From Synechococcus sp. (lineage in GTDB: Bacteria > Cyanobacteriota > Cyanobacteriia > PCC-6307 > Cyanobiaceae): a stretch of DNA of 64,000 bases. A program made the translations under genes and the position numbers. This document shows positions 1 through 64,000 of the stretch, in pieces. The stretch lies in the NCBI GenBank assembly GCA_047285805.1, contig JBJBCN010000003.1, positions 768,001 to 832,000 of the forward strand, in the 5' to 3' direction. Position 1 is the first letter of the stretch. Each line of letters starts with the position of its first letter. The notes under the pieces are model-generated. The model had not been told where the DNA came from, made no database searches, and saw nothing but the letters and a program-made list of their open reading frames with translations.

Positions 1-242
1 TGGGCTTCGATTTCGCCGGGATCCATCTGGCTTTCCACCCGTTTGATCACGCCGGTCCACACGGCAAACACCCAGGCAGCCGTGGCGCCGACTCCGCCCA
101 CCAAAAGCAGGAGTGCCGCCAGCGGCATCGTCGTGGTCACCCCGGGCAGAAAGCGCACAGTTGTCGGAGCGGTGTTCTCCAGGGTGAACATCACCGTGGC
201 CAAACCAAAGCTGAAGATCAGCAGGAAGTTCAGCTGCTTCAT
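1..242 (-). CDS. LapA/DUF1049-like small membrane protein (3' end runs off the window)
   Basis: Not in ORF track. Reading from ATG at 242 on the minus strand gives MKQLNFLLIFSFGLATVMFTLENTAPTTVRFLPG...PLAALLLLVGGVGATAAWVF, a two-TM pattern typical of LapA-domain proteins. No stop before the window edge. Confidence 0.7.
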   Translation of the reverse strand, partial: MKQLNFLLIFSFGLATVMFTLENTAPTTVRFLPGVTTTMPLAALLLLVGGVGATAAWVFAVWTGVIKRVESQMDPGEIEA

Positions 243-303
243 GGCTTCGCGGGGCCGCTGGTCGTGCTGACTTGAGATTACGGAGATCGCTTCGTTCTGG
301 CAC

Positions 304-326
304 GCGCAACCCCGAAGGGGCTGCGC
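304..326 (-). terminator. GC-rich stem-loop just downstream of ndhD
   Basis: Minus strand GCGCAGCCC-C(UUCG)-GGGUUGCGC, about 12 nt after the ndhD stop. No clear U-tract, so it may be a stabilising hairpin rather than a terminator. Confidence 0.45.
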
Positions 327-338
327 TTCGTAATGGCC

Positions 339-1970
339 CTAGCTGAGGGCAGGGGCCTGCAGTAGTGGTGCCTGTCGAATCAAGCCCGCTCCAGCAGGAG
401 CGGTGAGGGCCTTCATTGAGCTCTCGTTTCTAGCCACCAGCAGTTCCATTGAGGCCTTGTAGCTGTCGGTCATTAACCGCGGGTAGAGGCCAATGCCGAT
501 GATCGGCACCAAGAGACAGCTAATGATGTAGATCTCGCGGGGCTCGGCATCCACCAGGTTGGTGTGGTCAACGAGCTCGGCTTTTTCCTTGCCGTAGAAG
601 ATCTCCCGCAGCATGGAGAGCAGGTAGATCGGGGTCAGGATCACGCCGATCGCGGCGAGGCCGTCAATGGCCACCCGGAAGGGAAGCGTGTAGGCGTCGT
701 CAGTGGCGAATCCTACGAAGACCATCAGTTCGCTAACGAAGCCGCTCATCCCAGGAAGGGCCAAGGACGCGAGCGAGCAGACCGTCCAGAGCGCAAACAT
801 TTTGCGCATCTTTTGGCCGACCCCACCCATCTCGTCGAGTTGAAGGGTGTGGGTTCGGTCGTAGGTGGCTCCCACCAGGAAGAAGAGCGAGGCGCCAATG
901 AGACCGTGGCTGATCATCTGCAGCATCGCCCCGCTGGAGCCCAGGGCGCTGAAGCTGCCAATGCCAATCAGCACAAAGCCCATGTGGCTAATAGAGCTGT
1001 AGGCGATCTTGCGTTTGAGGTTGCGCTGGGCGAATGAGGTGAGGGCGGCATAAATGATGTTCACCACCCCCAGCACCACCAACAGCGGGGCGAAGACGGC
1101 GTGCCCATCTGGAAGGATCTGACAGTTGAAGCGCAGCAGCGCATAGCCGCCCATCTTCAGCAGGATGCCGGCCAGCAACATGTGAACCGGGGCTGTGGCC
1201 TCGCCGTGGGCATCCGGTAGCCAGGTGTGGAGTGGAACGATCGGCAGCTTCACGCCGAAGGCGATCAGCAAGCCCGCATAGGCCAACAGTTGGAACTTCA
1301 AGGGGAATCCCTTGGCCATCAGGTCGCTGTACTCAAAGCTGGTGTGGCCGCCGTAGAAGGCCATCGCCAACCCCGCCAGGAGGATGAACAGCGAACTGCC
1401 AGCGGTGTAGAGGATGAATTTGGTGGCGGCGTACTGGCGTTTTTTGCCCCCCCAAATCGCGAGCAGGAGATAGACCGGAATCAGCTCCAGCTCCCAGGCC
1501 AGGAAGAAGAGCAGCATGTCCTGGACAGCGAAGACGGCGATTTGGCCGCCATCCATGGCCAGCAGCAGGAAATAGAACAGCCTCGACTTAAAGCTCACCG
1601 GCCAGGCCGCCAGGACCGCTAGGGCTGTGATGAAGCTAGTGAGAAGGATAAGCGGCATGGAGATGCCGTCGGCACCTACCGACCAGGCCAGCCCGAGTTC
1701 GGGGAGCCAGCTCACCCGCTCGACCAATTGCAGATTCGGGTCGCTCGGGTCGTAGCCCGTCAGGTACCCGCCCACTGTCAGCAGGAAGGTGATTAGGGCA
1801 ATCCCGAGGGCGAACCAGCGGACCTGCTTCCCATCTCCCTGGTCAGGGATGAAGGGGATACAGAGTGCCGCTCCAATGGGGAACAGGATCGAGGCGCTGA
1901 GCCAGGGGAAGGCCGTGCTGCTCGCCTGTTCCGCCGCGACGGCTAGGGTTGAAACGAAGTCCAGGAGCAC
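339..1970 (-). CDS. ndhD: NAD(P)H-quinone oxidoreductase subunit 4 (NdhD1 type)
   Basis: 543 aa polytopic protein with [19 protein letters not shown] and [10 protein letters not shown] motifs; adjacent to ndhF. Confidence 0.96.
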
Positions 1971-2063
1971 CGAAAGCGGATCGCTTTAGGCGGAGTGTAG
2001 AAATGCTCACCACGACGCGCTCCTAGGAGTGGTCGATGTCACACAGAGCGTTGTGAGCGGCGG

Positions 2064-4082
2064 TTAACCCAGGGCGCCGAAGAGAACCACCAGAGCAATC
2101 ACGCCACCAAAAACGATTAGGGCATAGAACTGCGCTCGGCCCGTTTCGAAGTACTTCAGGCCTTCGCCGCTGCCCAGGGTGACCAGGCCGGTGAGGTTGA
2201 CCACCCCATCCACCACCTTGGAGTCGACCTCTAGGACGGAGCGGGCCAGCTTGCGGCTGCCTTGAACGAAAAGCTTGTCGTTGATCGCGTCCAGATACCA
2301 CTTGTTGGCTAAGAAGGTATTGATCCTGGGGAAGCGAGCCGCCACCGCGGTCGCCAGGTCTAGCTTCCGAAGGGAATATGCCAAGACCGCCACAGTGATG
2401 CCGATCAAGGAGATCGCGACGGAGGCGCCGGCTAAGGGCAGGAATTCACCCCAGCTGAAGTGTTCGGCCGCCTCTGCGGCCTCCTGAGGGTTAAGCAGAT
2501 TGTCAAAGCGGCTGCTCCAGGGCATTCCAAAGAAGCCCACCAGGACCGAGGGCACGGCGAGGACGGCCAGGGGTATGGCCATCTGCCAGCCGGATTCATG
2601 AGGATGCTCGGCCTGGGCATGGTTTTCGCCATGCTCGTCGCCGTGTTCATCGGCGCTTTTTCCTGCGGCGGCCATCAACTGGGCCTGCATGGCCTTGTCG
2701 TTTCCGCGGAACTCGCCTTCAAAAGTCAGGAAGTAAAGCCGGAACATGTAGAAGGCGGTCATGCCGGCGGTCACAAAGCCGGCGGCCCAGAGGATTGGGA
2801 AGCTGCCTAAGGCTTGGCCCAGGATTTCGTCCTTGCTCCAGAAGCCGGCCAGGGGCGGAATTCCGCTGATGGCCAGGCAGCCGATGAAGAAGGTGCTGCT
2901 GGTGACCGGCATGAATTTGCGCAGGCCGCCCATCAAGCGCATGTCCTGGGCCAGGACCGCTTCGTGGCCGACAACCTCTTCCATGGCGTGGATCACCGAG
3001 CCGGAGCCCAGAAAGAGCATCGCCTTGAAGAAGGCATGGGTAACCAGGTGGAACATGCCGGCCACCGGAGCCCCACACCCCATCGCCAGCATCATGTAGC
3101 CAAGTTGGCTGACGGTGCTGTATGCCAGACCTTTCTTCAGGTCCATCTGGGTGAGTGCAATCGAGGCCCCCAAGAAGAGGGTGATTGTTCCAATGACGGC
3201 CACGACGACCTGCACTTCATGGAACGGCACGTAGACGGGCTGGAGTCTGGCAACCAGGAAGACGCCCGCCGCCACCATGGTGGCCGCGTGAATCAGAGCT
3301 GAAATGGGGGTTGGGCCCTCCATCGCATCGGGCAACCAGACATGGAGCGGGAACTGGGCCGACTTGGCCATCGGTCCCATGAACACCAGCAGGCAGAGCA
3401 GGATTGCGATGCCGTTGGAGACACTGCCGGCGCTGATCGCCTCCTGGAGGCGCACTCCGATCTCTTCAAAGCCGAAGCTTCCGGTGGCCCAGAACATTCC
3501 GAGGATGCCGAGCAGCAGGCCGAAGTCACCAACGCGGTTCACCACAAAGGCTTTCTGAGCGGCATTAGCGGCTCCATCGCGGTCGTACCAGAAGCCGACT
3601 AGCAGGTAGGAGCACATGCCCACCAGCTCCCAGAACACATAGATCTGCAGCAGGTTGGGGCTGATTACCAGCCCCAACATCGAACTGCTGAACAGGGCCA
3701 GGTAGGTGAAGAAGCGGACATAGCCCTTGTCGTGGGCCATGTAGCCATCGGAGTAGATCATCACCAGGACGGCGATGGTCGTCACCAGCGAGAGCATTAC
3801 GGCTCCTAGGGCATCCACCCGGAAGCCCATCTCCAGGGTGAAGGCCCCGGCGTTGGCCCAGTCGAACAAGATTTCGGTGGTGCCGGCGCCCGCCAACTGC
3901 TGCGCGAGCACGGCGTAACTCAGGACCGCAGCGGCCCCGACACAGCTAATCAACAGCAGCGCAACAGGTTTGCGCAGGCGGTTGAACGTGCGGTTAAAGC
4001 TGATTAGTCCCAGGCCAACGATAGCGGCCCCTATCAGCGGGAGCACCGGGATGAGCCAGGCGAGTTCGGCGGGCGACGGCAT
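2064..4082 (-). CDS. ndhF: NAD(P)H-quinone oxidoreductase subunit 5 (NdhF1 type)
   Basis: 672 aa with KSAQFPLHVWLPDAMEGPTPISALIHAATMV and HAFFKAMLFLGSGSVIH motifs. Confidence 0.97.
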   Translation of the reverse strand: MPSPAELAWLIPVLPLIGAAIVGLGLISFNRTFNRLRKPVALLLISCVGAAAVLSYAVLAQQLAGAGTTEILFDWANAGAFTLEMGFRVDALGAVMLSLVTTIAVLVMIYSDGYMAHDKGYVRFFTYLALFSSSMLGLVISPNLLQIYVFWELVGMCSYLLVGFWYDRDGAANAAQKAFVVNRVGDFGLLLGILGMFWATGSFGFEEIGVRLQEAISAGSVSNGIAILLCLLVFMGPMAKSAQFPLHVWLPDAMEGPTPISALIHAATMVAAGVFLVARLQPVYVPFHEVQVVVAVIGTITLFLGASIALTQMDLKKGLAYSTVSQLGYMMLAMGCGAPVAGMFHLVTHAFFKAMLFLGSGSVIHAMEEVVGHEAVLAQDMRLMGGLRKFMPVTSSTFFIGCLAISGIPPLAGFWSKDEILGQALGSFPILWAAGFVTAGMTAFYMFRLYFLTFEGEFRGNDKAMQAQLMAAAGKSADEHGDEHGENHAQAEHPHESGWQMAIPLAVLAVPSVLVGFFGMPWSSRFDNLLNPQEAAEAAEHFSWGEFLPLAGASVAISLIGITVAVLAYSLRKLDLATAVAARFPRINTFLANKWYLDAINDKLFVQGSRKLARSVLEVDSKVVDGVVNLTGLVTLGSGEGLKYFETGRAQFYALIVFGGVIALVVLFGALG

Positions 4083-4127
4083 CCGGCACTCAGGGAGTCA
4101 GGTTGAGTGTAGGCAGCCTGGTCGGCC

Positions 4128-4868
4128 TTAACCCAGCCAGTGGGCGAGCCCTAATCGACTGAAGCCTGTTGCGGCGACCCCGATGTAGCGATGGGCCCAC
4201 CAGAAAACTCCTACTGCGATGGCGATTCCCAGTTGGGCCGGACGGAGGAATTCAGCGGCCACCAAGTGTTGACGGCCATCGAGCACGGCACGGAAGGGAA
4301 CGATGGAAGTGCTGGCTCTGAGCTCCTCAAAGGCTTCGCCAAAGCGGTTACTGAGGCGACGGTCTCCGTTCCAGACGGCGAAGAGATGGTGGGCGATTAA
4401 GCCGATGCATGTGGCCACCATGAAGCTGCTGCCAACCCAGAGGAGGTGGGTGCAGCACCAGAGGATCTGACCGATCGCCTGGGGGTGGCGACTCACGCGA
4501 ATGATGCCGGTGGCATACATGCGTACCTGGGGTTTGAGCACTGCCGGAATTTCCAACAGGTTGTAGGTGGCCGGATAGAGAAACAAAAAAGAGATGGCTG
4601 CCCCGACCCAGACCAGCGGCACGATCCAGGGTTGGTCTTGGAGGTCCCAGAGCCGGATCCCGTCGTAGCGATGGGCCAGGAAATAGCCGATGACCACGAC
4701 GGCCGAGGGGATGCTCACGGCGGCAAATAGCAGCCGCCAAGCCCGTTCACCAATGCGCTCAGCCCCCCAGTAGCGCAGAGAGGCGCCGCCACTGTGGATG
4801 ACGGCGAACACCAGGAGCAGAGCCAGCATTACCAGGCTGCTGTAGTGGAGGTTGCTGACGCCGCTCAC
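4128..4868 (-). CDS. NnrU-family membrane protein, probable 15-cis-zeta-carotene isomerase (Z-ISO)
   Basis: HSGGASLR, FLFLYPATYNLLEI, GIIRVSRHPQ and HHLFAVWNGDRRL motifs typical of Z-ISO/NnrU. Start uncertain (GTG 4868 or ATG 4829). Confidence 0.8.
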   Translation of the reverse strand: MSGVSNLHYSSLVMLALLLVFAVIHSGGASLRYWGAERIGERAWRLLFAAVSIPSAVVVIGYFLAHRYDGIRLWDLQDQPWIVPLVWVGAAISFLFLYPATYNLLEIPAVLKPQVRMYATGIIRVSRHPQAIGQILWCCTHLLWVGSSFMVATCIGLIAHHLFAVWNGDRRLSNRFGEAFEELRASTSIVPFRAVLDGRQHLVAAEFLRPAQLGIAIAVGVFWWAHRYIGVAATGFSRLGLAHWLG

Positions 4869-4969
4869 AAGCCGGGGTTGCTTTAGTTGCACTGGATTCT
4901 GGCCAAGCGCGTGAACCGGCTGGCCACTCGACCTAGAGTTTTGGTCCCCGCTGAACCGCAGCGCCCTCC

Positions 4970-5956
4970 ATGGCTGATCTGCCGTTCACTCTTGATCAGC
5001 TGCGCATCCTGCGGGCGATCGCCAGCGAGGGCAGCTTTAAGAAGGCCGCCGACAGCCTTTACGTAACCCAGCCGGCGGTCTCGCTGCAGATCCAGAACCT
5101 GGAGAAGCAGCTCAATGTCTCCTTGTTTGATCGGGGTGGCCGCAAGGCCCAGCTGACCGAAGCCGGTCACCTGCTGCTGAGCTACTGCGATCGGATCTTG
5201 AGCCAGTGCCAAGAGGCCTGCCGAGCCCTCGAGGATCTCCATAACCTCAAAGGGGGCTCGTTGATCGTCGGGGCGAGCCAGACCACGGGCACCTATCTAA
5301 TGCCGCGGATGATCGGTCTGTTCCGTCAGAAGTACCCCGAGGTGGCGGTGCAGCTGCAGGTGCACAGCACCCGCCGCACCGGCTGGAGTGTCGCCAACGG
5401 TCAAATCGACCTGGCGATCATTGGTGGTGAGCTGCCGAGTGAGCTCAATGAGCTGCTGCAGGTCATTCCCTACGCCAGTGATGAGCTGGCCTTGGTGCTG
5501 CCCACCAAGCACCCCTTGGCTCGCCTGCCGGAGCTCAGTAAGGACGACCTGTACAGGCTGGGCTTTGTCTCCCTGGACGCTCAGTCCACGACCCGCAAGA
5601 TGGTCGACCAATTGCTGGCGCGCTCGGGTTTGGACCTGTCGCGCCTGAAGATTGAGATGGAGCTCAACTCGTTTGAGGCCATCAAAAACGCCGTCCAGAG
5701 CGGCCTTGGTGCAGCCTTTTTGCCTGTGGTCTCGATCGAGCGGGAATTGGCCGCAGGCAACTTGCATCGCCCGGCTCTGGCGGATCTCTCGGTCCGCCGC
5801 CAGTTGAAGTTGATCACCCATCCCGCCCGCTACTGCTCGCGGGCTGCGGATGCTTTCCGAAAGGAAATCCTGCCGGTCTTCGCCAGTCCGGACAGCCCGT
5901 TACGCCGGCCTATGCCTGCAAGTGCGCCGTCGGAACTCGTGAGCGTCGAAGCCTGA
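4970..5956 (+). CDS. LysR-family transcriptional regulator (Ycf30/RbcR-like)
   Basis: N-terminal [48 protein letters not shown] followed by a LysR substrate-binding domain. Confidence 0.92.
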
Positions 5957-5975
5957 GTGCCCTACTCAGATTAGA

Positions 5976-6607
5976 TCAAAACTGATCGGCTTCAGGGGTG
6001 ATGCCGGCGGCATCGTCGGCAATGCCCTTGGTAATGAATTTGTTGTCGCTTATGTCGGTCTGATAAACGCATCGCACGATCGGTTGGTCTTTGACCGAGC
6101 CGATGTAAGCGAAGGTGTTCATCCGCTGCTTGCACTGACGCATCTGCTCGGAGGTGACCGCACCTTCCTTCTGCAGCACGCTCCAGTTTTCTCGCCTGAT
6201 CACGCAGCCGGGCCGCAGCGCCGGTTGGGTGACGAAGCTCGAGCTGGGGTTCATGGTTGTGTACAACTCGATGTCCATCACGAAGGCACTCGCGCCCCAC
6301 TGTCGGCAGAACTCCGGATCGGGTACCGCCATGTCCAGCTGCTGGGAGCTGGCGATGTTGCCCTGGTCCCCTTGGGTGTTGCTGGAGATGCCGGTGCCGA
6401 TGCCGATCCCGACTACGAGGACGCCCCCCAGGACGGCCACGGTGCCCATGTTGAACTGAAAACCACCGCCCCCGCCTGGGGTTCCCCCGCCGCCTGAGCT
6501 GGGACCCCGGGGCCGGCCGCCACCGCGGCGGGGTTCGCCGTAGCTGTCATGGCCACGCTCGTCGCCGTAGCGATCGTCGTAGGGGCTGCGGCCGTAGCGG
6601 GATCGGG

Positions 6608-6611
<4 letters not shown>
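5976..6611 (-). CDS. DUF3172-family conserved cyanobacterial protein
   Basis: R/G-rich N-terminus, one TM, then [17 protein letters not shown]...[10 protein letters not shown]; stop/start overlap with ndhM. Confidence 0.75.
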
Positions 6612-8492
<1,881 letters not shown>

Positions 8493-8493
<1 letters not shown>

Positions 8494-9425
8494 TGGCGGC
8501 GGTGACAGCAACAGCTGATCTCTCCACCATCTGCTCCCTTGAGGAAGCGTTTGAAGCCTGTCGCCAGGAAACGGCGGAATGGGCCAAGACCTTTTATTTG
8601 GGCACCCTGTTGATGCCCCCGGCCAAGCGTCGGGCCATTTGGGCCATTTACGTCTGGTGCCGTCGCACCGACGAGTTGATGGATAGCCCCGAGGCCATGG
8701 CGCGCCCCGTCTCGGAGCTGGCCGAACGCCTCGATCGTTGGGAAGACCGCACCCGGGCCTTCTTCAAGGGCGAAGTACAGGACGGTCTCGATCGTGTGAT
8801 GGTCGACACCCTCGAGCGCTACCCCCAACCTTTGGCACCTTACCTCGACATGATCGAGGGGATGCGGATGGACTTGAGCACCACCCGCTACACCAGCTTT
8901 GACGACCTCAAGCTGTATTGCTACCGCGTCGCGGGAACGGTGGGGTTGATGACGCAGGAGGTGATGGGGATTGACCCGGCCTATACCTCTGCTCCCTGGA
9001 GTGATCCGCCGGACACCAGTGATGCAGCGGTGGCCCTGGGCATCGCGAACCAGCTCACCAACATCCTTCGGGATGTGGGTGAAGACCGTGGTCGCGGGCG
9101 GATCTACCTGCCCCAAGAGGATCTGCAGCGCTTTGGCTACAGCGAGGAGGAGTTGCTGGCTGGAACCCTCAACGACAGTTGGCGTGAACTGATGCGCTTT
9201 CAGGTGAATCGCGCCCGCGATTGGTTCGCGCTCTCAGAAGCCGGTGTTCGCTGGTTGGCCCCCGACGCCCGCTGGCCGGTTTGGGCTTCGTTGCGCCTCT
9301 ACCGCGGCATTTTGGATGTGATCGAAGAACTCGATTACGACGTCTTCAACCACCGCGCTTTTGTGCCGAGAACTGGAAAGTTCCTCGATCTGCCGCGTTC
9401 CTTCGTAATCGCTCAGGCCCGCTGA
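8493..9425 (+). CDS. crtB: Phytoene synthase
   Basis: AKTFYLGT, WCRRTDELMD, YCYRVAGTVG and NQLTNILRDVGED motifs; TGATG overlap with pds. Confidence 0.96.
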
Positions 9426-10363
9426 GGGCTGTCCCAGCCCAGCTGCAGCCAACGCTCCAGGATCGGATTCACCTGTTCGGGGGCCTCGTCATGGGGGCAG
9501 TGACCCAGGCCCGGCAGGACCTCAAGCTGCTGCACGCAAGGGAACGTCTTCTCCCAGCGCCGTGCTTCCTCTAGGGGTTCCCAGGGATCCGCCTCACCCC
9601 AGAGCATCCGCACGGGTACGGCGAGTCGCTCGAGTAGCTGCGGCGCCAGCCAGTCGTCAAAGAGATTGACGAAGCCCCGGAAGCTCTCTGTTGCTCCGGG
9701 CTCCTGGCTGGGTTTCAACAGCAGTTCGACCAGCGCGTCATCGACGTTGCCACCGCTGGGATAGGCCTGCTTCAGCACGGCACGCACGGCACTGGCCCGC
9801 GCGAAGAAGCGGAAGAGGTTGCTCACGATCCAGCGTTGCCGCACCAGGGCCATCACCACAGGTCGCGAGAGTTGCGCGATGAAGGGCTGCTCCGGTAACC
9901 GCTTGAGGTCGAGATTCCTCTCTGCGCAGTCGATCAGCACGACCTGGGCCGGCGGCTGACCGCCCTCCGAGAGCATCCGGGCGGCATTCAGGGAGACGAC
10001 CCCACCGATGGAGTTGCCGATGAGCTGCAGTGTCACCGGCCCAGCGGCCCCGATGACCTCGCCATAGAAGTCCACCAGTTGGCTGGCCCAGAGGTCAAAG
10101 CCGTAGCGCACGCTGCCCGCGGTCTCCGGTTCGTTCGCCAGGCGGGATAGGGGTTTGCTGCTGCCGCCAAACCCCAGGAGATCAATCGCATAGACCCACT
10201 GGTCCCTGGAGAGGGCCTGGAGGTTGTGTCGCCAATGGCCTTTGGAGGCTCCAAACCCATGCACACAAAGAAGGGCTCGACCGCAGGCGGTGGAGCCCTT
10301 CTGGGGAGGGATTTGGGTGTAGCTGATCTGATGGCCTTTCCAGCTCCAGATCAGCTCATCCAT
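9413..10363 (-). CDS. Alpha/beta-fold hydrolase
   Basis: HGFG oxyanion motif, GNSIGG nucleophile elbow, GHCPHDE catalytic His. Confidence 0.88.
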   Translation of the reverse strand: MDELIWSWKGHQISYTQIPPQKGSTACGRALLCVHGFGASKGHWRHNLQALSRDQWVYAIDLLGFGGSSKPLSRLANEPETAGSVRYGFDLWASQLVDFYGEVIGAAGPVTLQLIGNSIGGVVSLNAARMLSEGGQPPAQVVLIDCAERNLDLKRLPEQPFIAQLSRPVVMALVRQRWIVSNLFRFFARASAVRAVLKQAYPSGGNVDDALVELLLKPSQEPGATESFRGFVNLFDDWLAPQLLERLAVPVRMLWGEADPWEPLEEARRWEKTFPCVQQLEVLPGLGHCPHDEAPEQVNPILERWLQLGWDSPQRA

Positions 10364-10368
10364 CGCAA

Positions 10369-10800
10369 TCAGACCGCAGCCTTCTGGTTTTCGAGCAGGC
10401 CCTTGAGCTTGGCCAGTTCGCCAGCCCAGCGGGGGTCGGGAGCGCCCTCTTCCACGGTGTCGCTGTGGACGACCTTGTTGACAGCCTTGCGGGCCACGGC
10501 GGGGCCGGTGCTGCCACCGGGGCCGCGGCGGTCGTTGCTACCACGACGGTCATCGCGGCGCTCGGAGCGTTCGATGCGCAGATTGTTACCAGCGAACTCA
10601 CGGCCGTTGAGCTGCTCGATCACCGCGTCAGCAACCTTCTCATCGTTGATGTTCGCGAAGCCGAAGCCACGGCCAGTGCCGGTCTCACGGTCCTGGACGG
10701 CCTTGAAGCGGATGCCTTCGCCCACGCTGGTGAACAGAGCCTCGAGCTCTTTGGTATCGAAGCTCTGGGGCAGGTTGCCGACGTAAAGACGAACGCTCAT
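10369..10800 (-). CDS. RRM RNA-binding protein (Rbp3-like class)
   Basis: RNP2 LYVGNL, RNP1 RGFGFA, and C-terminal PDPRWA motif. Confidence 0.9.
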   Translation of the reverse strand: MSVRLYVGNLPQSFDTKELEALFTSVGEGIRFKAVQDRETGTGRGFGFANINDEKVADAVIEQLNGREFAGNNLRIERSERRDDRRGSNDRRGPGGSTGPAVARKAVNKVVHSDTVEEGAPDPRWAGELAKLKGLLENQKAAV

Positions 10801-10968
10801 GGGATGAGAGGGAAGGAAAGAAAACGTGTGGGTTCTGGCTGGTCGGGGTTAATCACGAAGCGGCTGCACAGAACCCGACAGCGGAGTTCAATCGGCGACC
10901 TACGGCGTAATGATGTGCCCTAACTGGCTGAATTCAGGTCGTTGATAACGCCTTGCATAGTGAGTTAA

Positions 10969-12204
10969 TCACGGCGGGGTCCCCTCTTCTTGGCTTTTCA
11001 GCCAATGGCGGGCCGCTGCAAGGGCCTCTGCGGTGTCATGGAGGCGGCCAAAGGCCTGCTCAAGCATTAGGAACTGCAGCAGTGATCCCAGCTGTGGAGA
11101 GGCTTTGAGCCCTAACTCACTCTGCAGCTGATCCCCATTGATCGGTGCTTGTGGATGAAACAGCTTGTCTTCGGGGTTTCGCCAACGCTCCAGCCAGGTC
11201 TGGACGGCTTCTTGGCCCCAATGCAGCAGTAAGGCCGGCAGATCGCCGCTGAGCTCCCGGTGCAGTTTGAGGCGTTCCGGTTCCGCGAGGCCCTCGGCGC
11301 GGGTCTCCGGAGCGTCGGGCCCCAGACGCTGTTGCCACTGCCGTAGGCGCTGAACCCGTTGCTGCAGTTTGCGGCTGCTCTTCAGTTGCTGCAGGCCAGC
11401 TCCATCGAGGATCGCGGCTATGCGGGCCAAGGGCAGGGCTTCTTGCCACTCCTCGGCCCTGAAACCCAGGGCCTCCGCCCGTTGCCGGCGGAGGGATTCG
11501 AGAGCTGCTGAGGTCGGACCGTTCTGTTGCCACGGCGCGAGGAGCCCCCAGTCCAGGCAGCGCTGAAGGCCCCGATGGCCCTCAGGGCTTCGGCAGAGCT
11601 TCTCCAGTTCCGCCAGGATCCGCTCGCCTGCGACGCCCGTCAGCTGCTCGCGGTGATCCTGAATCCAGGCTGCGGTTTGGCTCTCCAGCTCGAAGCCGAG
11701 TTCGCTGGCAAGCCGCAGGCCCCGCAGAAAGCGCAGGGGATCGTCCAGCAGGTTGGCTTCGGCGAGGGCCACTATCTGTCCGCTTTGCAGATGCCCCAGC
11801 CCTCCATGGGGATCCACCAGGCGGTCCCGCTGGGCGAGCGGTAGGGCCATGGCGTTGATGCTGTAGTCCCGCCGCTGCAGATCCGCCTCCAAGCTGGGCC
11901 CCTCGCGGCGGGCCAGGTCCACACTCCAGCCTCGGATGACCAGTCGGGCGATGTCCCGCTCCTCATCAAGCACCACCGGACTGCCGCCGTAGCGCTTACT
12001 CAGCGCCTTGCAGAGCCCAATGGCTCCTTCGGCTACCACCAGGTCAAGGTCGGGGGCTGGCCCCAGCCGGTTCAGCAGGGCATCGCGCACGGCCCCGCCG
12101 ACCAAGGCGGCATCGCGGGGGAAGGCGGAGAGGGGAAGCGGCCAGTCCTCAGCCCGCAATGCCCTCCAGGCGGCTGCCGCTGCAGAACCGCCAGAGCCGG
12201 GCAC
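10969..12204 (-). CDS. tRNA nucleotidyltransferase (PolA/CCA family; short form, probably the CC-adding enzyme)
   Basis: LVGGAVRDALL, DLD, DLQRRDYSINAMA and DDPLRFLRGLR motifs; no DHH/CBS extension. GTG 12204 chosen to avoid overlap with ycf34. Confidence 0.85.
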   Translation of the reverse strand: MPGSGGSAAAAAWRALRAEDWPLPLSAFPRDAALVGGAVRDALLNRLGPAPDLDLVVAEGAIGLCKALSKRYGGSPVVLDEERDIARLVIRGWSVDLARREGPSLEADLQRRDYSINAMALPLAQRDRLVDPHGGLGHLQSGQIVALAEANLLDDPLRFLRGLRLASELGFELESQTAAWIQDHREQLTGVAGERILAELEKLCRSPEGHRGLQRCLDWGLLAPWQQNGPTSAALESLRRQRAEALGFRAEEWQEALPLARIAAILDGAGLQQLKSSRKLQQRVQRLRQWQQRLGPDAPETRAEGLAEPERLKLHRELSGDLPALLLHWGQEAVQTWLERWRNPEDKLFHPQAPINGDQLQSELGLKASPQLGSLLQFLMLEQAFGRLHDTAEALAAARHWLKSQEEGTPP

Positions 12205-12232
12205 AATGAACCCATCTGCGCTGACGCTGGAG

Positions 12233-12484
12233 ATGTGCATATGCGTGGACTGCCGCTGGGTCGACCAGTGCCAGGCCTACCACGCAGTCGAGCGCCAGCA
12301 TGGCGTCAAGCACCTCTGTGCGGACCCGCCGTTCGCCCCCAGGGAACCCAAGATCCACGTGCAGGTTCGGGACCTTGGCGCGAGCGCTGTCGGCGTCGAG
12401 TGGGACGTTCGCGCCTGCGGCAGTTTTGAGCTCGAGCGCGGCCGCTGGCAGCGGCTCTGCCCCGGAGAGTTGCTGCCCACATGA
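12233..12484 (+). CDS. ycf34: Ycf34 Fe-S protein
   Basis: MCICVDCRWVDQCQAYHAVERQH...EWDVRACGSF...W; C-terminal part of track ORF 12008..12484. Confidence 0.9.
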   Translation: MCICVDCRWVDQCQAYHAVERQHGVKHLCADPPFAPREPKIHVQVRDLGASAVGVEWDVRACGSFELERGRWQRLCPGELLPT

Positions 12485-13134
12485 GCGCGTCGTCCCTGTT
12501 GCTGGCCCTGCACAGCTCGAGTGAAAGCCTCGGGGTGGGCCTCTGTGATCTGCGGGCGCGCGAGGCCACTCCCCAGTGCGCCAGCTTCCCCCTGGGCCGT
12601 CAGCTCTCCAACGACCTGCTGCCCTGCGTCGAGCAGCTGCTGCCCGCGGAGCGCTGGCCGCAGCTGGCGCGGATCAGCGTGGCGACCGGGCCCGGTGGCT
12701 TCACCGGAACCCGCCTTACCGTGGTTCTGGCACGCACCTTGGCCCAGCAGCTCCAGATCCCCTTGCATGGCTTCGGCAGCTTCTTGCTGATGGCCCGTCG
12801 CCTCGCGGAGGCGGGGGTTCTCACGGGGGATCAGCCCCGGTTCTGGCTGCACCAAACCCTGCCCCGCCGCGGGACGGTGGCGGGGGCCTACTGCCTGGAT
12901 GCCGCCGCCTTGGGCGGGATTCGGGAGACCGACGAGCCGCGGTTGTTCCGTCCTGAGGAGGAGTGGCCTGGCTCAGCCGGCAGCGGCGAGCCTGGAGCGC
13001 CCGCCGAGGTGGACGCCGAGCAGGATGTGCTGCAGCTGCTGGCCCTGGGTCACTTGGCCCATGCAGCGGCGTTGCCGGGGCCCTGGGAGACGGTTCTGCC
13101 GCTCTATCCCACCAGCCCGGTGGATGGGGCATGA
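12481..13134 (+). CDS. tsaB: tRNA t6A biosynthesis protein TsaB
   Basis: LLALHSS and VATGPGGFTGTRLTVVLARTLAQ motifs, C-terminal LPLYP. Confidence 0.88.
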   Translation: MSASSLLLALHSSSESLGVGLCDLRAREATPQCASFPLGRQLSNDLLPCVEQLLPAERWPQLARISVATGPGGFTGTRLTVVLARTLAQQLQIPLHGFGSFLLMARRLAEAGVLTGDQPRFWLHQTLPRRGTVAGAYCLDAAALGGIRETDEPRLFRPEEEWPGSAGSGEPGAPAEVDAEQDVLQLLALGHLAHAAALPGPWETVLPLYPTSPVDGA

Positions 13135-13772
13135 CCCAATCCCAACGCCCAACTGAGTCGCGGCCCCGCGGCAAGCGCCGGCGCCCGCGACGCCGCGGCA
13201 GAGCCCGGCGCGTGCTCCTTCTGGCGGGGTTGGTCGCGCTGGCGTGGTGCAGCCGGACTTTTTGGTTCCCGTCCCTGCCGCCACCGCAGTTGGTACTGGT
13301 GCTCGGTGGCGATGTGGAGCGGGAGCGGGTTGGGGCGGAGGTCGCCCAGCGCGATGGACTGCCCTTGATCGTCAGCGGTGGAAGCAATCCGGAGTATGCC
13401 CATTGGTTGTTCCGCGGCCGGGGCCTCGACGACAGCCAGGTGCTGCTCGATTACCGCGCCACGGACACCCTGAGCAACTTCACCTCGGTTGTGGATGATC
13501 TCAAGCGCGCCAAGATCCGCCACGTGCTGCTGGTCACCAGCAGCGATCACATGGACCGGGCTCTGATGGTCGGCCGGGTCGTTGCCGGGAGCCGCGGGAT
13601 TGGTTTGACGCCCCTGGCGGTGCCCTGCGGCAACCGCTGTTTCCCTGAGGACTGGCGCAAGATTTGGGGAGATGGACTGCGGTCTGCTCTCTGGGTGGTG
13701 AGCGGCAGGGACCTCAGGGACTGGGCGGCAGAGCGTTTTGGTCCCCTGCTGGAGGAAGTACGGGGCCGCTGA
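13131..13772 (+). CDS. YdcF/DUF218-family protein
   Basis: VLGG, VSGG, DYRATDTLSNF and LVTSSDHMDRA motifs; ATGA overlap with tsaB. Confidence 0.82.
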   Translation: MTQSQRPTESRPRGKRRRPRRRGRARRVLLLAGLVALAWCSRTFWFPSLPPPQLVLVLGGDVERERVGAEVAQRDGLPLIVSGGSNPEYAHWLFRGRGLDDSQVLLDYRATDTLSNFTSVVDDLKRAKIRHVLLVTSSDHMDRALMVGRVVAGSRGIGLTPLAVPCGNRCFPEDWRKIWGDGLRSALWVVSGRDLRDWAAERFGPLLEEVRGR

Positions 13773-14466
13773 TCAAGCCCTGATCGAGTAGGGCGTTGAT
13801 CTGCGCCTGGCAGGCCGAGGTTGCTTGATCGAGATCCACCCGTTTGCGTGAGGCCGGGGGCGGGATCGGTGTGCCAATGCGGATGTGGACCGGCAGGACT
13901 CGAGCGCTGCGGGATCCGGTGCCCAGAGCGCGGTGACTGTTGATGATTGCCACGGGCAGCAGTGGCACGCCTGCGCGGGCGGCGAGCAGGGCTGCACCAG
14001 CCTGGGGATTGTTCACGCGACCATCCACTTGGCGGGTGCCATCGATGAAGACCCCGGTGGCCCAGCCCTGCTCCAGGCGATCCGTGGCGACTCGGATGGC
14101 TTCGCGGTCACTGGCGCCGCGGGAGACCGGGTAGGCGCCGCAGGCGCGGATGATTGGACCGAGCAGCGGGATGTTGAACAGTTCCGCCTTGGCCATGAAG
14201 GCCACGGGGCGCCCCAGGGCGTGGCCCAGGAGCGGTGGATCGAGGTGGGAGCCATGGTTCGCCACCACCACCAGGGCCCCCTCCATGGGCACATTGCCGT
14301 TGCCAGCGGTGCGGCCCCGGAAGAGCAGCCGGTAGATCGGGAAGACGAGTAAGTAGCTCACCAGGCGGTAGGTGAGGCTCGGCCGCGGAGTGCGGATGAG
14401 GGCCGGCGGTTCGGCGGGTTTGCGGCGCTGCAGGACCCGTTTGACCGCTTTGACGGGACGGTTCAC
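13714..14466 (-). CDS. plsC: 1-acyl-sn-glycerol-3-phosphate acyltransferase
   Basis: NHGSHLDP (HX4D), FMAKAELF and FIDGTR motifs; downstream of fabD. Confidence 0.92.
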   Translation of the reverse strand: MNRPVKAVKRVLQRRKPAEPPALIRTPRPSLTYRLVSYLLVFPIYRLLFRGRTAGNGNVPMEGALVVVANHGSHLDPPLLGHALGRPVAFMAKAELFNIPLLGPIIRACGAYPVSRGASDREAIRVATDRLEQGWATGVFIDGTRQVDGRVNNPQAGAALLAARAGVPLLPVAIINSHRALGTGSRSARVLPVHIRIGTPIPPPASRKRVDLDQATSACQAQINALLDQGLISGPVLPPAGDQNALPPSP

Positions 14467-15353
14467 AGCCCCAGATCGGCTGCGGTGGCAACCTGCGCGT
14501 TGCTAACGCCTTCGGTGCTGCGCTTGATCAGGCCACTGAGGACGTTGCCCGGGCCGATTTCCACGGCGGTGCTGATGCCCGCGGCCGTCATCGCTTCCAT
14601 GGTTTCGCGCCAGCGCACACCGGTAGTCATCTGGCTGCGCAGGCGTTCTTTGAGGGCCGCGCCGCTGGTCTCCGGGGTGGGGTCGGTGTTGCTCAGCACC
14701 GGAATGGCGGCGTCGACAAAGCTCACGCCCTCCAGGGTGCTGGCGAAGGCGGCGGCGGCTTCGGCCATGAAGGGGGAGTGGAAGGCCCCGCTCACCGCCA
14801 GTGGGATGGCCCGCTTGCACTTGAGCTGGCTGCTCACACTGCCGACGGCGTCCGGGCTGCCGGAGAGGACCACCTGGGCACTGCTGTTGTCATTAGCGAT
14901 CACCACGCCGTCGGTGGCGTTCACCAGCGCTTCGAGTTCTCCGCGGTCAAAGCCCATGACGGCGGTCATCGCGCCGCCCCCGGCGACGGCCATCAGTTCG
15001 CTGCGGGTCTTCATCAGCTGGATGCCTGTCTCGGCATCGAACACCCCGGCGGCGTAGAGGGCCACCAGTTCCCCGAGGCTGTGGCCCGCCACCAGGATGG
15101 CGCTCCGGCCTTGGGCCTTCAGGCCATCCACCAACAGGCTTTCGACCACAAACAGGGCCGGCTGGGTGTTGCGGGTGTCGTTCAGGTCGCTGAGGTCACC
15201 CTCGGCCTCGCCATTGCAGATTGCGAGCAGGTCGCGCCCCAGCAGGTTGGATGCGGCTTCAAAGCGTGCCTTGGCCCCAGGGAGCTCCAGCACCCCTGCG
15301 GCCATGCCCACCTTCTGAGAGCCCTGTCCAGGGAAAACCCAGGCGTTACCCAT
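14463..15353 (-). CDS. fabD: Malonyl-CoA:ACP transacylase
   Basis: FPGQGSQ, GHSLGE and VSGAFHS motifs. Confidence 0.96.
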   Translation of the reverse strand: MGNAWVFPGQGSQKVGMAAGVLELPGAKARFEAASNLLGRDLLAICNGEAEGDLSDLNDTRNTQPALFVVESLLVDGLKAQGRSAILVAGHSLGELVALYAAGVFDAETGIQLMKTRSELMAVAGGGAMTAVMGFDRGELEALVNATDGVVIANDNSSAQVVLSGSPDAVGSVSSQLKCKRAIPLAVSGAFHSPFMAEAAAAFASTLEGVSFVDAAIPVLSNTDPTPETSGAALKERLRSQMTTGVRWRETMEAMTAAGISTAVEIGPGNVLSGLIKRSTEGVSNAQVATAADLGL

Positions 15354-15381
15354 GGCCGCGCGTTGAAGTGACGGGGGGAGC

Positions 15382-16440
15382 CTACGCGGGGCCCTTCCAG
15401 CGCAACAGAGCTCCGCCCCAGCTCAATCCGGCGCCAAAGCCGCTGCTGGCGATCAGGTCTCCGGGTTGAACACGGCCGTCTTTGACCGCCTCATCCAGCA
15501 TCAAGGGAATCGTGGCCGCTGAGGTGTTGCCGTAGTTGCTGAGATTGCTAAGGACTCGCTCGTGGGGAATCTTGAAGCGATCGGCCACAGCATCAAGGAT
15601 GCGTTGGTTGGCCTGGTGCAGGAGCAGCCAATTCAGTTGTTCGGCGTCCGTCCCGGTGGCTTCCAGCAGCTCCTTGAGGATGGCGGGAACTTCGCGCACG
15701 GCGAACTTGTAGACCTCTTGTCCATTCATGCGCAGGGGCTCAAAGCCCCCCTGCTGGGCGCTGACGTCCTCTAGTACCGGATGGTGGTTCTCGGTTTGGG
15801 CGAGGGTCAAGCAGCCATTGCGGCTTCCATCAGAGCGCATGCGGAAGCCCAACAGGCCGTCCTCTTCGGCAGGACAGGCTTCGACTGCCACAGCGGCTGC
15901 GGCATCACCAAAGAGCACGCAGGTGGTGCGATCGTCCCAATCCACCCAGCGGCTGAGTTGATCGGCACCGATGACGAGAGCCCGGCGCATGGCGCCGCTC
16001 CGTAGGTACTGCCCAGCGGTGATCAGGGCGAAGAGGAAACCGCTGCAGGCGGCGGTCAGGTCAAAGGCGACCGCATGTTTGGCCCCAAGGGCCCCTTGCA
16101 CCCTGGGGGCGGTGCCGAAGAGGTCGTCGGGGCTCGAGGTGGCCATCAGGATCAAGTCCAGATCCTCGGGCTGCCATCCCGCGTGCTCCAGGGCGGCTTC
16201 GGCCGCTCGGGTCGCGATCACGGTCAGGGGTTCGTCGGCGTTGCAGATCCGCCGGGCGCCAATGCCGGTGCGGGTACGAATCCATTCGTCGCTCGTGTCG
16301 ACTCGGGTACTGAGCTGCTCATTGCTTACCCGGTTGACCGGCACCGCACTGCCACACCCCACCAGGGCCATGCCCAAGGGGGTCCCGGCTTTGGCAGCGC
16401 TGGTCATGTGGCCTGGCCCGAGACGGTGGGGCTCAGTCAA
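15382..16440 (-). CDS. fabH: Beta-ketoacyl-ACP synthase III
   Basis: DTSDEWIRTRTGI, AACSGF, HQANQRI and GNTSAA motifs. Start either TTG 16440 or ATG 16407. Confidence 0.96.
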   Translation of the reverse strand: MTEPHRLGPGHMTSAAKAGTPLGMALVGCGSAVPVNRVSNEQLSTRVDTSDEWIRTRTGIGARRICNADEPLTVIATRAAEAALEHAGWQPEDLDLILMATSSPDDLFGTAPRVQGALGAKHAVAFDLTAACSGFLFALITAGQYLRSGAMRRALVIGADQLSRWVDWDDRTTCVLFGDAAAAVAVEACPAEEDGLLGFRMRSDGSRNGCLTLAQTENHHPVLEDVSAQQGGFEPLRMNGQEVYKFAVREVPAILKELLEATGTDAEQLNWLLLHQANQRILDAVADRFKIPHERVLSNLSNYGNTSAATIPLMLDEAVKDGRVQPGDLIASSGFGAGLSWGGALLRWKGPA

Positions 16441-17789
16441 CCACAGGCGATGGTCTCGTTTTCGGCTTCGCTCAGGCGGTGCAGGTCCTCCATTACGCCG
16501 TGGTTCGCAGCGGAATGGGCGATGCGCAAAGCGCTAACCACAGACAGGGCTTTGCTGCTGCCGTGGCCGATGACGCAGACCCCATTGACCCCCAGGAGCA
16601 GGGCGCCGCCATGTTCGGCGTGGTCCAGGCGCTTCTTGATCCGCCGCAGGTTGCTCATCAAGAAGGCGGAGCCGACCTTGCCGCGGCGACCGCGGGGGAG
16701 TTCGGCTTTGAGGACATCCAGCAGGACACTGCCGACGCTCTCGAGGAACTTCAGCAGCACGTTGCCGGTGAAGCCATCGCAGACCACCACATCGAAGTCG
16801 CCGGAGAGGACATCGCGTCCCTCGCAGTTGCCCGCAAAACGGAAGCGGGTCTCAGCGGCCATCAGCGGATAGGTCTTGAGGGCTTGATCGTTTCCTTTGC
16901 ACTCCTCCTCGCCGATGTTCAGGAGTCCAATGCGGGGCTCTCGGACCTGCAGGACATCGCGGCTGTAGATGTTCCCCAGCAGCGCCCACTGGTGCAGATA
17001 GCTGGGTTTGGCGTCCATGTTGGCGCCGACATCCAGCACAAGGACTTGCTGCGCGGGATCTTTGGTGGGGAATAGGGCGCCAATGGCAGGGCGATCAATG
17101 CCTTTGAGGCGGCCCAAGCGGAAGATCGCTGAGGCCATCACGGCTCCGGAGTTGCCGGCGGAGTAGATGGCAGTGGCCTCCCCGGCCTTCACCAGATTCA
17201 TGGCCATGTTGATGCTGGCGTCGCGCTTCTTGCGCACCACCGTGGCTTCCTCGTTCATTCCCACCGAGGGGCCGCTGGGCACGAGTTCAATCAGCCCCTG
17301 TTGTTGCGTCTCGCGGAGTTCTTCGCTCAGCTCGAGTTCAGCAACGGCCGCGTCCACGGCGGCGGTTTCGGCCACGAACTTCACCCGCACCGGCAGCAGG
17401 CGTACGGCCCGCAGGCAGCCTTCAAGGATCGGACCTGGGGCGTAGTCACCGCCCATGCCATCGACCGCCACCCAGAGCCGATCGGCATCGTTAATAGCCT
17501 CACCATCGAGACCGCCCACCCCTTGCTGGAGACGGCGCAGGGGGTCAAACACCAAGGGCTGAAGCACCGTGTTGGCCGCGGCACCCGCTGCTCCAGCGGC
17601 AGTTCCAGCCGTGCTAACGACGGAACCGGCCATCGAGCCTGCGGCGCTCCCAGCGGCTGAAGCCGAATCAACCAGCGTGGTGACGGCCGCGTTGCGCCGA
17701 TACCAAATCACCAAGCGCCGAATTGCCTTCGGGCGGCTTCGGCGGCTCGATGCGCCGGGGCCAGTCGCATCAGTTGGATTCTGGGGCAA
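16437..17789 (-). CDS. plsX: Phosphate acyltransferase PlsX with N-terminal extension
   Basis: VAVDGMGGDYAP, SAGNSGA, LDVGANMD, DGFTGNV and GHGSS motifs. TTG start (17789 or 17798) lies inside the rpaB 3' end. Confidence 0.93.
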   Translation of the reverse strand: MPQNPTDATGPGASSRRSRPKAIRRLVIWYRRNAAVTTLVDSASAAGSAAGSMAGSVVSTAGTAAGAAGAAANTVLQPLVFDPLRRLQQGVGGLDGEAINDADRLWVAVDGMGGDYAPGPILEGCLRAVRLLPVRVKFVAETAAVDAAVAELELSEELRETQQQGLIELVPSGPSVGMNEEATVVRKKRDASINMAMNLVKAGEATAIYSAGNSGAVMASAIFRLGRLKGIDRPAIGALFPTKDPAQQVLVLDVGANMDAKPSYLHQWALLGNIYSRDVLQVREPRIGLLNIGEEECKGNDQALKTYPLMAAETRFRFAGNCEGRDVLSGDFDVVVCDGFTGNVLLKFLESVGSVLLDVLKAELPRGRRGKVGSAFLMSNLRRIKKRLDHAEHGGALLLGVNGVCVIGHGSSKALSVVSALRIAHSAANHGVMEDLHRLSEAENETIACG

Positions 17790-18519
17790 CGGCTTCAACG
17801 ATGCGTTGGAACAGATAACCGGTGCCGCGAGCCGTGAGGATCAGCTCGGGATTCGCCGGATCGTCTTCCAGTTTGGAGCGCAGCCGGGAGATATGAACAT
17901 CCACCACCCTGGTATCCACATGGCGCTCGGGGGTGTAGCCCCAGACCTCCTTGAGGATTTCACCGCGGCTGAAGGGTTCCCCGCTGCGGCCCACCAGGAG
18001 CTCAAGCAGGCTGAATTCCATGCCGGTCAGGCGAATCCGCTCATCACCGCGGAAGACCTGCCGTTTGTTGGTGTCGATCCGGATGTCGTTGATCTGGATC
18101 AGGCCTGAGTTCGGGATTCCGGCGGCTCCTTCTTTGCCAATGCGGCGCAGAACGCAACGGATGCGGGCCTCGAGTTCCTTCGGGCTGAAGGGCTTGACCA
18201 CGTAGTCGTCTGCCCCCAGCTCGAGCCCCGTAATCCGGTCGGCCACATCGCCGAGGGCAGTGAGCATCACGATGGGCACGTCGGACTCCTTGCGGAGTTC
18301 CTGGCAAACGCCGTAGCCATCGAGCTTCGGCATCATCACATCGAGCACCACCAGATCGGGTGGGCTGTTCCGAAACGCCTCGAGGGCTTCTAGGCCGTCG
18401 CAAGCAGTGATGACCGTGTAGCCAATCATCGAGAGCCGCGTTTCCAGGATGCGGCGGATGCTGGCCTCGTCGTCCACGACCAGAATTGTTTCCTTGGCTG
18501 GGGCTGGGGAGGCCGTCAT
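17770..18519 (-). CDS. rpaB: OmpR-family response regulator RpaB (Ycf27)
   Basis: ILVVDDEASIRRILETRLSMIGY, DVADRITGLELGADDY and WGYTPERHVDTRVVDVHISRLR. Confidence 0.95.
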   Translation of the reverse strand: MTASPAPAKETILVVDDEASIRRILETRLSMIGYTVITACDGLEALEAFRNSPPDLVVLDVMMPKLDGYGVCQELRKESDVPIVMLTALGDVADRITGLELGADDYVVKPFSPKELEARIRCVLRRIGKEGAAGIPNSGLIQINDIRIDTNKRQVFRGDERIRLTGMEFSLLELLVGRSGEPFSRGEILKEVWGYTPERHVDTRVVDVHISRLRSKLEDDPANPELILTARGTGYLFQRIVEAVAPESN

Positions 18520-18645
18520 TGCGCCAGTCTGGATGGCCGTTATTTAAGTGATTAGACCTACTGAAGAGGTCTTTCGGGGTTCACGTTCGACGAATCCCAC
18601 CTTCTGTCATACACCTTCTTCATCCCCCACGCCGCCCCAAGCGCT

Positions 18646-20088
18646 TTGGCTCGCACCACCAGCACCTACGTCTGCCAGAGCTGCGGAGCCCAAACTCGGC
18701 AGTTTTTTGGGCGCTGCTCGAGCTGCGGCAGTTGGAACAGCCTGGTGGAGCAATCCACCCCCGCCAGCGACAACCGTCGCCGCCGTCCTGTGGCGGTGGC
18801 TGACGCCGAAAGCGAGATTCCCGCTGCCCCGCGCCGCTCAGAGCCGATCGCAGCCGTGGGTGACCGCCCGCTGCAGCGCCTGGGCAGTGGTTACGGTGAA
18901 TTTGACCGCGTGCTGGGCGGTGGTCTGGTGCCGGGTTCGTTGGTGCTGCTTGGGGGGGATCCCGGCATCGGCAAGAGCACCTTGCTGCTGCAAAGCGCCC
19001 AGGCCATGGCGGCTCGTCATTCTGTTTTGTATGTCAGTGCGGAGGAATCGGCCCAGCAGGTGAAGCTGCGCTGGCTCCGGCTGGCGGAGGCGCAAGGCGA
19101 GGTTCCCCTGCCCCAAGAGGGCTCCTCGGGGCTCCAGCTCCTGGCGGAAACCGATTTGGAATTGGTGCTGCAGGAACTGGAGGCCCTGAGGCCCGCCGTC
19201 GCCGTGATCGACAGCATCCAGGCGCTGCATGACGGGGAATTGGGCAGTGCGCCGGGCTCAGTGGCCCAAGTGCGGGAATGTGCCGCTGCGTTGGCTCGGA
19301 TCGCCAAGCGCCAGAACACGGCGCTCCTCCTGGTGGGCCATGTCACCAAGGAAGGGATGTTGGCCGGGCCGAAGGTGCTCGAGCACCTGGTGGATGCGGT
19401 CCTGACCTTTGAGGGGGATCGCTTTGCAAGTCATCGCCTGCTCCGGGCGGTCAAGAACCGCTTTGGAGCGACCCATGAATTGGGGGTCTTTGAAATGCGG
19501 GGCCAGGGCTTGGCCCAGGTGCTCAACCCCAGCGAGCTGTTCTTGGGCAGCGACGAACCCAGCGCAGGAACCGCCACGATCGTCGCCTGCGAAGGTACCC
19601 GCCCACTGGTGGTCGAGCTCCAATCCCTGGTCAGCACCACGAGCTACGCCAGCCCCCGGCGCACCGCGACCGGCATCGGTACCAACCGCCTACATCAGAT
19701 CCTGGCGGTGCTCGAGAAACACCTCGGCCTTCCCCTGTCCCGTTTCGATTGCTACTTGGCGGTGGCGGGCGGACTAGACGTGGAGGAACCCGCTGCGGAC
19801 TTAGGCGTCGCGGCCGCCGTTGTGGCGAGCTATCGCGACCTGACCCTGCCGCCGGGAACGGTCCTGGTGGGTGAGCTTGGTCTGGGAGGCCAGTTGCGGC
19901 CCGTCGGCCAGTTGGAGCAGCGCCTGCAGGAGGCGGCGCGCTTGGGCTTCAATCGGGCCGTGGTCCCCAAGGGCTCTGGCTTGGGACGGCTGGCGTCGGG
20001 TCTGGACCTGCAGCTCCACGAGGCGGGAAGTGTTGCCGAAGCCCTTGTCGCCGCCCTGGGGGTGAACCCCGCCGATGACCGGGCCTAG
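18646..20088 (+). CDS. radA: DNA repair protein RadA/Sms
   Basis: CxxC...CxxC zinc finger, GDPGIGKST Walker A, KNRFG motif; TTG start. Confidence 0.96.
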   Translation: MARTTSTYVCQSCGAQTRQFFGRCSSCGSWNSLVEQSTPASDNRRRRPVAVADAESEIPAAPRRSEPIAAVGDRPLQRLGSGYGEFDRVLGGGLVPGSLVLLGGDPGIGKSTLLLQSAQAMAARHSVLYVSAEESAQQVKLRWLRLAEAQGEVPLPQEGSSGLQLLAETDLELVLQELEALRPAVAVIDSIQALHDGELGSAPGSVAQVRECAAALARIAKRQNTALLLVGHVTKEGMLAGPKVLEHLVDAVLTFEGDRFASHRLLRAVKNRFGATHELGVFEMRGQGLAQVLNPSELFLGSDEPSAGTATIVACEGTRPLVVELQSLVSTTSYASPRRTATGIGTNRLHQILAVLEKHLGLPLSRFDCYLAVAGGLDVEEPAADLGVAAAVVASYRDLTLPPGTVLVGELGLGGQLRPVGQLEQRLQEAARLGFNRAVVPKGSGLGRLASGLDLQLHEAGSVAEALVAALGVNPADDRA

Positions 20089-20100
20089 TCGAACGTCAAC

Positions 20101-20622
20101 TCAGAAGTAGACGTCGACGCTGCCGCGACCGCTGGTCTTGAGCCAGTTCTGGGCTTCGATGTAGTTGTTGGGCGCCAGGCGGATGGCCTTGCCCCAGAAG
20201 TCGGCCGCCAGATCAAAGCGGCGATCGGCCTCATCGGTTTCGCCCTGTTCTTCGGCGATGCAGCCCAGGTGGTGGTGAATCACCGCCATGTTGTTCAGCG
20301 CCTGGGGCATTTTGCTGTTGAGATTCAGGGCTTGTCCGTACTGCTCGAGAGCTTTTTCGTGCTCGCCGTTGCTGGCGTACACCAGGGCCATGTTGTAGAG
20401 GATGAACGCCTTGTCGTTGGGGTCCTCCTCAAGCTTCAGGGCTTCGGCGTAGTTGTCCAACGCTTCGGCATATTCCCCGTCGGCCTGGGCGCTCATGCCA
20501 TCGCGGTAATAGGCGAAGGCCTCCTTGGCTCGTTGGTTGGTCGGCAGCACCTTGAGGATCAGGTCCGCCATGACCGTGAAGCTCTTGTCGATGAAGTTGT
20601 CGTTGCGCTGGGAGCGGGGCAC
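20101..20622 (-). CDS. ycf3: Photosystem I assembly protein Ycf3
   Basis: (V)[31 protein letters not shown] and [16 protein letters not shown] 20622. Confidence 0.96.
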
Positions 20623-20723
20623 GGCAGGCACGGGAGCTTCGTCGCCCCATCCTGACTTGTGCCCCGCGGTTCAGGGGAGAACCGTGAAAAGTCCCTAGCC
20701 TTGGGCTTCCCCTTCCTGCTTGC

Positions 20724-23075
20724 GTGCCGACCGACCCCGAGCCAGCCGCCCAGCCGGTCGCGCCGCTCTTGCTGGATGTGGAGGGCATGAAATGTGGTGG
20801 CTGTGTCCGCTCGGTTGAGCAGCGTCTGCTGGCCCAACCGGGGGTACGTCAGGCGAGCGTCAATTTGCTCAACCGGACCGCCTGGGTGGGTCTGGATCCC
20901 AAGGTCATGGCTTCGGAGCCGGCGCAGCCCTTGATCGAGGCCCTGGCCTCCATGGGCTACGCGGCCGCTGTGCGCAATCTGGACGGCGACGATCGGCCCC
21001 TGAGCCTGGAGGAGCGGCGGCAGCAACAGAGCTGGTGGCAGCGCTGGCGCCAATTGATTGTGGCGTTGCTTCTATTGCTTTTCTCGGTCTCCGGACATCT
21101 GGCGGAGGCTGGTCAGCTGCCCTTGGCCCCCTTGGCGGACATCCGCCTGCATGCCCTTGTGGCGACGGCAGCCCTTCTGCTGCCTGGGCGCCTGATCTTG
21201 GTTCAGGGCTGGCGTTCGGCATGGGCCGGTGCACCGGGCATGGACACCCTGGTGGGGCTGGGGATGGGAAGCGCCTACCTGGCCAGCTTGGTGGCCTTGC
21301 TTTGGCCGGCCGTGGGCTGGCAGTGCTTTTTTAACGAGCCGGTGATGCTGCTGGGCTTCGTGTTGATGGGCCGCTTTCTTGAAGAGAGGGCGCGGTTCCG
21401 CACCGGACGGGCCCTCCACGAGTTGGCCCGCTTGCAACCCGACGAGGCGCTCCTCGTGCTGGGCGATGGAGTTGAGCCGGTTCGCGTTGGTGCCTTGCGG
21501 CCCGGGGATAGGTTGCGCCTGCTGCCTGGGGATCGGGTCCCCGTGGACAGCCGCGTGCTGGAAGGCCAGTCGACATTGGATGTCTCCAGCCTCACTGGTG
21601 AGCCGCTGCCATTGTTGGCGGGTGTCGGCCAAGAGCTCGCCGCGGGTGGGTTAAATCTGCAGTCGAGCCTTGAGCTCGAGGTATTGCGCCCCGGCCGCGA
21701 GAGCGCGGTGGCTCGGATTATTTCCCTGGTGGAGGGTGCCCAGGCCCGGAAGGCGCCGATTCAGACCCTCACCGATCGAGTGGCGGGCCGCTTCAGCGTT
21801 GTGGTGATGCTGCTGGCCGCCGGCACCTTTCTTTTCTGGTGGTTGATCGGTGCCCAGCTCTGGCCCCACGTCCTCAGTACGGCGCCGTCGATGCATCAGC
21901 ACGGTGGCCATCGCAGCTTGGGCCTCGGCGCTGAAACCCCCTTCGTCTTGGGGTTGCAACTGAGTATCGCCGTGCTGGTGGTCGCCTGCCCCTGCGCCTT
22001 GGGATTGGCGACACCAACGGCAATCACCGTCGGTAGTGGCTTGGCGGCTCGTTCAGGGGTGCTCTTCCGCGGAGGCGATGTGATCGAGGCGGCCTCCCGG
22101 CTGCGCACCCTCTTTTTTGACAAGACCGGAACCCTGACGGTCGGCCGACCCACGGTGAGGGCGGTCGATCCAGTGGCCAGCGAAGCCGTGTTGATCCAGC
22201 TGGCGGCCAGCCTGGAGGCCCAGACCAGGCACCCCTTGGCCCATGCACTGCTGCAGCGTGCGGAGCAGTTGGAGATCCCCTTGTTGGACGTGCGTGAGCC
22301 CCGCACCCTGGTTGGCGATGGCGTCAGTGCCGAGGTGGAGGGCCATGGCCTGTGCCGGGTGGGGCGCCCTGCCTGGTTGCTCGAAGGCGGCGTCCCAATA
22401 GCCGAGGCGCAGCGGCGTTGGTGGAATGAACAGGAAGTCCAGGGTTCGACGGTGGTGGCCGTAGCCCTGAGCGATACCGCGTGCTCAAGCCAACTGAAGG
22501 GGCTGATCGCCCTCGATGATCAAGCGCGCGCCGATGCCCAAGGCGCTCTGGCCCAGTTGCGAGCGATGGGTTTGGCGTTGGGCCTGCTGAGTGGCGATCG
22601 TCAGTCACCGGTGCGGCACCTGGCGGCCCAGTTGGGCTTGCCGCCCGAGGAGTTGGCCTGGGAATTGCTCCCGCACCAGAAGTTGGAGCACATCGACCAG
22701 GCGCGACAGGGCTCCAGCCCCGTTGGCATGGTCGGGGATGGGATCAATGACGCGCCTGCCCTGGCCGCGGCTGATCTAGGCATTGCGGTGGGGACAGGAA
22801 CCCAGATCGCGATCGATACCGCCGACCTGGTGGTGCTGGGCGAGCGCCTCGAAGCGATCCCGATGGCATTGCGCCTCGCCCGCCGCACGATGGACAAGGT
22901 CCGCCAAAACCTGATCTGGGCCTTTGGGTACAACTTGGTCGTGTTGCCGATCGCCGCCGGGGTGCTCCTGCCAGGCTTTGGCGTCGTGCTGTCACCACCG
23001 CTGGCAGCCCTCTTGATGGCCATGAGCTCGATCACGGTTGTTGTGAACGCCTTGCTGCTGGGGCGCCATGACTAA
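20724..23075 (+). CDS. Cu(I)-type P1B heavy-metal ATPase (CtaA-like)
   Basis: HMA GMKCGGC, TGE, CPCALGLA, DKTGT, HP, GDGINDAP, and YN...MAMSS membrane Cu ligands. Confidence 0.92.
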   Translation: MPTDPEPAAQPVAPLLLDVEGMKCGGCVRSVEQRLLAQPGVRQASVNLLNRTAWVGLDPKVMASEPAQPLIEALASMGYAAAVRNLDGDDRPLSLEERRQQQSWWQRWRQLIVALLLLLFSVSGHLAEAGQLPLAPLADIRLHALVATAALLLPGRLILVQGWRSAWAGAPGMDTLVGLGMGSAYLASLVALLWPAVGWQCFFNEPVMLLGFVLMGRFLEERARFRTGRALHELARLQPDEALLVLGDGVEPVRVGALRPGDRLRLLPGDRVPVDSRVLEGQSTLDVSSLTGEPLPLLAGVGQELAAGGLNLQSSLELEVLRPGRESAVARIISLVEGAQARKAPIQTLTDRVAGRFSVVVMLLAAGTFLFWWLIGAQLWPHVLSTAPSMHQHGGHRSLGLGAETPFVLGLQLSIAVLVVACPCALGLATPTAITVGSGLAARSGVLFRGGDVIEAASRLRTLFFDKTGTLTVGRPTVRAVDPVASEAVLIQLAASLEAQTRHPLAHALLQRAEQLEIPLLDVREPRTLVGDGVSAEVEGHGLCRVGRPAWLLEGGVPIAEAQRRWWNEQEVQGSTVVAVALSDTACSSQLKGLIALDDQARADAQGALAQLRAMGLALGLLSGDRQSPVRHLAAQLGLPPEELAWELLPHQKLEHIDQARQGSSPVGMVGDGINDAPALAAADLGIAVGTGTQIAIDTADLVVLGERLEAIPMALRLARRTMDKVRQNLIWAFGYNLVVLPIAAGVLLPGFGVVLSPPLAALLMAMSSITVVVNALLLGRHD

Positions 23076-23712
23076 GCGCGGACGCTTTCTGGTGCTGGAG
23101 GGCATCGACGGTTGTGGGAAGACCACCCAGATCGAAGCGCTCAAGGCGTGGCTCCCCGCGAGTGGTCTGATGCCCGAGGGCTCGCAACTGCTGGTGACGC
23201 GAGAGCCGGGGGGAACGGCCCTGGGTCAGGCCTTGCGTCAGCTGCTGCTGCATCCTCCGGGGGAGTCAGCTCCAGAGTCCACAGCCGAGTTGCTGCTCTA
23301 CGCGGCCGATCGCGCCCAGCATGTACAGCAGCGCATTGCGCCGGCCCTGGCGGCGGGCCATTGGGTGCTGAGCGATCGCTTTGTGGGATCGACGGCGGCC
23401 TACCAGGGCTATGGCCGCGGCTTGTCCCTGGACTTGATTGATCAGCTCGCCGCGATTGCCACGGCTGGGGTGCAGCCGGATCTCACGGCCCTGTTGGAGA
23501 TCTCCTTGGCGGAGTCCTTCCGCCGAAGGGGCCACCGCCCGGCCGATCGCATCGAAGCCAGCGGCGAGGCCTTCTTGGCGCGGGTCTGCGCGGGCTTTAG
23601 TGCCCTGGCCCAGCAACACGGCTGGTGTCGCATCGAGGCCGGTCAATCGCCCGAAGCGGTCAGCCGGGCCCTGCAGGTGGCGATTCAGGAGGTCTGCCAC
23701 AGCGATGGCTGA
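23068..23712 (+). CDS. tmk: Thymidylate kinase
   Basis: EGIDGCGKTT, TREPGGT and DRFVGSTAAYQG motifs. Confidence 0.95.
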   Translation: MTKRGRFLVLEGIDGCGKTTQIEALKAWLPASGLMPEGSQLLVTREPGGTALGQALRQLLLHPPGESAPESTAELLLYAADRAQHVQQRIAPALAAGHWVLSDRFVGSTAAYQGYGRGLSLDLIDQLAAIATAGVQPDLTALLEISLAESFRRRGHRPADRIEASGEAFLARVCAGFSALAQQHGWCRIEAGQSPEAVSRALQVAIQEVCHSDG

Positions 23713-24685
23713 GCTGTTTGAGGATCTGCTGGGGCAATCCCAAGCGGTGGCCCTGCTTCGGGCCGGTTTGCAGCATCAGCGCTTGGCACCGGCCTATCTG
23801 TTCTGCGGTCCCGATGGTGTGGGTCGCCGTTTGGCGGCCTTGCGCTTCTTGGAGGGAGCCATTGCGGGGCTCGAAGGCTCTTCTTCGGTGAGACGTCGGC
23901 TGCAGGACGGCAACCATCCCGACCTGCTCTGGGTGGAGCCCACCTATTCCGATAAGGGGCAGTTGGTTCCTGCGTCACAGGCCGAAGCCGCTGGTGTGAG
24001 CCGCAAAGCGCCCCCGCAGCTGCGGCTGGAGCAGGTCCGGGCCGTCTCCCAGTTCTTGGCACGCCGGCCGCTGGAGTCTTCCCGTTGTCTGGTGGTGATG
24101 GAAACCGTGGAGGCCATGGCCGAAGGAGCGGCCAATGCCCTGCTGAAAACCCTGGAGGAACCTGGGGACGGGATGTTGATTCTGCTGACAGCCTCCCCGG
24201 ATCGCCTTCTCAGCACGATTCGCTCCCGCTGTCAGTCAATTCCCTTTGGGCGGCTGGATCCCAAGACGTTGGAGGCGGTTCTGCAGCGCCATGGCCATGG
24301 GGGACTCACCCAGGCTGGCGATCCGCCTGAGTTGCGCGAACTCGCGGCGGGTTCACCGGGGGCTCTGCTGGAGCAACGGGCGCAATGGCAAGCCCTGCCG
24401 GAGGGGTTGACCGATCGCTGCAGTGCGTTTTCGGCCACCAATGGTGCCCAGACCCCAATGGTGGCCATGTCCTTGGCCCGTGATCTCTGTGAGGTGCTGG
24501 ATGTGGAGCAGCAGCTGTGGCTCCTGGACTGGTGGCAGCTCCACCTCTGGCGCCAACGTCAGGAACCCGCTCCGCTGAAGCGTCTGGAGCAACTCAGGTC
24601 CCAACTGCGTAGTTACGTCCAGCCGCGCTTGGCCTGGGAGGTTGCACTGTTATCGCTGGCGGGGGCGGGATCGCGCAGTACCTAG
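23705..24685 (+). CDS. holB: DNA polymerase III delta-prime subunit
   Basis: [28 protein letters not shown] and [12 protein letters not shown] 23705 overlaps the tmk stop. Confidence 0.93.
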
Positions 24686-25452
24686 GCGGCGGTGCGGCGG
24701 TTGTCTCGGGCCTGTTGCACCAGTTGGGCGAGCTCTTCCTGGTTGTCTCCACTGGGGAGTTCCAGGCAGTAGCCGGCACCGTACACGGTCTTGATGAAGC
24801 GGGGCTTGCGGGGATCGGGCTCGAGCTTGGTGCGCAGGTGCCGCACGTGTACGCGGATGGTTTCGATGTCGTCGTCCGGCTCGTAGCCCCAGACCTCCTT
24901 CAGTATTAGTGAGGGGGCAACGGTTTGGCCGTGGCGCTGCAGGAGGCAGTGGAGCAGCTCGAACTCCAGGTGGGTCAGCCGGACGGGTTCGTCGAACCAG
25001 ATCGCTTCAAAGCGCTCTGGGACCAGGGTCAGGCAGCCGTAGCTAAGGATCTCGTTGTGCTTTGTCGAGAGCGGAGCTCGATCGGAGCGGCGTAGGAGCG
25101 CCTTGATGCGCACCAGGAGCTCTTCCAGATCGAACGGCTTCGCGAGGTAGTCGTCTGCTCCGGAATTGAAGCCGCTGACCTTGTCCTTCGTGCTGCCCAG
25201 GGCCGTCAGCATCAGCACGGGTATGCGCGAAGTGCGCTCATCACGCCTCAGCCGCTGGCAGAGGGTGAGGCCATCCACCTTGGGGAGCATGAGGTCAAGC
25301 AGGACCAGGTCGGGGGTGTATTGGAGCGCCAGCGCCTGACCTTTAATGCCGTCTTCAGCACGCTGCACGTCGAAGCCGCTGTGCTCAAGGTGGCCGGCCA
25401 CAAGCTCGCGCATGTCGCCGTCGTCTTCGATCAGCAGGATGCAGGGCTTCAT
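24682..25452 (-). CDS. rpaA: OmpR-family response regulator RpaA
   Basis: [51 protein letters not shown] and [18 protein letters not shown] 25452; the track's upstream extension is probably spurious. Confidence 0.93.
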
Positions 25453-25720
25453 GACTGGCTCCTCGGTTGACGGGTGCGCGGTTTCAGTGAAGGACCGAAG
25501 TTCACCGCAAGTATTCTCCGCGGCTTTTTGTGCTTCTGCACAACAAGGCTTCCGCTTGGTGTGGCGCTGAAGTTTTGCCGAACCTAGGGCTTGCAAGGGG
25601 TTTCCCTGGATCAAACCCGCCGCCAAGGCTTTGAATCTTCAGGTTTTCTTTCGTCTTTTGGGTTGCGGATCTCGACCGTTTGTTGTGATGCGTGATCTGC
25701 CTTCTCTAGGGCTCCAAGCA

Positions 25721-25748
25721 AAAAGCCCAGCCTCAAGGCTGGGCTTTT
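25721..25748. terminator. Intrinsic terminator after tRNA-Asn (potentially bidirectional)
   Basis: Perfect 12-bp inverted repeat AAAAGCCCAGCC-tcaa-GGCTGGGCTTTT, 7 nt past the tRNA 3' end. Confidence 0.85.
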
Positions 25749-25755
25749 CCAGAAA

Positions 25756-25827
25756 CTCCCCGGGCGGGATTCGAACCTGCGACCAATCGATTAACAGTCG
25801 ACCGCTCTACCGCTGAGCTACCGAGGA
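25756..25827 (-). tRNA. tRNA-Asn(GTT), CCA not encoded
   Basis: Minus strand TCCTCGGTAGCTCAGCGGTAGAGCGGTCGACT-GTT-AATCGATTGGTCGCAGGTTCGAATCCCGCCCGGGGAG; 72-nt cloverleaf with TTCGAA T-loop. Confidence 0.97.
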
Positions 25828-25860
25828 ATGATCCCTCTCGGGACCCGAAGAACATACCTT

Positions 25861-26556
25861 TCAGACCTTCCTCGTCGCAAGAGGCTTGAGCTGGTTCTGC
25901 AGCTTCGCGCCGGACTGCCAGGGGCCGATGCTGCCGCGCTCCATCAGGGCGGCTCCGTCGCACCAGCTCAGTTCCTCCAGCCGATGGGTAATCCAGAGGG
26001 CGGTGATAGGCGCGTCCTGCCGGTGGCAGAGCTGGTTGATCAGACTGATGACCTCCTGCTGGCTGGTTTCATCCAGGAGCGCGGTGGGTTCATCCATCAG
26101 GAGGAGCTGAGCTTCGCTCGCTAGAGCTCCAGCGATGGCGAGCCGTTGCTTTTGACCACCGCTGAGACTGTGGATGGGCCGTTGGCGATAGCCCCCCAGC
26201 CCCACCTGCTCGAGGACCTTATGGACCCGTTCCAATCGCTCGCTCGCCGTGAGGGTGCTGGGAAGCGAGAGCTCAATATCGCTACCACAGCTGGGCAACA
26301 GGAGTTGGTGGTCAGGGTTCTGGAAAACCAGTGCCGGTTTCAGCGGCCGCTGCAGCTGCCCTTGGCTGGGCTCCAGGAGGCCAGCGATCAGGCGCAGCAA
26401 GGTGCTCTTTCCGCAGCCATTCCCGCCCACCAGCATCCAGAGCCCCGGGCGGGGAATCGAAAAGTTGCAGTGGTTGAGGGCGTGGTGACCGGTGGGCCAG
26501 GTGAATCCCAGTCGTTCTGCCACCAGAGAGGGCTGCCCTCCGGCCGCCTCAGTCAT
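25861..26556 (-). CDS. ABC transporter ATP-binding protein (EcfA/CbiO-like)
   Basis: GGNGCGKST Walker [28 protein letters not shown] and ITH motifs. Confidence 0.88.
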
Positions 26557-26812
26557 CGAAGCTGAAGCCGGGGCGCTTGCTACCGCCGCCGAGGCTCGAT
26601 TTTTCGTAGGTCAGAACCGCGACGATTTCAGAGGTCAGCAGGCTGACCCGCTTGCTTTCCTCTTTCTCGCAGCGCAGCTCGAGCAGGTGGGGCTGACCGG
26701 ACTCCATCGCCTGCTTGATTTGGTTGTAGAGCTCTTGTGCAGCGCTTTGCTCCTTGCGCTGGACCGCAACGGGCATCGGGCTCAGCTTCAACGAGAGCTC
26801 AATTACAAACAC
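26549..26812 (-). CDS. Conserved hypothetical cyanobacterial protein
   Basis: 87 aa ([18 protein letters not shown]...LELRCEK...RPGF); overlaps the ATPase start by 8 bp. Confidence 0.75.
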
Positions 26813-26948
26813 AGGAGAATGGTTTCAGCCAGCCACCACTTTGGCGAACCGCAGCACCGGTTGCTGTGGGTCTGAGTACAAGTACTCATTGCTCGACCAA
26901 CCTTGCCGGAGATTGTGCGCGAGCTCGCCGGACGCGTCCGGTTCCCCG

Positions 26949-26954
26949 TACAGT
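26949..26954 (+). promoter_or_regulatory. Putative -10 element of psbD
   Basis: TACAGT 30 nt upstream of the psbD ATG, followed by TTGTAAAG, a reverse HLR1-like half-site. Confidence 0.4.
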
Positions 26955-26984
26955 GACCTTGTAAAGCTTCATGAAGCCGCTCTC

Positions 26985-28040
26985 ATGACGATCGCTGTAG
27001 GGCGCGCGCCGCAGCGGGGATGGTTCGACATCCTCGATGACTGGCTCAAGCGCGACCGCTTCGTTTTTGTCGGGTGGTCGGGTCTGCTCCTGTTCCCCAC
27101 TGCCTATCTGGCACTGGGTGGCTGGCTGACCGGCACCACCTTTGTCACCTCCTGGTACACCCACGGCATTGCCAGCTCCTATTTGGAGGGCTGCAATTTC
27201 CTCACCGCTGCGGTGAGCAGCCCGGCTGATGCCATGGGCCACTCTCTCCTTCTTCTCTGGGGCCCAGAAGCCCAGGGCGACTTCGTTCGCTGGTGCCAGC
27301 TCGGCGGTCTCTGGACCTTCGTGGCCCTGCACGGCGCCTTCTCCCTGATCGGCTTCATGCTGCGTCAGTTCGAGATTGCCCGCCTGGTCGGCATCCGTCC
27401 TTACAACGCCATTGCCTTCTCCGGCCCGATTGCGGTGTTCGTCAGCGTTTTCCTGATGTACCCCCTCGGTCAGAGCAGCTGGTTCTTCGCACCGAGCTTC
27501 GGCGTAGCAGCGATCTTCCGCTTCCTGCTGTTCCTCCAGGGCTTCCACAACTGGACGCTGAACCCGTTCCACATGATGGGCGTGGCCGGCATCCTCGGCG
27601 GCGCACTGCTGTGTGCGATCCACGGCGCCACCGTGGAGAACACCCTGTTTGAGGACAGCGAACAGGCCAACACCTTTAAGGCGTTCGAGCCCACCCAGGA
27701 AGAAGAGACCTATTCGATGGTCACCGCCAACCGCTTCTGGAGCCAGATCTTCGGGATCGCGTTCTCCAACAAGCGCTGGCTGCACTTCTTCATGCTGTTC
27801 GTGCCCGTCATGGGCCTCTGGACCAGCTCCATCGGCATCATTGGCCTGGCCCTCAACCTGCGTGCCTACGACTTCGTGTCACAGGAAATCCGCGCTGCTG
27901 AGGACCCCGAGTTCGAGACCTTCTACACGAAGAACATTCTTCTGAATGAAGGCCTGCGCGCCTGGATGGCCCCCGCGGACCAACCGCACGAAAACTTCGT
28001 CTTCCCTGAAGAGGTTCTGCCTCGCGGCAACGCTCTTTGA
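26985..28040 (+). CDS. psbD: Photosystem II D2 protein, stand-alone copy (psbDII type)
   Basis: MTIAVG...[21 protein letters not shown]...[12 protein letters not shown], 351 aa; not followed by psbC. Confidence 0.98.
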
Positions 28041-28081
28041 TTCAGACATCTGGATTCAGATAACGCTTTACTTAACACATC

Positions 28082-28105
28082 AGCGCCCCTAGGGGGCGCT
28101 TTTTT
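28082..28105 (+). terminator. Intrinsic terminator of psbD
   Basis: AGCGCCCC-tag-GGGGCGCT followed by TTTTT. Confidence 0.85.
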
Positions 28106-29577
28106 ATGTCTCAGGATTGATGACCTCAGAGGAGAGTTGTTCATGGCTGAATCCGCTGGGGGCCCACCAGCGCAGGTCGGCTGAGCGGTAGGCCAGCACG
28201 TTGAACATGCCGCGGATTTGGTGATAAATGATGTGGCAATTGAAAGCCCAAATCCCTGGTTGGATGGCATTGAAGGCGATCTGGCAGCGACCGACTTTGG
28301 GTACCAACACGGTGTGCCGCATCGGGCCTGAAAGCGGTTGGCCGTCGATTTCAACGACTTGGAATTCGTGGCCATGGAGATGCATGGGATGCCCCATCGG
28401 GGTCGGATTGCTGAAGACCATCTCGACCCATTGCGCGTTTTCCACCTAGTAGGGGTCGCGGTAGGGATAGAAGCGATCGCTCAGCCCCCAGCGATAGGAA
28501 GGTGCGGGTCCCATCAGGGCAACGGGAATGCTGTTGTCGGTGGGCTTGTTTGGTAGGGGCCGCTGGGCCCTCAGTTGCTGGTCCTGGGTGAAATCGAGCT
28601 GACCTGTCGACTGCTCGGTTTGCAGTGTCAATAGGGGGAGGTCTGCTCGCGGGCGCTGCGCAGGACGACGCCACAGCGCAGGTTGCTTTGCTCCTCCCAG
28701 GCCAGTAGGGGAAAGACGTCCGGTGTGTTCGGTCGGCGGATCCGCAGGCTGAGCCGTTGGACGACTGCGAATTGGAAGACCGATCCCCTGATCGTTTCTA
28801 CGGGGTTGGCATCCGTGCGCAGAAGCTCGCCCTCCAGTTCGCTCAGGTCGAGGAAGAAATTCATGAAGGCGTGGCGGCGATCCAACGAATGGCCACGGTC
28901 TCCCCTAGCTTCACATCGATGATCTGCGGCGCATCGAGGGAGCGTTCATTCGCCAGGAGGGCGTCATAGACGACGTCGGTCAGTATCAACTGACCGGCCT
29001 CACGCTTCCAGCTGAACCTCTCCTTTGCTGGATCCCACCCCTGGGTGAGCTGGGGCCGTTCGGCCTGCAAATCAAACGCCTGCAGGCTGCGGGCCATGGC
29101 GTTGCCGCCGCCTTGTTGGCCGGCGACGACGTTCTTCAAGATCGTCTTCGCCAGCGTGCAGCTGAAATCCCGCAGCGTCACCGTGACGGTTTGATCGGCC
29201 CAGGCCTAGTGCTCCTCGCTGAGGATCAACAAGGGTTCAGCGACCAAGCTTTGAGTCTGCAGCCCGTAATGGGAGTGCATCCAGAAGGTGCCGTCCTGCT
29301 GAAGCTGGGATTGAATGCGTTGCGCGGCCCAGGGCTGCGGCGAGCAGTCCGAGACCAAGGATGGATCGACGACGCATCCCTGCAGTCCACCTGTCCGTTG
29401 ATTAGCTAGCCGAAGCTCCCTTGTCGTATTCGCCACGTCGCATTGGGTTCGGCCTCGATAGAATTTGAGGGTTCCGTTAGCAGTGGTGTGGCGGCGCAGA
29501 ACCCTTCGGGTGAAAGCGTTGCCGGATGCATCGCCGGCTAACACCAACCCCCACAGGAGGAGGTGCCCGTGTCCCAC
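28104..29577 (-). pseudogene. Multicopper oxidase pseudogene
   Basis: Five collinear fragments: GTFWMHSHYGLQ (29206..29577), DVVYDALLANER (28861..29181), NFFLDL...TDANPV (28628..28885), 28446..28631, and HPMHLHGHEFQV / WAFNCHIIYHQIRGM (28104..28445). Two in-frame TAG stops and at least two frameshifts. 5' boundary uncertain. Confidence 0.88.
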
Positions 29578-29744
29578 AGTTGTAAGAATCAGGGTCTGCT
29601 GATCGCGGAGAACGCCGGCTGATTTCGAAGCCTTATTCCTAGATCAAACGGTTCCGCGCCAGAGCGGACCCGGCGAGAGCCCCCGGTCCCTCTTGAGGAA
29701 TCGGGGGCATCGTTTTGACTGGGTCCTCTCCATGTGGCCAGTCC

Positions 29745-30980
29745 ATGACGAGCACAAGGCAATCACTGGATTGGCCGGATTTGTTCTTGATGCTGTTGGC
29801 GGCCGTCATTCAGTTTTTTCGCGCAGGATCCCTGGGCCTGGAGTGTTGGGTCCCCGGGCGTTCCCTGACCTTTTGCGTCGATCAGTACTGGGTCAATCAA
29901 ATGCTGAAGAACTATGCCGGTGGATTCACCAAGCGCGGCTTCAGCGGCGAGCTGCTGCGGCATCTCTTCCCGTCAGGGTTGGATCTGATTGGGCTCAACG
30001 TTTTCGCCTTGCTGCTCTTCATGGCTCTGGCGTTGTTGCTGTATGCCGTTGTGCGCATGCTGCTGGGGCGCTCCGGTTGGCCGCCCCTACTGATCAGCCT
30101 CTTGCTGTTGTTTGCGCCCTTTGGCAAGTCCCTGGCGGAGACAGCCTTGGATCCGCTGCAGCTCTGTCTGCTGCTGGTGGCTTCAGTGCTGTTGACCCCT
30201 GTTCAAAGCCGAGCGCGAGATGCGGTCGTATTGATCTCCTTTGTCCTCGCATCATTGATCTATGAGGGCTGCGCCCTGCTGCTCTTGCCAGTCGGCTTCT
30301 GGTTGATGCGAGCGACCTGCTGGCGCTGGCTCCCACTGGCCCTGGGAGCCGCGTTGCTGTTGGTGTTCCAGCAACCCGATGCTCCGAGCGTCGGTCAGGC
30401 GGCGCGGGAGGCCTTGGTGGCGATCAATCCCCTCACCGGTGAGCAACTGCGCTACAGGGATGGCGGTGGCTTGGCCGCATCAGTGAGTTTCAGCTTCAAC
30501 GTGAAGCAGGAGTTCAGCCGCTATCTCTCCAATGCGCCCCGAGAGACGTTGTCAAGGATGGCGCGTTCCTTAGGTGTTGTTCTTGTTTATGGCATCGCGC
30601 TGGTGACAGCCATGGCGGACCGCAGACCCGCCGAACGCAGCCTGGGCATCCGGGTCTGGTCCCTCTGGGTGCCCGTGGCCTTGCCCTTCGTCTTGATCAC
30701 CCACGACTGGCTGCGTTACGGCGTGATCCTGTTGTTCCTGGCGATGGTGGTGACGGCCGCCCAATGCCCACCCCGTCCGCTCGAGTCAGGTCCGATGACG
30801 CGGCCCGAGTGGCTCGCGAGCGCTCTGGTCGCCATGGCGGTTGCTGTGGGGCCCTCCACCGGTGATGTCCGGAAATTCCTGCCCCACAACTATTTCCACG
30901 CGTCCCTGCTGATGCTGCTGGTGGCGCTCGCGGTGCTGCTGATCGAGCACCGCCGGCTCAAGCCTCAGCAGACCGGCTGA
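29745..30980 (+). CDS. Hypothetical polytopic membrane protein
   Basis: About 411 aa with many hydrophobic segments, an early NYAGGFTKRGFSGE loop and a late THDWLRY motif; converges on the glycosylation genes. Confidence 0.72.
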   Translation: MTSTRQSLDWPDLFLMLLAAVIQFFRAGSLGLECWVPGRSLTFCVDQYWVNQMLKNYAGGFTKRGFSGELLRHLFPSGLDLIGLNVFALLLFMALALLLYAVVRMLLGRSGWPPLLISLLLLFAPFGKSLAETALDPLQLCLLLVASVLLTPVQSRARDAVVLISFVLASLIYEGCALLLLPVGFWLMRATCWRWLPLALGAALLLVFQQPDAPSVGQAAREALVAINPLTGEQLRYRDGGGLAASVSFSFNVKQEFSRYLSNAPRETLSRMARSLGVVLVYGIALVTAMADRRPAERSLGIRVWSLWVPVALPFVLITHDWLRYGVILLFLAMVVTAAQCPPRPLESGPMTRPEWLASALVAMAVAVGPSTGDVRKFLPHNYFHASLLMLLVALAVLLIEHRRLKPQQTG

Positions 30981-31902
30981 GGTCTGGTTGGCGCACCAGC
31001 GCCAGGACGCCGACCAGGCAGGGAATGGCAAGGGTGCAGAGCCGTAGCAGCAGCGTGACGGCCAGAGCTTGGGAGCGGTCGGCTCCGTAGAGCATCGCCA
31101 GGCCAATCGAGGTGGCTTCACTAGTGCCCAAGCCGGCGGGCAGAAGCGAGATCACACCGCCCAGGCCGGTCGCCGTTCGAATCACGGCGGTTTGATGCAG
31201 GTTCAGGTCCACTCCCAAGGCCTGGTAAAGCGCCACCAGCAGTCCTGCCTCGATCATCCAGCAGATGCAGGCCATCAGGGTGCCGACGATGAGGGGTTTG
31301 GGTTTCATCAACTGGCGCATCCGGCCCATGGCCAGCAGGGCTTCGCGCAGTAGGCGAATCAGACCGTTCCAGCGCTGATGGAGCGGCAGGCTCTCGAGCC
31401 AATGCTCCAGTCGGCGCAGGACCCTGGGATGGGTCAGTACCCAGCCGCCCAAACCGAGAACCGCAAGGCCGATCAGCATCGCGATCCAGACCTGTTCCCC
31501 AAGACCCCAGCTCAGCACCAGTAGTGCACTGGCTAGATCAGCCAGTCGTTCCGCCAGGGTGATGCCAACCCCGACGGTTAGCGGGAAGCCGTGGCGCCGT
31601 TGCAGCCAGAGGCCGCGGACCGCTTCGCCGCTGCGCCCTGGGGCGGCGATCAGGGCCAGGCCCGCCGCGTAAATCTTGGTGGCGGGTTTGAGGGGCAGGG
31701 GAAAGCCCAGTTGGCGCAGGTAATAGGACCAGCGCACAATCAGCACGAGGTGGCTCCCCAGGCAAATGGCCGGGGCCAGGATCCACCAGCGCCAGGACAG
31801 TTCCCCCAGGGTGGCGCTCACGTCCTGGATGCCAAAGGCGGTGGTGAGCCCGAGGTAGATCGCTAGGGCTGCGACAAGCCCAAAGAGCCAACGGCGCCGC
31901 AT
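30958..31902 (-). CDS. Lysylphosphatidylglycerol-synthase-TM/UPF0104 flippase-like membrane protein
   Basis: RW...L, PGRSGEAVR, ERLAD and PAGLGTSE motifs; TGATG overlap with the upstream GT gene. Confidence 0.85.
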   Translation of the reverse strand: MRRRWLFGLVAALAIYLGLTTAFGIQDVSATLGELSWRWWILAPAICLGSHLVLIVRWSYYLRQLGFPLPLKPATKIYAAGLALIAAPGRSGEAVRGLWLQRRHGFPLTVGVGITLAERLADLASALLVLSWGLGEQVWIAMLIGLAVLGLGGWVLTHPRVLRRLEHWLESLPLHQRWNGLIRLLREALLAMGRMRQLMKPKPLIVGTLMACICWMIEAGLLVALYQALGVDLNLHQTAVIRTATGLGGVISLLPAGLGTSEATSIGLAMLYGADRSQALAVTLLLRLCTLAIPCLVGVLALVRQPDLSRSAEA

Positions 31903-33296
31903 CAGGGAATGAACCTCAACTTGCGGGCGGCATAGATGCACATCTGTCCCAGGGTCAGACCCTCTTTGAAGTGGGCGATGTTCGAGCTGCCGTAGCTGCG
32001 CTCTTGGTACCGGACCGGGACCTCGACGATCTTCAGGTTCAGCTTGCTGGCGCCAAAGAGCAGGTCGAAGTCTCCGAATGGGTCGAAGTCCCCGAAGTAA
32101 CTGCGACCTGCCTTGAGGCGTTCGTAGTCTTCCTTCCAGATCACCTTGGTGCCGCAGAGGGTGTCCTTGAGCCGTTGGCGCAGCAACCAGGAGAAGGCGG
32201 CGGCAAAGAAGCGGTTCGCCGCGGTGTTCAGCGGCGGCATCGCTTCCCAGCTGCGGGGGTAGACGAGGCGGCAGCCGTTGACGAACTCACCGCGCCCATC
32301 GGCCATTGCCTGGGCGAAACGCGGCAGATCTTCTGGTCTGACTGTTAGATCGGCGTCGAGGATCATCAGCACATCCCCTTCCGCTTGATCGAAGCCGAGC
32401 CAGACCGCATCGGCCTTGCCCTTGCCCGTCTGCCGGAATTTCTTCAGGCGCATAGGGCCTGGGTAGGTCGCGCAGACCCGCTCGATCTCCTCCCAGGTGT
32501 TGTCGGAGGAATGCCCCTCGACAAAGATCACTTCGGTGAAACGGCCCAGTTCCGGCAGCCGTTCAATAGCCGGGGCGATGTTTCCGGCTTCGTTGCGCGC
32601 CGGGATGACCACGCTGACGCTTGGGTTCTGGCGCTTTTGACGGGCGGGTCTGGCCACCATCCAGTGGGTGAGCCCTAGGTTGTCGATCAGCGGCAGTTGG
32701 CTCAGCCAACGGTTGGCTAGGGGGGTGAGCAGCGGAATCTGGCGGGGGATCAGGCAGCGCTGTCCCTCCTTGAGCACCTCCCAGCTCGCGAGATCGAGCA
32801 GGTTGCGGACGTCGTTGGGGGTCAGCCAGCTCTCCGGGGGCTGTGGTTGGCGCTGGCCCAGGCGTTCGGCGGTCTTCAGCAGCGGTTGCCAGAGCCAATT
32901 GTGGAAACTCACCACCAGGCGGGTCCGGGGGTGGCAAAACGCCTCCAGCCGCTCCAGCACCCCCTGCACGTCCTGGAGCGTGTTCAGGGTGTTCGGCAGC
33001 AGGATCACATCGAACGGTTGGGTTTCGCCGATGGATGCCGGGGTCATGGTCTCGGCGTTGGTCGCCAGGATCCGCAGTTCGGGATGCCGCTCCCGGGCAA
33101 CAGCGGCCACCTCCGAGTCCAGCTCAATGCCAACCCCGTGGGCCGGTTGCAGGTGAGCCAGCAGGTCACCGGTGCCGCAGCCCACCTCCAGCACCCGCAG
33201 CCCCGGCGGAACCAGCAGCTGATGCAGCCGCTCGAGATCTGCGTAATAGGTGCGGTTGCGCTGGCGGAACTGCATCTGCTGGCTCGAGGTGGTCAT
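31902..33296 (-). CDS. Class I SAM methyltransferase-like / GT2 (polyprenol-phosphate glycosyltransferase) fusion
   Basis: N-terminal VLEVGCGTG; C-terminal VVIPARNEAGNI, ILDADL, DTLCGTK and EVPVRYQERSYGSS. Confidence 0.9.
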   Translation of the reverse strand: MTTSSQQMQFRQRNRTYYADLERLHQLLVPPGLRVLEVGCGTGDLLAHLQPAHGVGIELDSEVAAVARERHPELRILATNAETMTPASIGETQPFDVILLPNTLNTLQDVQGVLERLEAFCHPRTRLVVSFHNWLWQPLLKTAERLGQRQPQPPESWLTPNDVRNLLDLASWEVLKEGQRCLIPRQIPLLTPLANRWLSQLPLIDNLGLTHWMVARPARQKRQNPSVSVVIPARNEAGNIAPAIERLPELGRFTEVIFVEGHSSDNTWEEIERVCATYPGPMRLKKFRQTGKGKADAVWLGFDQAEGDVLMILDADLTVRPEDLPRFAQAMADGRGEFVNGCRLVYPRSWEAMPPLNTAANRFFAAAFSWLLRQRLKDTLCGTKVIWKEDYERLKAGRSYFGDFDPFGDFDLLFGASKLNLKIVEVPVRYQERSYGSSNIAHFKEGLTLGQMCIYAARKLRFIP

Positions 33297-35680
33297 GAAC
33301 GAAGCAGGTGGAGGGTCTGGGGCAGATCCAGGCGCAGGGCGCTGGCCACGATGCGCAGGGTTCGCAAGGTGGAGTTGTTGGGGCTCATCTTCGCTGCTTG
33401 ATCGAGCGCCACCTGGGCTTGGCCCGGCCGAAAGCGATAAAGCTCTACGACTCCGAGCCCCAGCAGGGCATTCGGATTAGAGGGGTCCAGGCTCTTGATT
33501 TGTGTCAAGGTCTGCGCTGCATCGCTGGCATGCCTTTGCAGCGCCTGGGCGAGGGCCAGGCTGTAGAGGTCGTTCAGATCACCGGGATCGCCCTGGAGTC
33601 GTGCCCGCAGGATGGACTCGGCGTCGGCCAAATAGATCTGCTCGGGGTCACTCTGGTTGATCTGACCGACCTTGGAGAAGAGGCTGGCCAGTTCCCCGCG
33701 GCGCAGCTGGCCCCCGAGGCCGCGCAGCAAGGCGACACGGTTGGCGGCCAGGACGCCGGGCTCCTGGGTCCCAGCTTGTAGGTCAAGCGTGGTGCTCCGC
33801 GGCAGCGGGATGGATCGCCGCTTGCCGTTGGCCTCGAGCAGTTGCAGTTGGGGGCTCCAGCTCCCGCCGTTGTTGCTGAACGCGAGCTCCTGCTGGACGG
33901 TGGCGCAGCCTTGGGGCAACCGCAGCAGGCCTTGGCCGAGGGCCTGGTCCGCTTCAAGCCGTTGCCCGGCTTGCTCCAGGGTGACCAGCAGGCGGGAATC
34001 CTGAAGAACGGCGCTCGGGCCGGAGACCTGGATGTCCAGGCCACCTGGAATAGCGGTGATGGCTCCGCTGAGCTGACCGGAGCAACGAACCGGGGTGGTG
34101 CTGACGCTGACGGATTGGCGGCGCAGCAGCTGGGCCTCACTGCCATCGGGGAGGGGCCAGCTCTTCACTGGTTTGAACGCGGCAGAGCCCTGCAGCAGTT
34201 CGGCTTGGCGCGCCTGCCGTTCATCGCTCATTACCCCCTGGTCGCCCCCTTTGCTGAGGAACCAGTCGAAGTTGCTGAGTTCCTCTTCGAGTCGATCCTT
34301 CGGGGCCACGGTCTGGCGGGCGGCCACGCGGAACTGCTGGCGCCGCCCCTCGGCCTCGAGGTTGAAGGCATTCAGCCCTTCGCTGTCGGGCAGCACGGCC
34401 AGGGTGGAGAGCTGGTTGGGACTGGTCTCGCGGACCGTCGCCACGATCGCCTCAAGGGGCCAGCCCCCCTGGGGGTTCGGGCGATGGGGCGGAAAGCTGC
34501 TCAGCTTTGGCCCCCAGCCGAATTGGCTCCAGAGCGCTCCGAGCAGGGCGACGAGCACCAGTGCGGCCTGCCAAACGGGGGCCCAGCGGCGCTCGACGCT
34601 GGCCACCACCAGTCCCAGCCCTAAGGCCAGCTGGGGAAGTAGGGGCAGGACAAAACGAAAGTCCTTGCTGGTCATGAGGATGCACACCAGCAGGCCCCCC
34701 AGCGGAAAGCTCAACCACCAGAGCAGCCAGGCCTTGTCTGCCTTGATTGACGGTCTGCGCTGCACCAGGGCGATGACTCCGCCCACCAGCACTAGAGCCG
34801 TCAGGCTGCTCCCCAGCATCGCCGGCAGCAACTTCAAGTAGTAGAGCCAGCCCTCCAGGCTGTTGGCCTCCAATCCGTCTTGGTAGGCGACCCCCCACTG
34901 GCGGGCCTTGTTGATGGTGCTCAGGATCGTCAGCCAGTTTTGGCTGAACCAGGGCCAGACCAGCAGCCAGGCGATCAGTCCCCCGGTCGCCCCCTCGGCG
35001 AGCGGACGCCAATGGCCGCGGAGCGCCTTGCGCAGGCCGCCGACAAGTAGCAGCACCAGCGGCAGCCAGAGCAGAACGAGCCCTGTGGGCCGGGTCAGTG
35101 CCACGAGCCCAAGGCCGATGCCGCTGAGCACGGACCAGAGCCAGCGCTGCTGGCGGGCGAACCAGCGCCGCTGGCTGAGCACCCACCAGCCGGCGGTCAT
35201 CAGTGCCGTCAGGCTCAGATCAATCAGGTAGTCGGTGCGTTGGTTGAGCAACGCGGGTGCGGCCGCGACAAACAGCGCCGCCCAGAGCCCCGCGCGGCGG
35301 CTGTGCAGTTGGCGCCCCAGGCCGTAGCAGCTCAGCAGCAGGATCCCGTTGAAGACCGCGCCGGAGGCCATCGCACTGCTGAAGCTCGGCCCGAGCAGCT
35401 GCAGAACGGGGGCGCTGAGCACGTAGGTCAGCGGGCCCCTATAGCTGGGTGCCTGGTCCCACAGGGTGTGCCACCAGCCGCCGCTCCAGGGGGCCGGCTG
35501 GCTGAGCACTTGCCAGACACCTAGGGCGCGGCTGAGGTGATCCCCTTGGTCCCAGGCCGGCGGGGCCTGGTGCTGCTGAATCCAGAGGCCATCCAGCAGC
35601 AGAGAGATCAGCCAGAGGGCCAGCAGCAGAAGGCCATCACGCCGGTTCAGTTTCCGCTGGGGCTGCGTACCAAGGTCCAT
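33293..35680 (-). CDS. ArnT/GT39-like lipid-carrier-dependent glycosyltransferase with C-terminal TPR region
   Basis: TM1 then PPAWDQGDH, YRGPLTY, many TMs, KDFRFVLP; soluble C-terminal half ending in TPR-like helices. Confidence 0.82.
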   Translation of the reverse strand: MDLGTQPQRKLNRRDGLLLLALWLISLLLDGLWIQQHQAPPAWDQGDHLSRALGVWQVLSQPAPWSGGWWHTLWDQAPSYRGPLTYVLSAPVLQLLGPSFSSAMASGAVFNGILLLSCYGLGRQLHSRRAGLWAALFVAAAPALLNQRTDYLIDLSLTALMTAGWWVLSQRRWFARQQRWLWSVLSGIGLGLVALTRPTGLVLLWLPLVLLLVGGLRKALRGHWRPLAEGATGGLIAWLLVWPWFSQNWLTILSTINKARQWGVAYQDGLEANSLEGWLYYLKLLPAMLGSSLTALVLVGGVIALVQRRPSIKADKAWLLWWLSFPLGGLLVCILMTSKDFRFVLPLLPQLALGLGLVVASVERRWAPVWQAALVLVALLGALWSQFGWGPKLSSFPPHRPNPQGGWPLEAIVATVRETSPNQLSTLAVLPDSEGLNAFNLEAEGRRQQFRVAARQTVAPKDRLEEELSNFDWFLSKGGDQGVMSDERQARQAELLQGSAAFKPVKSWPLPDGSEAQLLRRQSVSVSTTPVRCSGQLSGAITAIPGGLDIQVSGPSAVLQDSRLLVTLEQAGQRLEADQALGQGLLRLPQGCATVQQELAFSNNGGSWSPQLQLLEANGKRRSIPLPRSTTLDLQAGTQEPGVLAANRVALLRGLGGQLRRGELASLFSKVGQINQSDPEQIYLADAESILRARLQGDPGDLNDLYSLALAQALQRHASDAAQTLTQIKSLDPSNPNALLGLGVVELYRFRPGQAQVALDQAAKMSPNNSTLRTLRIVASALRLDLPQTLHLLRS

Positions 35681-37218
35681 GGGGCCAGATCATCGCCCGA
35701 GGCCAGGGGAATGAGGTCTCGATTGGCCGAATCCTGCAGGGCCGATGCCTCGATCCAGGCCAAAGCGCCGGGGGCGAGGTCTTGCGCGCTCTTGAGCTTG
35801 GGACCGAGCTGCGGTGTTCCCAGGGCGACGAGGATCAATTGGGCATGGGCCTGGCCGCTCAAGGAGCCCTGGCTGATTACCGCCACCGGTTCGGCGGCCA
35901 GCAGCGCAGGCAGCTCACCAGTGCTCAGGGCTTGGCGCACGGCGGGAGAACGATCACTAAAGAGGCCGCCCTGCACTAGCAGGCTGAGGGCCAGCCAGGG
36001 ACCGATCAAGATGGCGGCGAGGACGCGTTTTTGGCTCTGTTGTTGGGGCAGCAGGGCCCAGCTCAGGCCGAGCACCAGGGTCGCCAGCCCCACCAGCGCG
36101 GGCGTCAGGGGCGGCATCTCGAGGTTGAGCAGGTTGCCGGGGAACAGCATGAGCACCCCGGCAAGGCTCAGCAGAACGCCGAGGCCCGCCAGGAACCAGG
36201 CGATGGCCCGCGGCCGAGCAATCCCGGTTCGCACGAAGAGACGCAAGCCGCTGGCGGCCCAGATCGCCAGAAACGGCGTGAGCTGCAGGCCGTAGTACGG
36301 GGTCTTGGTGCGGAAGCAACTAAGCAGCAGCAGCAGGCTGAGTGGATAGACGAGTAAAAGCAGCCCCTCCTCGGAGCGCCAGCGCTTCAGGCCCCACGCA
36401 AGTCCAGCAATGGCCACCAGGCTCCAGGGAGCGCAGTTCGCCGGAATGTTCCACATGTAATACAAGGGCCCGGCGCTGTAGATGTCGCTTTCGGAGAGGA
36501 AGAGCAATTTGTCCAGCAGTCCGCCGACCACGCCGGCGCCGTAGTGCTGCAGGCTCAAACCCAGCCAGAGCGCCACGGGGAGCCAACCCAGCAGCAGTCC
36601 GGACCAGAAGGCCGGAGCGCGCAGCAGGAACCGTCGCTTGAGCAGTAGGAAGGGCAGCAGGGCGAGGACCGGCAGGGCGGTCATGAAGCCCTTAATCAAG
36701 AATGCTGGCCCCAGCCAGATCCCTGCGGCGATCTGCCAACCGCGTGAGGCGTGGGGCTGGGCCTGCAGCAGGGCCCACATCCCGAGCAGCTCGAGGGCCA
36801 GCAGGGGCATGTCCTGGCTGGCGAGGTGGGCGTAGTTAATAAAGAGAGGAGTGAGCGCCAAAAGGGCTGCACTCAGCCAACCCAGGCCTGGGCCGAGCAA
36901 ACGAGAGGCCAGGCGTCCGGTGAGCCAGAGCGCCAGACCTGCCGCAAGCAGGGATGGCAGGTGTGCCGCCCAGCTGCTGGGTCCTAAGAGGGTCTGGGCG
37001 CTGGCGATCAGCCACTGGACGCCGATGGTGCGATCAAACAGGGGTTGGTCCCACCAGAGGGGCGCCAGCCACTGGCCGCTCTCTTGGATCCAGCGGGCCT
37101 GCAGGGCGTAGTACCCCTCGTCGTGGGCCAGGTCGCTGCGTGGCGCAACGCTGATCAACAGCGGCAGGAAGGGCAGCCACCGAAAACTAGACCTTCGGTA
37201 TCCGTTGCTACGTGTCAT
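35647..37218 (-). CDS. ArnT-family glycosyltransferase
   Basis: AHDEGYYALQAR after TM1, LIKGF, PLYY and TKTPYY motifs. Start ATG 37218 or GTG 37233. Confidence 0.86.
   Translation of the reverse strand: MTRSNGYRRSSFRWLPFLPLLISVAPRSDLAHDEGYYALQARWIQESGQWLAPLWWDQPLFDRTIGVQWLIASAQTLLGPSSWAAHLPSLLAAGLALWLTGRLASRLLGPGLGWLSAALLALTPLFINYAHLASQDMPLLALELLGMWALLQAQPHASRGWQIAAGIWLGPAFLIKGFMTALPVLALLPFLLLKRRFLLRAPAFWSGLLLGWLPVALWLGLSLQHYGAGVVGGLLDKLLFLSESDIYSAGPLYYMWNIPANCAPWSLVAIAGLAWGLKRWRSEEGLLLLVYPLSLLLLLSCFRTKTPYYGLQLTPFLAIWAASGLRLFVRTGIARPRAIAWFLAGLGVLLSLAGVLMLFPGNLLNLEMPPLTPALVGLATLVLGLSWALLPQQQSQKRVLAAILIGPWLALSLLVQGGLFSDRSPAVRQALSTGELPALLAAEPVAVISQGSLSGQAHAQLILVALGTPQLGPKLKSAQDLAPGALAWIEASALQDSANRDLIPLASGDDLAPWTLVRSPSGN
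37198..37211. promoter_or_regulatory. Putative NtcA-binding site
   Basis: GTA-TCCGTTGC-TAC matches GTA-N8-TAC, about 105 nt upstream of the porin ATG. Confidence 0.45.
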
Positions 37219-37299
37219 TGCTGTTTGTGGCACATGACCGCTTCTCGGGCCCCTTCGAGGCCTTGATCATCACAAAGAGGCCTTGTGCCTCAATCCTCT

Positions 37300-37317
37300 A
37301 TTGGTGTGAGGACCAAT
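37300..37317 (+). promoter_or_regulatory. Porin RBS hairpin containing a Yfr1-type target site (GGTGTGAGGA)
   Basis: ATTGGT-GTGAGG-ACCAAT; GTGTGAGGA is complementary to the core of the Yfr1 conserved motif. Confidence 0.7.
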
Positions 37318-38908
37318 GAAACTGTTCCAGAAGCTTCTTCTGGCGCCTGCAGCACTGGGCCTTCTGGCTCCTGTCGCTGCAAACGCCGCTGACGTCAACA
37401 TTGCTGGCCTGAGCCAGTACGGCGTCGAAGAGCAGGTGACTTCGATCACCCAGTTCTCCGACGTGCAGCCCACCGACTGGGCTTATCAGGCACTGAGCAA
37501 CCTGATCGAGCGCTACGGCTGCGTCGCTGGTTACCCCAACGGCACCTATCGCGGCAACCGTGCGATGACCCGCTATGAAGCGGCCGCACTGCTGAACGCT
37601 TGCCTCGACCGGATCACTGAGGTGACTGACGAGCTCAAGCGCCTGATGAAGGAATTCGAGCGTGAGCTGGCTGTGCTCCGCGGCCGCGTTGATGGCCTCG
37701 AGGCCCGCGTCGGCGAACTGGAAGCTACTCAGTTCTCCACCACCACCAAGTTGCGTGGTCTGGCCACCTTCGTTGTGGGTGCTAACAGCTTCACCGGAAC
37801 CAGCCCCAACGTTGATACCAACAAGGATTCGCTGGGCGCTACCACCTTCAACTACGACCTGCGCCTGATCCTCGACACCAGCTTCACTGGTAAGGATCTG
37901 CTTCGCACTGTCCTGCGTGCTGGCGACTTCGATGGCTCCGCTTATTTCAGCGGCCTGACTGCTCTCGAGACTGCTTTCCAGTCTCCTGCAGCTGACGACG
38001 TCGTTTCCATCAAGCGTCTCTTCTACAACTTCCCCGTTGGCGACGACTTCAGCGTCACTGCTGGTGCAACCGTCCGTGTGGATGACGCCGGCATGCTCGG
38101 CATGTGGCCCAGCGTCTATCCCGCTGACACCGTTCTCGACTTCTTCACCTACGCCGGTGCTCCTGGCGCATATGACCTCGATGGTCTGGGTGCAGGTTTC
38201 GGTGCCACCTACAACAATGTTCTGGGCTTCGAGGGTGTCACCCTGTCCAGTAACTACGTCTCAATCAACGGTGACGAAGGAACTGCAGGTCTGATGACCG
38301 ACAGCTCCAGCTCTGTGAGCGTCTCTCAGCTCGGCTACACCGGCGGAGAGTTCCCCGTCATCGGTGGTAGCGCTTGGGGTGCAGCTGTGGCTTACACCTA
38401 CAGCCAGAACAACTCTCTGTTCATCGCGACTCCGCTGGCTGGCTCTATGGGAGCTACCGGTGCCACTAACAGCTTCGGCTTGAGCGGCTACTGGGTCCCC
38501 GAGAGCACCGGCTGGATTCCTTCAGTCAGCACCGGTTGGGGCACCAGCTCTTTCCAAGATGCCGGCTATCGCACCGACACCTTCGCCAAGGCCCAGTCTT
38601 GGTACGTCGGTCTGCAATGGCCTGATACCTTCGTCGCTGGTAACGACCTGGGCATGGCTGTTGGTCAGGCTCCCTTCGTGACCAGCACTGGCTACGGCGC
38701 TGTGGAAGGTCCTAAGACGCCTCTGGACTCCAACTACATGTGGGAGTGGTGGTACAAGTTCCAGGTGACCGACAACATCACTGTCACCCCGGCTCTGTAC
38801 TACATCCAGAACTACGAAGGCCAGAACGGCCGTGTTTCCACCAACGGCAACATGGACGCCTCCAACAATGTCTTCGGCGGCCTGCTGAAGACCACCTTCA
38901 AGTTCTGA
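37316..38908 (+). CDS. Som-type outer-membrane porin (SLH domain + OprB-like beta-barrel)
   Basis: Signal peptide, QFSDVQPTDWAYQAL and RYEAAALLNACL SLH, coiled coil, FSTTTKLRG, C-terminal KTTFKF. Confidence 0.95.
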   Translation: MKLFQKLLLAPAALGLLAPVAANAADVNIAGLSQYGVEEQVTSITQFSDVQPTDWAYQALSNLIERYGCVAGYPNGTYRGNRAMTRYEAAALLNACLDRITEVTDELKRLMKEFERELAVLRGRVDGLEARVGELEATQFSTTTKLRGLATFVVGANSFTGTSPNVDTNKDSLGATTFNYDLRLILDTSFTGKDLLRTVLRAGDFDGSAYFSGLTALETAFQSPAADDVVSIKRLFYNFPVGDDFSVTAGATVRVDDAGMLGMWPSVYPADTVLDFFTYAGAPGAYDLDGLGAGFGATYNNVLGFEGVTLSSNYVSINGDEGTAGLMTDSSSSVSVSQLGYTGGEFPVIGGSAWGAAVAYTYSQNNSLFIATPLAGSMGATGATNSFGLSGYWVPESTGWIPSVSTGWGTSSFQDAGYRTDTFAKAQSWYVGLQWPDTFVAGNDLGMAVGQAPFVTSTGYGAVEGPKTPLDSNYMWEWWYKFQVTDNITVTPALYYIQNYEGQNGRVSTNGNMDASNNVFGGLLKTTFKF

Positions 38909-38920
38909 TCCAGAACAGCT

Positions 38921-38988
38921 AGGGCTCTCTCCTCACACCTAGAGCCCTTTTTGACCTCGTTCAACCCCGGCTTCGGCCGGGGTTTTTT
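38921..38988 (+). ncRNA. Candidate 3'-UTR RNA element carrying the Yfr1 seed
   Basis: Hairpin AGGGCTCT-[CTCCTCACACCT]-AGAGCCCT followed by a terminator. Existence as a separate RNA is inferred, not shown. Confidence 0.55.
38963..38988 (+). terminator. Intrinsic terminator of the porin gene
   Basis: AACCCCGGC-TTCG-GCCGGGGTT followed by TTTT; C(UUCG)G tetraloop. Confidence 0.92.
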
Positions 38989-39240
38989 ATTGCTTAGTGC
39001 TTCGACTTGCTGGTGGTGTTCCTGTTGAACTGAACTGTCTTTTGGTGGTTCAAGGATGTTCGAAAAAGCTTTTTCATGAAGTTCGTGGTTCGCTTCTGCG
39101 GTGGGCATTGGGTCTTTTTTTAGTCCTCTCGCGATATCTGAGGGGGTAGATAATTTGACTTGGGGTATCTCGAAAGGTCTGGGTCGCTCTAGTCGCGCGG
39201 CCTTGATCCTTGAGGATGGGATCACCCCCGTCTGCGTTGC

Positions 39241-39927
39241 ATGGCCCAGTCCGTCCGCGATCCCTATCTGGTGCTCGGTGTGGCGGCGACAGCCAGTGGC
39301 GCCGAGATCAAGGCGGCCTACCGGTCCCTGGTGAAACAGCATCACCCCGATGCCGGCGGAGATGAAGAGGCGATCCTGGCGATCAACGCGGCCTGGGAGG
39401 TGCTGGGGGATCGCGAGCGCCGAGCCGAGCATGACCGCCATCGCGCCTTCAGCAGTCATCAGGCCACTGTGCGCTCTGCCGCCGCCGGTCAAGCCGCCCG
39501 CAAGGCAACGGCGGAATCGGCCCGAGGTGATGAGGCGCTGCTGGTTTGGCTGCAGACGGTCTACGCGCCGATTGATCGTTTGCTGGGTCAGGTCATCAAT
39601 CCCTTCCCCGCCGAATTCAAGGCGCTCTCCGCCGATCCCTATGACGATCAGCTCATGGAGGCCTTCTGTGCCTACATCGAGCAGAGCCAAGCCAAGCTCG
39701 AGAAAGTGGAGACGCTTTACCGCTCCATGGCTGCACCGGCCTCAGCCCAGGGCTTCAGCCTCAGCGTTTACCACTGCCTCTCCCAGGTCAAAGACGCCGT
39801 GGTCGAACTGGAGCGCTACACGATGGGCTATGTCGACAACTACCTCCACGACGGCCGCGAGATGTTGCGGGAAGCCAAGCAACGGCGTACCCGGCTCCAG
39901 GCGGAGCGCCGTCGGCTGGACCTTTAG
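39241..39927 (+). CDS. J-domain (DnaJ type III) protein
   Basis: DPYLVLGV...IKAAYRSLVKQHHPD...INAAWEVLGD, followed by a helical cyanobacterial C-terminal domain. Confidence 0.9.
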   Translation: MAQSVRDPYLVLGVAATASGAEIKAAYRSLVKQHHPDAGGDEEAILAINAAWEVLGDRERRAEHDRHRAFSSHQATVRSAAAGQAARKATAESARGDEALLVWLQTVYAPIDRLLGQVINPFPAEFKALSADPYDDQLMEAFCAYIEQSQAKLEKVETLYRSMAAPASAQGFSLSVYHCLSQVKDAVVELERYTMGYVDNYLHDGREMLREAKQRRTRLQAERRRLDL

Positions 39928-40169
39928 TTAAAGGCTTCCAGCTGATCGATCCGCAGCCAGATGTCGGGCACCGGCCGGCGGTAACGCAGTTGGGCGTAGT
40001 CCCCTTTGACGAGGAGTACTTCAGCGGGGCCTTCGAAGAGGTAGTCCGGCGCGGTGGTGTCGCTGGCTTTGGACTCCAGGCTGCCGCTGTAGGCCGCGCG
40101 ATTCAACTTCACCAGGGCGCCTTTCTTGATGGCGGCGGCCGCGGGTTTGCTGGCGGGCGCTTCGGCCAT
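39924..40169 (-). CDS. ndhO: NAD(P)H-quinone oxidoreductase subunit O
   Basis: IKKGALVK...YSGSLESKASD...PDYLFEGPAEVL...PVPDIWLRIDQL; last 81 aa of track ORF 39924..41102. Confidence 0.92.
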   Translation of the reverse strand: MAEAPASKPAAAAIKKGALVKLNRAAYSGSLESKASDTTAPDYLFEGPAEVLLVKGDYAQLRYRRPVPDIWLRIDQLEAFN

Positions 40170-40259
40170 GGCAACGAGGTCGGGTAGCCGACAGGCTAGT
40201 TCCCGCTCTGAGATCCAGAGGCTCCCTAGCCTTTGTTCCAGTTGAAGGGCTCTGGGCGC

Positions 40260-41189
40260 GTGCGGATTCTGCTGGTGGGGTGCACTGGTTTTGTGGGTCG
40301 GGCTCTCGTGCCCCAGCTGCTTGCGTCGGGCTACCAGTTGGTGCTGATCAGTCGCTCCAGTGCTCCTCTTGCGGCCGTGCAGTCCCCCCAACTCCAGTGC
40401 CTTCAGGCGGATCCCGCTAAGGCGGCCACCTGGCAGCTCCCCGCCGTGCAAGAGGCCCTGGCCACAAGCGAGGCGGTGATCAACCTGGCCGGTGAGCCCA
40501 TCGCGGAGAAGCGCTGGAGCGATGCCCACCGGGCCCTGCTCAGCAGCAGTCGCATCCACACCACCCGTGCTCTGGTGGCCGCCATGCAGGCGTTGCCCGA
40601 GGGCAAGCGACCCCAGACCCTGATCAGTGGCTCGGCCATCGGCTACTACGGCACCAGCGAGACCGGGCGCTTCAGCGAGACCAGCCCCGCCGGTTCCGAC
40701 TTCCTGGCGGGTCTCTGCCAAGCCTGGGAGCAGGAGGCCCAGGCGGCCTCGGCCTTCGCCCGCGTCGTGATTCTGCGGATCGGGATTGTTCTTGGCGCGG
40801 ATGGCGGCGCCCTCGGCAAGATGTTGCCGGTCTTTCGGATGGGCTTCGGCGGTCCGATTGGCAACGGCCAGCAGTGGATGAGCTGGATTACGCGCTATGA
40901 CCTCTGCAGGCTGATTGGCGAAGCTCTCAGCAAGCCGGCCTACCAAGGCACTTACAACGCTGTGGCGCCATCTCCGTGCAGCATGGCCAATTTCGCGGCC
41001 GCCCTGGGTCAGGCCCTCGGCCGCCCCAGCCTGCTGCCGGTGCCCGCGCCGATCCTGCACCTCCTGCTTGGCGATGGCGCCAAGGTGGTGCTCGAGGGGC
41101 AACAGGTTCTGCCGGCGCGCCTGCAGCAGCAGGGCTTTGTCTTTGAAGACGCCGAGCTCAGCGCTGCTCTCGCCCGCGCCACCACTTGA
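40260..41189 (+). CDS. TIGR01777/YfcH-family NAD-dependent epimerase-like protein
   Basis: GCTGFVG, INLAGEPI, SAIGYYG, LRIGIVLG and GNGQQWMSWI motifs; GTG 40260. Confidence 0.9.
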   Translation: MRILLVGCTGFVGRALVPQLLASGYQLVLISRSSAPLAAVQSPQLQCLQADPAKAATWQLPAVQEALATSEAVINLAGEPIAEKRWSDAHRALLSSSRIHTTRALVAAMQALPEGKRPQTLISGSAIGYYGTSETGRFSETSPAGSDFLAGLCQAWEQEAQAASAFARVVILRIGIVLGADGGALGKMLPVFRMGFGGPIGNGQQWMSWITRYDLCRLIGEALSKPAYQGTYNAVAPSPCSMANFAAALGQALGRPSLLPVPAPILHLLLGDGAKVVLEGQQVLPARLQQQGFVFEDAELSAALARATT

Positions 41190-41433
41190 GGGCCCAGCCC
41201 AGGATGCCGCTCAGGATCGCCGCTCCCATCAGTAGTCCGATGGCCGGGGTGAACAGCGGCTCCCAGAGGCTCTGAAAGACCTTGAGTGGAGCCTCGATTC
41301 CTCGGCTGTGGCACACCACGGCCACACCGAACCAGATGGCTCCGGCGATAACCACGAAGACGTCCGCGACCAGCACCGCATCCAAGTAACCCTTCAGGCG
41401 TTGGCCGGTGCTGGGTGGGGTCGCTTCAGCCAT
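41158..41433 (-). CDS. Conserved small membrane protein
   Basis: 91 aa, two TMs (LVADVFVVIAGAIWF; LWEPLFTPAIGLLM); overlaps the upstream gene's stop. Confidence 0.75.
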   Translation of the reverse strand: MAEATPPSTGQRLKGYLDAVLVADVFVVIAGAIWFGVAVVCHSRGIEAPLKVFQSLWEPLFTPAIGLLMGAAILSGILGWALKWWRGREQR

Positions 41434-42649
41434 GGCGTTCCGCCAGACGCTCCAACAAATCAGTGCTCATCTTGGCGGCACCGCCACCACTGCCGATGCG
41501 CTCGTCTCCGAGCTGCCGCAGTTCCTCATGCCAGCGCTGATCGACCAGCAGGCGGTTGAGCAATTGCTCCAGGAGCTTCGCGGTCCCTTGGAGCTGCTCC
41601 TCGCTGCCCGCGCTCCCCGGGGCACAGAACAGGCCTGGCCCCAGTAGGCGTCGCTGGGCTTCGGCGAAGTTGTCGGTGAACTGGGGCCCATCGCCGACGA
41701 GTTGCAGGACTGGCTTACCCAGGCCTACGCACTGTTCGGCGGCGGTCCCGGTCATCGACAGCAGCAAATCGCACTGCTGAATAACGGCTGCAAAGCGCCC
41801 CCACTCCAACTGCAGGTGGAGTGGACCACGCTGCAGGCTGCAGCGGCTGCTGCTCTCCAATTCCAACCGCCAGCCCAACCGGCTCGCCAAAGGCGCCACT
41901 TCCTGGGGCGTCAGTTTTCCCACCAGGGCCGCATGCAGCCCGAGGCGTTGGGGAGGCCGGAGCGCTTCGGGCAGGCGCTCCAGCACCCCCAGCATCAGCT
42001 CCAGGTTGTGCAGGGCCTCAGGTAGTCGGCTACCGGGCAGCAGACCGAGCCGCTGCCGCGGCGCACCTGCCAAGTCGTCGCTCTCCCCCAGGGCCCCATC
42101 AAAGAAGGGGTTGCCGAAAAACTGCACTGGCCGCTTTAGCTGCTCGCTGAGGTCACTCGCGGTGAGTTGATCTCGGCTGTACACCCCCAGGGAGCGCTTG
42201 GATTTCAGGCAGCCGCCGCAGGGCCAGGGCAGCTGCAGGCGTCCCTCATAGTGGCTGGAGTAGGCCACCAAGTAGGTCGACATCGGCCGGCGGCTCAACC
42301 ATGCCGCCACCACCGGGATGACATCGCCGACCACCAGGATCAGGTCGTAGCGATGGCCGATGCGCAGCAGGAGCAGTAGCCGGCTCAGCAGGTAGAGCAC
42401 CTGCCCTTGCACGACCTCGGTGATCCGTCCGATCAGGCTCGTGTAGCCGAGGCCGCCAGTGCTGTATTCGCGGGTCTTGCCCCGCGTCGTGATGCCCGCC
42501 TGGCTGTAGGCCTGGCCGTGGCCCACCAGGGACAGCGCTTCAACGCTGCACCCCTGTTGCTGGAGCGCCGTTCCGATCAGGGCACCACTGAGGTCTTCGC
42601 CGTGGCCGTTGCTCAGCAACAGGATGCGCCGCTGGCCGTGTTGGGCCAT
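41426..42649 (-). CDS. Lipid-A-disaccharide synthase-related protein
   Basis: LLLSNGHGED, LLPGSR and MTGTAAEQCVGLGKP motifs. Confidence 0.85.
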   Translation of the reverse strand: MAQHGQRRILLLSNGHGEDLSGALIGTALQQQGCSVEALSLVGHGQAYSQAGITTRGKTREYSTGGLGYTSLIGRITEVVQGQVLYLLSRLLLLLRIGHRYDLILVVGDVIPVVAAWLSRRPMSTYLVAYSSHYEGRLQLPWPCGGCLKSKRSLGVYSRDQLTASDLSEQLKRPVQFFGNPFFDGALGESDDLAGAPRQRLGLLPGSRLPEALHNLELMLGVLERLPEALRPPQRLGLHAALVGKLTPQEVAPLASRLGWRLELESSSRCSLQRGPLHLQLEWGRFAAVIQQCDLLLSMTGTAAEQCVGLGKPVLQLVGDGPQFTDNFAEAQRRLLGPGLFCAPGSAGSEEQLQGTAKLLEQLLNRLLVDQRWHEELRQLGDERIGSGGGAAKMSTDLLERLAERHG

Positions 42650-43071
42650 CACCCGTGAAGCCAAGCTTTGACCTTTTGCAGGGCCTGCCAGTCGGGGCGC
42701 CGGGCCAGGCCATCGGCGATGGAGGAGTCGAGTTCTTCGCCGATCTCCGGGGCCATCACCCGCACGCGCTGCACTAACTCGATGTGCTCCCGAACGCCTT
42801 TGACGTTGTTCTCGAGCATCGCCAGGCTCAGGTTGATCCTGGCCTGGGGGTCCTGGGGGTTGAGCTTGACCGCCATCCGTGCTGAGCGCAGCGCCGTCTG
42901 CGCTTGGTTGTCCAGCAGTTGGAGCCAGGCCAGGCAGGTCCAGCCGGCGGAGAGTCGGGGGTCCTGTTGGGTGATCTGCTCGAAGCTGGTGATCACCTCA
43001 GACAGAGGTGCGCCCTCGTTGTAGCTCTTCAGGGCCTGCTCAAACAGAGGGGGCGCGTCAGTGGCGGTCAT
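42649..43071 (-). CDS. TPR-like conserved protein
   Basis: WTCLAWLQLL...AVKLNPQDPQARINLSLAM TPR-type helices. Confidence 0.8.
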   Translation of the reverse strand: MTATDAPPLFEQALKSYNEGAPLSEVITSFEQITQQDPRLSAGWTCLAWLQLLDNQAQTALRSARMAVKLNPQDPQARINLSLAMLENNVKGVREHIELVQRVRVMAPEIGEELDSSIADGLARRPDWQALQKVKAWLHG

Positions 43072-43119
43072 GGCGGAGGGCGTGCCGTTTCGTCAGCTCA
43101 GATTCGCACCCGAGGGGGA

Positions 43120-43515
43120 TCAGACCGCGAAGGAGCTGCCGCAGCCACAGGTTTGGGTGGCGTTGGGGTTGGTGAAGTTGAACCCGCCGCCGATAAGGGC
43201 CGATGAGAAGTCGAGCTGCATCCCATATATGTAGAGGAGGCTTTTGGGGTCGCTCACCACGGTGAAGCTGGGGGCTCCGCTGGGCTCATAGATGTAGCGC
43301 TCATCGTCCTCGCGGATCTCGCTGCTATCGATGAAGTCCATCGTGTAGCTCATGCCGCTGCAGCCGCCGGAGCGCACGCCCACCCGCAGGACTTTGCCTT
43401 CCCCTTGGGCCGGCAGCAGGGTGGCCAGCTGTTTCATCGCCGGCTCGGTGATCAGGATCCCTTTGCCGTCCCGGCCGGTGTGGGTCGCGACTGGGGTGGC
43501 GGTCTCGCTGGTCAT
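43120..43515 (-). CDS. iscA: Fe-S cluster assembly accessory protein IscA/HesB
   Basis: LRVGVRSGGCSGMSY and FTNPNATQTCGCGSSF; ATG 43515. Confidence 0.92.
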   Translation of the reverse strand: MTSETATPVATHTGRDGKGILITEPAMKQLATLLPAQGEGKVLRVGVRSGGCSGMSYTMDFIDSSEIREDDERYIYEPSGAPSFTVVSDPKSLLYIYGMQLDFSSALIGGGFNFTNPNATQTCGCGSSFAV

Positions 43516-43608
43516 CGGAGCAATGGCCTGTGTTCCCACTCTATGGAGGTCCTTTCTCCGCTGCCTTGTCACCCTTCTCCATAGAGTCACCCCATTAGTG
43601 GGAGAACA

Positions 43609-45087
43609 ATGGTGCGGGTCGCCATCGTGGGTGCGGGTCTGGCCGGATTGGCGGCGGCGGTCGATTTGGTGGACGCTGGCCACCAAATCGACCTCTATGA
43701 GTCGCGTCCCTTCATGGGCGGCAAGGTTGGCAGCTGGGTCGATGAGGGTGGCAACCACATTGAGATGGGCCTGCACGTCTTCTTCTTCAACTACGCCAAC
43801 CTCTTTGCCCTGCTCCGCAAGGTGGGGGCGATCGACAATCTGCTGCCAAAGGACCACACCCATCTGTTCGTAAACGCCGATGGTGATCTGCGGGAGTTGG
43901 ATTTCCGCTTCGCCCTGGGGGCACCCTTCAACGGCCTGAAGGCCTTCTTCACCACGCCACAGCTCGATTGGCTCGACAAGCTCCGCAATGCCTTGGCCTT
44001 GGGCACCAGCCCGATCGTTCGCGGCCTTGTCGATTACGAGGGGGCGATGAAGGTGATTCGTGATCTCGACCGGATCAGCTTCCAGGAGTGGTTCCTGAGC
44101 CACGGCGGCAGTGAGCAGAGTATCCGCCGGATGTGGAATCCGATTGCCTATGCCCTCGGTTTCATCGACTGCGAGGCGATCTCGGCCCGCTGCATGCTGA
44201 CCATCTTCATGATGTTCGCGGCGAAGACCGAGGCCTCCAAGCTCAACCTGCTGAAGGGCTCCCCCCACCGCTGGTTGACCGGCCCGATCCTCGAGTACAT
44301 CCAGGAGCGCGGGGCGCGGCTGCACCTGCGGCACCGCGTGACCGAGGTGCAGTTTGAGGAGGTCGCCGGTGAAACTCATGTCACCGGGCTGACCCTCGGA
44401 ACCCCCGATGGAGAACTGCAGGTTGAAGCCGACACTTACCTGGCGGCCTGTGATGTGCAGGGCATCCAGCGGATGGTCCCTCAGGCCTGGCGCCGTTGGC
44501 CCCTCTTCGACAACCTGTACAAGCTGGAGGCCGTCCCCGTGGCCACGGTTCAGCTCCGCTACGACGGTTGGGTGACCGAGCTGGGCGACTCCCCGATGGC
44601 CGAAGCCGCTCGCCGCGATGTGGCCCGCCCCGCTGGTCTCGACAATCTTCTCTATACCGCTGACGCTGACTTCAGCTGTTTTGCGGACCTGGCCCTGGCC
44701 AGTCCCGTGGATTACCGCAAGGAGGGCGTCGGCTCCCTGCTCCAGTGCGTCCTCACCCCAGGCGACCCCTGGATTCCCAAGAAGACCGAAGAGATCGTCG
44801 CGGCCACCGATGCCCAGGTGAGGCGCCTGTTCCCCTCGGCGAAAAACCTCAACCTGGTCTGGAGCAACGTCGTCAAGCTGGCTCAGTCCCTGTATCGCGA
44901 GGCGCCGGGGATGGAGGCCTACCGCCCGGATCAGGCCACGCCGGTCACCAACTTCTTTATGGCCGGGAGCTACACCAAGCAGGACTACATCGATTCGATG
45001 GAAGGCGCCACGATGAGCGGGCGTCTAGCCGCCGCCGCGATCCTGGGTCGTCAGGCTGAGCTGGCCACCAATGTATCTGTCGCCTAG
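43609..45087 (+). CDS. zds: 9,9'-di-cis-zeta-carotene desaturase
   Basis: [31 protein letters not shown] and YIDSMEGAT motifs. Confidence 0.95.
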
Positions 45088-45092
45088 AGACC

Positions 45093-45548
45093 ATGGGCCG
45101 TTGGCTTGAACACAGCGTCACTACAGAGGTGAAGGCACCGGCCGAACGGGTCTGGGCGGTTTGGAGTGATCTTGAGGCCATGCCCCGCTGGATGAACTGG
45201 ATCGAGTCCGTCATCACCGAAGCCGGCGACCCGGATCTGACCAATTGGACCCTTGCGGCCCAGGGCTTTCGCTTCCAGTGGAAGGCGCGCATCACCGAGC
45301 GGGTGGAGGCGCAACAGCTCCATTGGGAATCGGTGGGAGGACTGCCCACAAAAGGGGCCGTTCGCTTTTACCCCCAGGGGCCGCAGACCACCGCTGTGAA
45401 GTTGACCGTCAGTTACGAGTTACCGGGAATGTTGGCGCCGTTGATGGATCCTTCCATCCTGGGGGGGATCGTGACCAAGGAGCTCCAGGCCAACCTGGAT
45501 CGCTTCCGCGATCTCGTACAAAGCGGGTATGGCCAAGCTGCGAGCTAA
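45093..45548 (+). CDS. SRPBCC/polyketide-cyclase-family protein
   Basis: WLEHSV...VWAVWSDLEAMPRWM...GLPTKGAVRF; immediately downstream of zds. Confidence 0.88.
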   Translation: MGRWLEHSVTTEVKAPAERVWAVWSDLEAMPRWMNWIESVITEAGDPDLTNWTLAAQGFRFQWKARITERVEAQQLHWESVGGLPTKGAVRFYPQGPQTTAVKLTVSYELPGMLAPLMDPSILGGIVTKELQANLDRFRDLVQSGYGQAAS

Positions 45549-45554
45549 GACTCG

Positions 45555-46022
45555 ATGTTGGCGTTGCCAGTGCTGCTTGCCCTGGCGGCCTGCGAAATAG
45601 GCCAGAGCAGCAGCACGGTCCCCACGACAGGTTTTGTGCTGCCTCCGTCGGGCACTCCTGAGTCCACGCCCCTCACCCCCTCAGGGGGCTTCATCGCAAT
45701 GCCGAGCCCGCAGCAGGTGGTGGAGGCGCAACCCCATGGCCGCGTTGATCCCTTCGCTCCGGTGGGGATGGCGTCGGCCACGGATGGCAGCACATCCACT
45801 CAACTGCAGCTCACCGGTTTGATCGGCAGTGCCCGCAGCGCCCAGGCTCTGATCAGCCTGGGCGGCCAGAGCGAGATGGTCTGTGTGGGCCGGCAGCGCC
45901 TCTGCCCGGGGTCGGGCCTACCGGCTCTCTTGCTTCCGGGGTGGACCGTGACCGGTATCGACCTGGGGCGCGGTGAGTTGCGCTTGAACCAGTCCGGTCA
46001 GCAGCGGGTGTTCAGTCTTTAA
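45555..46022 (+). CDS. Putative lipoprotein, PilP/GspC-like features
   Basis: Lipobox LAAC, low-complexity linker, GRVDPF, LQLTGLIG...QALI and GWTVTGI. Confidence 0.6.
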   Translation: MLALPVLLALAACEIGQSSSTVPTTGFVLPPSGTPESTPLTPSGGFIAMPSPQQVVEAQPHGRVDPFAPVGMASATDGSTSTQLQLTGLIGSARSAQALISLGGQSEMVCVGRQRLCPGSGLPALLLPGWTVTGIDLGRGELRLNQSGQQRVFSL

Positions 46023-46797
46023 AGGCGGCGCTGCAGGCGGCGACGAGCCCATCGAGGTCATGGGGGTTTGCTTCGCTATCCACCCGGCCCAGTACGGCCT
46101 GAAGGGTCTTCGAGGTTTGCGGTCCGATTGAGATCAGCCGCACTTGCTCCAGGGGCTCCCGCCAGCTGGCGCCGAAGTGCTGCTCCAGTAATTGGGCGGT
46201 GTGTTGCACGGTCTTGCCGCTGCTGAAGGTGATCGCATCCACCCGCCTTTCCGCTAGGGCTGAGGTGGTGGCCGCAGGCAGGTTGTCGGGGCAGCGGGAT
46301 TCATAGGCCGCGACTTCCACGACCCGGGCTCCGGCTTCGCCAAAGGCCTCGGCCAGCAGGGTGCGCCCGCCACTTTGCACCCGGGGGAGCAGGAGCCGCA
46401 GTCCCCAGCCCGAGACGGGGAAATGCTCAATCAGGCTGTCGGCGACGAAGGCTGGTGGCACGAAATCGGCGGCTGCCCCCAGCGCCTCAAGACGTGCCGC
46501 TGTTTTGCGACCCACCGCCGCAATCTTCAAGCTGTTGGGCCGCCGGCCTAGGTTGCTGCCGAGGCGGAGGAGCCGCTGCTCTACCGCGTCGACGCCATTG
46601 CTGCTGGAAACGATGAGCCAGTGGAACTCCTCCAGTTCCGCCAGGGCGTCATCGAGTGGTCCCCATTCATCGGGCGGACCGATGACGAGGGCGGGGAGAT
46701 CGAGGACCTCGGCTCCGGCCTCCTCAAACAATTGGCGAGCGGCGCCCAGTTGCTGTTCCGCCCGGGTCACCGCGATGGTGCGCCCTTGCAAGTCCAT
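46012..46797 (-). CDS. hemD: Uroporphyrinogen-III synthase
   Basis: IAVTRA, SSSNGV, AAVGRKTA, FSSGKTV and SIGPQT motifs. Confidence 0.92.
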   Translation of the reverse strand: MDLQGRTIAVTRAEQQLGAARQLFEEAGAEVLDLPALVIGPPDEWGPLDDALAELEEFHWLIVSSSNGVDAVEQRLLRLGSNLGRRPNSLKIAAVGRKTAARLEALGAAADFVPPAFVADSLIEHFPVSGWGLRLLLPRVQSGGRTLLAEAFGEAGARVVEVAAYESRCPDNLPAATTSALAERRVDAITFSSGKTVQHTAQLLEQHFGASWREPLEQVRLISIGPQTSKTLQAVLGRVDSEANPHDLDGLVAACSAAFKD

Positions 46798-46800
46798 TCC

Positions 46801-47994
46801 TCAGCCCTCGAGCTTGACCAGTTCTCCGGCCTGCTTGTGCAGCCGCTGGGCCTCCTGGGTGCGGCCCTGGTCGATCAGCAGTTGGATGGCATCGCGAAAG
46901 CTGCCGCGGGAGCCATCAATGTCACCCCCCAGCAGCAGCGCAACCGCGAGGTTCTGGTGGGTTTCTGCGTGGCCGGGGTTGACCCGCTTGGCCTCCCGGT
47001 AGGCCTCCAGGGCGCCAGCGAGATTGCCCTTTTTCCGGCGGATCAGCCCAAGGTTGTACCAGCCTAGGCCGATCTCAGGAGCGACGCGGGTGGCCCGGGC
47101 GCTGAGGGTTTCCGCCTCCTCGAGTTGACCGAGTTGCAGGAGGAGCGCCGCCAGGTTGAGTTGGGCCGCCAGGTTCAGGCGCGGGGCTAGGGGGATCGTG
47201 AGGGCCTGGCGGTAGTACTGCTCCGCTTGCTGTGGGTTCTGGCCGGCTTCCGCGAGGGCCAGGTGCAGCAGCAGCTCGTAGCGCTCGGGGTGGGCCTCAG
47301 CGGGGCAGTGCTTGAGGCCCTCTTCCAGGAGCGCCAGGCCGCGTTTGAGGTTCCCTTCGGCCACCTCCAGGCTGCCCAACTTGGCGCAGGCGTAGGGGTC
47401 GCCGGGGCGGGCCTTGAGTTCCTCTTCCATGGCTTGGCGCAGCCGCTCGGGCTTATTGCCTTGGGCCAACAGCTCGGGTCGGTAACCGTCATGGTCGATT
47501 GCCGGCTCGGAGCAATTGGCGATGCGCCACTTCGGCTCGTCCTTGAGCAAGGCCGCGACGCTGTCGTCAATCATCGAGTGGTAGGCCCGGCTCCACTGGA
47601 TGCGGGGATGGCGCCGGAAGAGGCGACTGACGTTGGAGTAAGGCGATTGGATCGCGCCGCGTTCATGGCGCAGCAGGTTGATGACCAGGACATCCGGTTG
47701 GGCCATCAAGGCCCGTAGCGGCTTCCAGGCCTCAGGCTTGAGCCGTTCATCGGCATCGAGTACCAGCACCCAGTCCCCTTGCACCATCGTGAGCGCTTGG
47801 TTACGGGCTGGGGCGAAGTCCCCGGGCCATTCGATCTGCTCGACCCGGGCGCCGGCTGCCTCGGCGAGCGCCATGGTGTTGTCCTTGGAGCCGGTGTCGA
47901 TAACCACCATCTCGTCGACAAAGCCTTGAGCGGACTTCAGGCAGTCTTCGATTTGCCCGGCTTCATCCCGAACGATCATCGAGAGGCTGAGCAT
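46801..47994 (-). CDS. GT2 glycosyltransferase with TPR repeats
   Basis: LSMIVRDEA, DTGSKD, DFAPARN and LDADE, followed by TPRs. Confidence 0.9.
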   Translation of the reverse strand: MLSLSMIVRDEAGQIEDCLKSAQGFVDEMVVIDTGSKDNTMALAEAAGARVEQIEWPGDFAPARNQALTMVQGDWVLVLDADERLKPEAWKPLRALMAQPDVLVINLLRHERGAIQSPYSNVSRLFRRHPRIQWSRAYHSMIDDSVAALLKDEPKWRIANCSEPAIDHDGYRPELLAQGNKPERLRQAMEEELKARPGDPYACAKLGSLEVAEGNLKRGLALLEEGLKHCPAEAHPERYELLLHLALAEAGQNPQQAEQYYRQALTIPLAPRLNLAAQLNLAALLLQLGQLEEAETLSARATRVAPEIGLGWYNLGLIRRKKGNLAGALEAYREAKRVNPGHAETHQNLAVALLLGGDIDGSRGSFRDAIQLLIDQGRTQEAQRLHKQAGELVKLEG

Positions 47995-48047
47995 GGTGGG
48001 TGCCGGCGGCCGCGATAGACGGCCCGAGGCTAGTGGGAGCTGCCCGT

Positions 48048-49649
48048 TTAGTCGGTAAAGCCGCCCTCCAGCGCCGCCTCCGGCAGCCCCAGGGCCTCCA
48101 GCAGCAGCGCTTGGGCCTGGGGCATCTGGGCTGGGCTGTAGGCCGCGGGCAGCTCCGGCGGCAGCAGTGGTTCAAGGGTCTGCCAGAGGTAGGGGCTGCC
48201 ATAGACCGCCAAGCCCGCCAGACGTCCTGCCGCCAGCAGTTGCTGCACGACCTGGGGCCAGGGTTCATCGCCGCCGGAACTGCCGCGGAAGGGATTGCCC
48301 CGCACCAGGAGCTGGAGCAGCACCGGACCCTCCGGTAGGTGATCGAGGGCCAAAGGAGCCAAGGGATCGTCGCTCCAGGGGCTCGGGCTGCGGGCGTCAA
48401 TCAGCCGCGCCTCGTAGCGCAAGGTCATTGGCCGCAGCAGGGCTGGGGCCGCCAGCGGCAGTTGCGGCGCGTTGAGCTGGTTGTCGAGTCGGATCAGGTT
48501 CAGTCCCGGTCCGGCGGGAAGGCCCCGGTTGCCCTGGCGTACGAGGCTGACGGCGAGCAGTTCGCCGCTGAGTTGCCGTTCGCTCGCTGTGACGAGCCCA
48601 TCCAGGGCGGCGTCCAGCGCCTCATGGGTAGCCATGCAGCGCGCGAGGGCCGCACGCCGCCGCTCAAGGCTGGCCTCTAACCGCTGCCCGCTGATCCGGT
48701 CGCTCTGCACGGCCTTCACCAAGCCATCGAGGGCCTCTTGGGCATCGGCGGGCATGAGGATCAAATCCGCCCCGGCTTCAAAGGCGAGTACGGCGGCTTC
48801 GGCGCTGCCGTGGTGCCGGCTGATGGCCTCCATGACCAGGGCATCGGTCACCACCAGTCCAGGGAACTGCAGCTCCTGGCGCAGCAGACCGGTCAGGACG
48901 GCTTGAGAGAGGGTGGCCGGTTTCGCGCTGTCTAGGTCTGGCAGGCGGAGGTGGCCGGTCATCACTGAGGCCACCCCCGCGGCAATAGCCCGCTGAAAGG
49001 GCGGCAGCTCGATCTGATCGAGGCGTTCGCGGCGATGGGGCAGTTCGGGCAACTCCAGGTGCGAATCACAGCTGGTGTCGCCGTGGCCGGGGAAGTGTTT
49101 GGCGCAGGCCAGCACGCCTTCGGCTTGGCAGCCTTTGATGAATGCCGACGTCAGGGACCCGGCACTCTCGGGGGTCTCCCCCCAGGCGCGCACATTGATA
49201 ACGGGGTTGGCCGGGTTGTTGTTGACGTCGCAGACCGGACCCAGCACCCAGTTGAGCCCCAGCAGTCGTGCTTGCCGGCCGGTGCAGCGGCCGTAGCGCT
49301 CCGCCAAGCTCCTCGCCCGCTGGGGATCGCGCGAATACAGCGCTCCCAGCGCCAGGGGAGGCGCAAGCCAGGAGGCCCCCTCAAAGCGCTGGCCGACCCC
49401 CTCTTCCACGTCGGCGCAGAGCAGGAGGGGCTGGCCCGCCCAGCGTAGGAGTTGCTCGCAGCGCAGGCGCAGTTCCTCTGCGCTGCCTCCCAGCAGGATC
49501 ACTCCGCCAACCCCCTGCTCGAGGAACGCCCGCAGCTGCGCGTTGCTCAGTTCCCAGCGGGGGTAGCGGCGCTGATGGTCCCGGGCATGGCCGCTGCCCC
49601 GTACCACCAGCAGGCTGGCGAGCTGTCGCCGGAGCTCAGAAGCCTCCAT
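48048..49649 (-). CDS. GH3 beta-N-acetylhexosaminidase (NagZ-like)
   Basis: [20 protein letters not shown] and VTDALVM motifs. Confidence 0.88.
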
Positions 49650-50046
49650 CCTCCTGTTGGCCAGTGCCTTCGGGAACCTCGCCGCGCTCTTGGCGCTGCT
49701 CCTCGAGTTGGTTCAGCAAGCCGAGCACGGAGGTGCCCTTCTCGATGCCGCGGTCCAGCTGGAAGATCACCTCTGGGGTACGGCGCATATTCAGCCGGCG
49801 GCCGAGCTCTCCTTTGACGTAGTTCGAGGCCGAGCGCAGACCCTCGAGGGCTTGCTGTTGTACCTCTGCGCTCCCGTAGACGCTGACAAAAATCTTGCAG
49901 TGCTGCAGATCGCCGGCCACATCCACATTGGTGATGCTGACCATCCCCAGGCTGACCCGCTCGTCCTTGATTCCGGTGACCAGCAGCTCGCTGACTTCCC
50001 GGCGGATCAGAGCGGCCACTCGCTCAACGCGACGACCTTGCGCCAT
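49636..50046 (-). CDS. rbfA: Ribosome-binding factor A
   Basis: [25 protein letters not shown] and [11 protein letters not shown]. Confidence 0.95.
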
Positions 50047-50048
50047 GG

Positions 50049-50255
50049 CTATGCGATGACCTCGGGAGTCACCATCGCACGAAGAATCAGGGTGATGCTC
50101 ACTAGGCCGCTCACCAGGGCTCCGATCAGGGCGACGGCGGTGACCGGGTTGCTGCGGCGCTGGGCGAGGGGTTCCAGGACGGAGTTGGCGACGCCAAGCC
50201 CGAACGCAATCAAGTAGCGCGGATAGCGCGTGACGTTCAGAAAAAAGTCCCGCAT
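50049..50255 (-). CDS. DUF751-family small membrane protein
   Basis: [16 protein letters not shown]...ILRAM; upstream of rbfA. Confidence 0.85.
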
Positions 50256-50334
50256 GGGGGCCGGGGCGCTGATCAAACAGTGCTGGCTACTCTGCCGCCA
50301 AAGGGCACCCAGTGCCGCGCGATCCGATCTTTTG

Positions 50335-51045
50335 ATGCTGGAGCTCCATCAGTTCCGCCATTCCGCCTTCTGCGAGAAGGTCCGCTTGGTGTTGGCCTTC
50401 AAGCAACTCGGCTTCACGCCGGTTGAGGTCACCCCCGGTGTTGGTCAGGTCGACCTCTACCGGCTCTCCGGCCAGCGGCAGGTGCCGGTCCTCGTCGACG
50501 GCAGTGAGGTGATCGCTGACTCCACGGCCATCGCGATGCATCTGGAGCAAAAGCATCCCGATCCTGCGCTGCTTCCGAGCGATCCCGCCCTGCGGGCCCA
50601 GGTGCTGTTGCTGGAGGACTGGGCAGATACCGCCCTGGCGGCTGGAGCGCGGATGGCCCTGTTGCAGTCGGCAGCCAGCGATCCGGTGCTGCGCGATGGC
50701 TTGCTGCCGGAGGCCACCCCATCCCCTCTGCGCTCGCTTGTGGGTGCCTTGCCAGGCGGGGTGCTTAGCGGCGTCGGTCAAGTGCTTGACCAGCAGGTCC
50801 TCCAGCAACTGCCCAGCAGCCTCGAGCAGCTCACGGCCCTCGTGCAGGCCCAGCCCTATCTGGTGGGGGATCAACTCACCCTGGCGGACTTGGCGGTGAT
50901 GGCCCAGTTGTCCCTGATCAAGTTCCCCAGCTCCTCCGGCAGTCCGTTGGCAGGCCGTGGGGTGGCGGGGTTGGCTGACGATCCCCGTCTGAAATCGCTC
51001 TGGCTCTGGCGCGATCGCCTGGGGCTCCAATTGGGGCCCCCCTAG
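50335..51045 (+). CDS. Glutathione S-transferase-family protein
   Basis: SAFCEKVR, GQRQVPVL, DSTAIA and YLVGDQLTLADLAV; ATG 50335. Confidence 0.9.
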   Translation: MLELHQFRHSAFCEKVRLVLAFKQLGFTPVEVTPGVGQVDLYRLSGQRQVPVLVDGSEVIADSTAIAMHLEQKHPDPALLPSDPALRAQVLLLEDWADTALAAGARMALLQSAASDPVLRDGLLPEATPSPLRSLVGALPGGVLSGVGQVLDQQVLQQLPSSLEQLTALVQAQPYLVGDQLTLADLAVMAQLSLIKFPSSSGSPLAGRGVAGLADDPRLKSLWLWRDRLGLQLGPP

Positions 51046-51710
51046 GGCTGCCGCTCCAGCACGAGCGTTCCGCTCCAGTTGCGCTTGGCTTCAGCGATCA
51101 GGCCCTCGGCGGGAGAGTCGTACCTCACCTGCCATTGCTGTGCCTCGATCCGATTGGCATTGATGCGGACATAGCGGCTGAGGGTCTCGACTTGGCTGAT
51201 GCGCGGATCGCCGGGGCCATGCAGCACCTGCAGGCTGAGCTCGTCAGCCAGGAATTGATCCGTTGGCAGCCGTTCGCTGCGGCGCCCCACCACGGTGGAC
51301 TCCAAATAGCGATCTCCGCTGAGATCGGCAAGCTGTCTATTGGGGTTCTGGGGGGCGTTGCGGACCCGCTGCAGCTGCTCCCCGAGGAGCGCCCGTCCGA
51401 CGGAATTGGCGTTGAAGGCGCGGTCACCAACGATGCGTCCGGAGGAGGATTGGATGAACCGGACTGCGTACTCGATCTCCGGTTCCACGCCGCTGAGGTC
51501 GGCGCTGGTGGCCCTCCAGTTCCCCTCAAACCACGCGGGATAGACGAGATCGCGCGCTCCGGGCCGCGGTAGCGGTGCCGGCAGGCTCCATGCCGGCCAG
51601 CTCTCGAGTCGTTTTTCCAGGGTTGACGCCGCCGCGGCAGGGAGGCCGCCGCTGAGCAGGATGACCAGGGTGAGCAGGAGCGCCAGCAGCGGTCGACGGG
51701 CATGCGGCAT
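51042..51710 (-). CDS. Conserved exported protein (DUF6816-like)
   Basis: Signal peptide then WPAWSLPAPL, DLVYPAWFEGNW, DRAFN and NPNRQ. Confidence 0.7.
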   Translation of the reverse strand: MPHARRPLLALLLTLVILLSGGLPAAAASTLEKRLESWPAWSLPAPLPRPGARDLVYPAWFEGNWRATSADLSGVEPEIEYAVRFIQSSSGRIVGDRAFNANSVGRALLGEQLQRVRNAPQNPNRQLADLSGDRYLESTVVGRRSERLPTDQFLADELSLQVLHGPGDPRISQVETLSRYVRINANRIEAQQWQVRYDSPAEGLIAEAKRNWSGTLVLERQP

Positions 51711-51759
51711 GCGGCACACGTGGCAGGCTGCCTGTGATCCTGCCGCCTGAGACGGCCCC

Positions 51760-52029
51760 ATGTCCGATCCCCTGATTCGCGAGCTGGATCACTACGTGGT
51801 GCTGGAGCCGGGGAAGCCCGAGCAATTGCTGACCGTTGCGGAGACCTTGGCGTGGCTGCAGCAGCAATTGAGCTCCCTCGAGCCCATCCCAGAGGACCTT
51901 TCGGGCTTGACCACGACGGCCGATCAGGCGCAGCGGTTGCTGGAGACGGCCTGTGAGTTGGAGCTGCAGCCCGGTGTGACGGTGCAGTGGTTTGCGATTC
52001 GACTGGAGCCGCCCGGCGCGGCTAATTGA
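51760..52029 (+). CDS. crr7: Chlororespiratory reduction protein 7 (NDH-1 assembly factor)
   Basis: MSDPLIRELDHYVVLEPG...LLETACELE...QWFAIRLE. Confidence 0.85.
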   Translation: MSDPLIRELDHYVVLEPGKPEQLLTVAETLAWLQQQLSSLEPIPEDLSGLTTTADQAQRLLETACELELQPGVTVQWFAIRLEPPGAAN

Positions 52030-52645
52030 TCGAGCTCCCCACCTCGCCGGCGTCGTTGGTGACTTGCAGCTGTCCCAGGGGGGGCGCGGCGCGTTCTTTG
52101 ATGATTGAAGGTAAGACCTCGAGGATTTGCGCTGCCACCTGCTCGGGTGGGCGGCCGTCCTGAAGGATCTGCAGGTCGGCTTGGGCATAGAGCGGGCGGC
52201 GCTCGGCCAGCAAGGCCGCCAGGCGCTCGGCGCGGTCCTCCGCCTCCATCAGCGGACGCGGGGTGGGGTCGGCCTCGAGGCGCTGCAACAGGAGCGCGTC
52301 GGGGGCGTCGAGCCAGATCACGACCCCTTGATGCAGTTCGCCCCAGTTGGCCGGCTGGGTGACGACACCGCCGCCGGTGGCCACAACCAGGGAATGCCAG
52401 GAGGCGATTTGATTGAGCACGGCCGATTCCAGGGCGCGAAACCCGCTCTCCCCTTCGCTGGCAAAAATCTCAGGAATGGAGCGACCAGCCACCTGCTCGA
52501 GGCTGGTGTCGGCGTCGATGAAGCGGTAGTTCAGCGCCTCCGCTAAGTGCCCGCCCACACTGCTTTTGCCGCTGCCCATCATCCCCACCAGATAGAGGTT
52601 CAGGCCTTCCAGTCGCTGCCGCAGCTGGACTCGGGTGTCCTCCAT
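52022..52645 (-). CDS. aroK: Shikimate kinase
   Basis: LVGMMGSGKSSVG, GESGFRALE, ATGGG and RPL motifs; ATG 52645. Confidence 0.94.
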   Translation of the reverse strand: MEDTRVQLRQRLEGLNLYLVGMMGSGKSSVGGHLAEALNYRFIDADTSLEQVAGRSIPEIFASEGESGFRALESAVLNQIASWHSLVVATGGGVVTQPANWGELHQGVVIWLDAPDALLLQRLEADPTPRPLMEAEDRAERLAALLAERRPLYAQADLQILQDGRPPEQVAAQILEVLPSIIKERAAPPLGQLQVTNDAGEVGSSIN

Positions 52646-52703
52646 CGGTTCGCCATCGCAAGCACCAACATTCTTAAGATGCGAATCTCCGTTACTCGCT
52701 GTC

Positions 52704-53660
52704 ATGACTCCGCCAGTGATGGCGGCGCCTCCGGCGAGCCCGGTGTCCGTCGCCTCCTATGCCCCCCACGGCCAGGGGCGCCCCTGCGTGATCACGCGCC
52801 GGGCCACCTTCAGTGCCAGCCACCGCTACTGGCTGCCTGAGCTGACCCCGGAGCAGAACGCCGCACAATTCGGCCCCTGCAGCGTGGCCCCTGGCCATGG
52901 CCATAACTACGAGTTGATCGTGGCCATGGGCGGCGGGCTCGATGCCCACGGCATGGTGCTGAACCTCTCGGATGTGAAGCACGCCATCCGCGAGCAGGTC
53001 ACCGCCCAGCTCGATTTCCGCAGCCTGAACGAGGCCTGGCCGGAATTCGACCTGAGCCGTCCGGAGGGGGTCTTGCCCACCACCGAGGCCTTGGTGCATG
53101 CCATCTGGACGCGTCTGGCACCCCACCTGCCCCTGATGGGGCTGCGTCTTTACGAAACCGACAAGCTCTGGGCCGATGTGCTCGGCGATTCCATGGAAGC
53201 CTTCCTGACCATCCGCACCCACTTCGCGGCGGCCCATCGCTTGGCCCGTCCGGAGCTCAGCTTCGAGGAGAATACCGAGATTTACGGCAAGTGCGCCCGG
53301 CCCCACGGCCATGGCCACAACTACCTCTTGGACATCACCGTGCGCGGCGCCATCGACCATCGCACCGGCATGGTCTGTGACCTGGCGGCCCTGCAGTCCG
53401 CGGTGGATGAGTTGGTGGTGGAACCGTTCGATCACACCTTCTTGAACAAGGACGTCGAGCACTTCGCCAACACGGTGCCCACCGCCGAGAACATCGCGCT
53501 GCACATCGCCGATCTGCTTCTATCCCCCGTGGCGGCCCTGGGGGCCTCGCTGCACAAGGTGCGCCTGCAGGAGAGCCCGAACAACGCCGCTGAGGTGTTT
53601 GCGGAGGTGCCCCAGCTGGGCATGAACCCCCAGGCCCTCGAAGCCCTTGCCGGCGCCTGA
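52704..53660 (+). CDS. queD: 6-carboxytetrahydropterin / 6-pyruvoyltetrahydropterin synthase, tandem-domain form
   Basis: Two T-fold repeats: FSASH...C...GHGHNY and FAAAH...GKCARPHGHGHNY...PTAENIA. Confidence 0.85.
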   Translation: MTPPVMAAPPASPVSVASYAPHGQGRPCVITRRATFSASHRYWLPELTPEQNAAQFGPCSVAPGHGHNYELIVAMGGGLDAHGMVLNLSDVKHAIREQVTAQLDFRSLNEAWPEFDLSRPEGVLPTTEALVHAIWTRLAPHLPLMGLRLYETDKLWADVLGDSMEAFLTIRTHFAAAHRLARPELSFEENTEIYGKCARPHGHGHNYLLDITVRGAIDHRTGMVCDLAALQSAVDELVVEPFDHTFLNKDVEHFANTVPTAENIALHIADLLLSPVAALGASLHKVRLQESPNNAAEVFAEVPQLGMNPQALEALAGA

Positions 53661-54270
53661 GGTCAGGCTGGTTCTGGCCGTCAGCCTCGATGGCCGCCTG
53701 GCTCCCGCTACAGGGGGTGCTGCCCAACTCGGTGGATCCGGTGATCGCCGCGCCTTAGAGGAGGCCTTGGCCTGGGCCGATGGCGCCCTGGTCGGCGGTC
53801 AAACCATCCGCGCCCATGGCTGCACCTGTGTGATTCGCGACGCCGATCTCTTGGAGCGGCGCCAGCAGGAGGGGCGTCCGCCCCAGCCCGCGGCCCTGGT
53901 GGTGAGTCGCCAATCGGACTGGGATCAGGACTTGCGCTTGTTCGAGCAGCCCCTGGAGCGTTGGCTGCTGGGGCCCCACGAGGCTGCCCCCGCTGGTTTT
54001 GATCGAGCCCTACGTCTCGCGTCCTGGCCCCAAACCTTGGCCGCGACTGGTTGTGCACGTTTGCTCCTGCTCGGAGGAGCCCAGCTGGCCTCCCAACTGC
54101 TGGCTGAGGCGCTCGTCGATGAGCTGCAGCTCACGCTGGTGCCCCAGCTGCTGGGAGGGCCCCACAGCTGGTTGCGTTCCGATCTCGCCTTGGAGTCTCG
54201 TGGCTGGCAGCTCGTGGAGCATCGCCCCTTGGGGGGAGAAGAGTTGTTGCTGCGTTACCGCCGCACCTGA
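53647..54270 (+). CDS. RibD C-terminal (reductase)-domain protein
   Basis: LAVSLDGRL, LVGGQTIR, LLLGGAQL and LVDELQLTLVPQLLGG. Confidence 0.85.
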   Translation: MPAPEVRLVLAVSLDGRLAPATGGAAQLGGSGDRRALEEALAWADGALVGGQTIRAHGCTCVIRDADLLERRQQEGRPPQPAALVVSRQSDWDQDLRLFEQPLERWLLGPHEAAPAGFDRALRLASWPQTLAATGCARLLLLGGAQLASQLLAEALVDELQLTLVPQLLGGPHSWLRSDLALESRGWQLVEHRPLGGEELLLRYRRT

Positions 54271-54725
54271 GCCTTGAGGCTGTTGAAGCGCTCGGCCAGG
54301 TCCCTCAGCGGCAGCCGCCCAAAGGTCTCCGGCGGAAGCCCCAGCATCCGTCCGGCGCAGCGCTTGACCACGACCTCCAGGTCGTCGCCAAAGCGTCCGG
54401 CCATTAACTCGGTGATCACCCCGAGGCTGCGCCCGCTTGATTGGGTCTCGGCCACCAGGCAGCGGCGGGTGGGGGCGGCGAGGGCCTGGCAGGCCGGCGT
54501 GAGCCGCTCCGTCAGGCTGCTGTTGCCCATGGCGCTCCACCGCAGGCAGGCCTCGCTGAGCTTGGCTTCCAGCTGCGGCCGCATCAGGTTGAGAACGGGG
54601 CTGAGCAAGCCAGCCTGGCTGGGCGTTGCCAGGCCCCCGATGGCGAGGGCCGTAGCCGTTAGCGTTCTTCCCGCTGCCTGCCCCCTTGTCTTGAGCTGAT
54701 GGCCGAGCTCACTGTTCGCTGGCAC
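54255..54725 (-). CDS. Hypothetical Cys-containing, probably exported protein
   Basis: Last ~150 aa of track ORF 54255..55562: signal-like TATALAIGGLATPSQA, then LMRPQLE...C...C...C...GRFGDDLEVVVKRC. Start uncertain (GTG 54725 or ATG 54584). Confidence 0.6.
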   Translation of the reverse strand: MPANSELGHQLKTRGQAAGRTLTATALAIGGLATPSQAGLLSPVLNLMRPQLEAKLSEACLRWSAMGNSSLTERLTPACQALAAPTRRCLVAETQSSGRSLGVITELMAGRFGDDLEVVVKRCAGRMLGLPPETFGRLPLRDLAERFNSLKAQVRR

Positions 54726-55883
54726 CGATCTATTGAAGAGATCCCCGAGGCGCATTGGCAGGCCCTCACGGAGGCGGCTGGGCTCCCCTTCTACTCCTGG
54801 CGTTGGCTGGCCGGCCTGGAGCGCTCTGGAAGTGTCGCCCCGCGGCAAGGCTGGCAGCCCTGTCACTTGAGCTTGTGGCGTGAGGAGCAGGTGATCGCGG
54901 TGGCTCCGCTCTACCTGAAGGGCCACAGCTACGGCGAATTCGTCTTCGACCAGTCCTTTGCCCAATTGGCCGCTCAGCTGGGTCAGCGCTACTACCCGAA
55001 GCTGCTGGGGATGAGCCCCCTGAGCCCCGTGGTGGGCTACCGCTTTTTCACCGCGACCGGCGAAGACCCCCAGCAGGTCACGGCTCTGCTGATGCAGTGC
55101 ATAGATCGCTTCTGCGCGGAGCATCAAATCTTCAGCTGCAACTTCCTCTACGCCGATCCCCAATGGCAGGCCCTGGCGGAGAGGTCGGGATGCGCCACCT
55201 GGCTGAACCAGCAGAGCTTGTGGAGCAACCAGAGCTATGGCTGCTTCGACGACTACCTCGCGAGCTTTAACGCCAACCAACGCCGCAACATCAAGCGCGA
55301 GCGCAAGGCCGTGGAGCGCGCGGGGATCACGGTGACACCCCTGGCGGGCCAGGACCTCCCGGCGGAGATGTTGGAGCGGATGCACCACTTCTATGCCCAG
55401 CACTGCGCCCGTTGGGGGCCCTGGGGCAGCAAGTACCTCACGGAAGCCTTCTTTGATGAGGCGGCGGCCGACTTGCGGGAGCACCTGGTGCTCTTCAGTG
55501 CCCACCGCGGCGATCCCTTGGATCCGGTGGCGATGTCGCTTTGCGTGCACGCCGGCGACCAACTATGGGGCCGCTACTGGGGCAGTGACGAGGAGATCGA
55601 CAACCTCCACTTTGAGGTCTGCTACTACGCCCCGATCCAGTGGGCGATTGAGCGCGGCATCCAGCGGTTTGACCCCGGCGCTGGGGGCAGCCACAAGCGC
55701 CGCCGCGGGTTTGTCGCCCGCTCCCACGCCTCCCTGCACCGTTGGTACTACGAGCCCTTTGATGCCATCGCCCGGCGTTGGTTGCCGGAGGCCAACAGCG
55801 AGCAGCTCAGTCAGATTGAGGCGGTCAATGCTGAGCTGCCCTTCACGGGGGCGACGCGATCCCTGACGGATTCAGCTGCGTAG
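54699..55883 (+). CDS. GNAT/FemAB-related (DUF482) protein
   Basis: APLYLKGHSYGEFVFD, LWGRYWG, LHFEVCYY and FDPGAGGSHK. Confidence 0.88.
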   Translation: MAELTVRWHRSIEEIPEAHWQALTEAAGLPFYSWRWLAGLERSGSVAPRQGWQPCHLSLWREEQVIAVAPLYLKGHSYGEFVFDQSFAQLAAQLGQRYYPKLLGMSPLSPVVGYRFFTATGEDPQQVTALLMQCIDRFCAEHQIFSCNFLYADPQWQALAERSGCATWLNQQSLWSNQSYGCFDDYLASFNANQRRNIKRERKAVERAGITVTPLAGQDLPAEMLERMHHFYAQHCARWGPWGSKYLTEAFFDEAAADLREHLVLFSAHRGDPLDPVAMSLCVHAGDQLWGRYWGSDEEIDNLHFEVCYYAPIQWAIERGIQRFDPGAGGSHKRRRGFVARSHASLHRWYYEPFDAIARRWLPEANSEQLSQIEAVNAELPFTGATRSLTDSAA

Positions 55884-55892
55884 CATCCGCCC

Positions 55893-56279
55893 ATGAGTCC
55901 TTTCAACGCTGAGCAGCGCCGCAGCCTCGATGAGGGGCTCTCCCAGCGCTTCATTGCGCTCGATCCCGCTGGCTATTTCCTGATCAAGCTCGACCGTGAA
56001 ACCGGGGAGTTGATCGCGGAGCACTACAGCAATGCCATTGATGATCGGGGCCTCGCCACGGATCCTGAAACCGGAGAGGTGATCAGCTGCAAAGGGGCTG
56101 GACCGCGCGCACCCGTCGCGATCTTCCGCGGACGGAGCGCCAAGGAGCTGGGCATGGCCCTCAGCGAAGGAGACGGTCCCTATCCCCTGAGCTGCCTGGA
56201 TCACGCTCTTTACCTGGGCCGTGAACTGCAGAAGGCGGAGCAGGCCCTCGAGACAGGTGCTCCCTACATCCAGGACTAA
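55893..56279 (+). CDS. DUF4346-domain protein
   Basis: LDPAGYFLI, GRSAKEL and LDHALYLGRELQKAE...YIQD. Confidence 0.82.
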   Translation: MSPFNAEQRRSLDEGLSQRFIALDPAGYFLIKLDRETGELIAEHYSNAIDDRGLATDPETGEVISCKGAGPRAPVAIFRGRSAKELGMALSEGDGPYPLSCLDHALYLGRELQKAEQALETGAPYIQD

Positions 56280-57871
56280 ACCGGCTGCAGTTCGCGGGTG
56301 GCCATCGGGGGCTCTGGGGGCAGGGCCGCGAGTTGCTCTTTGATCTCCTCGGTAACCACGGAGCGGTATTCCATGAAGTGTTCGTTGTGGGCGAGCACCA
56401 CCAGGAACTGTTCCAGGACAGCGGGGTTTTTCCGCGCGACCTCCAGCAGGGAAAGCCAGAAGCGAAAACGGGTGTTGCGTTTGAAGCCCTGACGCCAGAG
56501 CACGATCAGCAGTGCACGGACATCGGTCCAGGCGGGTAGGGAAGCTTTGCCGAAGGTCGCCGGCACAAACTCCTGCCAGCGGGGTTTGCCCATTTTCAAG
56601 TAGTAGTGCTTGACCCGATCGATGTAGGCGTTGGGTTCGTAAAGGCGACAGAAGGCGTCGACGTACTCGTTGGCGATGTCTTGAATCGGCCTGGTAGGTA
56701 CGAAGTTGAGCAAGTTGGTCTGGTTGACCCCCTTGGCGTCCGCCGTCTCTTGGATGAGGCGGCCTTCTTTCTCCAGCCGGTGCCAGAGGCCCGTGTTCGG
56801 CAGTGCCTGGAGCATCCCCATCATCGCGGCGGGGATCCCGGTGCGGGTCACGAATTCGACAATACGATCGCCGGCCCCTGTCTTTTCGCCATCGAAACCG
56901 ATGATGAAGCCGGCCATCACTCGGAGGCCGTAGGAGTTGATCCGATCGACGGCTTCCTCAAGGGAGCTGCGGGTGTTCTGGTGCTTCCCGGCGACCGAGA
57001 GGCTGGCTTCGTCGGGGGTCTCAATGCCGAGGAAGACCGAATCAAAACGGCACTCGGCCATCATCTGCATCAGTTCCTCATCCGCGGCCAAGTCCACGGA
57101 GGCTTCCGTGGCGAAGCTGAAGGGATAGCCCCTCTCGATCTGCCATTGCTTCAGGGCCGGCAGCAGCAATTTGGCGTTGCGCTTGTTGCCGATGAAGTTG
57201 TCATCCACCAGGAAGATCGAGCGCCGCCAGCCCAAGTCGTAGAGGTACTTGAGCTCAGCGATCAACTGTTCAGGTGTCTTGGTTCTGGGCTTGCGGCCGT
57301 AGAGAACGATGATGTCGCAGAACTCGCACTGGAACGGACAGCCCCTGGAGAACTGCACGCTCATCGAGTCGTAGGCATCGAGCTTCAACAGGTCAAAGCG
57401 TGGTACCGGTGTGGTGGTCACGTCCGGCTTCTCACCGTTGGCGCTAAAGCGGCCGCCGGCCTCTCCCTTTTCGATCGCCTCAATGAACATCGGCAGGGTG
57501 ATTTCACCCTCATCGAGCACCTTGAAGTCCGCCAGGCCCAATTCCGGGGCATCGGGGGTGGAGCTGGCGAAGGGACCGCCGACCGCCACGGGTAGACCGC
57601 GCTCTTTGGCCTTGGCGATCTGTACGGCCATGTCGGCCTTCTGAACGATCATCCCGGAGATGACCACCAGCTCGGCCCAGTCCCAATCGGCTTGGGTGAC
57701 ATCTTCGACGTTGCGATCCACAAGCTTCATCGGCCAGTGCTGGGGCAGCAGCGCGGCCACGGTCACCATCCCCAAGGGGGGGAGGAGCACCTTGCGATTG
57801 ACGAGCTCGAGAATTTTCTCGTAGCTCCAAAAAGTCTTCGGGAACTCGGGGTAGATGAACAAGGTGTTCAT
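56276..57871 (-). CDS. B12-binding-domain radical SAM protein (DUF4070 C-terminus)
   Basis: LPPLG, VAVGGP, SRGCPFQCEFC (CxxxCxxC), VDDNF and GFIIGFD. Confidence 0.92.
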   Translation of the reverse strand: MNTLFIYPEFPKTFWSYEKILELVNRKVLLPPLGMVTVAALLPQHWPMKLVDRNVEDVTQADWDWAELVVISGMIVQKADMAVQIAKAKERGLPVAVGGPFASSTPDAPELGLADFKVLDEGEITLPMFIEAIEKGEAGGRFSANGEKPDVTTTPVPRFDLLKLDAYDSMSVQFSRGCPFQCEFCDIIVLYGRKPRTKTPEQLIAELKYLYDLGWRRSIFLVDDNFIGNKRNAKLLLPALKQWQIERGYPFSFATEASVDLAADEELMQMMAECRFDSVFLGIETPDEASLSVAGKHQNTRSSLEEAVDRINSYGLRVMAGFIIGFDGEKTGAGDRIVEFVTRTGIPAAMMGMLQALPNTGLWHRLEKEGRLIQETADAKGVNQTNLLNFVPTRPIQDIANEYVDAFCRLYEPNAYIDRVKHYYLKMGKPRWQEFVPATFGKASLPAWTDVRALLIVLWRQGFKRNTRFRFWLSLLEVARKNPAVLEQFLVVLAHNEHFMEYRSVVTEEIKEQLAALPPEPPMATRELQPV

Positions 57872-58013
57872 GCCGTTCGGTGGTCTCCAGTGAGATGCGT
57901 GGAACGGCTGTCCCCAGCAGGGACCTCCGAGTTGATGGAGCCCACCCTAGGCCGATTGACCTGGGGGAGGGCTGGTTTCTGCTCTAATAGCGCTCAGTTG
58001 CAACCACTGAACC

Positions 58014-58106
58014 ATGGGCCCCGTGATCTATCTCGCACTGGTCGGCGGTGGTTTGGTGGCCGCTGCTGTCATCTCCTTCGTCCTGCGCGGCATCAAGCTG
58101 ATCTGA
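58014..58106 (+). CDS. petL: Cytochrome b6f subunit VI (PetL)
   Basis: Below the ORF-track cut-off. Reads MGPVIYLALVGGGLVAAAVISFVLRGIKLI*, a 30-aa single TM with the PetL-type C-terminus LR.IKLI. Confidence 0.85.
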   Translation: MGPVIYLALVGGGLVAAAVISFVLRGIKLI

Positions 58107-58110
58107 ACGC

Positions 58111-59349
58111 CTAGCTGAGCCGCATCGCGCGGTTTCGCGAGAGTTCCCAGATCCCAAGAGCTGCCCCCAGGCTTCCCAGTACAGCCAAGCAGCTCCACAG
58201 CCCCCCCGGCAGCGTTTCAGTCAGAAAAGCTGCCGCTAGGCCACTGAGACCACCCCCGCCCAGGAAGGCGATCTGACCAAGGCCTGCCATTCGTCCCCGG
58301 AGCACCTGGGGGGCATGCACTTGGATAATCAGATTGGTGCCCGCCAACAGGCTGGCGGTGCCAGCCCCGATTAAGAAAGCCATGGCCAAGCCCCAGGCCA
58401 GTCCGGCTTGGATTGATAACCCGAGCTGGGCGAGGGCGGTCAGCAGGGTCGTACTGCCCAGGAGCCAGCCGGGCCGGAGGCTGACGGCCGCGGCGTGACG
58501 CTGCAACAGCACGCCTCCGCAGATGCTGCCGCAGGCGAGAACACTGGTGAAGAGCCCAAGGGCCATCGGGCTGGGTCCGAGCAGCTCCATTGCCATCAGC
58601 GGGGCTAGCCCCGGGTGGAAGAAGCCCACGAGGCAGGCCGCGGCGGTGAAACTCAGGACGTGCCGGAGCCGCGCGCCACAGTCGCACCAAGCGGTGAAGA
58701 GGTTGGCGGCTTGCCCTTTTCCACTCCGGCGTTCCCTCTCGCGATGGGGAGCCATCAGCCAGAGCAAGGTGAGGATCGGGAAGAGATAGGTGGCGGCATC
58801 CAAGCTGAGGGCCAGGGTTGGGCCGGTGGCTGCCAACAGGAGTCCCCCCAGGGGAGGTCCCACCAATTTGCCCACGTTGAAGATCACGGAGAAGCTGGCC
58901 AGATAGGGGCCGAGCTGCTCGGGCTGATCCACCAGCAGGGCGACGTATTTGTTGCGGGCTGTCAGTTCGTAGGTGCTGGCGATTCCAATGCCCAAGGTGC
59001 TGAGCAGCAGCAAGACGTCTTGCTGCGGTCCCACAGTCAAGGGAATGGCGATCGCCCCGAGCACGGCGGCCACCATCAGCGCCCATTGGGCGCGAATCAG
59101 GACCCGCTCACTGCCCAGGCGATCGGTGAGCACCCCCGCTGGACCACTGACGACCAGGGTCGGCAGGGTGAGCATGGCGAAGTTGAGCGCCAGCAAGAAC
59201 GGGTTTTCGGCCCCCTCCATCAGCAGCCAGCCCTTGGCGGTCAGCCCGGCAAAGGATCCGGCCGTGCTAACTCCGGAGGCCAGAAGAAAGGTGGTGCGTT
59301 GATGGCGCGTGAGGCGCCCCTGGAGGCGCTTCAGTCCCCGCAGGATCAA
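58111..59349 (-). CDS. MFS transporter
   Basis: About 12 TMs; GVLTDRLG motif A and RGRMAG. Confidence 0.87.
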
Positions 59350-60743
59350 GAGGGACCCCGGTGCGCGGAGAGGGCTTTGCTGACTATGGCCTTGGCGCCC
59401 ACCACCTCGCCAATCAGGTCGTAGGTGTCAGCGGCGGTGATGCGGACGGGCACCATCGTTCCGGGTGCAGCACACAGTCCCCCTTCGCCGGGTATGACCC
59501 GTACTTCGCCGTCCACCTCCGGTGCAAAGCGTGCGCAGCGTCCGATCATTTTGCCGCTGCTGGGGTTCTCCTGCTCAATCAGTACGTCCACGATTCGTCC
59601 CACCCAGGTGGCATTGCGCTCGGCGGCGATGGGCTGTTGCAGAGCCATTAGGCGGTCTTTGCGATCCGCGGCGATCTCGGCAGGCACCTGGTTGGGCAGC
59701 TCGGCCGCGGGAGTCCCCTCCTCGGGGGAGAAGGTGAAGACCCCGACGTGGTCGAAGCGTTGCTCGGCGACGAAATCCAGGAGGTGCTGGAACTGCTCCT
59801 CGGTTTCTCCGGGGTAGCCCACGATGAAGGTGGTGCGCAGCACTGCCTCGGGAAGTTGCTCGCGAATGCGCGCCAGAACCACATTGGTGACATCGGCCTG
59901 CCAGGGGCGATTCATCGCCCGCAGGACATCCGGGTGGCTGTGCTGGAGCGGTAGATCCAGATAGGGCAGCACGTTCGGCACGTCGCGGTAGGCCGCGAGG
60001 ACATCCGGTGTGAGGCCCGTCGGGTAGGCGTAGTGGACACGAATCCAGGGGATCTCAACCTGCCCGAGGGCCCGCAGCAGCTCAGCTAATTGGGGCTTGC
60101 CCGCCAGGTCGAGGCCGTAATTGGTGGTGATCTGACTGATCAGCACCAGCTCCTGAACGCCCTGGGCAGCGAGTTGCTGCGCCTCGGCGACGATGCTCTC
60201 GATCGTGCGGGAGCGTTGGTCCCCGCGCAGGTGGGGAATGATGCAGAACGCGCAGCGGTAATCGCAGCCCTCAGCGACCTTCAAATAGGCGATGGCCTCG
60301 CTGGTGGTGCGGTATCGGGGCAGGTTCTCGTCGCCCACAAAGGTGGGAGTAGCGCTGACTTGGTTCACCCGTTCGCCGGCTTCGACGCGCTCGAGGACGC
60401 TGACGATGTGTTGGTAGTCGCCCGTTCCAACAATCGCCTTGGCTTCCGGCAGGCTTTCGAGCAGCTCGTCTTGAAAGTGCTGGGCCAGGCAGCCGGCGAT
60501 GATCAGTTCCTTGCCTTGCTCCGCCAGCTCCACCAGGGTGCGCACGGACTCTTCCCGGGCGTCCTGGATGAAGCTGCAGGTGTTGACCACGACGACGTTG
60601 GCGTCGGCTTCATCGGCGCTAACCCCATAACCGGCCTCCGCCAGCAGCCCGAGCATGTGCTCGGTGTCGACTCGGTTTTTTTCGCAGCCGAGATGCGCGA
60701 ACGCCACGGTTTTGCCAGTGCTCTTGCGGGCGCTATCGGTCAT
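59346..60743 (-). CDS. rimO: Ribosomal protein S12 methylthiotransferase
   Basis: [30 protein letters not shown] and TRAM domain with APEVDG; ATG 60743. Confidence 0.95.
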
Positions 60744-60839
60744 GGAGGAACTCAAGGGGTACGGCCGCGCGCTGGCCAATCCCTAACCCTACTAATCAGG
60801 ATCCCTGCCAAAATCCGTGCAGATTCAAGGACCTTTGCC

Positions 60840-61781
60840 GTGAGCTCATCACGCCTAAGTGAGCGTCTTGGAAGCCATCGCCGAAGGGGCGATGGCGGTC
60901 GCCGCTGGATGAGGGTGGTGATGGCCATTTTGGCCACCATTGGCGTGCTTGACACCGGCTCGATCACCCTGAGCAAGTGGGGCTGGATTGGGGACCTGAG
61001 CTGTAGCTCCGCCGGTCTGTTCGGCTGCAATGGCTGCGACAAAGTGCTCTCAAGTGCCTGGGGATCGCTGCTGGGGCAACCACTGGCGCTGTTTGGCCTG
61101 CTCGGTTACGGCGCGGTTCTGCTGATGGCAGTTGTTCCTCTTGTGCTGCAGGGAGACCTGCGGGTCAGTTTGGGCCAGAAGAGCTGGTGGGGGTTGTTTC
61201 TACTCAGCACCGGCATGGCGATCTTCAGCGGGGTGCTGCTGGGGGTGATGGCCTTTGGCATTCGCGATTGCTGCCCCTTCTGCATCCTCTCGGCTGTGCT
61301 GAGCACAGCCCTGTTTGTCCTGAGCTTGATCGGTGGGGATTTTGAGGATCGCGGTCAGCTGATCTTCAGCGGATTGATCACGGCCCTGTTGGTTGGTGTG
61401 ATTGGTTTGGGCTGGGCAGCCTCCGTGGGGCGGCCTGTTGTTGACAGTGCACCGGGCGTAGGCCCTCCGGTCCGCAGCGAGAGCAATGCCGGCCAGATCG
61501 CCTTGGCGGAGCACTTGACGGAATCCGGCGCCAAGCTCTACACGGCCTACTGGTGCCCCCACTGCCATGACCAAAAGGAGCTGTTCGGTCGTCAGGCCTC
61601 AGAGAAGTTGACGGTTATTGAATGCGCGCCCGATGGCCTCAACAGCCAGCGTGAGCTCTGTGAGGCCAAGAAGATTGAGGGATATCCCACCTGGGAGATC
61701 CAGGGCCAGCTTGATTCCGGTGTGAAACCCCTGGCCAAGTTGGCTGAGGCCAGTGGCTACCCGGGCCTGGCCCTGAAGTAG
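60840..61781 (+). CDS. Vitamin K epoxide reductase-thioredoxin fusion (VKOR/LTO1-type disulfide bond protein)
   Basis: GCDKVLSSAW, CPFC, then thioredoxin-like YTAYWCPHC...IEC...IEGYPTW; GTG 60840. Confidence 0.92.
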   Translation: MSSSRLSERLGSHRRRGDGGRRWMRVVMAILATIGVLDTGSITLSKWGWIGDLSCSSAGLFGCNGCDKVLSSAWGSLLGQPLALFGLLGYGAVLLMAVVPLVLQGDLRVSLGQKSWWGLFLLSTGMAIFSGVLLGVMAFGIRDCCPFCILSAVLSTALFVLSLIGGDFEDRGQLIFSGLITALLVGVIGLGWAASVGRPVVDSAPGVGPPVRSESNAGQIALAEHLTESGAKLYTAYWCPHCHDQKELFGRQASEKLTVIECAPDGLNSQRELCEAKKIEGYPTWEIQGQLDSGVKPLAKLAEASGYPGLALK

Positions 61782-61784
61782 CCG

Positions 61785-63422
61785 CTAGTCCGCCAGGGCC
61801 TCAGTGCTGATGCTGGGGCCCTGGCGTTGCAGGCTGTGGCGCCTCCAGAAGGGTTGGCGTGCGGGGATGTCTACGCGGAAGTGGCCGCCGCGGCTCTCGG
61901 TTCGGAACAGCGCTGACTCCATCAACAGGGCGGCTACCGTCACCCGCTGTTGCAGGTCGTGGGCTTTAGCCAGCCAACGGGCCTCATCTCTTGGCAGCTC
62001 GATTGCCCGGTCGTTGTCCAGCGACTTCAGGGCCATGAGCAGGGGCTCGGCACTGAGATCCCCCTCGAGCTGACGGCAAGCTCGGTATCCGTCGAGCAGG
62101 GCGTGACCGTCCCGCTCGACGCCACCGACCTGCCAGCAGAGATGGCGCAGTTGCTCGGTTTGCCGCTCGATCGTCTCCAGGCTGCTGCTCGGCGCGGTTG
62201 CGATCAACGCTGTGACCGTTGGTTCAACCCTGGTGGGCCCTGCAGGGGAGAGCTCGATCTCCCGCAGTTGGCGCGCATAGACGAGGCATTCCATCAGGGA
62301 ATTGCTGGCCAGACGGTTGGCCCCATGGACGCCGCTGCTGGCGACCTCCCCGACGGCATACAGACCGGGGATGGTGGTGGCTGAGTGTCCATCGGTGCGG
62401 ACGCCGCCCATGCAGTAGTGAGCAGCTGGTGCCACCGGGATGGGGGCCTGAGTGGGCTCGAGCCCCAGTTCGCGGCAGCGCCCCAGGATCGTGGGGAATT
62501 GCCCCTCGAGCTTGCCGTCGCCCACGGGCCTGAGGTCGAGCCAGAGATGGGGGCTTTGGCGCTCGCGCATGCGCTGGACGAGGGCCCGACTGACGGCGTC
62601 ACGGGGTGCCAGGTCAGCGCCGCTGAGCTGGCTGACGGGGCTCTCCCCCAGGTCATCGATCAGGCGGGCCCCTTCTCCGCGCACCGCTTCGGAGATGAGG
62701 AAGTGGGGGGCCCCCGGCAGCATCAAGGCCGTGGGGTGGAACTGGATGAACTCCAAGTCGCGCACGGCAGCACCGGCGCGATAGGCCATGGCGATGCCGT
62801 CACCGCTGGCTTGTTTAGGGTTGGTTGTGTTTGCAAAGAGGTGGCCGGCACCGCCGGTGGCCAGCACGACCGCGCGGGACCGGAGCCAATGCACCGTCCC
62901 GTCCAAGAGAACCTGGAGGCCGCGGCACTGGTCGTCCTGTACCCAAAGCTGGAGGGCCAGCCCACCTTGGAGGCGTTGCAGGCCGGGACGCTGCAGCACC
63001 TTGCGCTCCAGGGCGTCGACCAGAGCTCCACCGGTGCGGTCCTGGGCGTGGAGAACGCGGCGATGGCTGTGAGCGGCCTCAAGAGTGGTGCTGAGCCCGC
63101 CGTCCTGGCGGTCAAAGTCCATCCCTAGCTCTAACAGCCTTTCGACGCAGGCCGGGGCCTCACGCACCAGCAACTCCACCGCGGGGCGATCGCAGAGATC
63201 AGCGCCGGCCTTGAGGGTGTCTTCCAGATGGCTCTCGAAGCTGTCTTCCGGCCGGGTCACCGCCGCGATGCCACCTTGAGCCCAGCGGCTGGCGGATCGG
63301 GGTGCGCGGTCTTTGCTCAGCAAGAGGACGCTGAGGCCCGCGGGCAGCTCGAGGGCGGCCATCAAGCCTGCGGCACCCCCGCCCACCACGATGACGTCCC
63401 AATTGGAGGGAATGGAGGGCAT
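61785..63422 (-). CDS. nadB: L-aspartate oxidase
   Basis: VVGGGAAG, SRWAQGGIA, LEAAHS, QFHPT, SEAVRGEG and GVHGANRLASNSL; ATG 63422. Confidence 0.95.
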   Translation of the reverse strand: MPSIPSNWDVIVVGGGAAGLMAALELPAGLSVLLLSKDRAPRSASRWAQGGIAAVTRPEDSFESHLEDTLKAGADLCDRPAVELLVREAPACVERLLELGMDFDRQDGGLSTTLEAAHSHRRVLHAQDRTGGALVDALERKVLQRPGLQRLQGGLALQLWVQDDQCRGLQVLLDGTVHWLRSRAVVLATGGAGHLFANTTNPKQASGDGIAMAYRAGAAVRDLEFIQFHPTALMLPGAPHFLISEAVRGEGARLIDDLGESPVSQLSGADLAPRDAVSRALVQRMRERQSPHLWLDLRPVGDGKLEGQFPTILGRCRELGLEPTQAPIPVAPAAHYCMGGVRTDGHSATTIPGLYAVGEVASSGVHGANRLASNSLMECLVYARQLREIELSPAGPTRVEPTVTALIATAPSSSLETIERQTEQLRHLCWQVGGVERDGHALLDGYRACRQLEGDLSAEPLLMALKSLDNDRAIELPRDEARWLAKAHDLQQRVTVAALLMESALFRTESRGGHFRVDIPARQPFWRRHSLQRQGPSISTEALAD

Positions 63423-63446
63423 CAGGCCTTGGCTGACGGAGGCAAC

Positions 63447-63472
63447 AAAAAACCGTCGGGATGGCCCGACGG
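63447..63472 (-). terminator. Intrinsic terminator of psbU
   Basis: Minus strand CCGTCGGG-ccat-CCCGACGG-TTTTTT. Confidence 0.82.
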
Positions 63473-63527
63473 CGGTCACAGGCTGCGGAATCTAGACCTC
63501 AGCTGTGCGCTTGAAGTGCTCGAGCAA

Positions 63528-63905
63528 TCAACGGTATTGGCCGTCGTTGATGCGATCGAAGCCTTCGTTCAGGGCGATGGACGCGGGGGTGACTGTGAAG
63601 TTGCCCTTGAACTTGTCAACCAGCTCTTTCTGGCGATCGGTTAAATCTAGATCGAACAGGTCGTCCACACTGTTGTAAGGCCCGCCTAGCACGATCTTTC
63701 CGGCCAGGGTGGGATACATCCCAGGGAATGCCTGGAAGCGACGGACGGAGCAGTTGTTCAAGTCAATTTTGTCTCCGCGCTCGCTGATCTTGTCGTCAGC
63801 GATGTTGCGCAGGGAATCGGCCTGAGCTGCGGGCGCGATGATCAGGCTAAGGAGCAGGCCGGCCATCAGCACTCCACTCATGAGCCACGAAACCAGCCGT
63901 TTCAT
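63528..63905 (-). CDS. psbU: Photosystem II extrinsic 12-kDa protein PsbU
   Basis: Signal peptide, KIDLNN, FPGMYPTLAGKIV and GFDRINDGQYR. Confidence 0.95.
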   Translation of the reverse strand: MKRLVSWLMSGVLMAGLLLSLIIAPAAQADSLRNIADDKISERGDKIDLNNCSVRRFQAFPGMYPTLAGKIVLGGPYNSVDDLFDLDLTDRQKELVDKFKGNFTVTPASIALNEGFDRINDGQYR

Positions 63906-64000
63906 TGATAACTCCGTCTAAACGGGAACCACAGGGAGAGGGCTGCCTTGCAGCCAGCTCTGCAAACCTACAGGGAGCAGTCCTTAGGGCCGTTGGCTTT

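Follow-up and report, generated by a model that had tools for sequence, protein, structure and literature searches.

A Yfr1-type seed displayed in the 3′ tails of picocyanobacterial porin mRNAs, with Yfr2 as its best predicted pairing partner

The 3′ tail of a Som-type porin gene in a picocyanobacterial genome (2.37 Mb, 61% GC) carries a hairpin that holds a Yfr1-type seed in its loop, and comparison with other porin ends indicates that this tail element is real, conserved and selected at the RNA level. The best pairing partner predicted for the loop is the sRNA Yfr2, whose 5′ end it complements. This complementarity had been overlooked in the initial annotation of the window (the whole 64,000-nt stretch of DNA that was analysed), which had paired the loop with the ribosome-binding site of the same mRNA.

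The porin CDS (37316..38908, plus strand) encodes 530 aa of a Som-type outer-membrane porin with the Pfam domains SLH (PF00395) and OprB (PF04966). Twelve nucleotides (38909-38920) separate its stop codon from the seed hairpin (38921..38948, plus strand), which is made up of a perfect 8-bp stem (38921-28/38941-48) and a 12-nt loop (38929-38940) holding (C)TCCTCACACC, and which is supported by the sequence, by folding and by the loop display seen in relatives. The copy of TCCTCACACC at 38930-39 is the exact reverse complement of leader positions 37303-12, which stop 3 nt short of the porin ATG, and it matches the Yfr1 undecamer ACUCCUCACAC in 10 of 11 positions, the first base being the one that differs. 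Immediately 3′ of the hairpin comes a run of five T (38948-52), followed by an intrinsic terminator (38963..38988, plus strand) with its stem at 38963-84, a UUCG loop and a U-tract reaching 38988. The spacer, stem, loop, 10-nt complement and terminator were all confirmed in the sequence as first described. The 10-mer has two sites in the window, one in the leader and one in the tail, compared to 0.08 expected, a number reached in none of 100 shuffles, and the tail folds with a z-score of -4.5. Searches with Rfam returned nothing at the gathering score for the tail, the 15 weak matches corresponding to the terminator or to chance, and RF01116 gave no match at E up to 10; the tail is thus not a recognised member of the Yfr1 family, a point that the initial annotation had left for checking.

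The T run behind the hairpin was absent from the initial annotation, as was a second hairpin described next. Two further features lie close to the seed hairpin. A 6-bp hairpin spans the stop codon (38902..38916, plus strand; MFE fold), and such hairpins form in 39 of 101 porin tails versus 10-16 after shuffling, with no association with the seed (P = 0.16); they are reminiscent of the stop-codon hairpins bound by Rbp3. A second anti-GAGG word, CCTCGTT at 38955-61 (within 38952..38961, plus strand), complements the loop motif of one Yfr2 copy according to duplex prediction. Similar words are found in the closest orthologues and the family-wide enrichment is not specific to CCTCGTT, and the word is kept as a lead only. 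As a separate observation, 82 of the tallied porin ends have TGATC directly after the last codon. On the other side of the gene, a 16-nt imperfect direct repeat (37257-37292, spacing 20 nt), possibly a regulator site, lies in the short intergenic stretch that separates the porin from a divergent PMT_2 glycosyltransferase gene.

The leader complement overlies the porin ribosome-binding site as a putative docking site of the Yfr1 type (37303..37312, plus strand; core GTGTGAGG at 37304-37311). Among the matches listed, 60 of 62 related porin leaders contain TGTGAGG, preceded by G in 60 of 60. The initial annotation had further proposed that this site folds as a hairpin, ATTGGT/ACCAAT (37300..37317, plus strand), exposing the Shine-Dalgarno (SD) bases for a loop-loop kissing interaction. 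The hairpin is indeed present in the sequence and is the MFE fold for four of six trial 5′ ends; with the ends placed at 37281 and 37286, another stem (37288-92 with 37307-11) buries the SD instead. However, the core of the hairpin can form in only 12 of 60 related leaders and, once formed, it masks 4 of the 10 complementary bases. It is a possible hairpin, one of two alternative folds and not conserved, and the idea of kissing with a conserved 5′ hairpin was rejected. A different hairpin, GGCGC...GCGCC, with 5-6 bp, is conserved about 5-10 nt upstream of the Yfr1 site in many Cyanobium-type porin leaders (L069, L079, L085, L105, L117, L136 and others). In the second porin of L216 (G023:C1:2172085 onward) the leader site is intact and no ATG could be located where the start usually lies, which could indicate an alternative start or an inactivated copy.

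A scan for the porin C-terminus that was blind to the motif yielded at least 123 porin ends from at least 125 stretches, and 112 were kept after 11 ends without a U-run had been dropped. Among the matches listed, the 7-mer CCTCACA is present in 56 of these 112 tails (3.4 in dinucleotide shuffles, 0 on the opposite strand) and CCTCACAC in 42 (1.5 and 0, respectively). When tails were clustered at 60% identity, the 7-mer was kept in 46 of 113 clusters versus 2 expected. A strict pattern, consisting of the porin C-terminus, a stop codon and CTCCTCACAC within 32 nt, was matched in 19 of 301 genomes of the family, with no match in the control, and all 19 loci are porins. A looser pattern, combining a porin end with CCTCACAC, was matched in 56 of 110 near-complete family genomes representing 18 of 32 genera, against one in the control, and 24 of the 25 newly found loci that were checked are porins. 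In streamlined low-GC genomes the seed was seen in 1 of 14 porins. Outside the home family the pattern occurred in 7 of 121 genomes versus 3 in the control; porins account for five of the seven, of which one belongs to the home family and four to two other families, and the element is rare outside the family. One low-GC genome carries the full Yfr1 undecamer in the terminator loop of a porin-like gene without an SLH region (L279; G058:C5, minus strand near 1530-1490), with another GTGTGAGG about 110 nt downstream.

The seed is not only present but is also kept exposed. Among 69 tails with a seed it is predicted to be fully unpaired in 59 and to lie in a hairpin loop in 45; in 40 of the 69 the stem that carries it has at least 6 bp, compared to 1-7 in 20 flank shuffles. 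Looped seeds show an invariant word in a loop of 12-16 nt, carried on stems of widely differing sequence. In counts made without folding, 19 of 40 dereplicated tails had at least seven contiguous pairs between their own arms, versus 4.1% of 1560 swapped pairs; a MAFFT alignment of the tails was left out of these pair counts because loop lengths differ. In most tails without such arms, the seed is shown in a linker that joins a small hairpin to the terminator, which is the layout of Yfr1. One-change variants of the seed that keep G-U pairing with GUGUGAGG numbered 17 versus 2.6 expected, and other variants 9 versus 8.7; as the wobble-keeping changes are all transitions, mutation bias is confounded with the pairing signal, and within that limit the bias would fit base pairing rather than reading by a protein. 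Taken together, an unpaired looped word, unrelated stems, pairing between own arms and G-U-keeping variants argue for selection on an exposed RNA word. The conserved loop with a covarying stem that had been proposed as a check in porin 3′ UTRs is thus borne out, and with it the suggestion that the mRNA is a second source of the Yfr1-type seed.

These data bear directly on two explanations that need no RNA partner. That the tail word is an inherited or chance sequence without present function could be argued from its absence in half of the listed porin tails and from its near absence in streamlined genomes. This is very improbable, since the invariant loop word is carried on unrelated stems, since it recurs in different architectures, e.g. 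the L279 terminator loop and a distant family (L274-276), and since CCTCACA was found in only 1 of 154 non-porin genes of this genome that end in a terminator. Alternatively, the CU/CA-rich loop could be a protein-binding or a stability or localisation element, its complementarity to the leader being secondary. Several pyrimidine-rich words do occur per tail, and Rbp3 is described as binding structured mRNA 3′ ends in Synechocystis (PMC12232666). However, the Rbp3 motif given there, UUNGN, differs from the seed word, the seed variants favour G-U-compatible changes, and the word exactly complements Yfr2 as well as a site found in mRNAs of the same family, so that we regard such an element as improbable.

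The same genome encodes both Yfr1 and Yfr2. Its own Yfr1 lies at G000:C2:1111390-1111447 (56.5 bits in Rfam), flanked by genes that we take to be guaB and trxA. Rfam also recognised three Cyano-1/Yfr2 RNAs in the genome, with 5′ ends reading GUGUGAGGAGU, and none in the 64-kb window. A Yfr1-like unit of hairpin, motif and terminator (L050; G000:C2:256700-258000, positions 721-779 and 475-543, minus strand; 28.9 bits) stands about 180 nt upstream of a Yfr2 gene, the order also seen for yfr10-yfr2 in MED4, with a long inverted repeat between the two. Five porins were found in the genome; four have the leader site in common, and these four carry CCTCACA or CTCACAC before the terminator, while the fifth has neither. 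Across 2342 roughly called genes, the 8-mer tail word occurs at 7 and the leader word at 10, and the two genes with both are both porins, so that a general 5′-3′ rule for other genes was rejected. Two of the porins, of 536 aa each (G000:C2:1325523-1327133 and C2:917087-918697), are near-identical and their downstream DNA is almost identical over at least 160 nt; they represent a recent duplication. Four more TCCTCACACC sites (G000:C2:278430, 295495, 513129 and 707051) gave no Rfam match at E up to 0.05; one of them lies opposite a called leader, and some may be other Yfr1 target sites.

One partner to consider is the leader of the same molecule. In this reading, similar to that of icaR, the tail would pair in cis with its own ribosome-binding site and damp translation or trigger decay, and Yfr2 might open the loop. 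In a fold of the naked whole mRNA of this gene, leader and tail do form a 15-bp duplex (P = 0.84), and a cis loop would enjoy a high local concentration that sidesteps any problem of stoichiometry. Moreover, the tail 7-mer is nearly restricted to porins with a leader site (19 of 55, versus 1 of 25 without, among 80 porins of 23 genomes), although this contrast overstates independence, as the leader-less porins cluster in a quick tree and kin are not independent, and although the set leaves out contig-edge pieces and some weak matches, including the L279 porin, contains one row mis-scored as leader-less, and has as its single exception a leader with one base changed. Precedents for such pairing include icaR itself (PMC3868564), and distant anti-RBS words in Bacillus subtilis that do pair in cis, among them one 3′ UTR site (PMC12697547).

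Several results argue against the cis loop. If a tail had evolved with its own leader, that leader should rank high among possible partners, but the median own-leader rank was 27 of 57 dereplicated porins, and 5691 of 10,000 permutations did as well. Extension of the pairing beyond the core was no better with own than with shuffled partners, and no compensatory flanks were seen, so that covariation of own leader and tail was rejected in both tests and gene-specific 5′-3′ coevolution is not supported. Two porins with altered leader cores (G044 and the second porin of L079) show no matching change in the tail. The predicted duplex would destroy the conserved stem (P = 0.16), and 1.6 kb of translated RNA lies between the two sites. 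Furthermore, B. subtilis reporters are described in which anti-RBS 8-mers lost most of their cis effect once they lay between pairing segments or were flanked by two hairpins (PMC12697547). These largely inert placements are the two tail architectures seen here, which counts for a model in trans. The cis loop is therefore on the unlikely side.

Yfr2 is predicted to fit the tail better. A Yfr2 match was found in 20 of 20 relatives, with an invariant G in 27 of 27 loci. The conserved 7-8 nt core of the seed complements leaders and Yfr2 equally well; the predicted complementarity to Yfr2 spans 10-11 bp, with a predicted net energy of -10.1 to -14.2 kcal/mol. The corresponding values for tail and own leader are -6.8 to -9.8 kcal/mol, equal to those of Yfr1 with the leader. 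The base preceding TCCTCACA is C or T, which pairs with the invariant G of Yfr2, in 27 of 29 tails, although unpaired tail bases are 74% C+T as a background and T also suits GAGGAA leaders; G, which the commonest leader would need at this position, is found in 2 of 29 only. The base following CCTCACAC is A in 31 of 42 tails and tracks neither Yfr2 nor the leaders. The tails also carry additional TCCTC words, and one of these, GTCCTC, is complementary to the second loop conserved in Yfr2 (22 of 27 true loci have GGAC there). GTCCTC is enriched in tails (31 of 165 versus 6; by clusters, 14 of 113 versus 3.1) and is not tied to GAGGAC leaders (8 of 59 versus 14 of 61). However, ATCCTC and CTCCTC are enriched as much, and a bipartite docking of Yfr2 through GTCCTC is kept as a lead only.

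Another way for the tail to act in trans would be as a stable, 3′-processed sRNA of about 38900-38988 that directly represses porin leaders and other Yfr1 targets, as OppZ and CarZ do (PMC7398697), the binding of Yfr2 being incidental. In its succession of stop hairpin, seed and terminator the tail is similar to Yfr1 or Yfr10, its seed equals that of Yfr1 in accessibility and in net energy with the leader, and Yfr10, which also displays its motif in a loop, binds an mRNA target in vitro according to PMC6778093. Such an RNA would have to be made by processing, as no promoter-like site for a separate RNA was found here and an internal promoter was rejected (TAnnnT is present in 4 of 50 tails and absent from this one). 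Nor is the stop hairpin tied to the seed, and the product would be redundant with Yfr1 and with the Yfr10-like locus of the same genome. We therefore judge a dedicated processed sRNA unlikely. Public RNA runs offered little on the transcript itself, in that all 24 contained less than 0.2 of the words; four aligned at 80% likeness, as contigs of relatives, in which no listed piece spans CDS and tail by 31 letters on each side and which carry no strand or start/end signal.

Among known systems, the tail most resembles the Yfr10 family (Yfr10, Yfr12 and Yfr18 of Prochlorococcus MED4 and Yfr10-like RNAs; PMC2518516, PMC6778093). In both, a stem presents the Yfr1 motif in a single-stranded loop (10 of 11 motif positions in the tail), both are poorly conserved outside the motif, and both are complementary to Yfr2. 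The published members, including MED4 Yfr10, 12 and 18, are free-standing genes beside yfr2 genes (PMC2518516), those of high-light Prochlorococcus lying upstream of yfr2, whereas the tail lies beside no yfr2 gene, has its motif shortened to 7-10 nt, follows a porin stop codon at 12-60 nt and shows no promoter-like site. The idea that published Yfr10 loci are themselves porin tails was rejected, no porin being present in 20 of 20 probe-matched loci; the SS120 Yfr10 probe led to a locus without a porin within 1.5 kb, and the WH8102 probe gave no exact match in 21 genomes. The tail is thus set apart from those published Yfr10 loci that could be placed. Yfr1 (RF01116) has the same seed and the same type of leader target in its repression of som porins (PMC2796815), but carries its motif unpaired between two stem-loops at the guaB-trxA locus; in the tail the motif is looped and the undecamer incomplete, and the best of 18 related loci scored 26 bits, below the Rfam value of 38 bits. 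On sequence grounds, the tail would act like Yfr10 rather than Yfr1, the seed system having been placed in the tail of its own target.

Other 3′ UTR regulators share parts of this arrangement. OppZ and CarZ of Vibrio cholerae (PMC7398697, PMC9438474) likewise derive from a 3′ UTR that complements the translation start of its own transcript, and exert negative feedback; they are described as RNase E-processed and Hfq-dependent with seeds of their own, whereas the porin tail shares its seed with a universal sRNA for which an anti-sRNA exists. In icaR of Staphylococcus aureus (PMC3868564), an anti-SD word in the 3′ UTR also complements the SD of the same mRNA, but the pairing is gene-specific over about 40 nt; over 57 porins the tails showed no such preference for their own leader and hold the word in a loop, the extended 15-bp duplex being predicted for this gene alone. 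The sponges SroC and SkatA (PMC9438474) are mRNA tails that bind an sRNA and feed back on the parent mRNA; they sponge a repressor and give positive feedback, whereas the porin tail would bind the anti-repressor Yfr2 and give negative feedback. In the literature searched we found no report of the Yfr1 motif in porin 3′ UTRs, although Gierga 2009, Gierga 2012 and Fig. S7 of PMC6778093 lie outside that scope and could bear on the point.

Weighing these comparisons, we tentatively prefer to see the tail as a Yfr10-like seed pairing in trans, with Yfr2 as its first partner, porin leaders as a fallback and negative feedback as the outcome. The tail would display the Yfr1 seed inside the mRNA and pair with a partner containing GUGUGAGG other than specifically its own leader, most likely Yfr2 through the GUGUGAGG on its free 5′ end. 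The 5′ end of the porin mRNA would then bear a site for Yfr1 and the 3′ end one for Yfr2, and the mRNA, or a decay fragment of its 3′ end, may soak up Yfr2 and so free Yfr1. When Yfr2 is scarce, the tail itself may pair with porin leaders. By both routes a rise in porin mRNA would lower porin translation, and the feedback could be tuned by stresses that induce Yfr2. For this model we infer that the tail is transcribed, which partner it meets and in which direction it acts. Porin mRNA is probably greatly outnumbered by Yfr1 and Yfr2, and the copy number of Yfr1 is high, which weakens titration. According to PMC6778093, Yfr2 binds Yfr1 and Yfr10; on a som leader it neutralises Yfr1, and it wins the competition against an mRNA target. 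In the MED4 Yfr2 pull-down of the same paper, the som-gene rows examined (4 of 8) were all below its threshold. Yfr1 is reported to repress the leaders of a pair of som genes, PMM1119 and PMM1121 (PMC2796815). A more far-reaching version, which we hold to be possible but doubtful, is that porin mRNAs carry one docking site for each of two antagonistic sRNAs, the one for Yfr1 lying at the ribosome-binding site and the one for Yfr2 in the tail, which perhaps grips both conserved Yfr2 motifs (the loop binding the Yfr2 5′ end and the linker the Yfr2 loop). The mRNA would then be an active node of Yfr1/Yfr2 titration that feeds back negatively by sponging the anti-repressor.

Few cyanobacterial sRNAs are as widely conserved as Yfr1 and Yfr2. 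PMC6778093 and PMC6974561 treat it as an open point how regulated output can come from a Yfr1 that is nearly constitutive, and in MED4 the som porin mRNA is listed as one of the most abundant and most stable messages (PMC2897979). Built into the tail of the principal Yfr1 target in roughly half of the picocyanobacterial genomes, the seed provides a concrete, mutable handle on that question, and it would enlarge the small set of bacterial mRNAs that control their own start through the 3′ UTR. In many picocyanobacteria, porin levels are probably set by an RNA network of which the porin message is itself a part.
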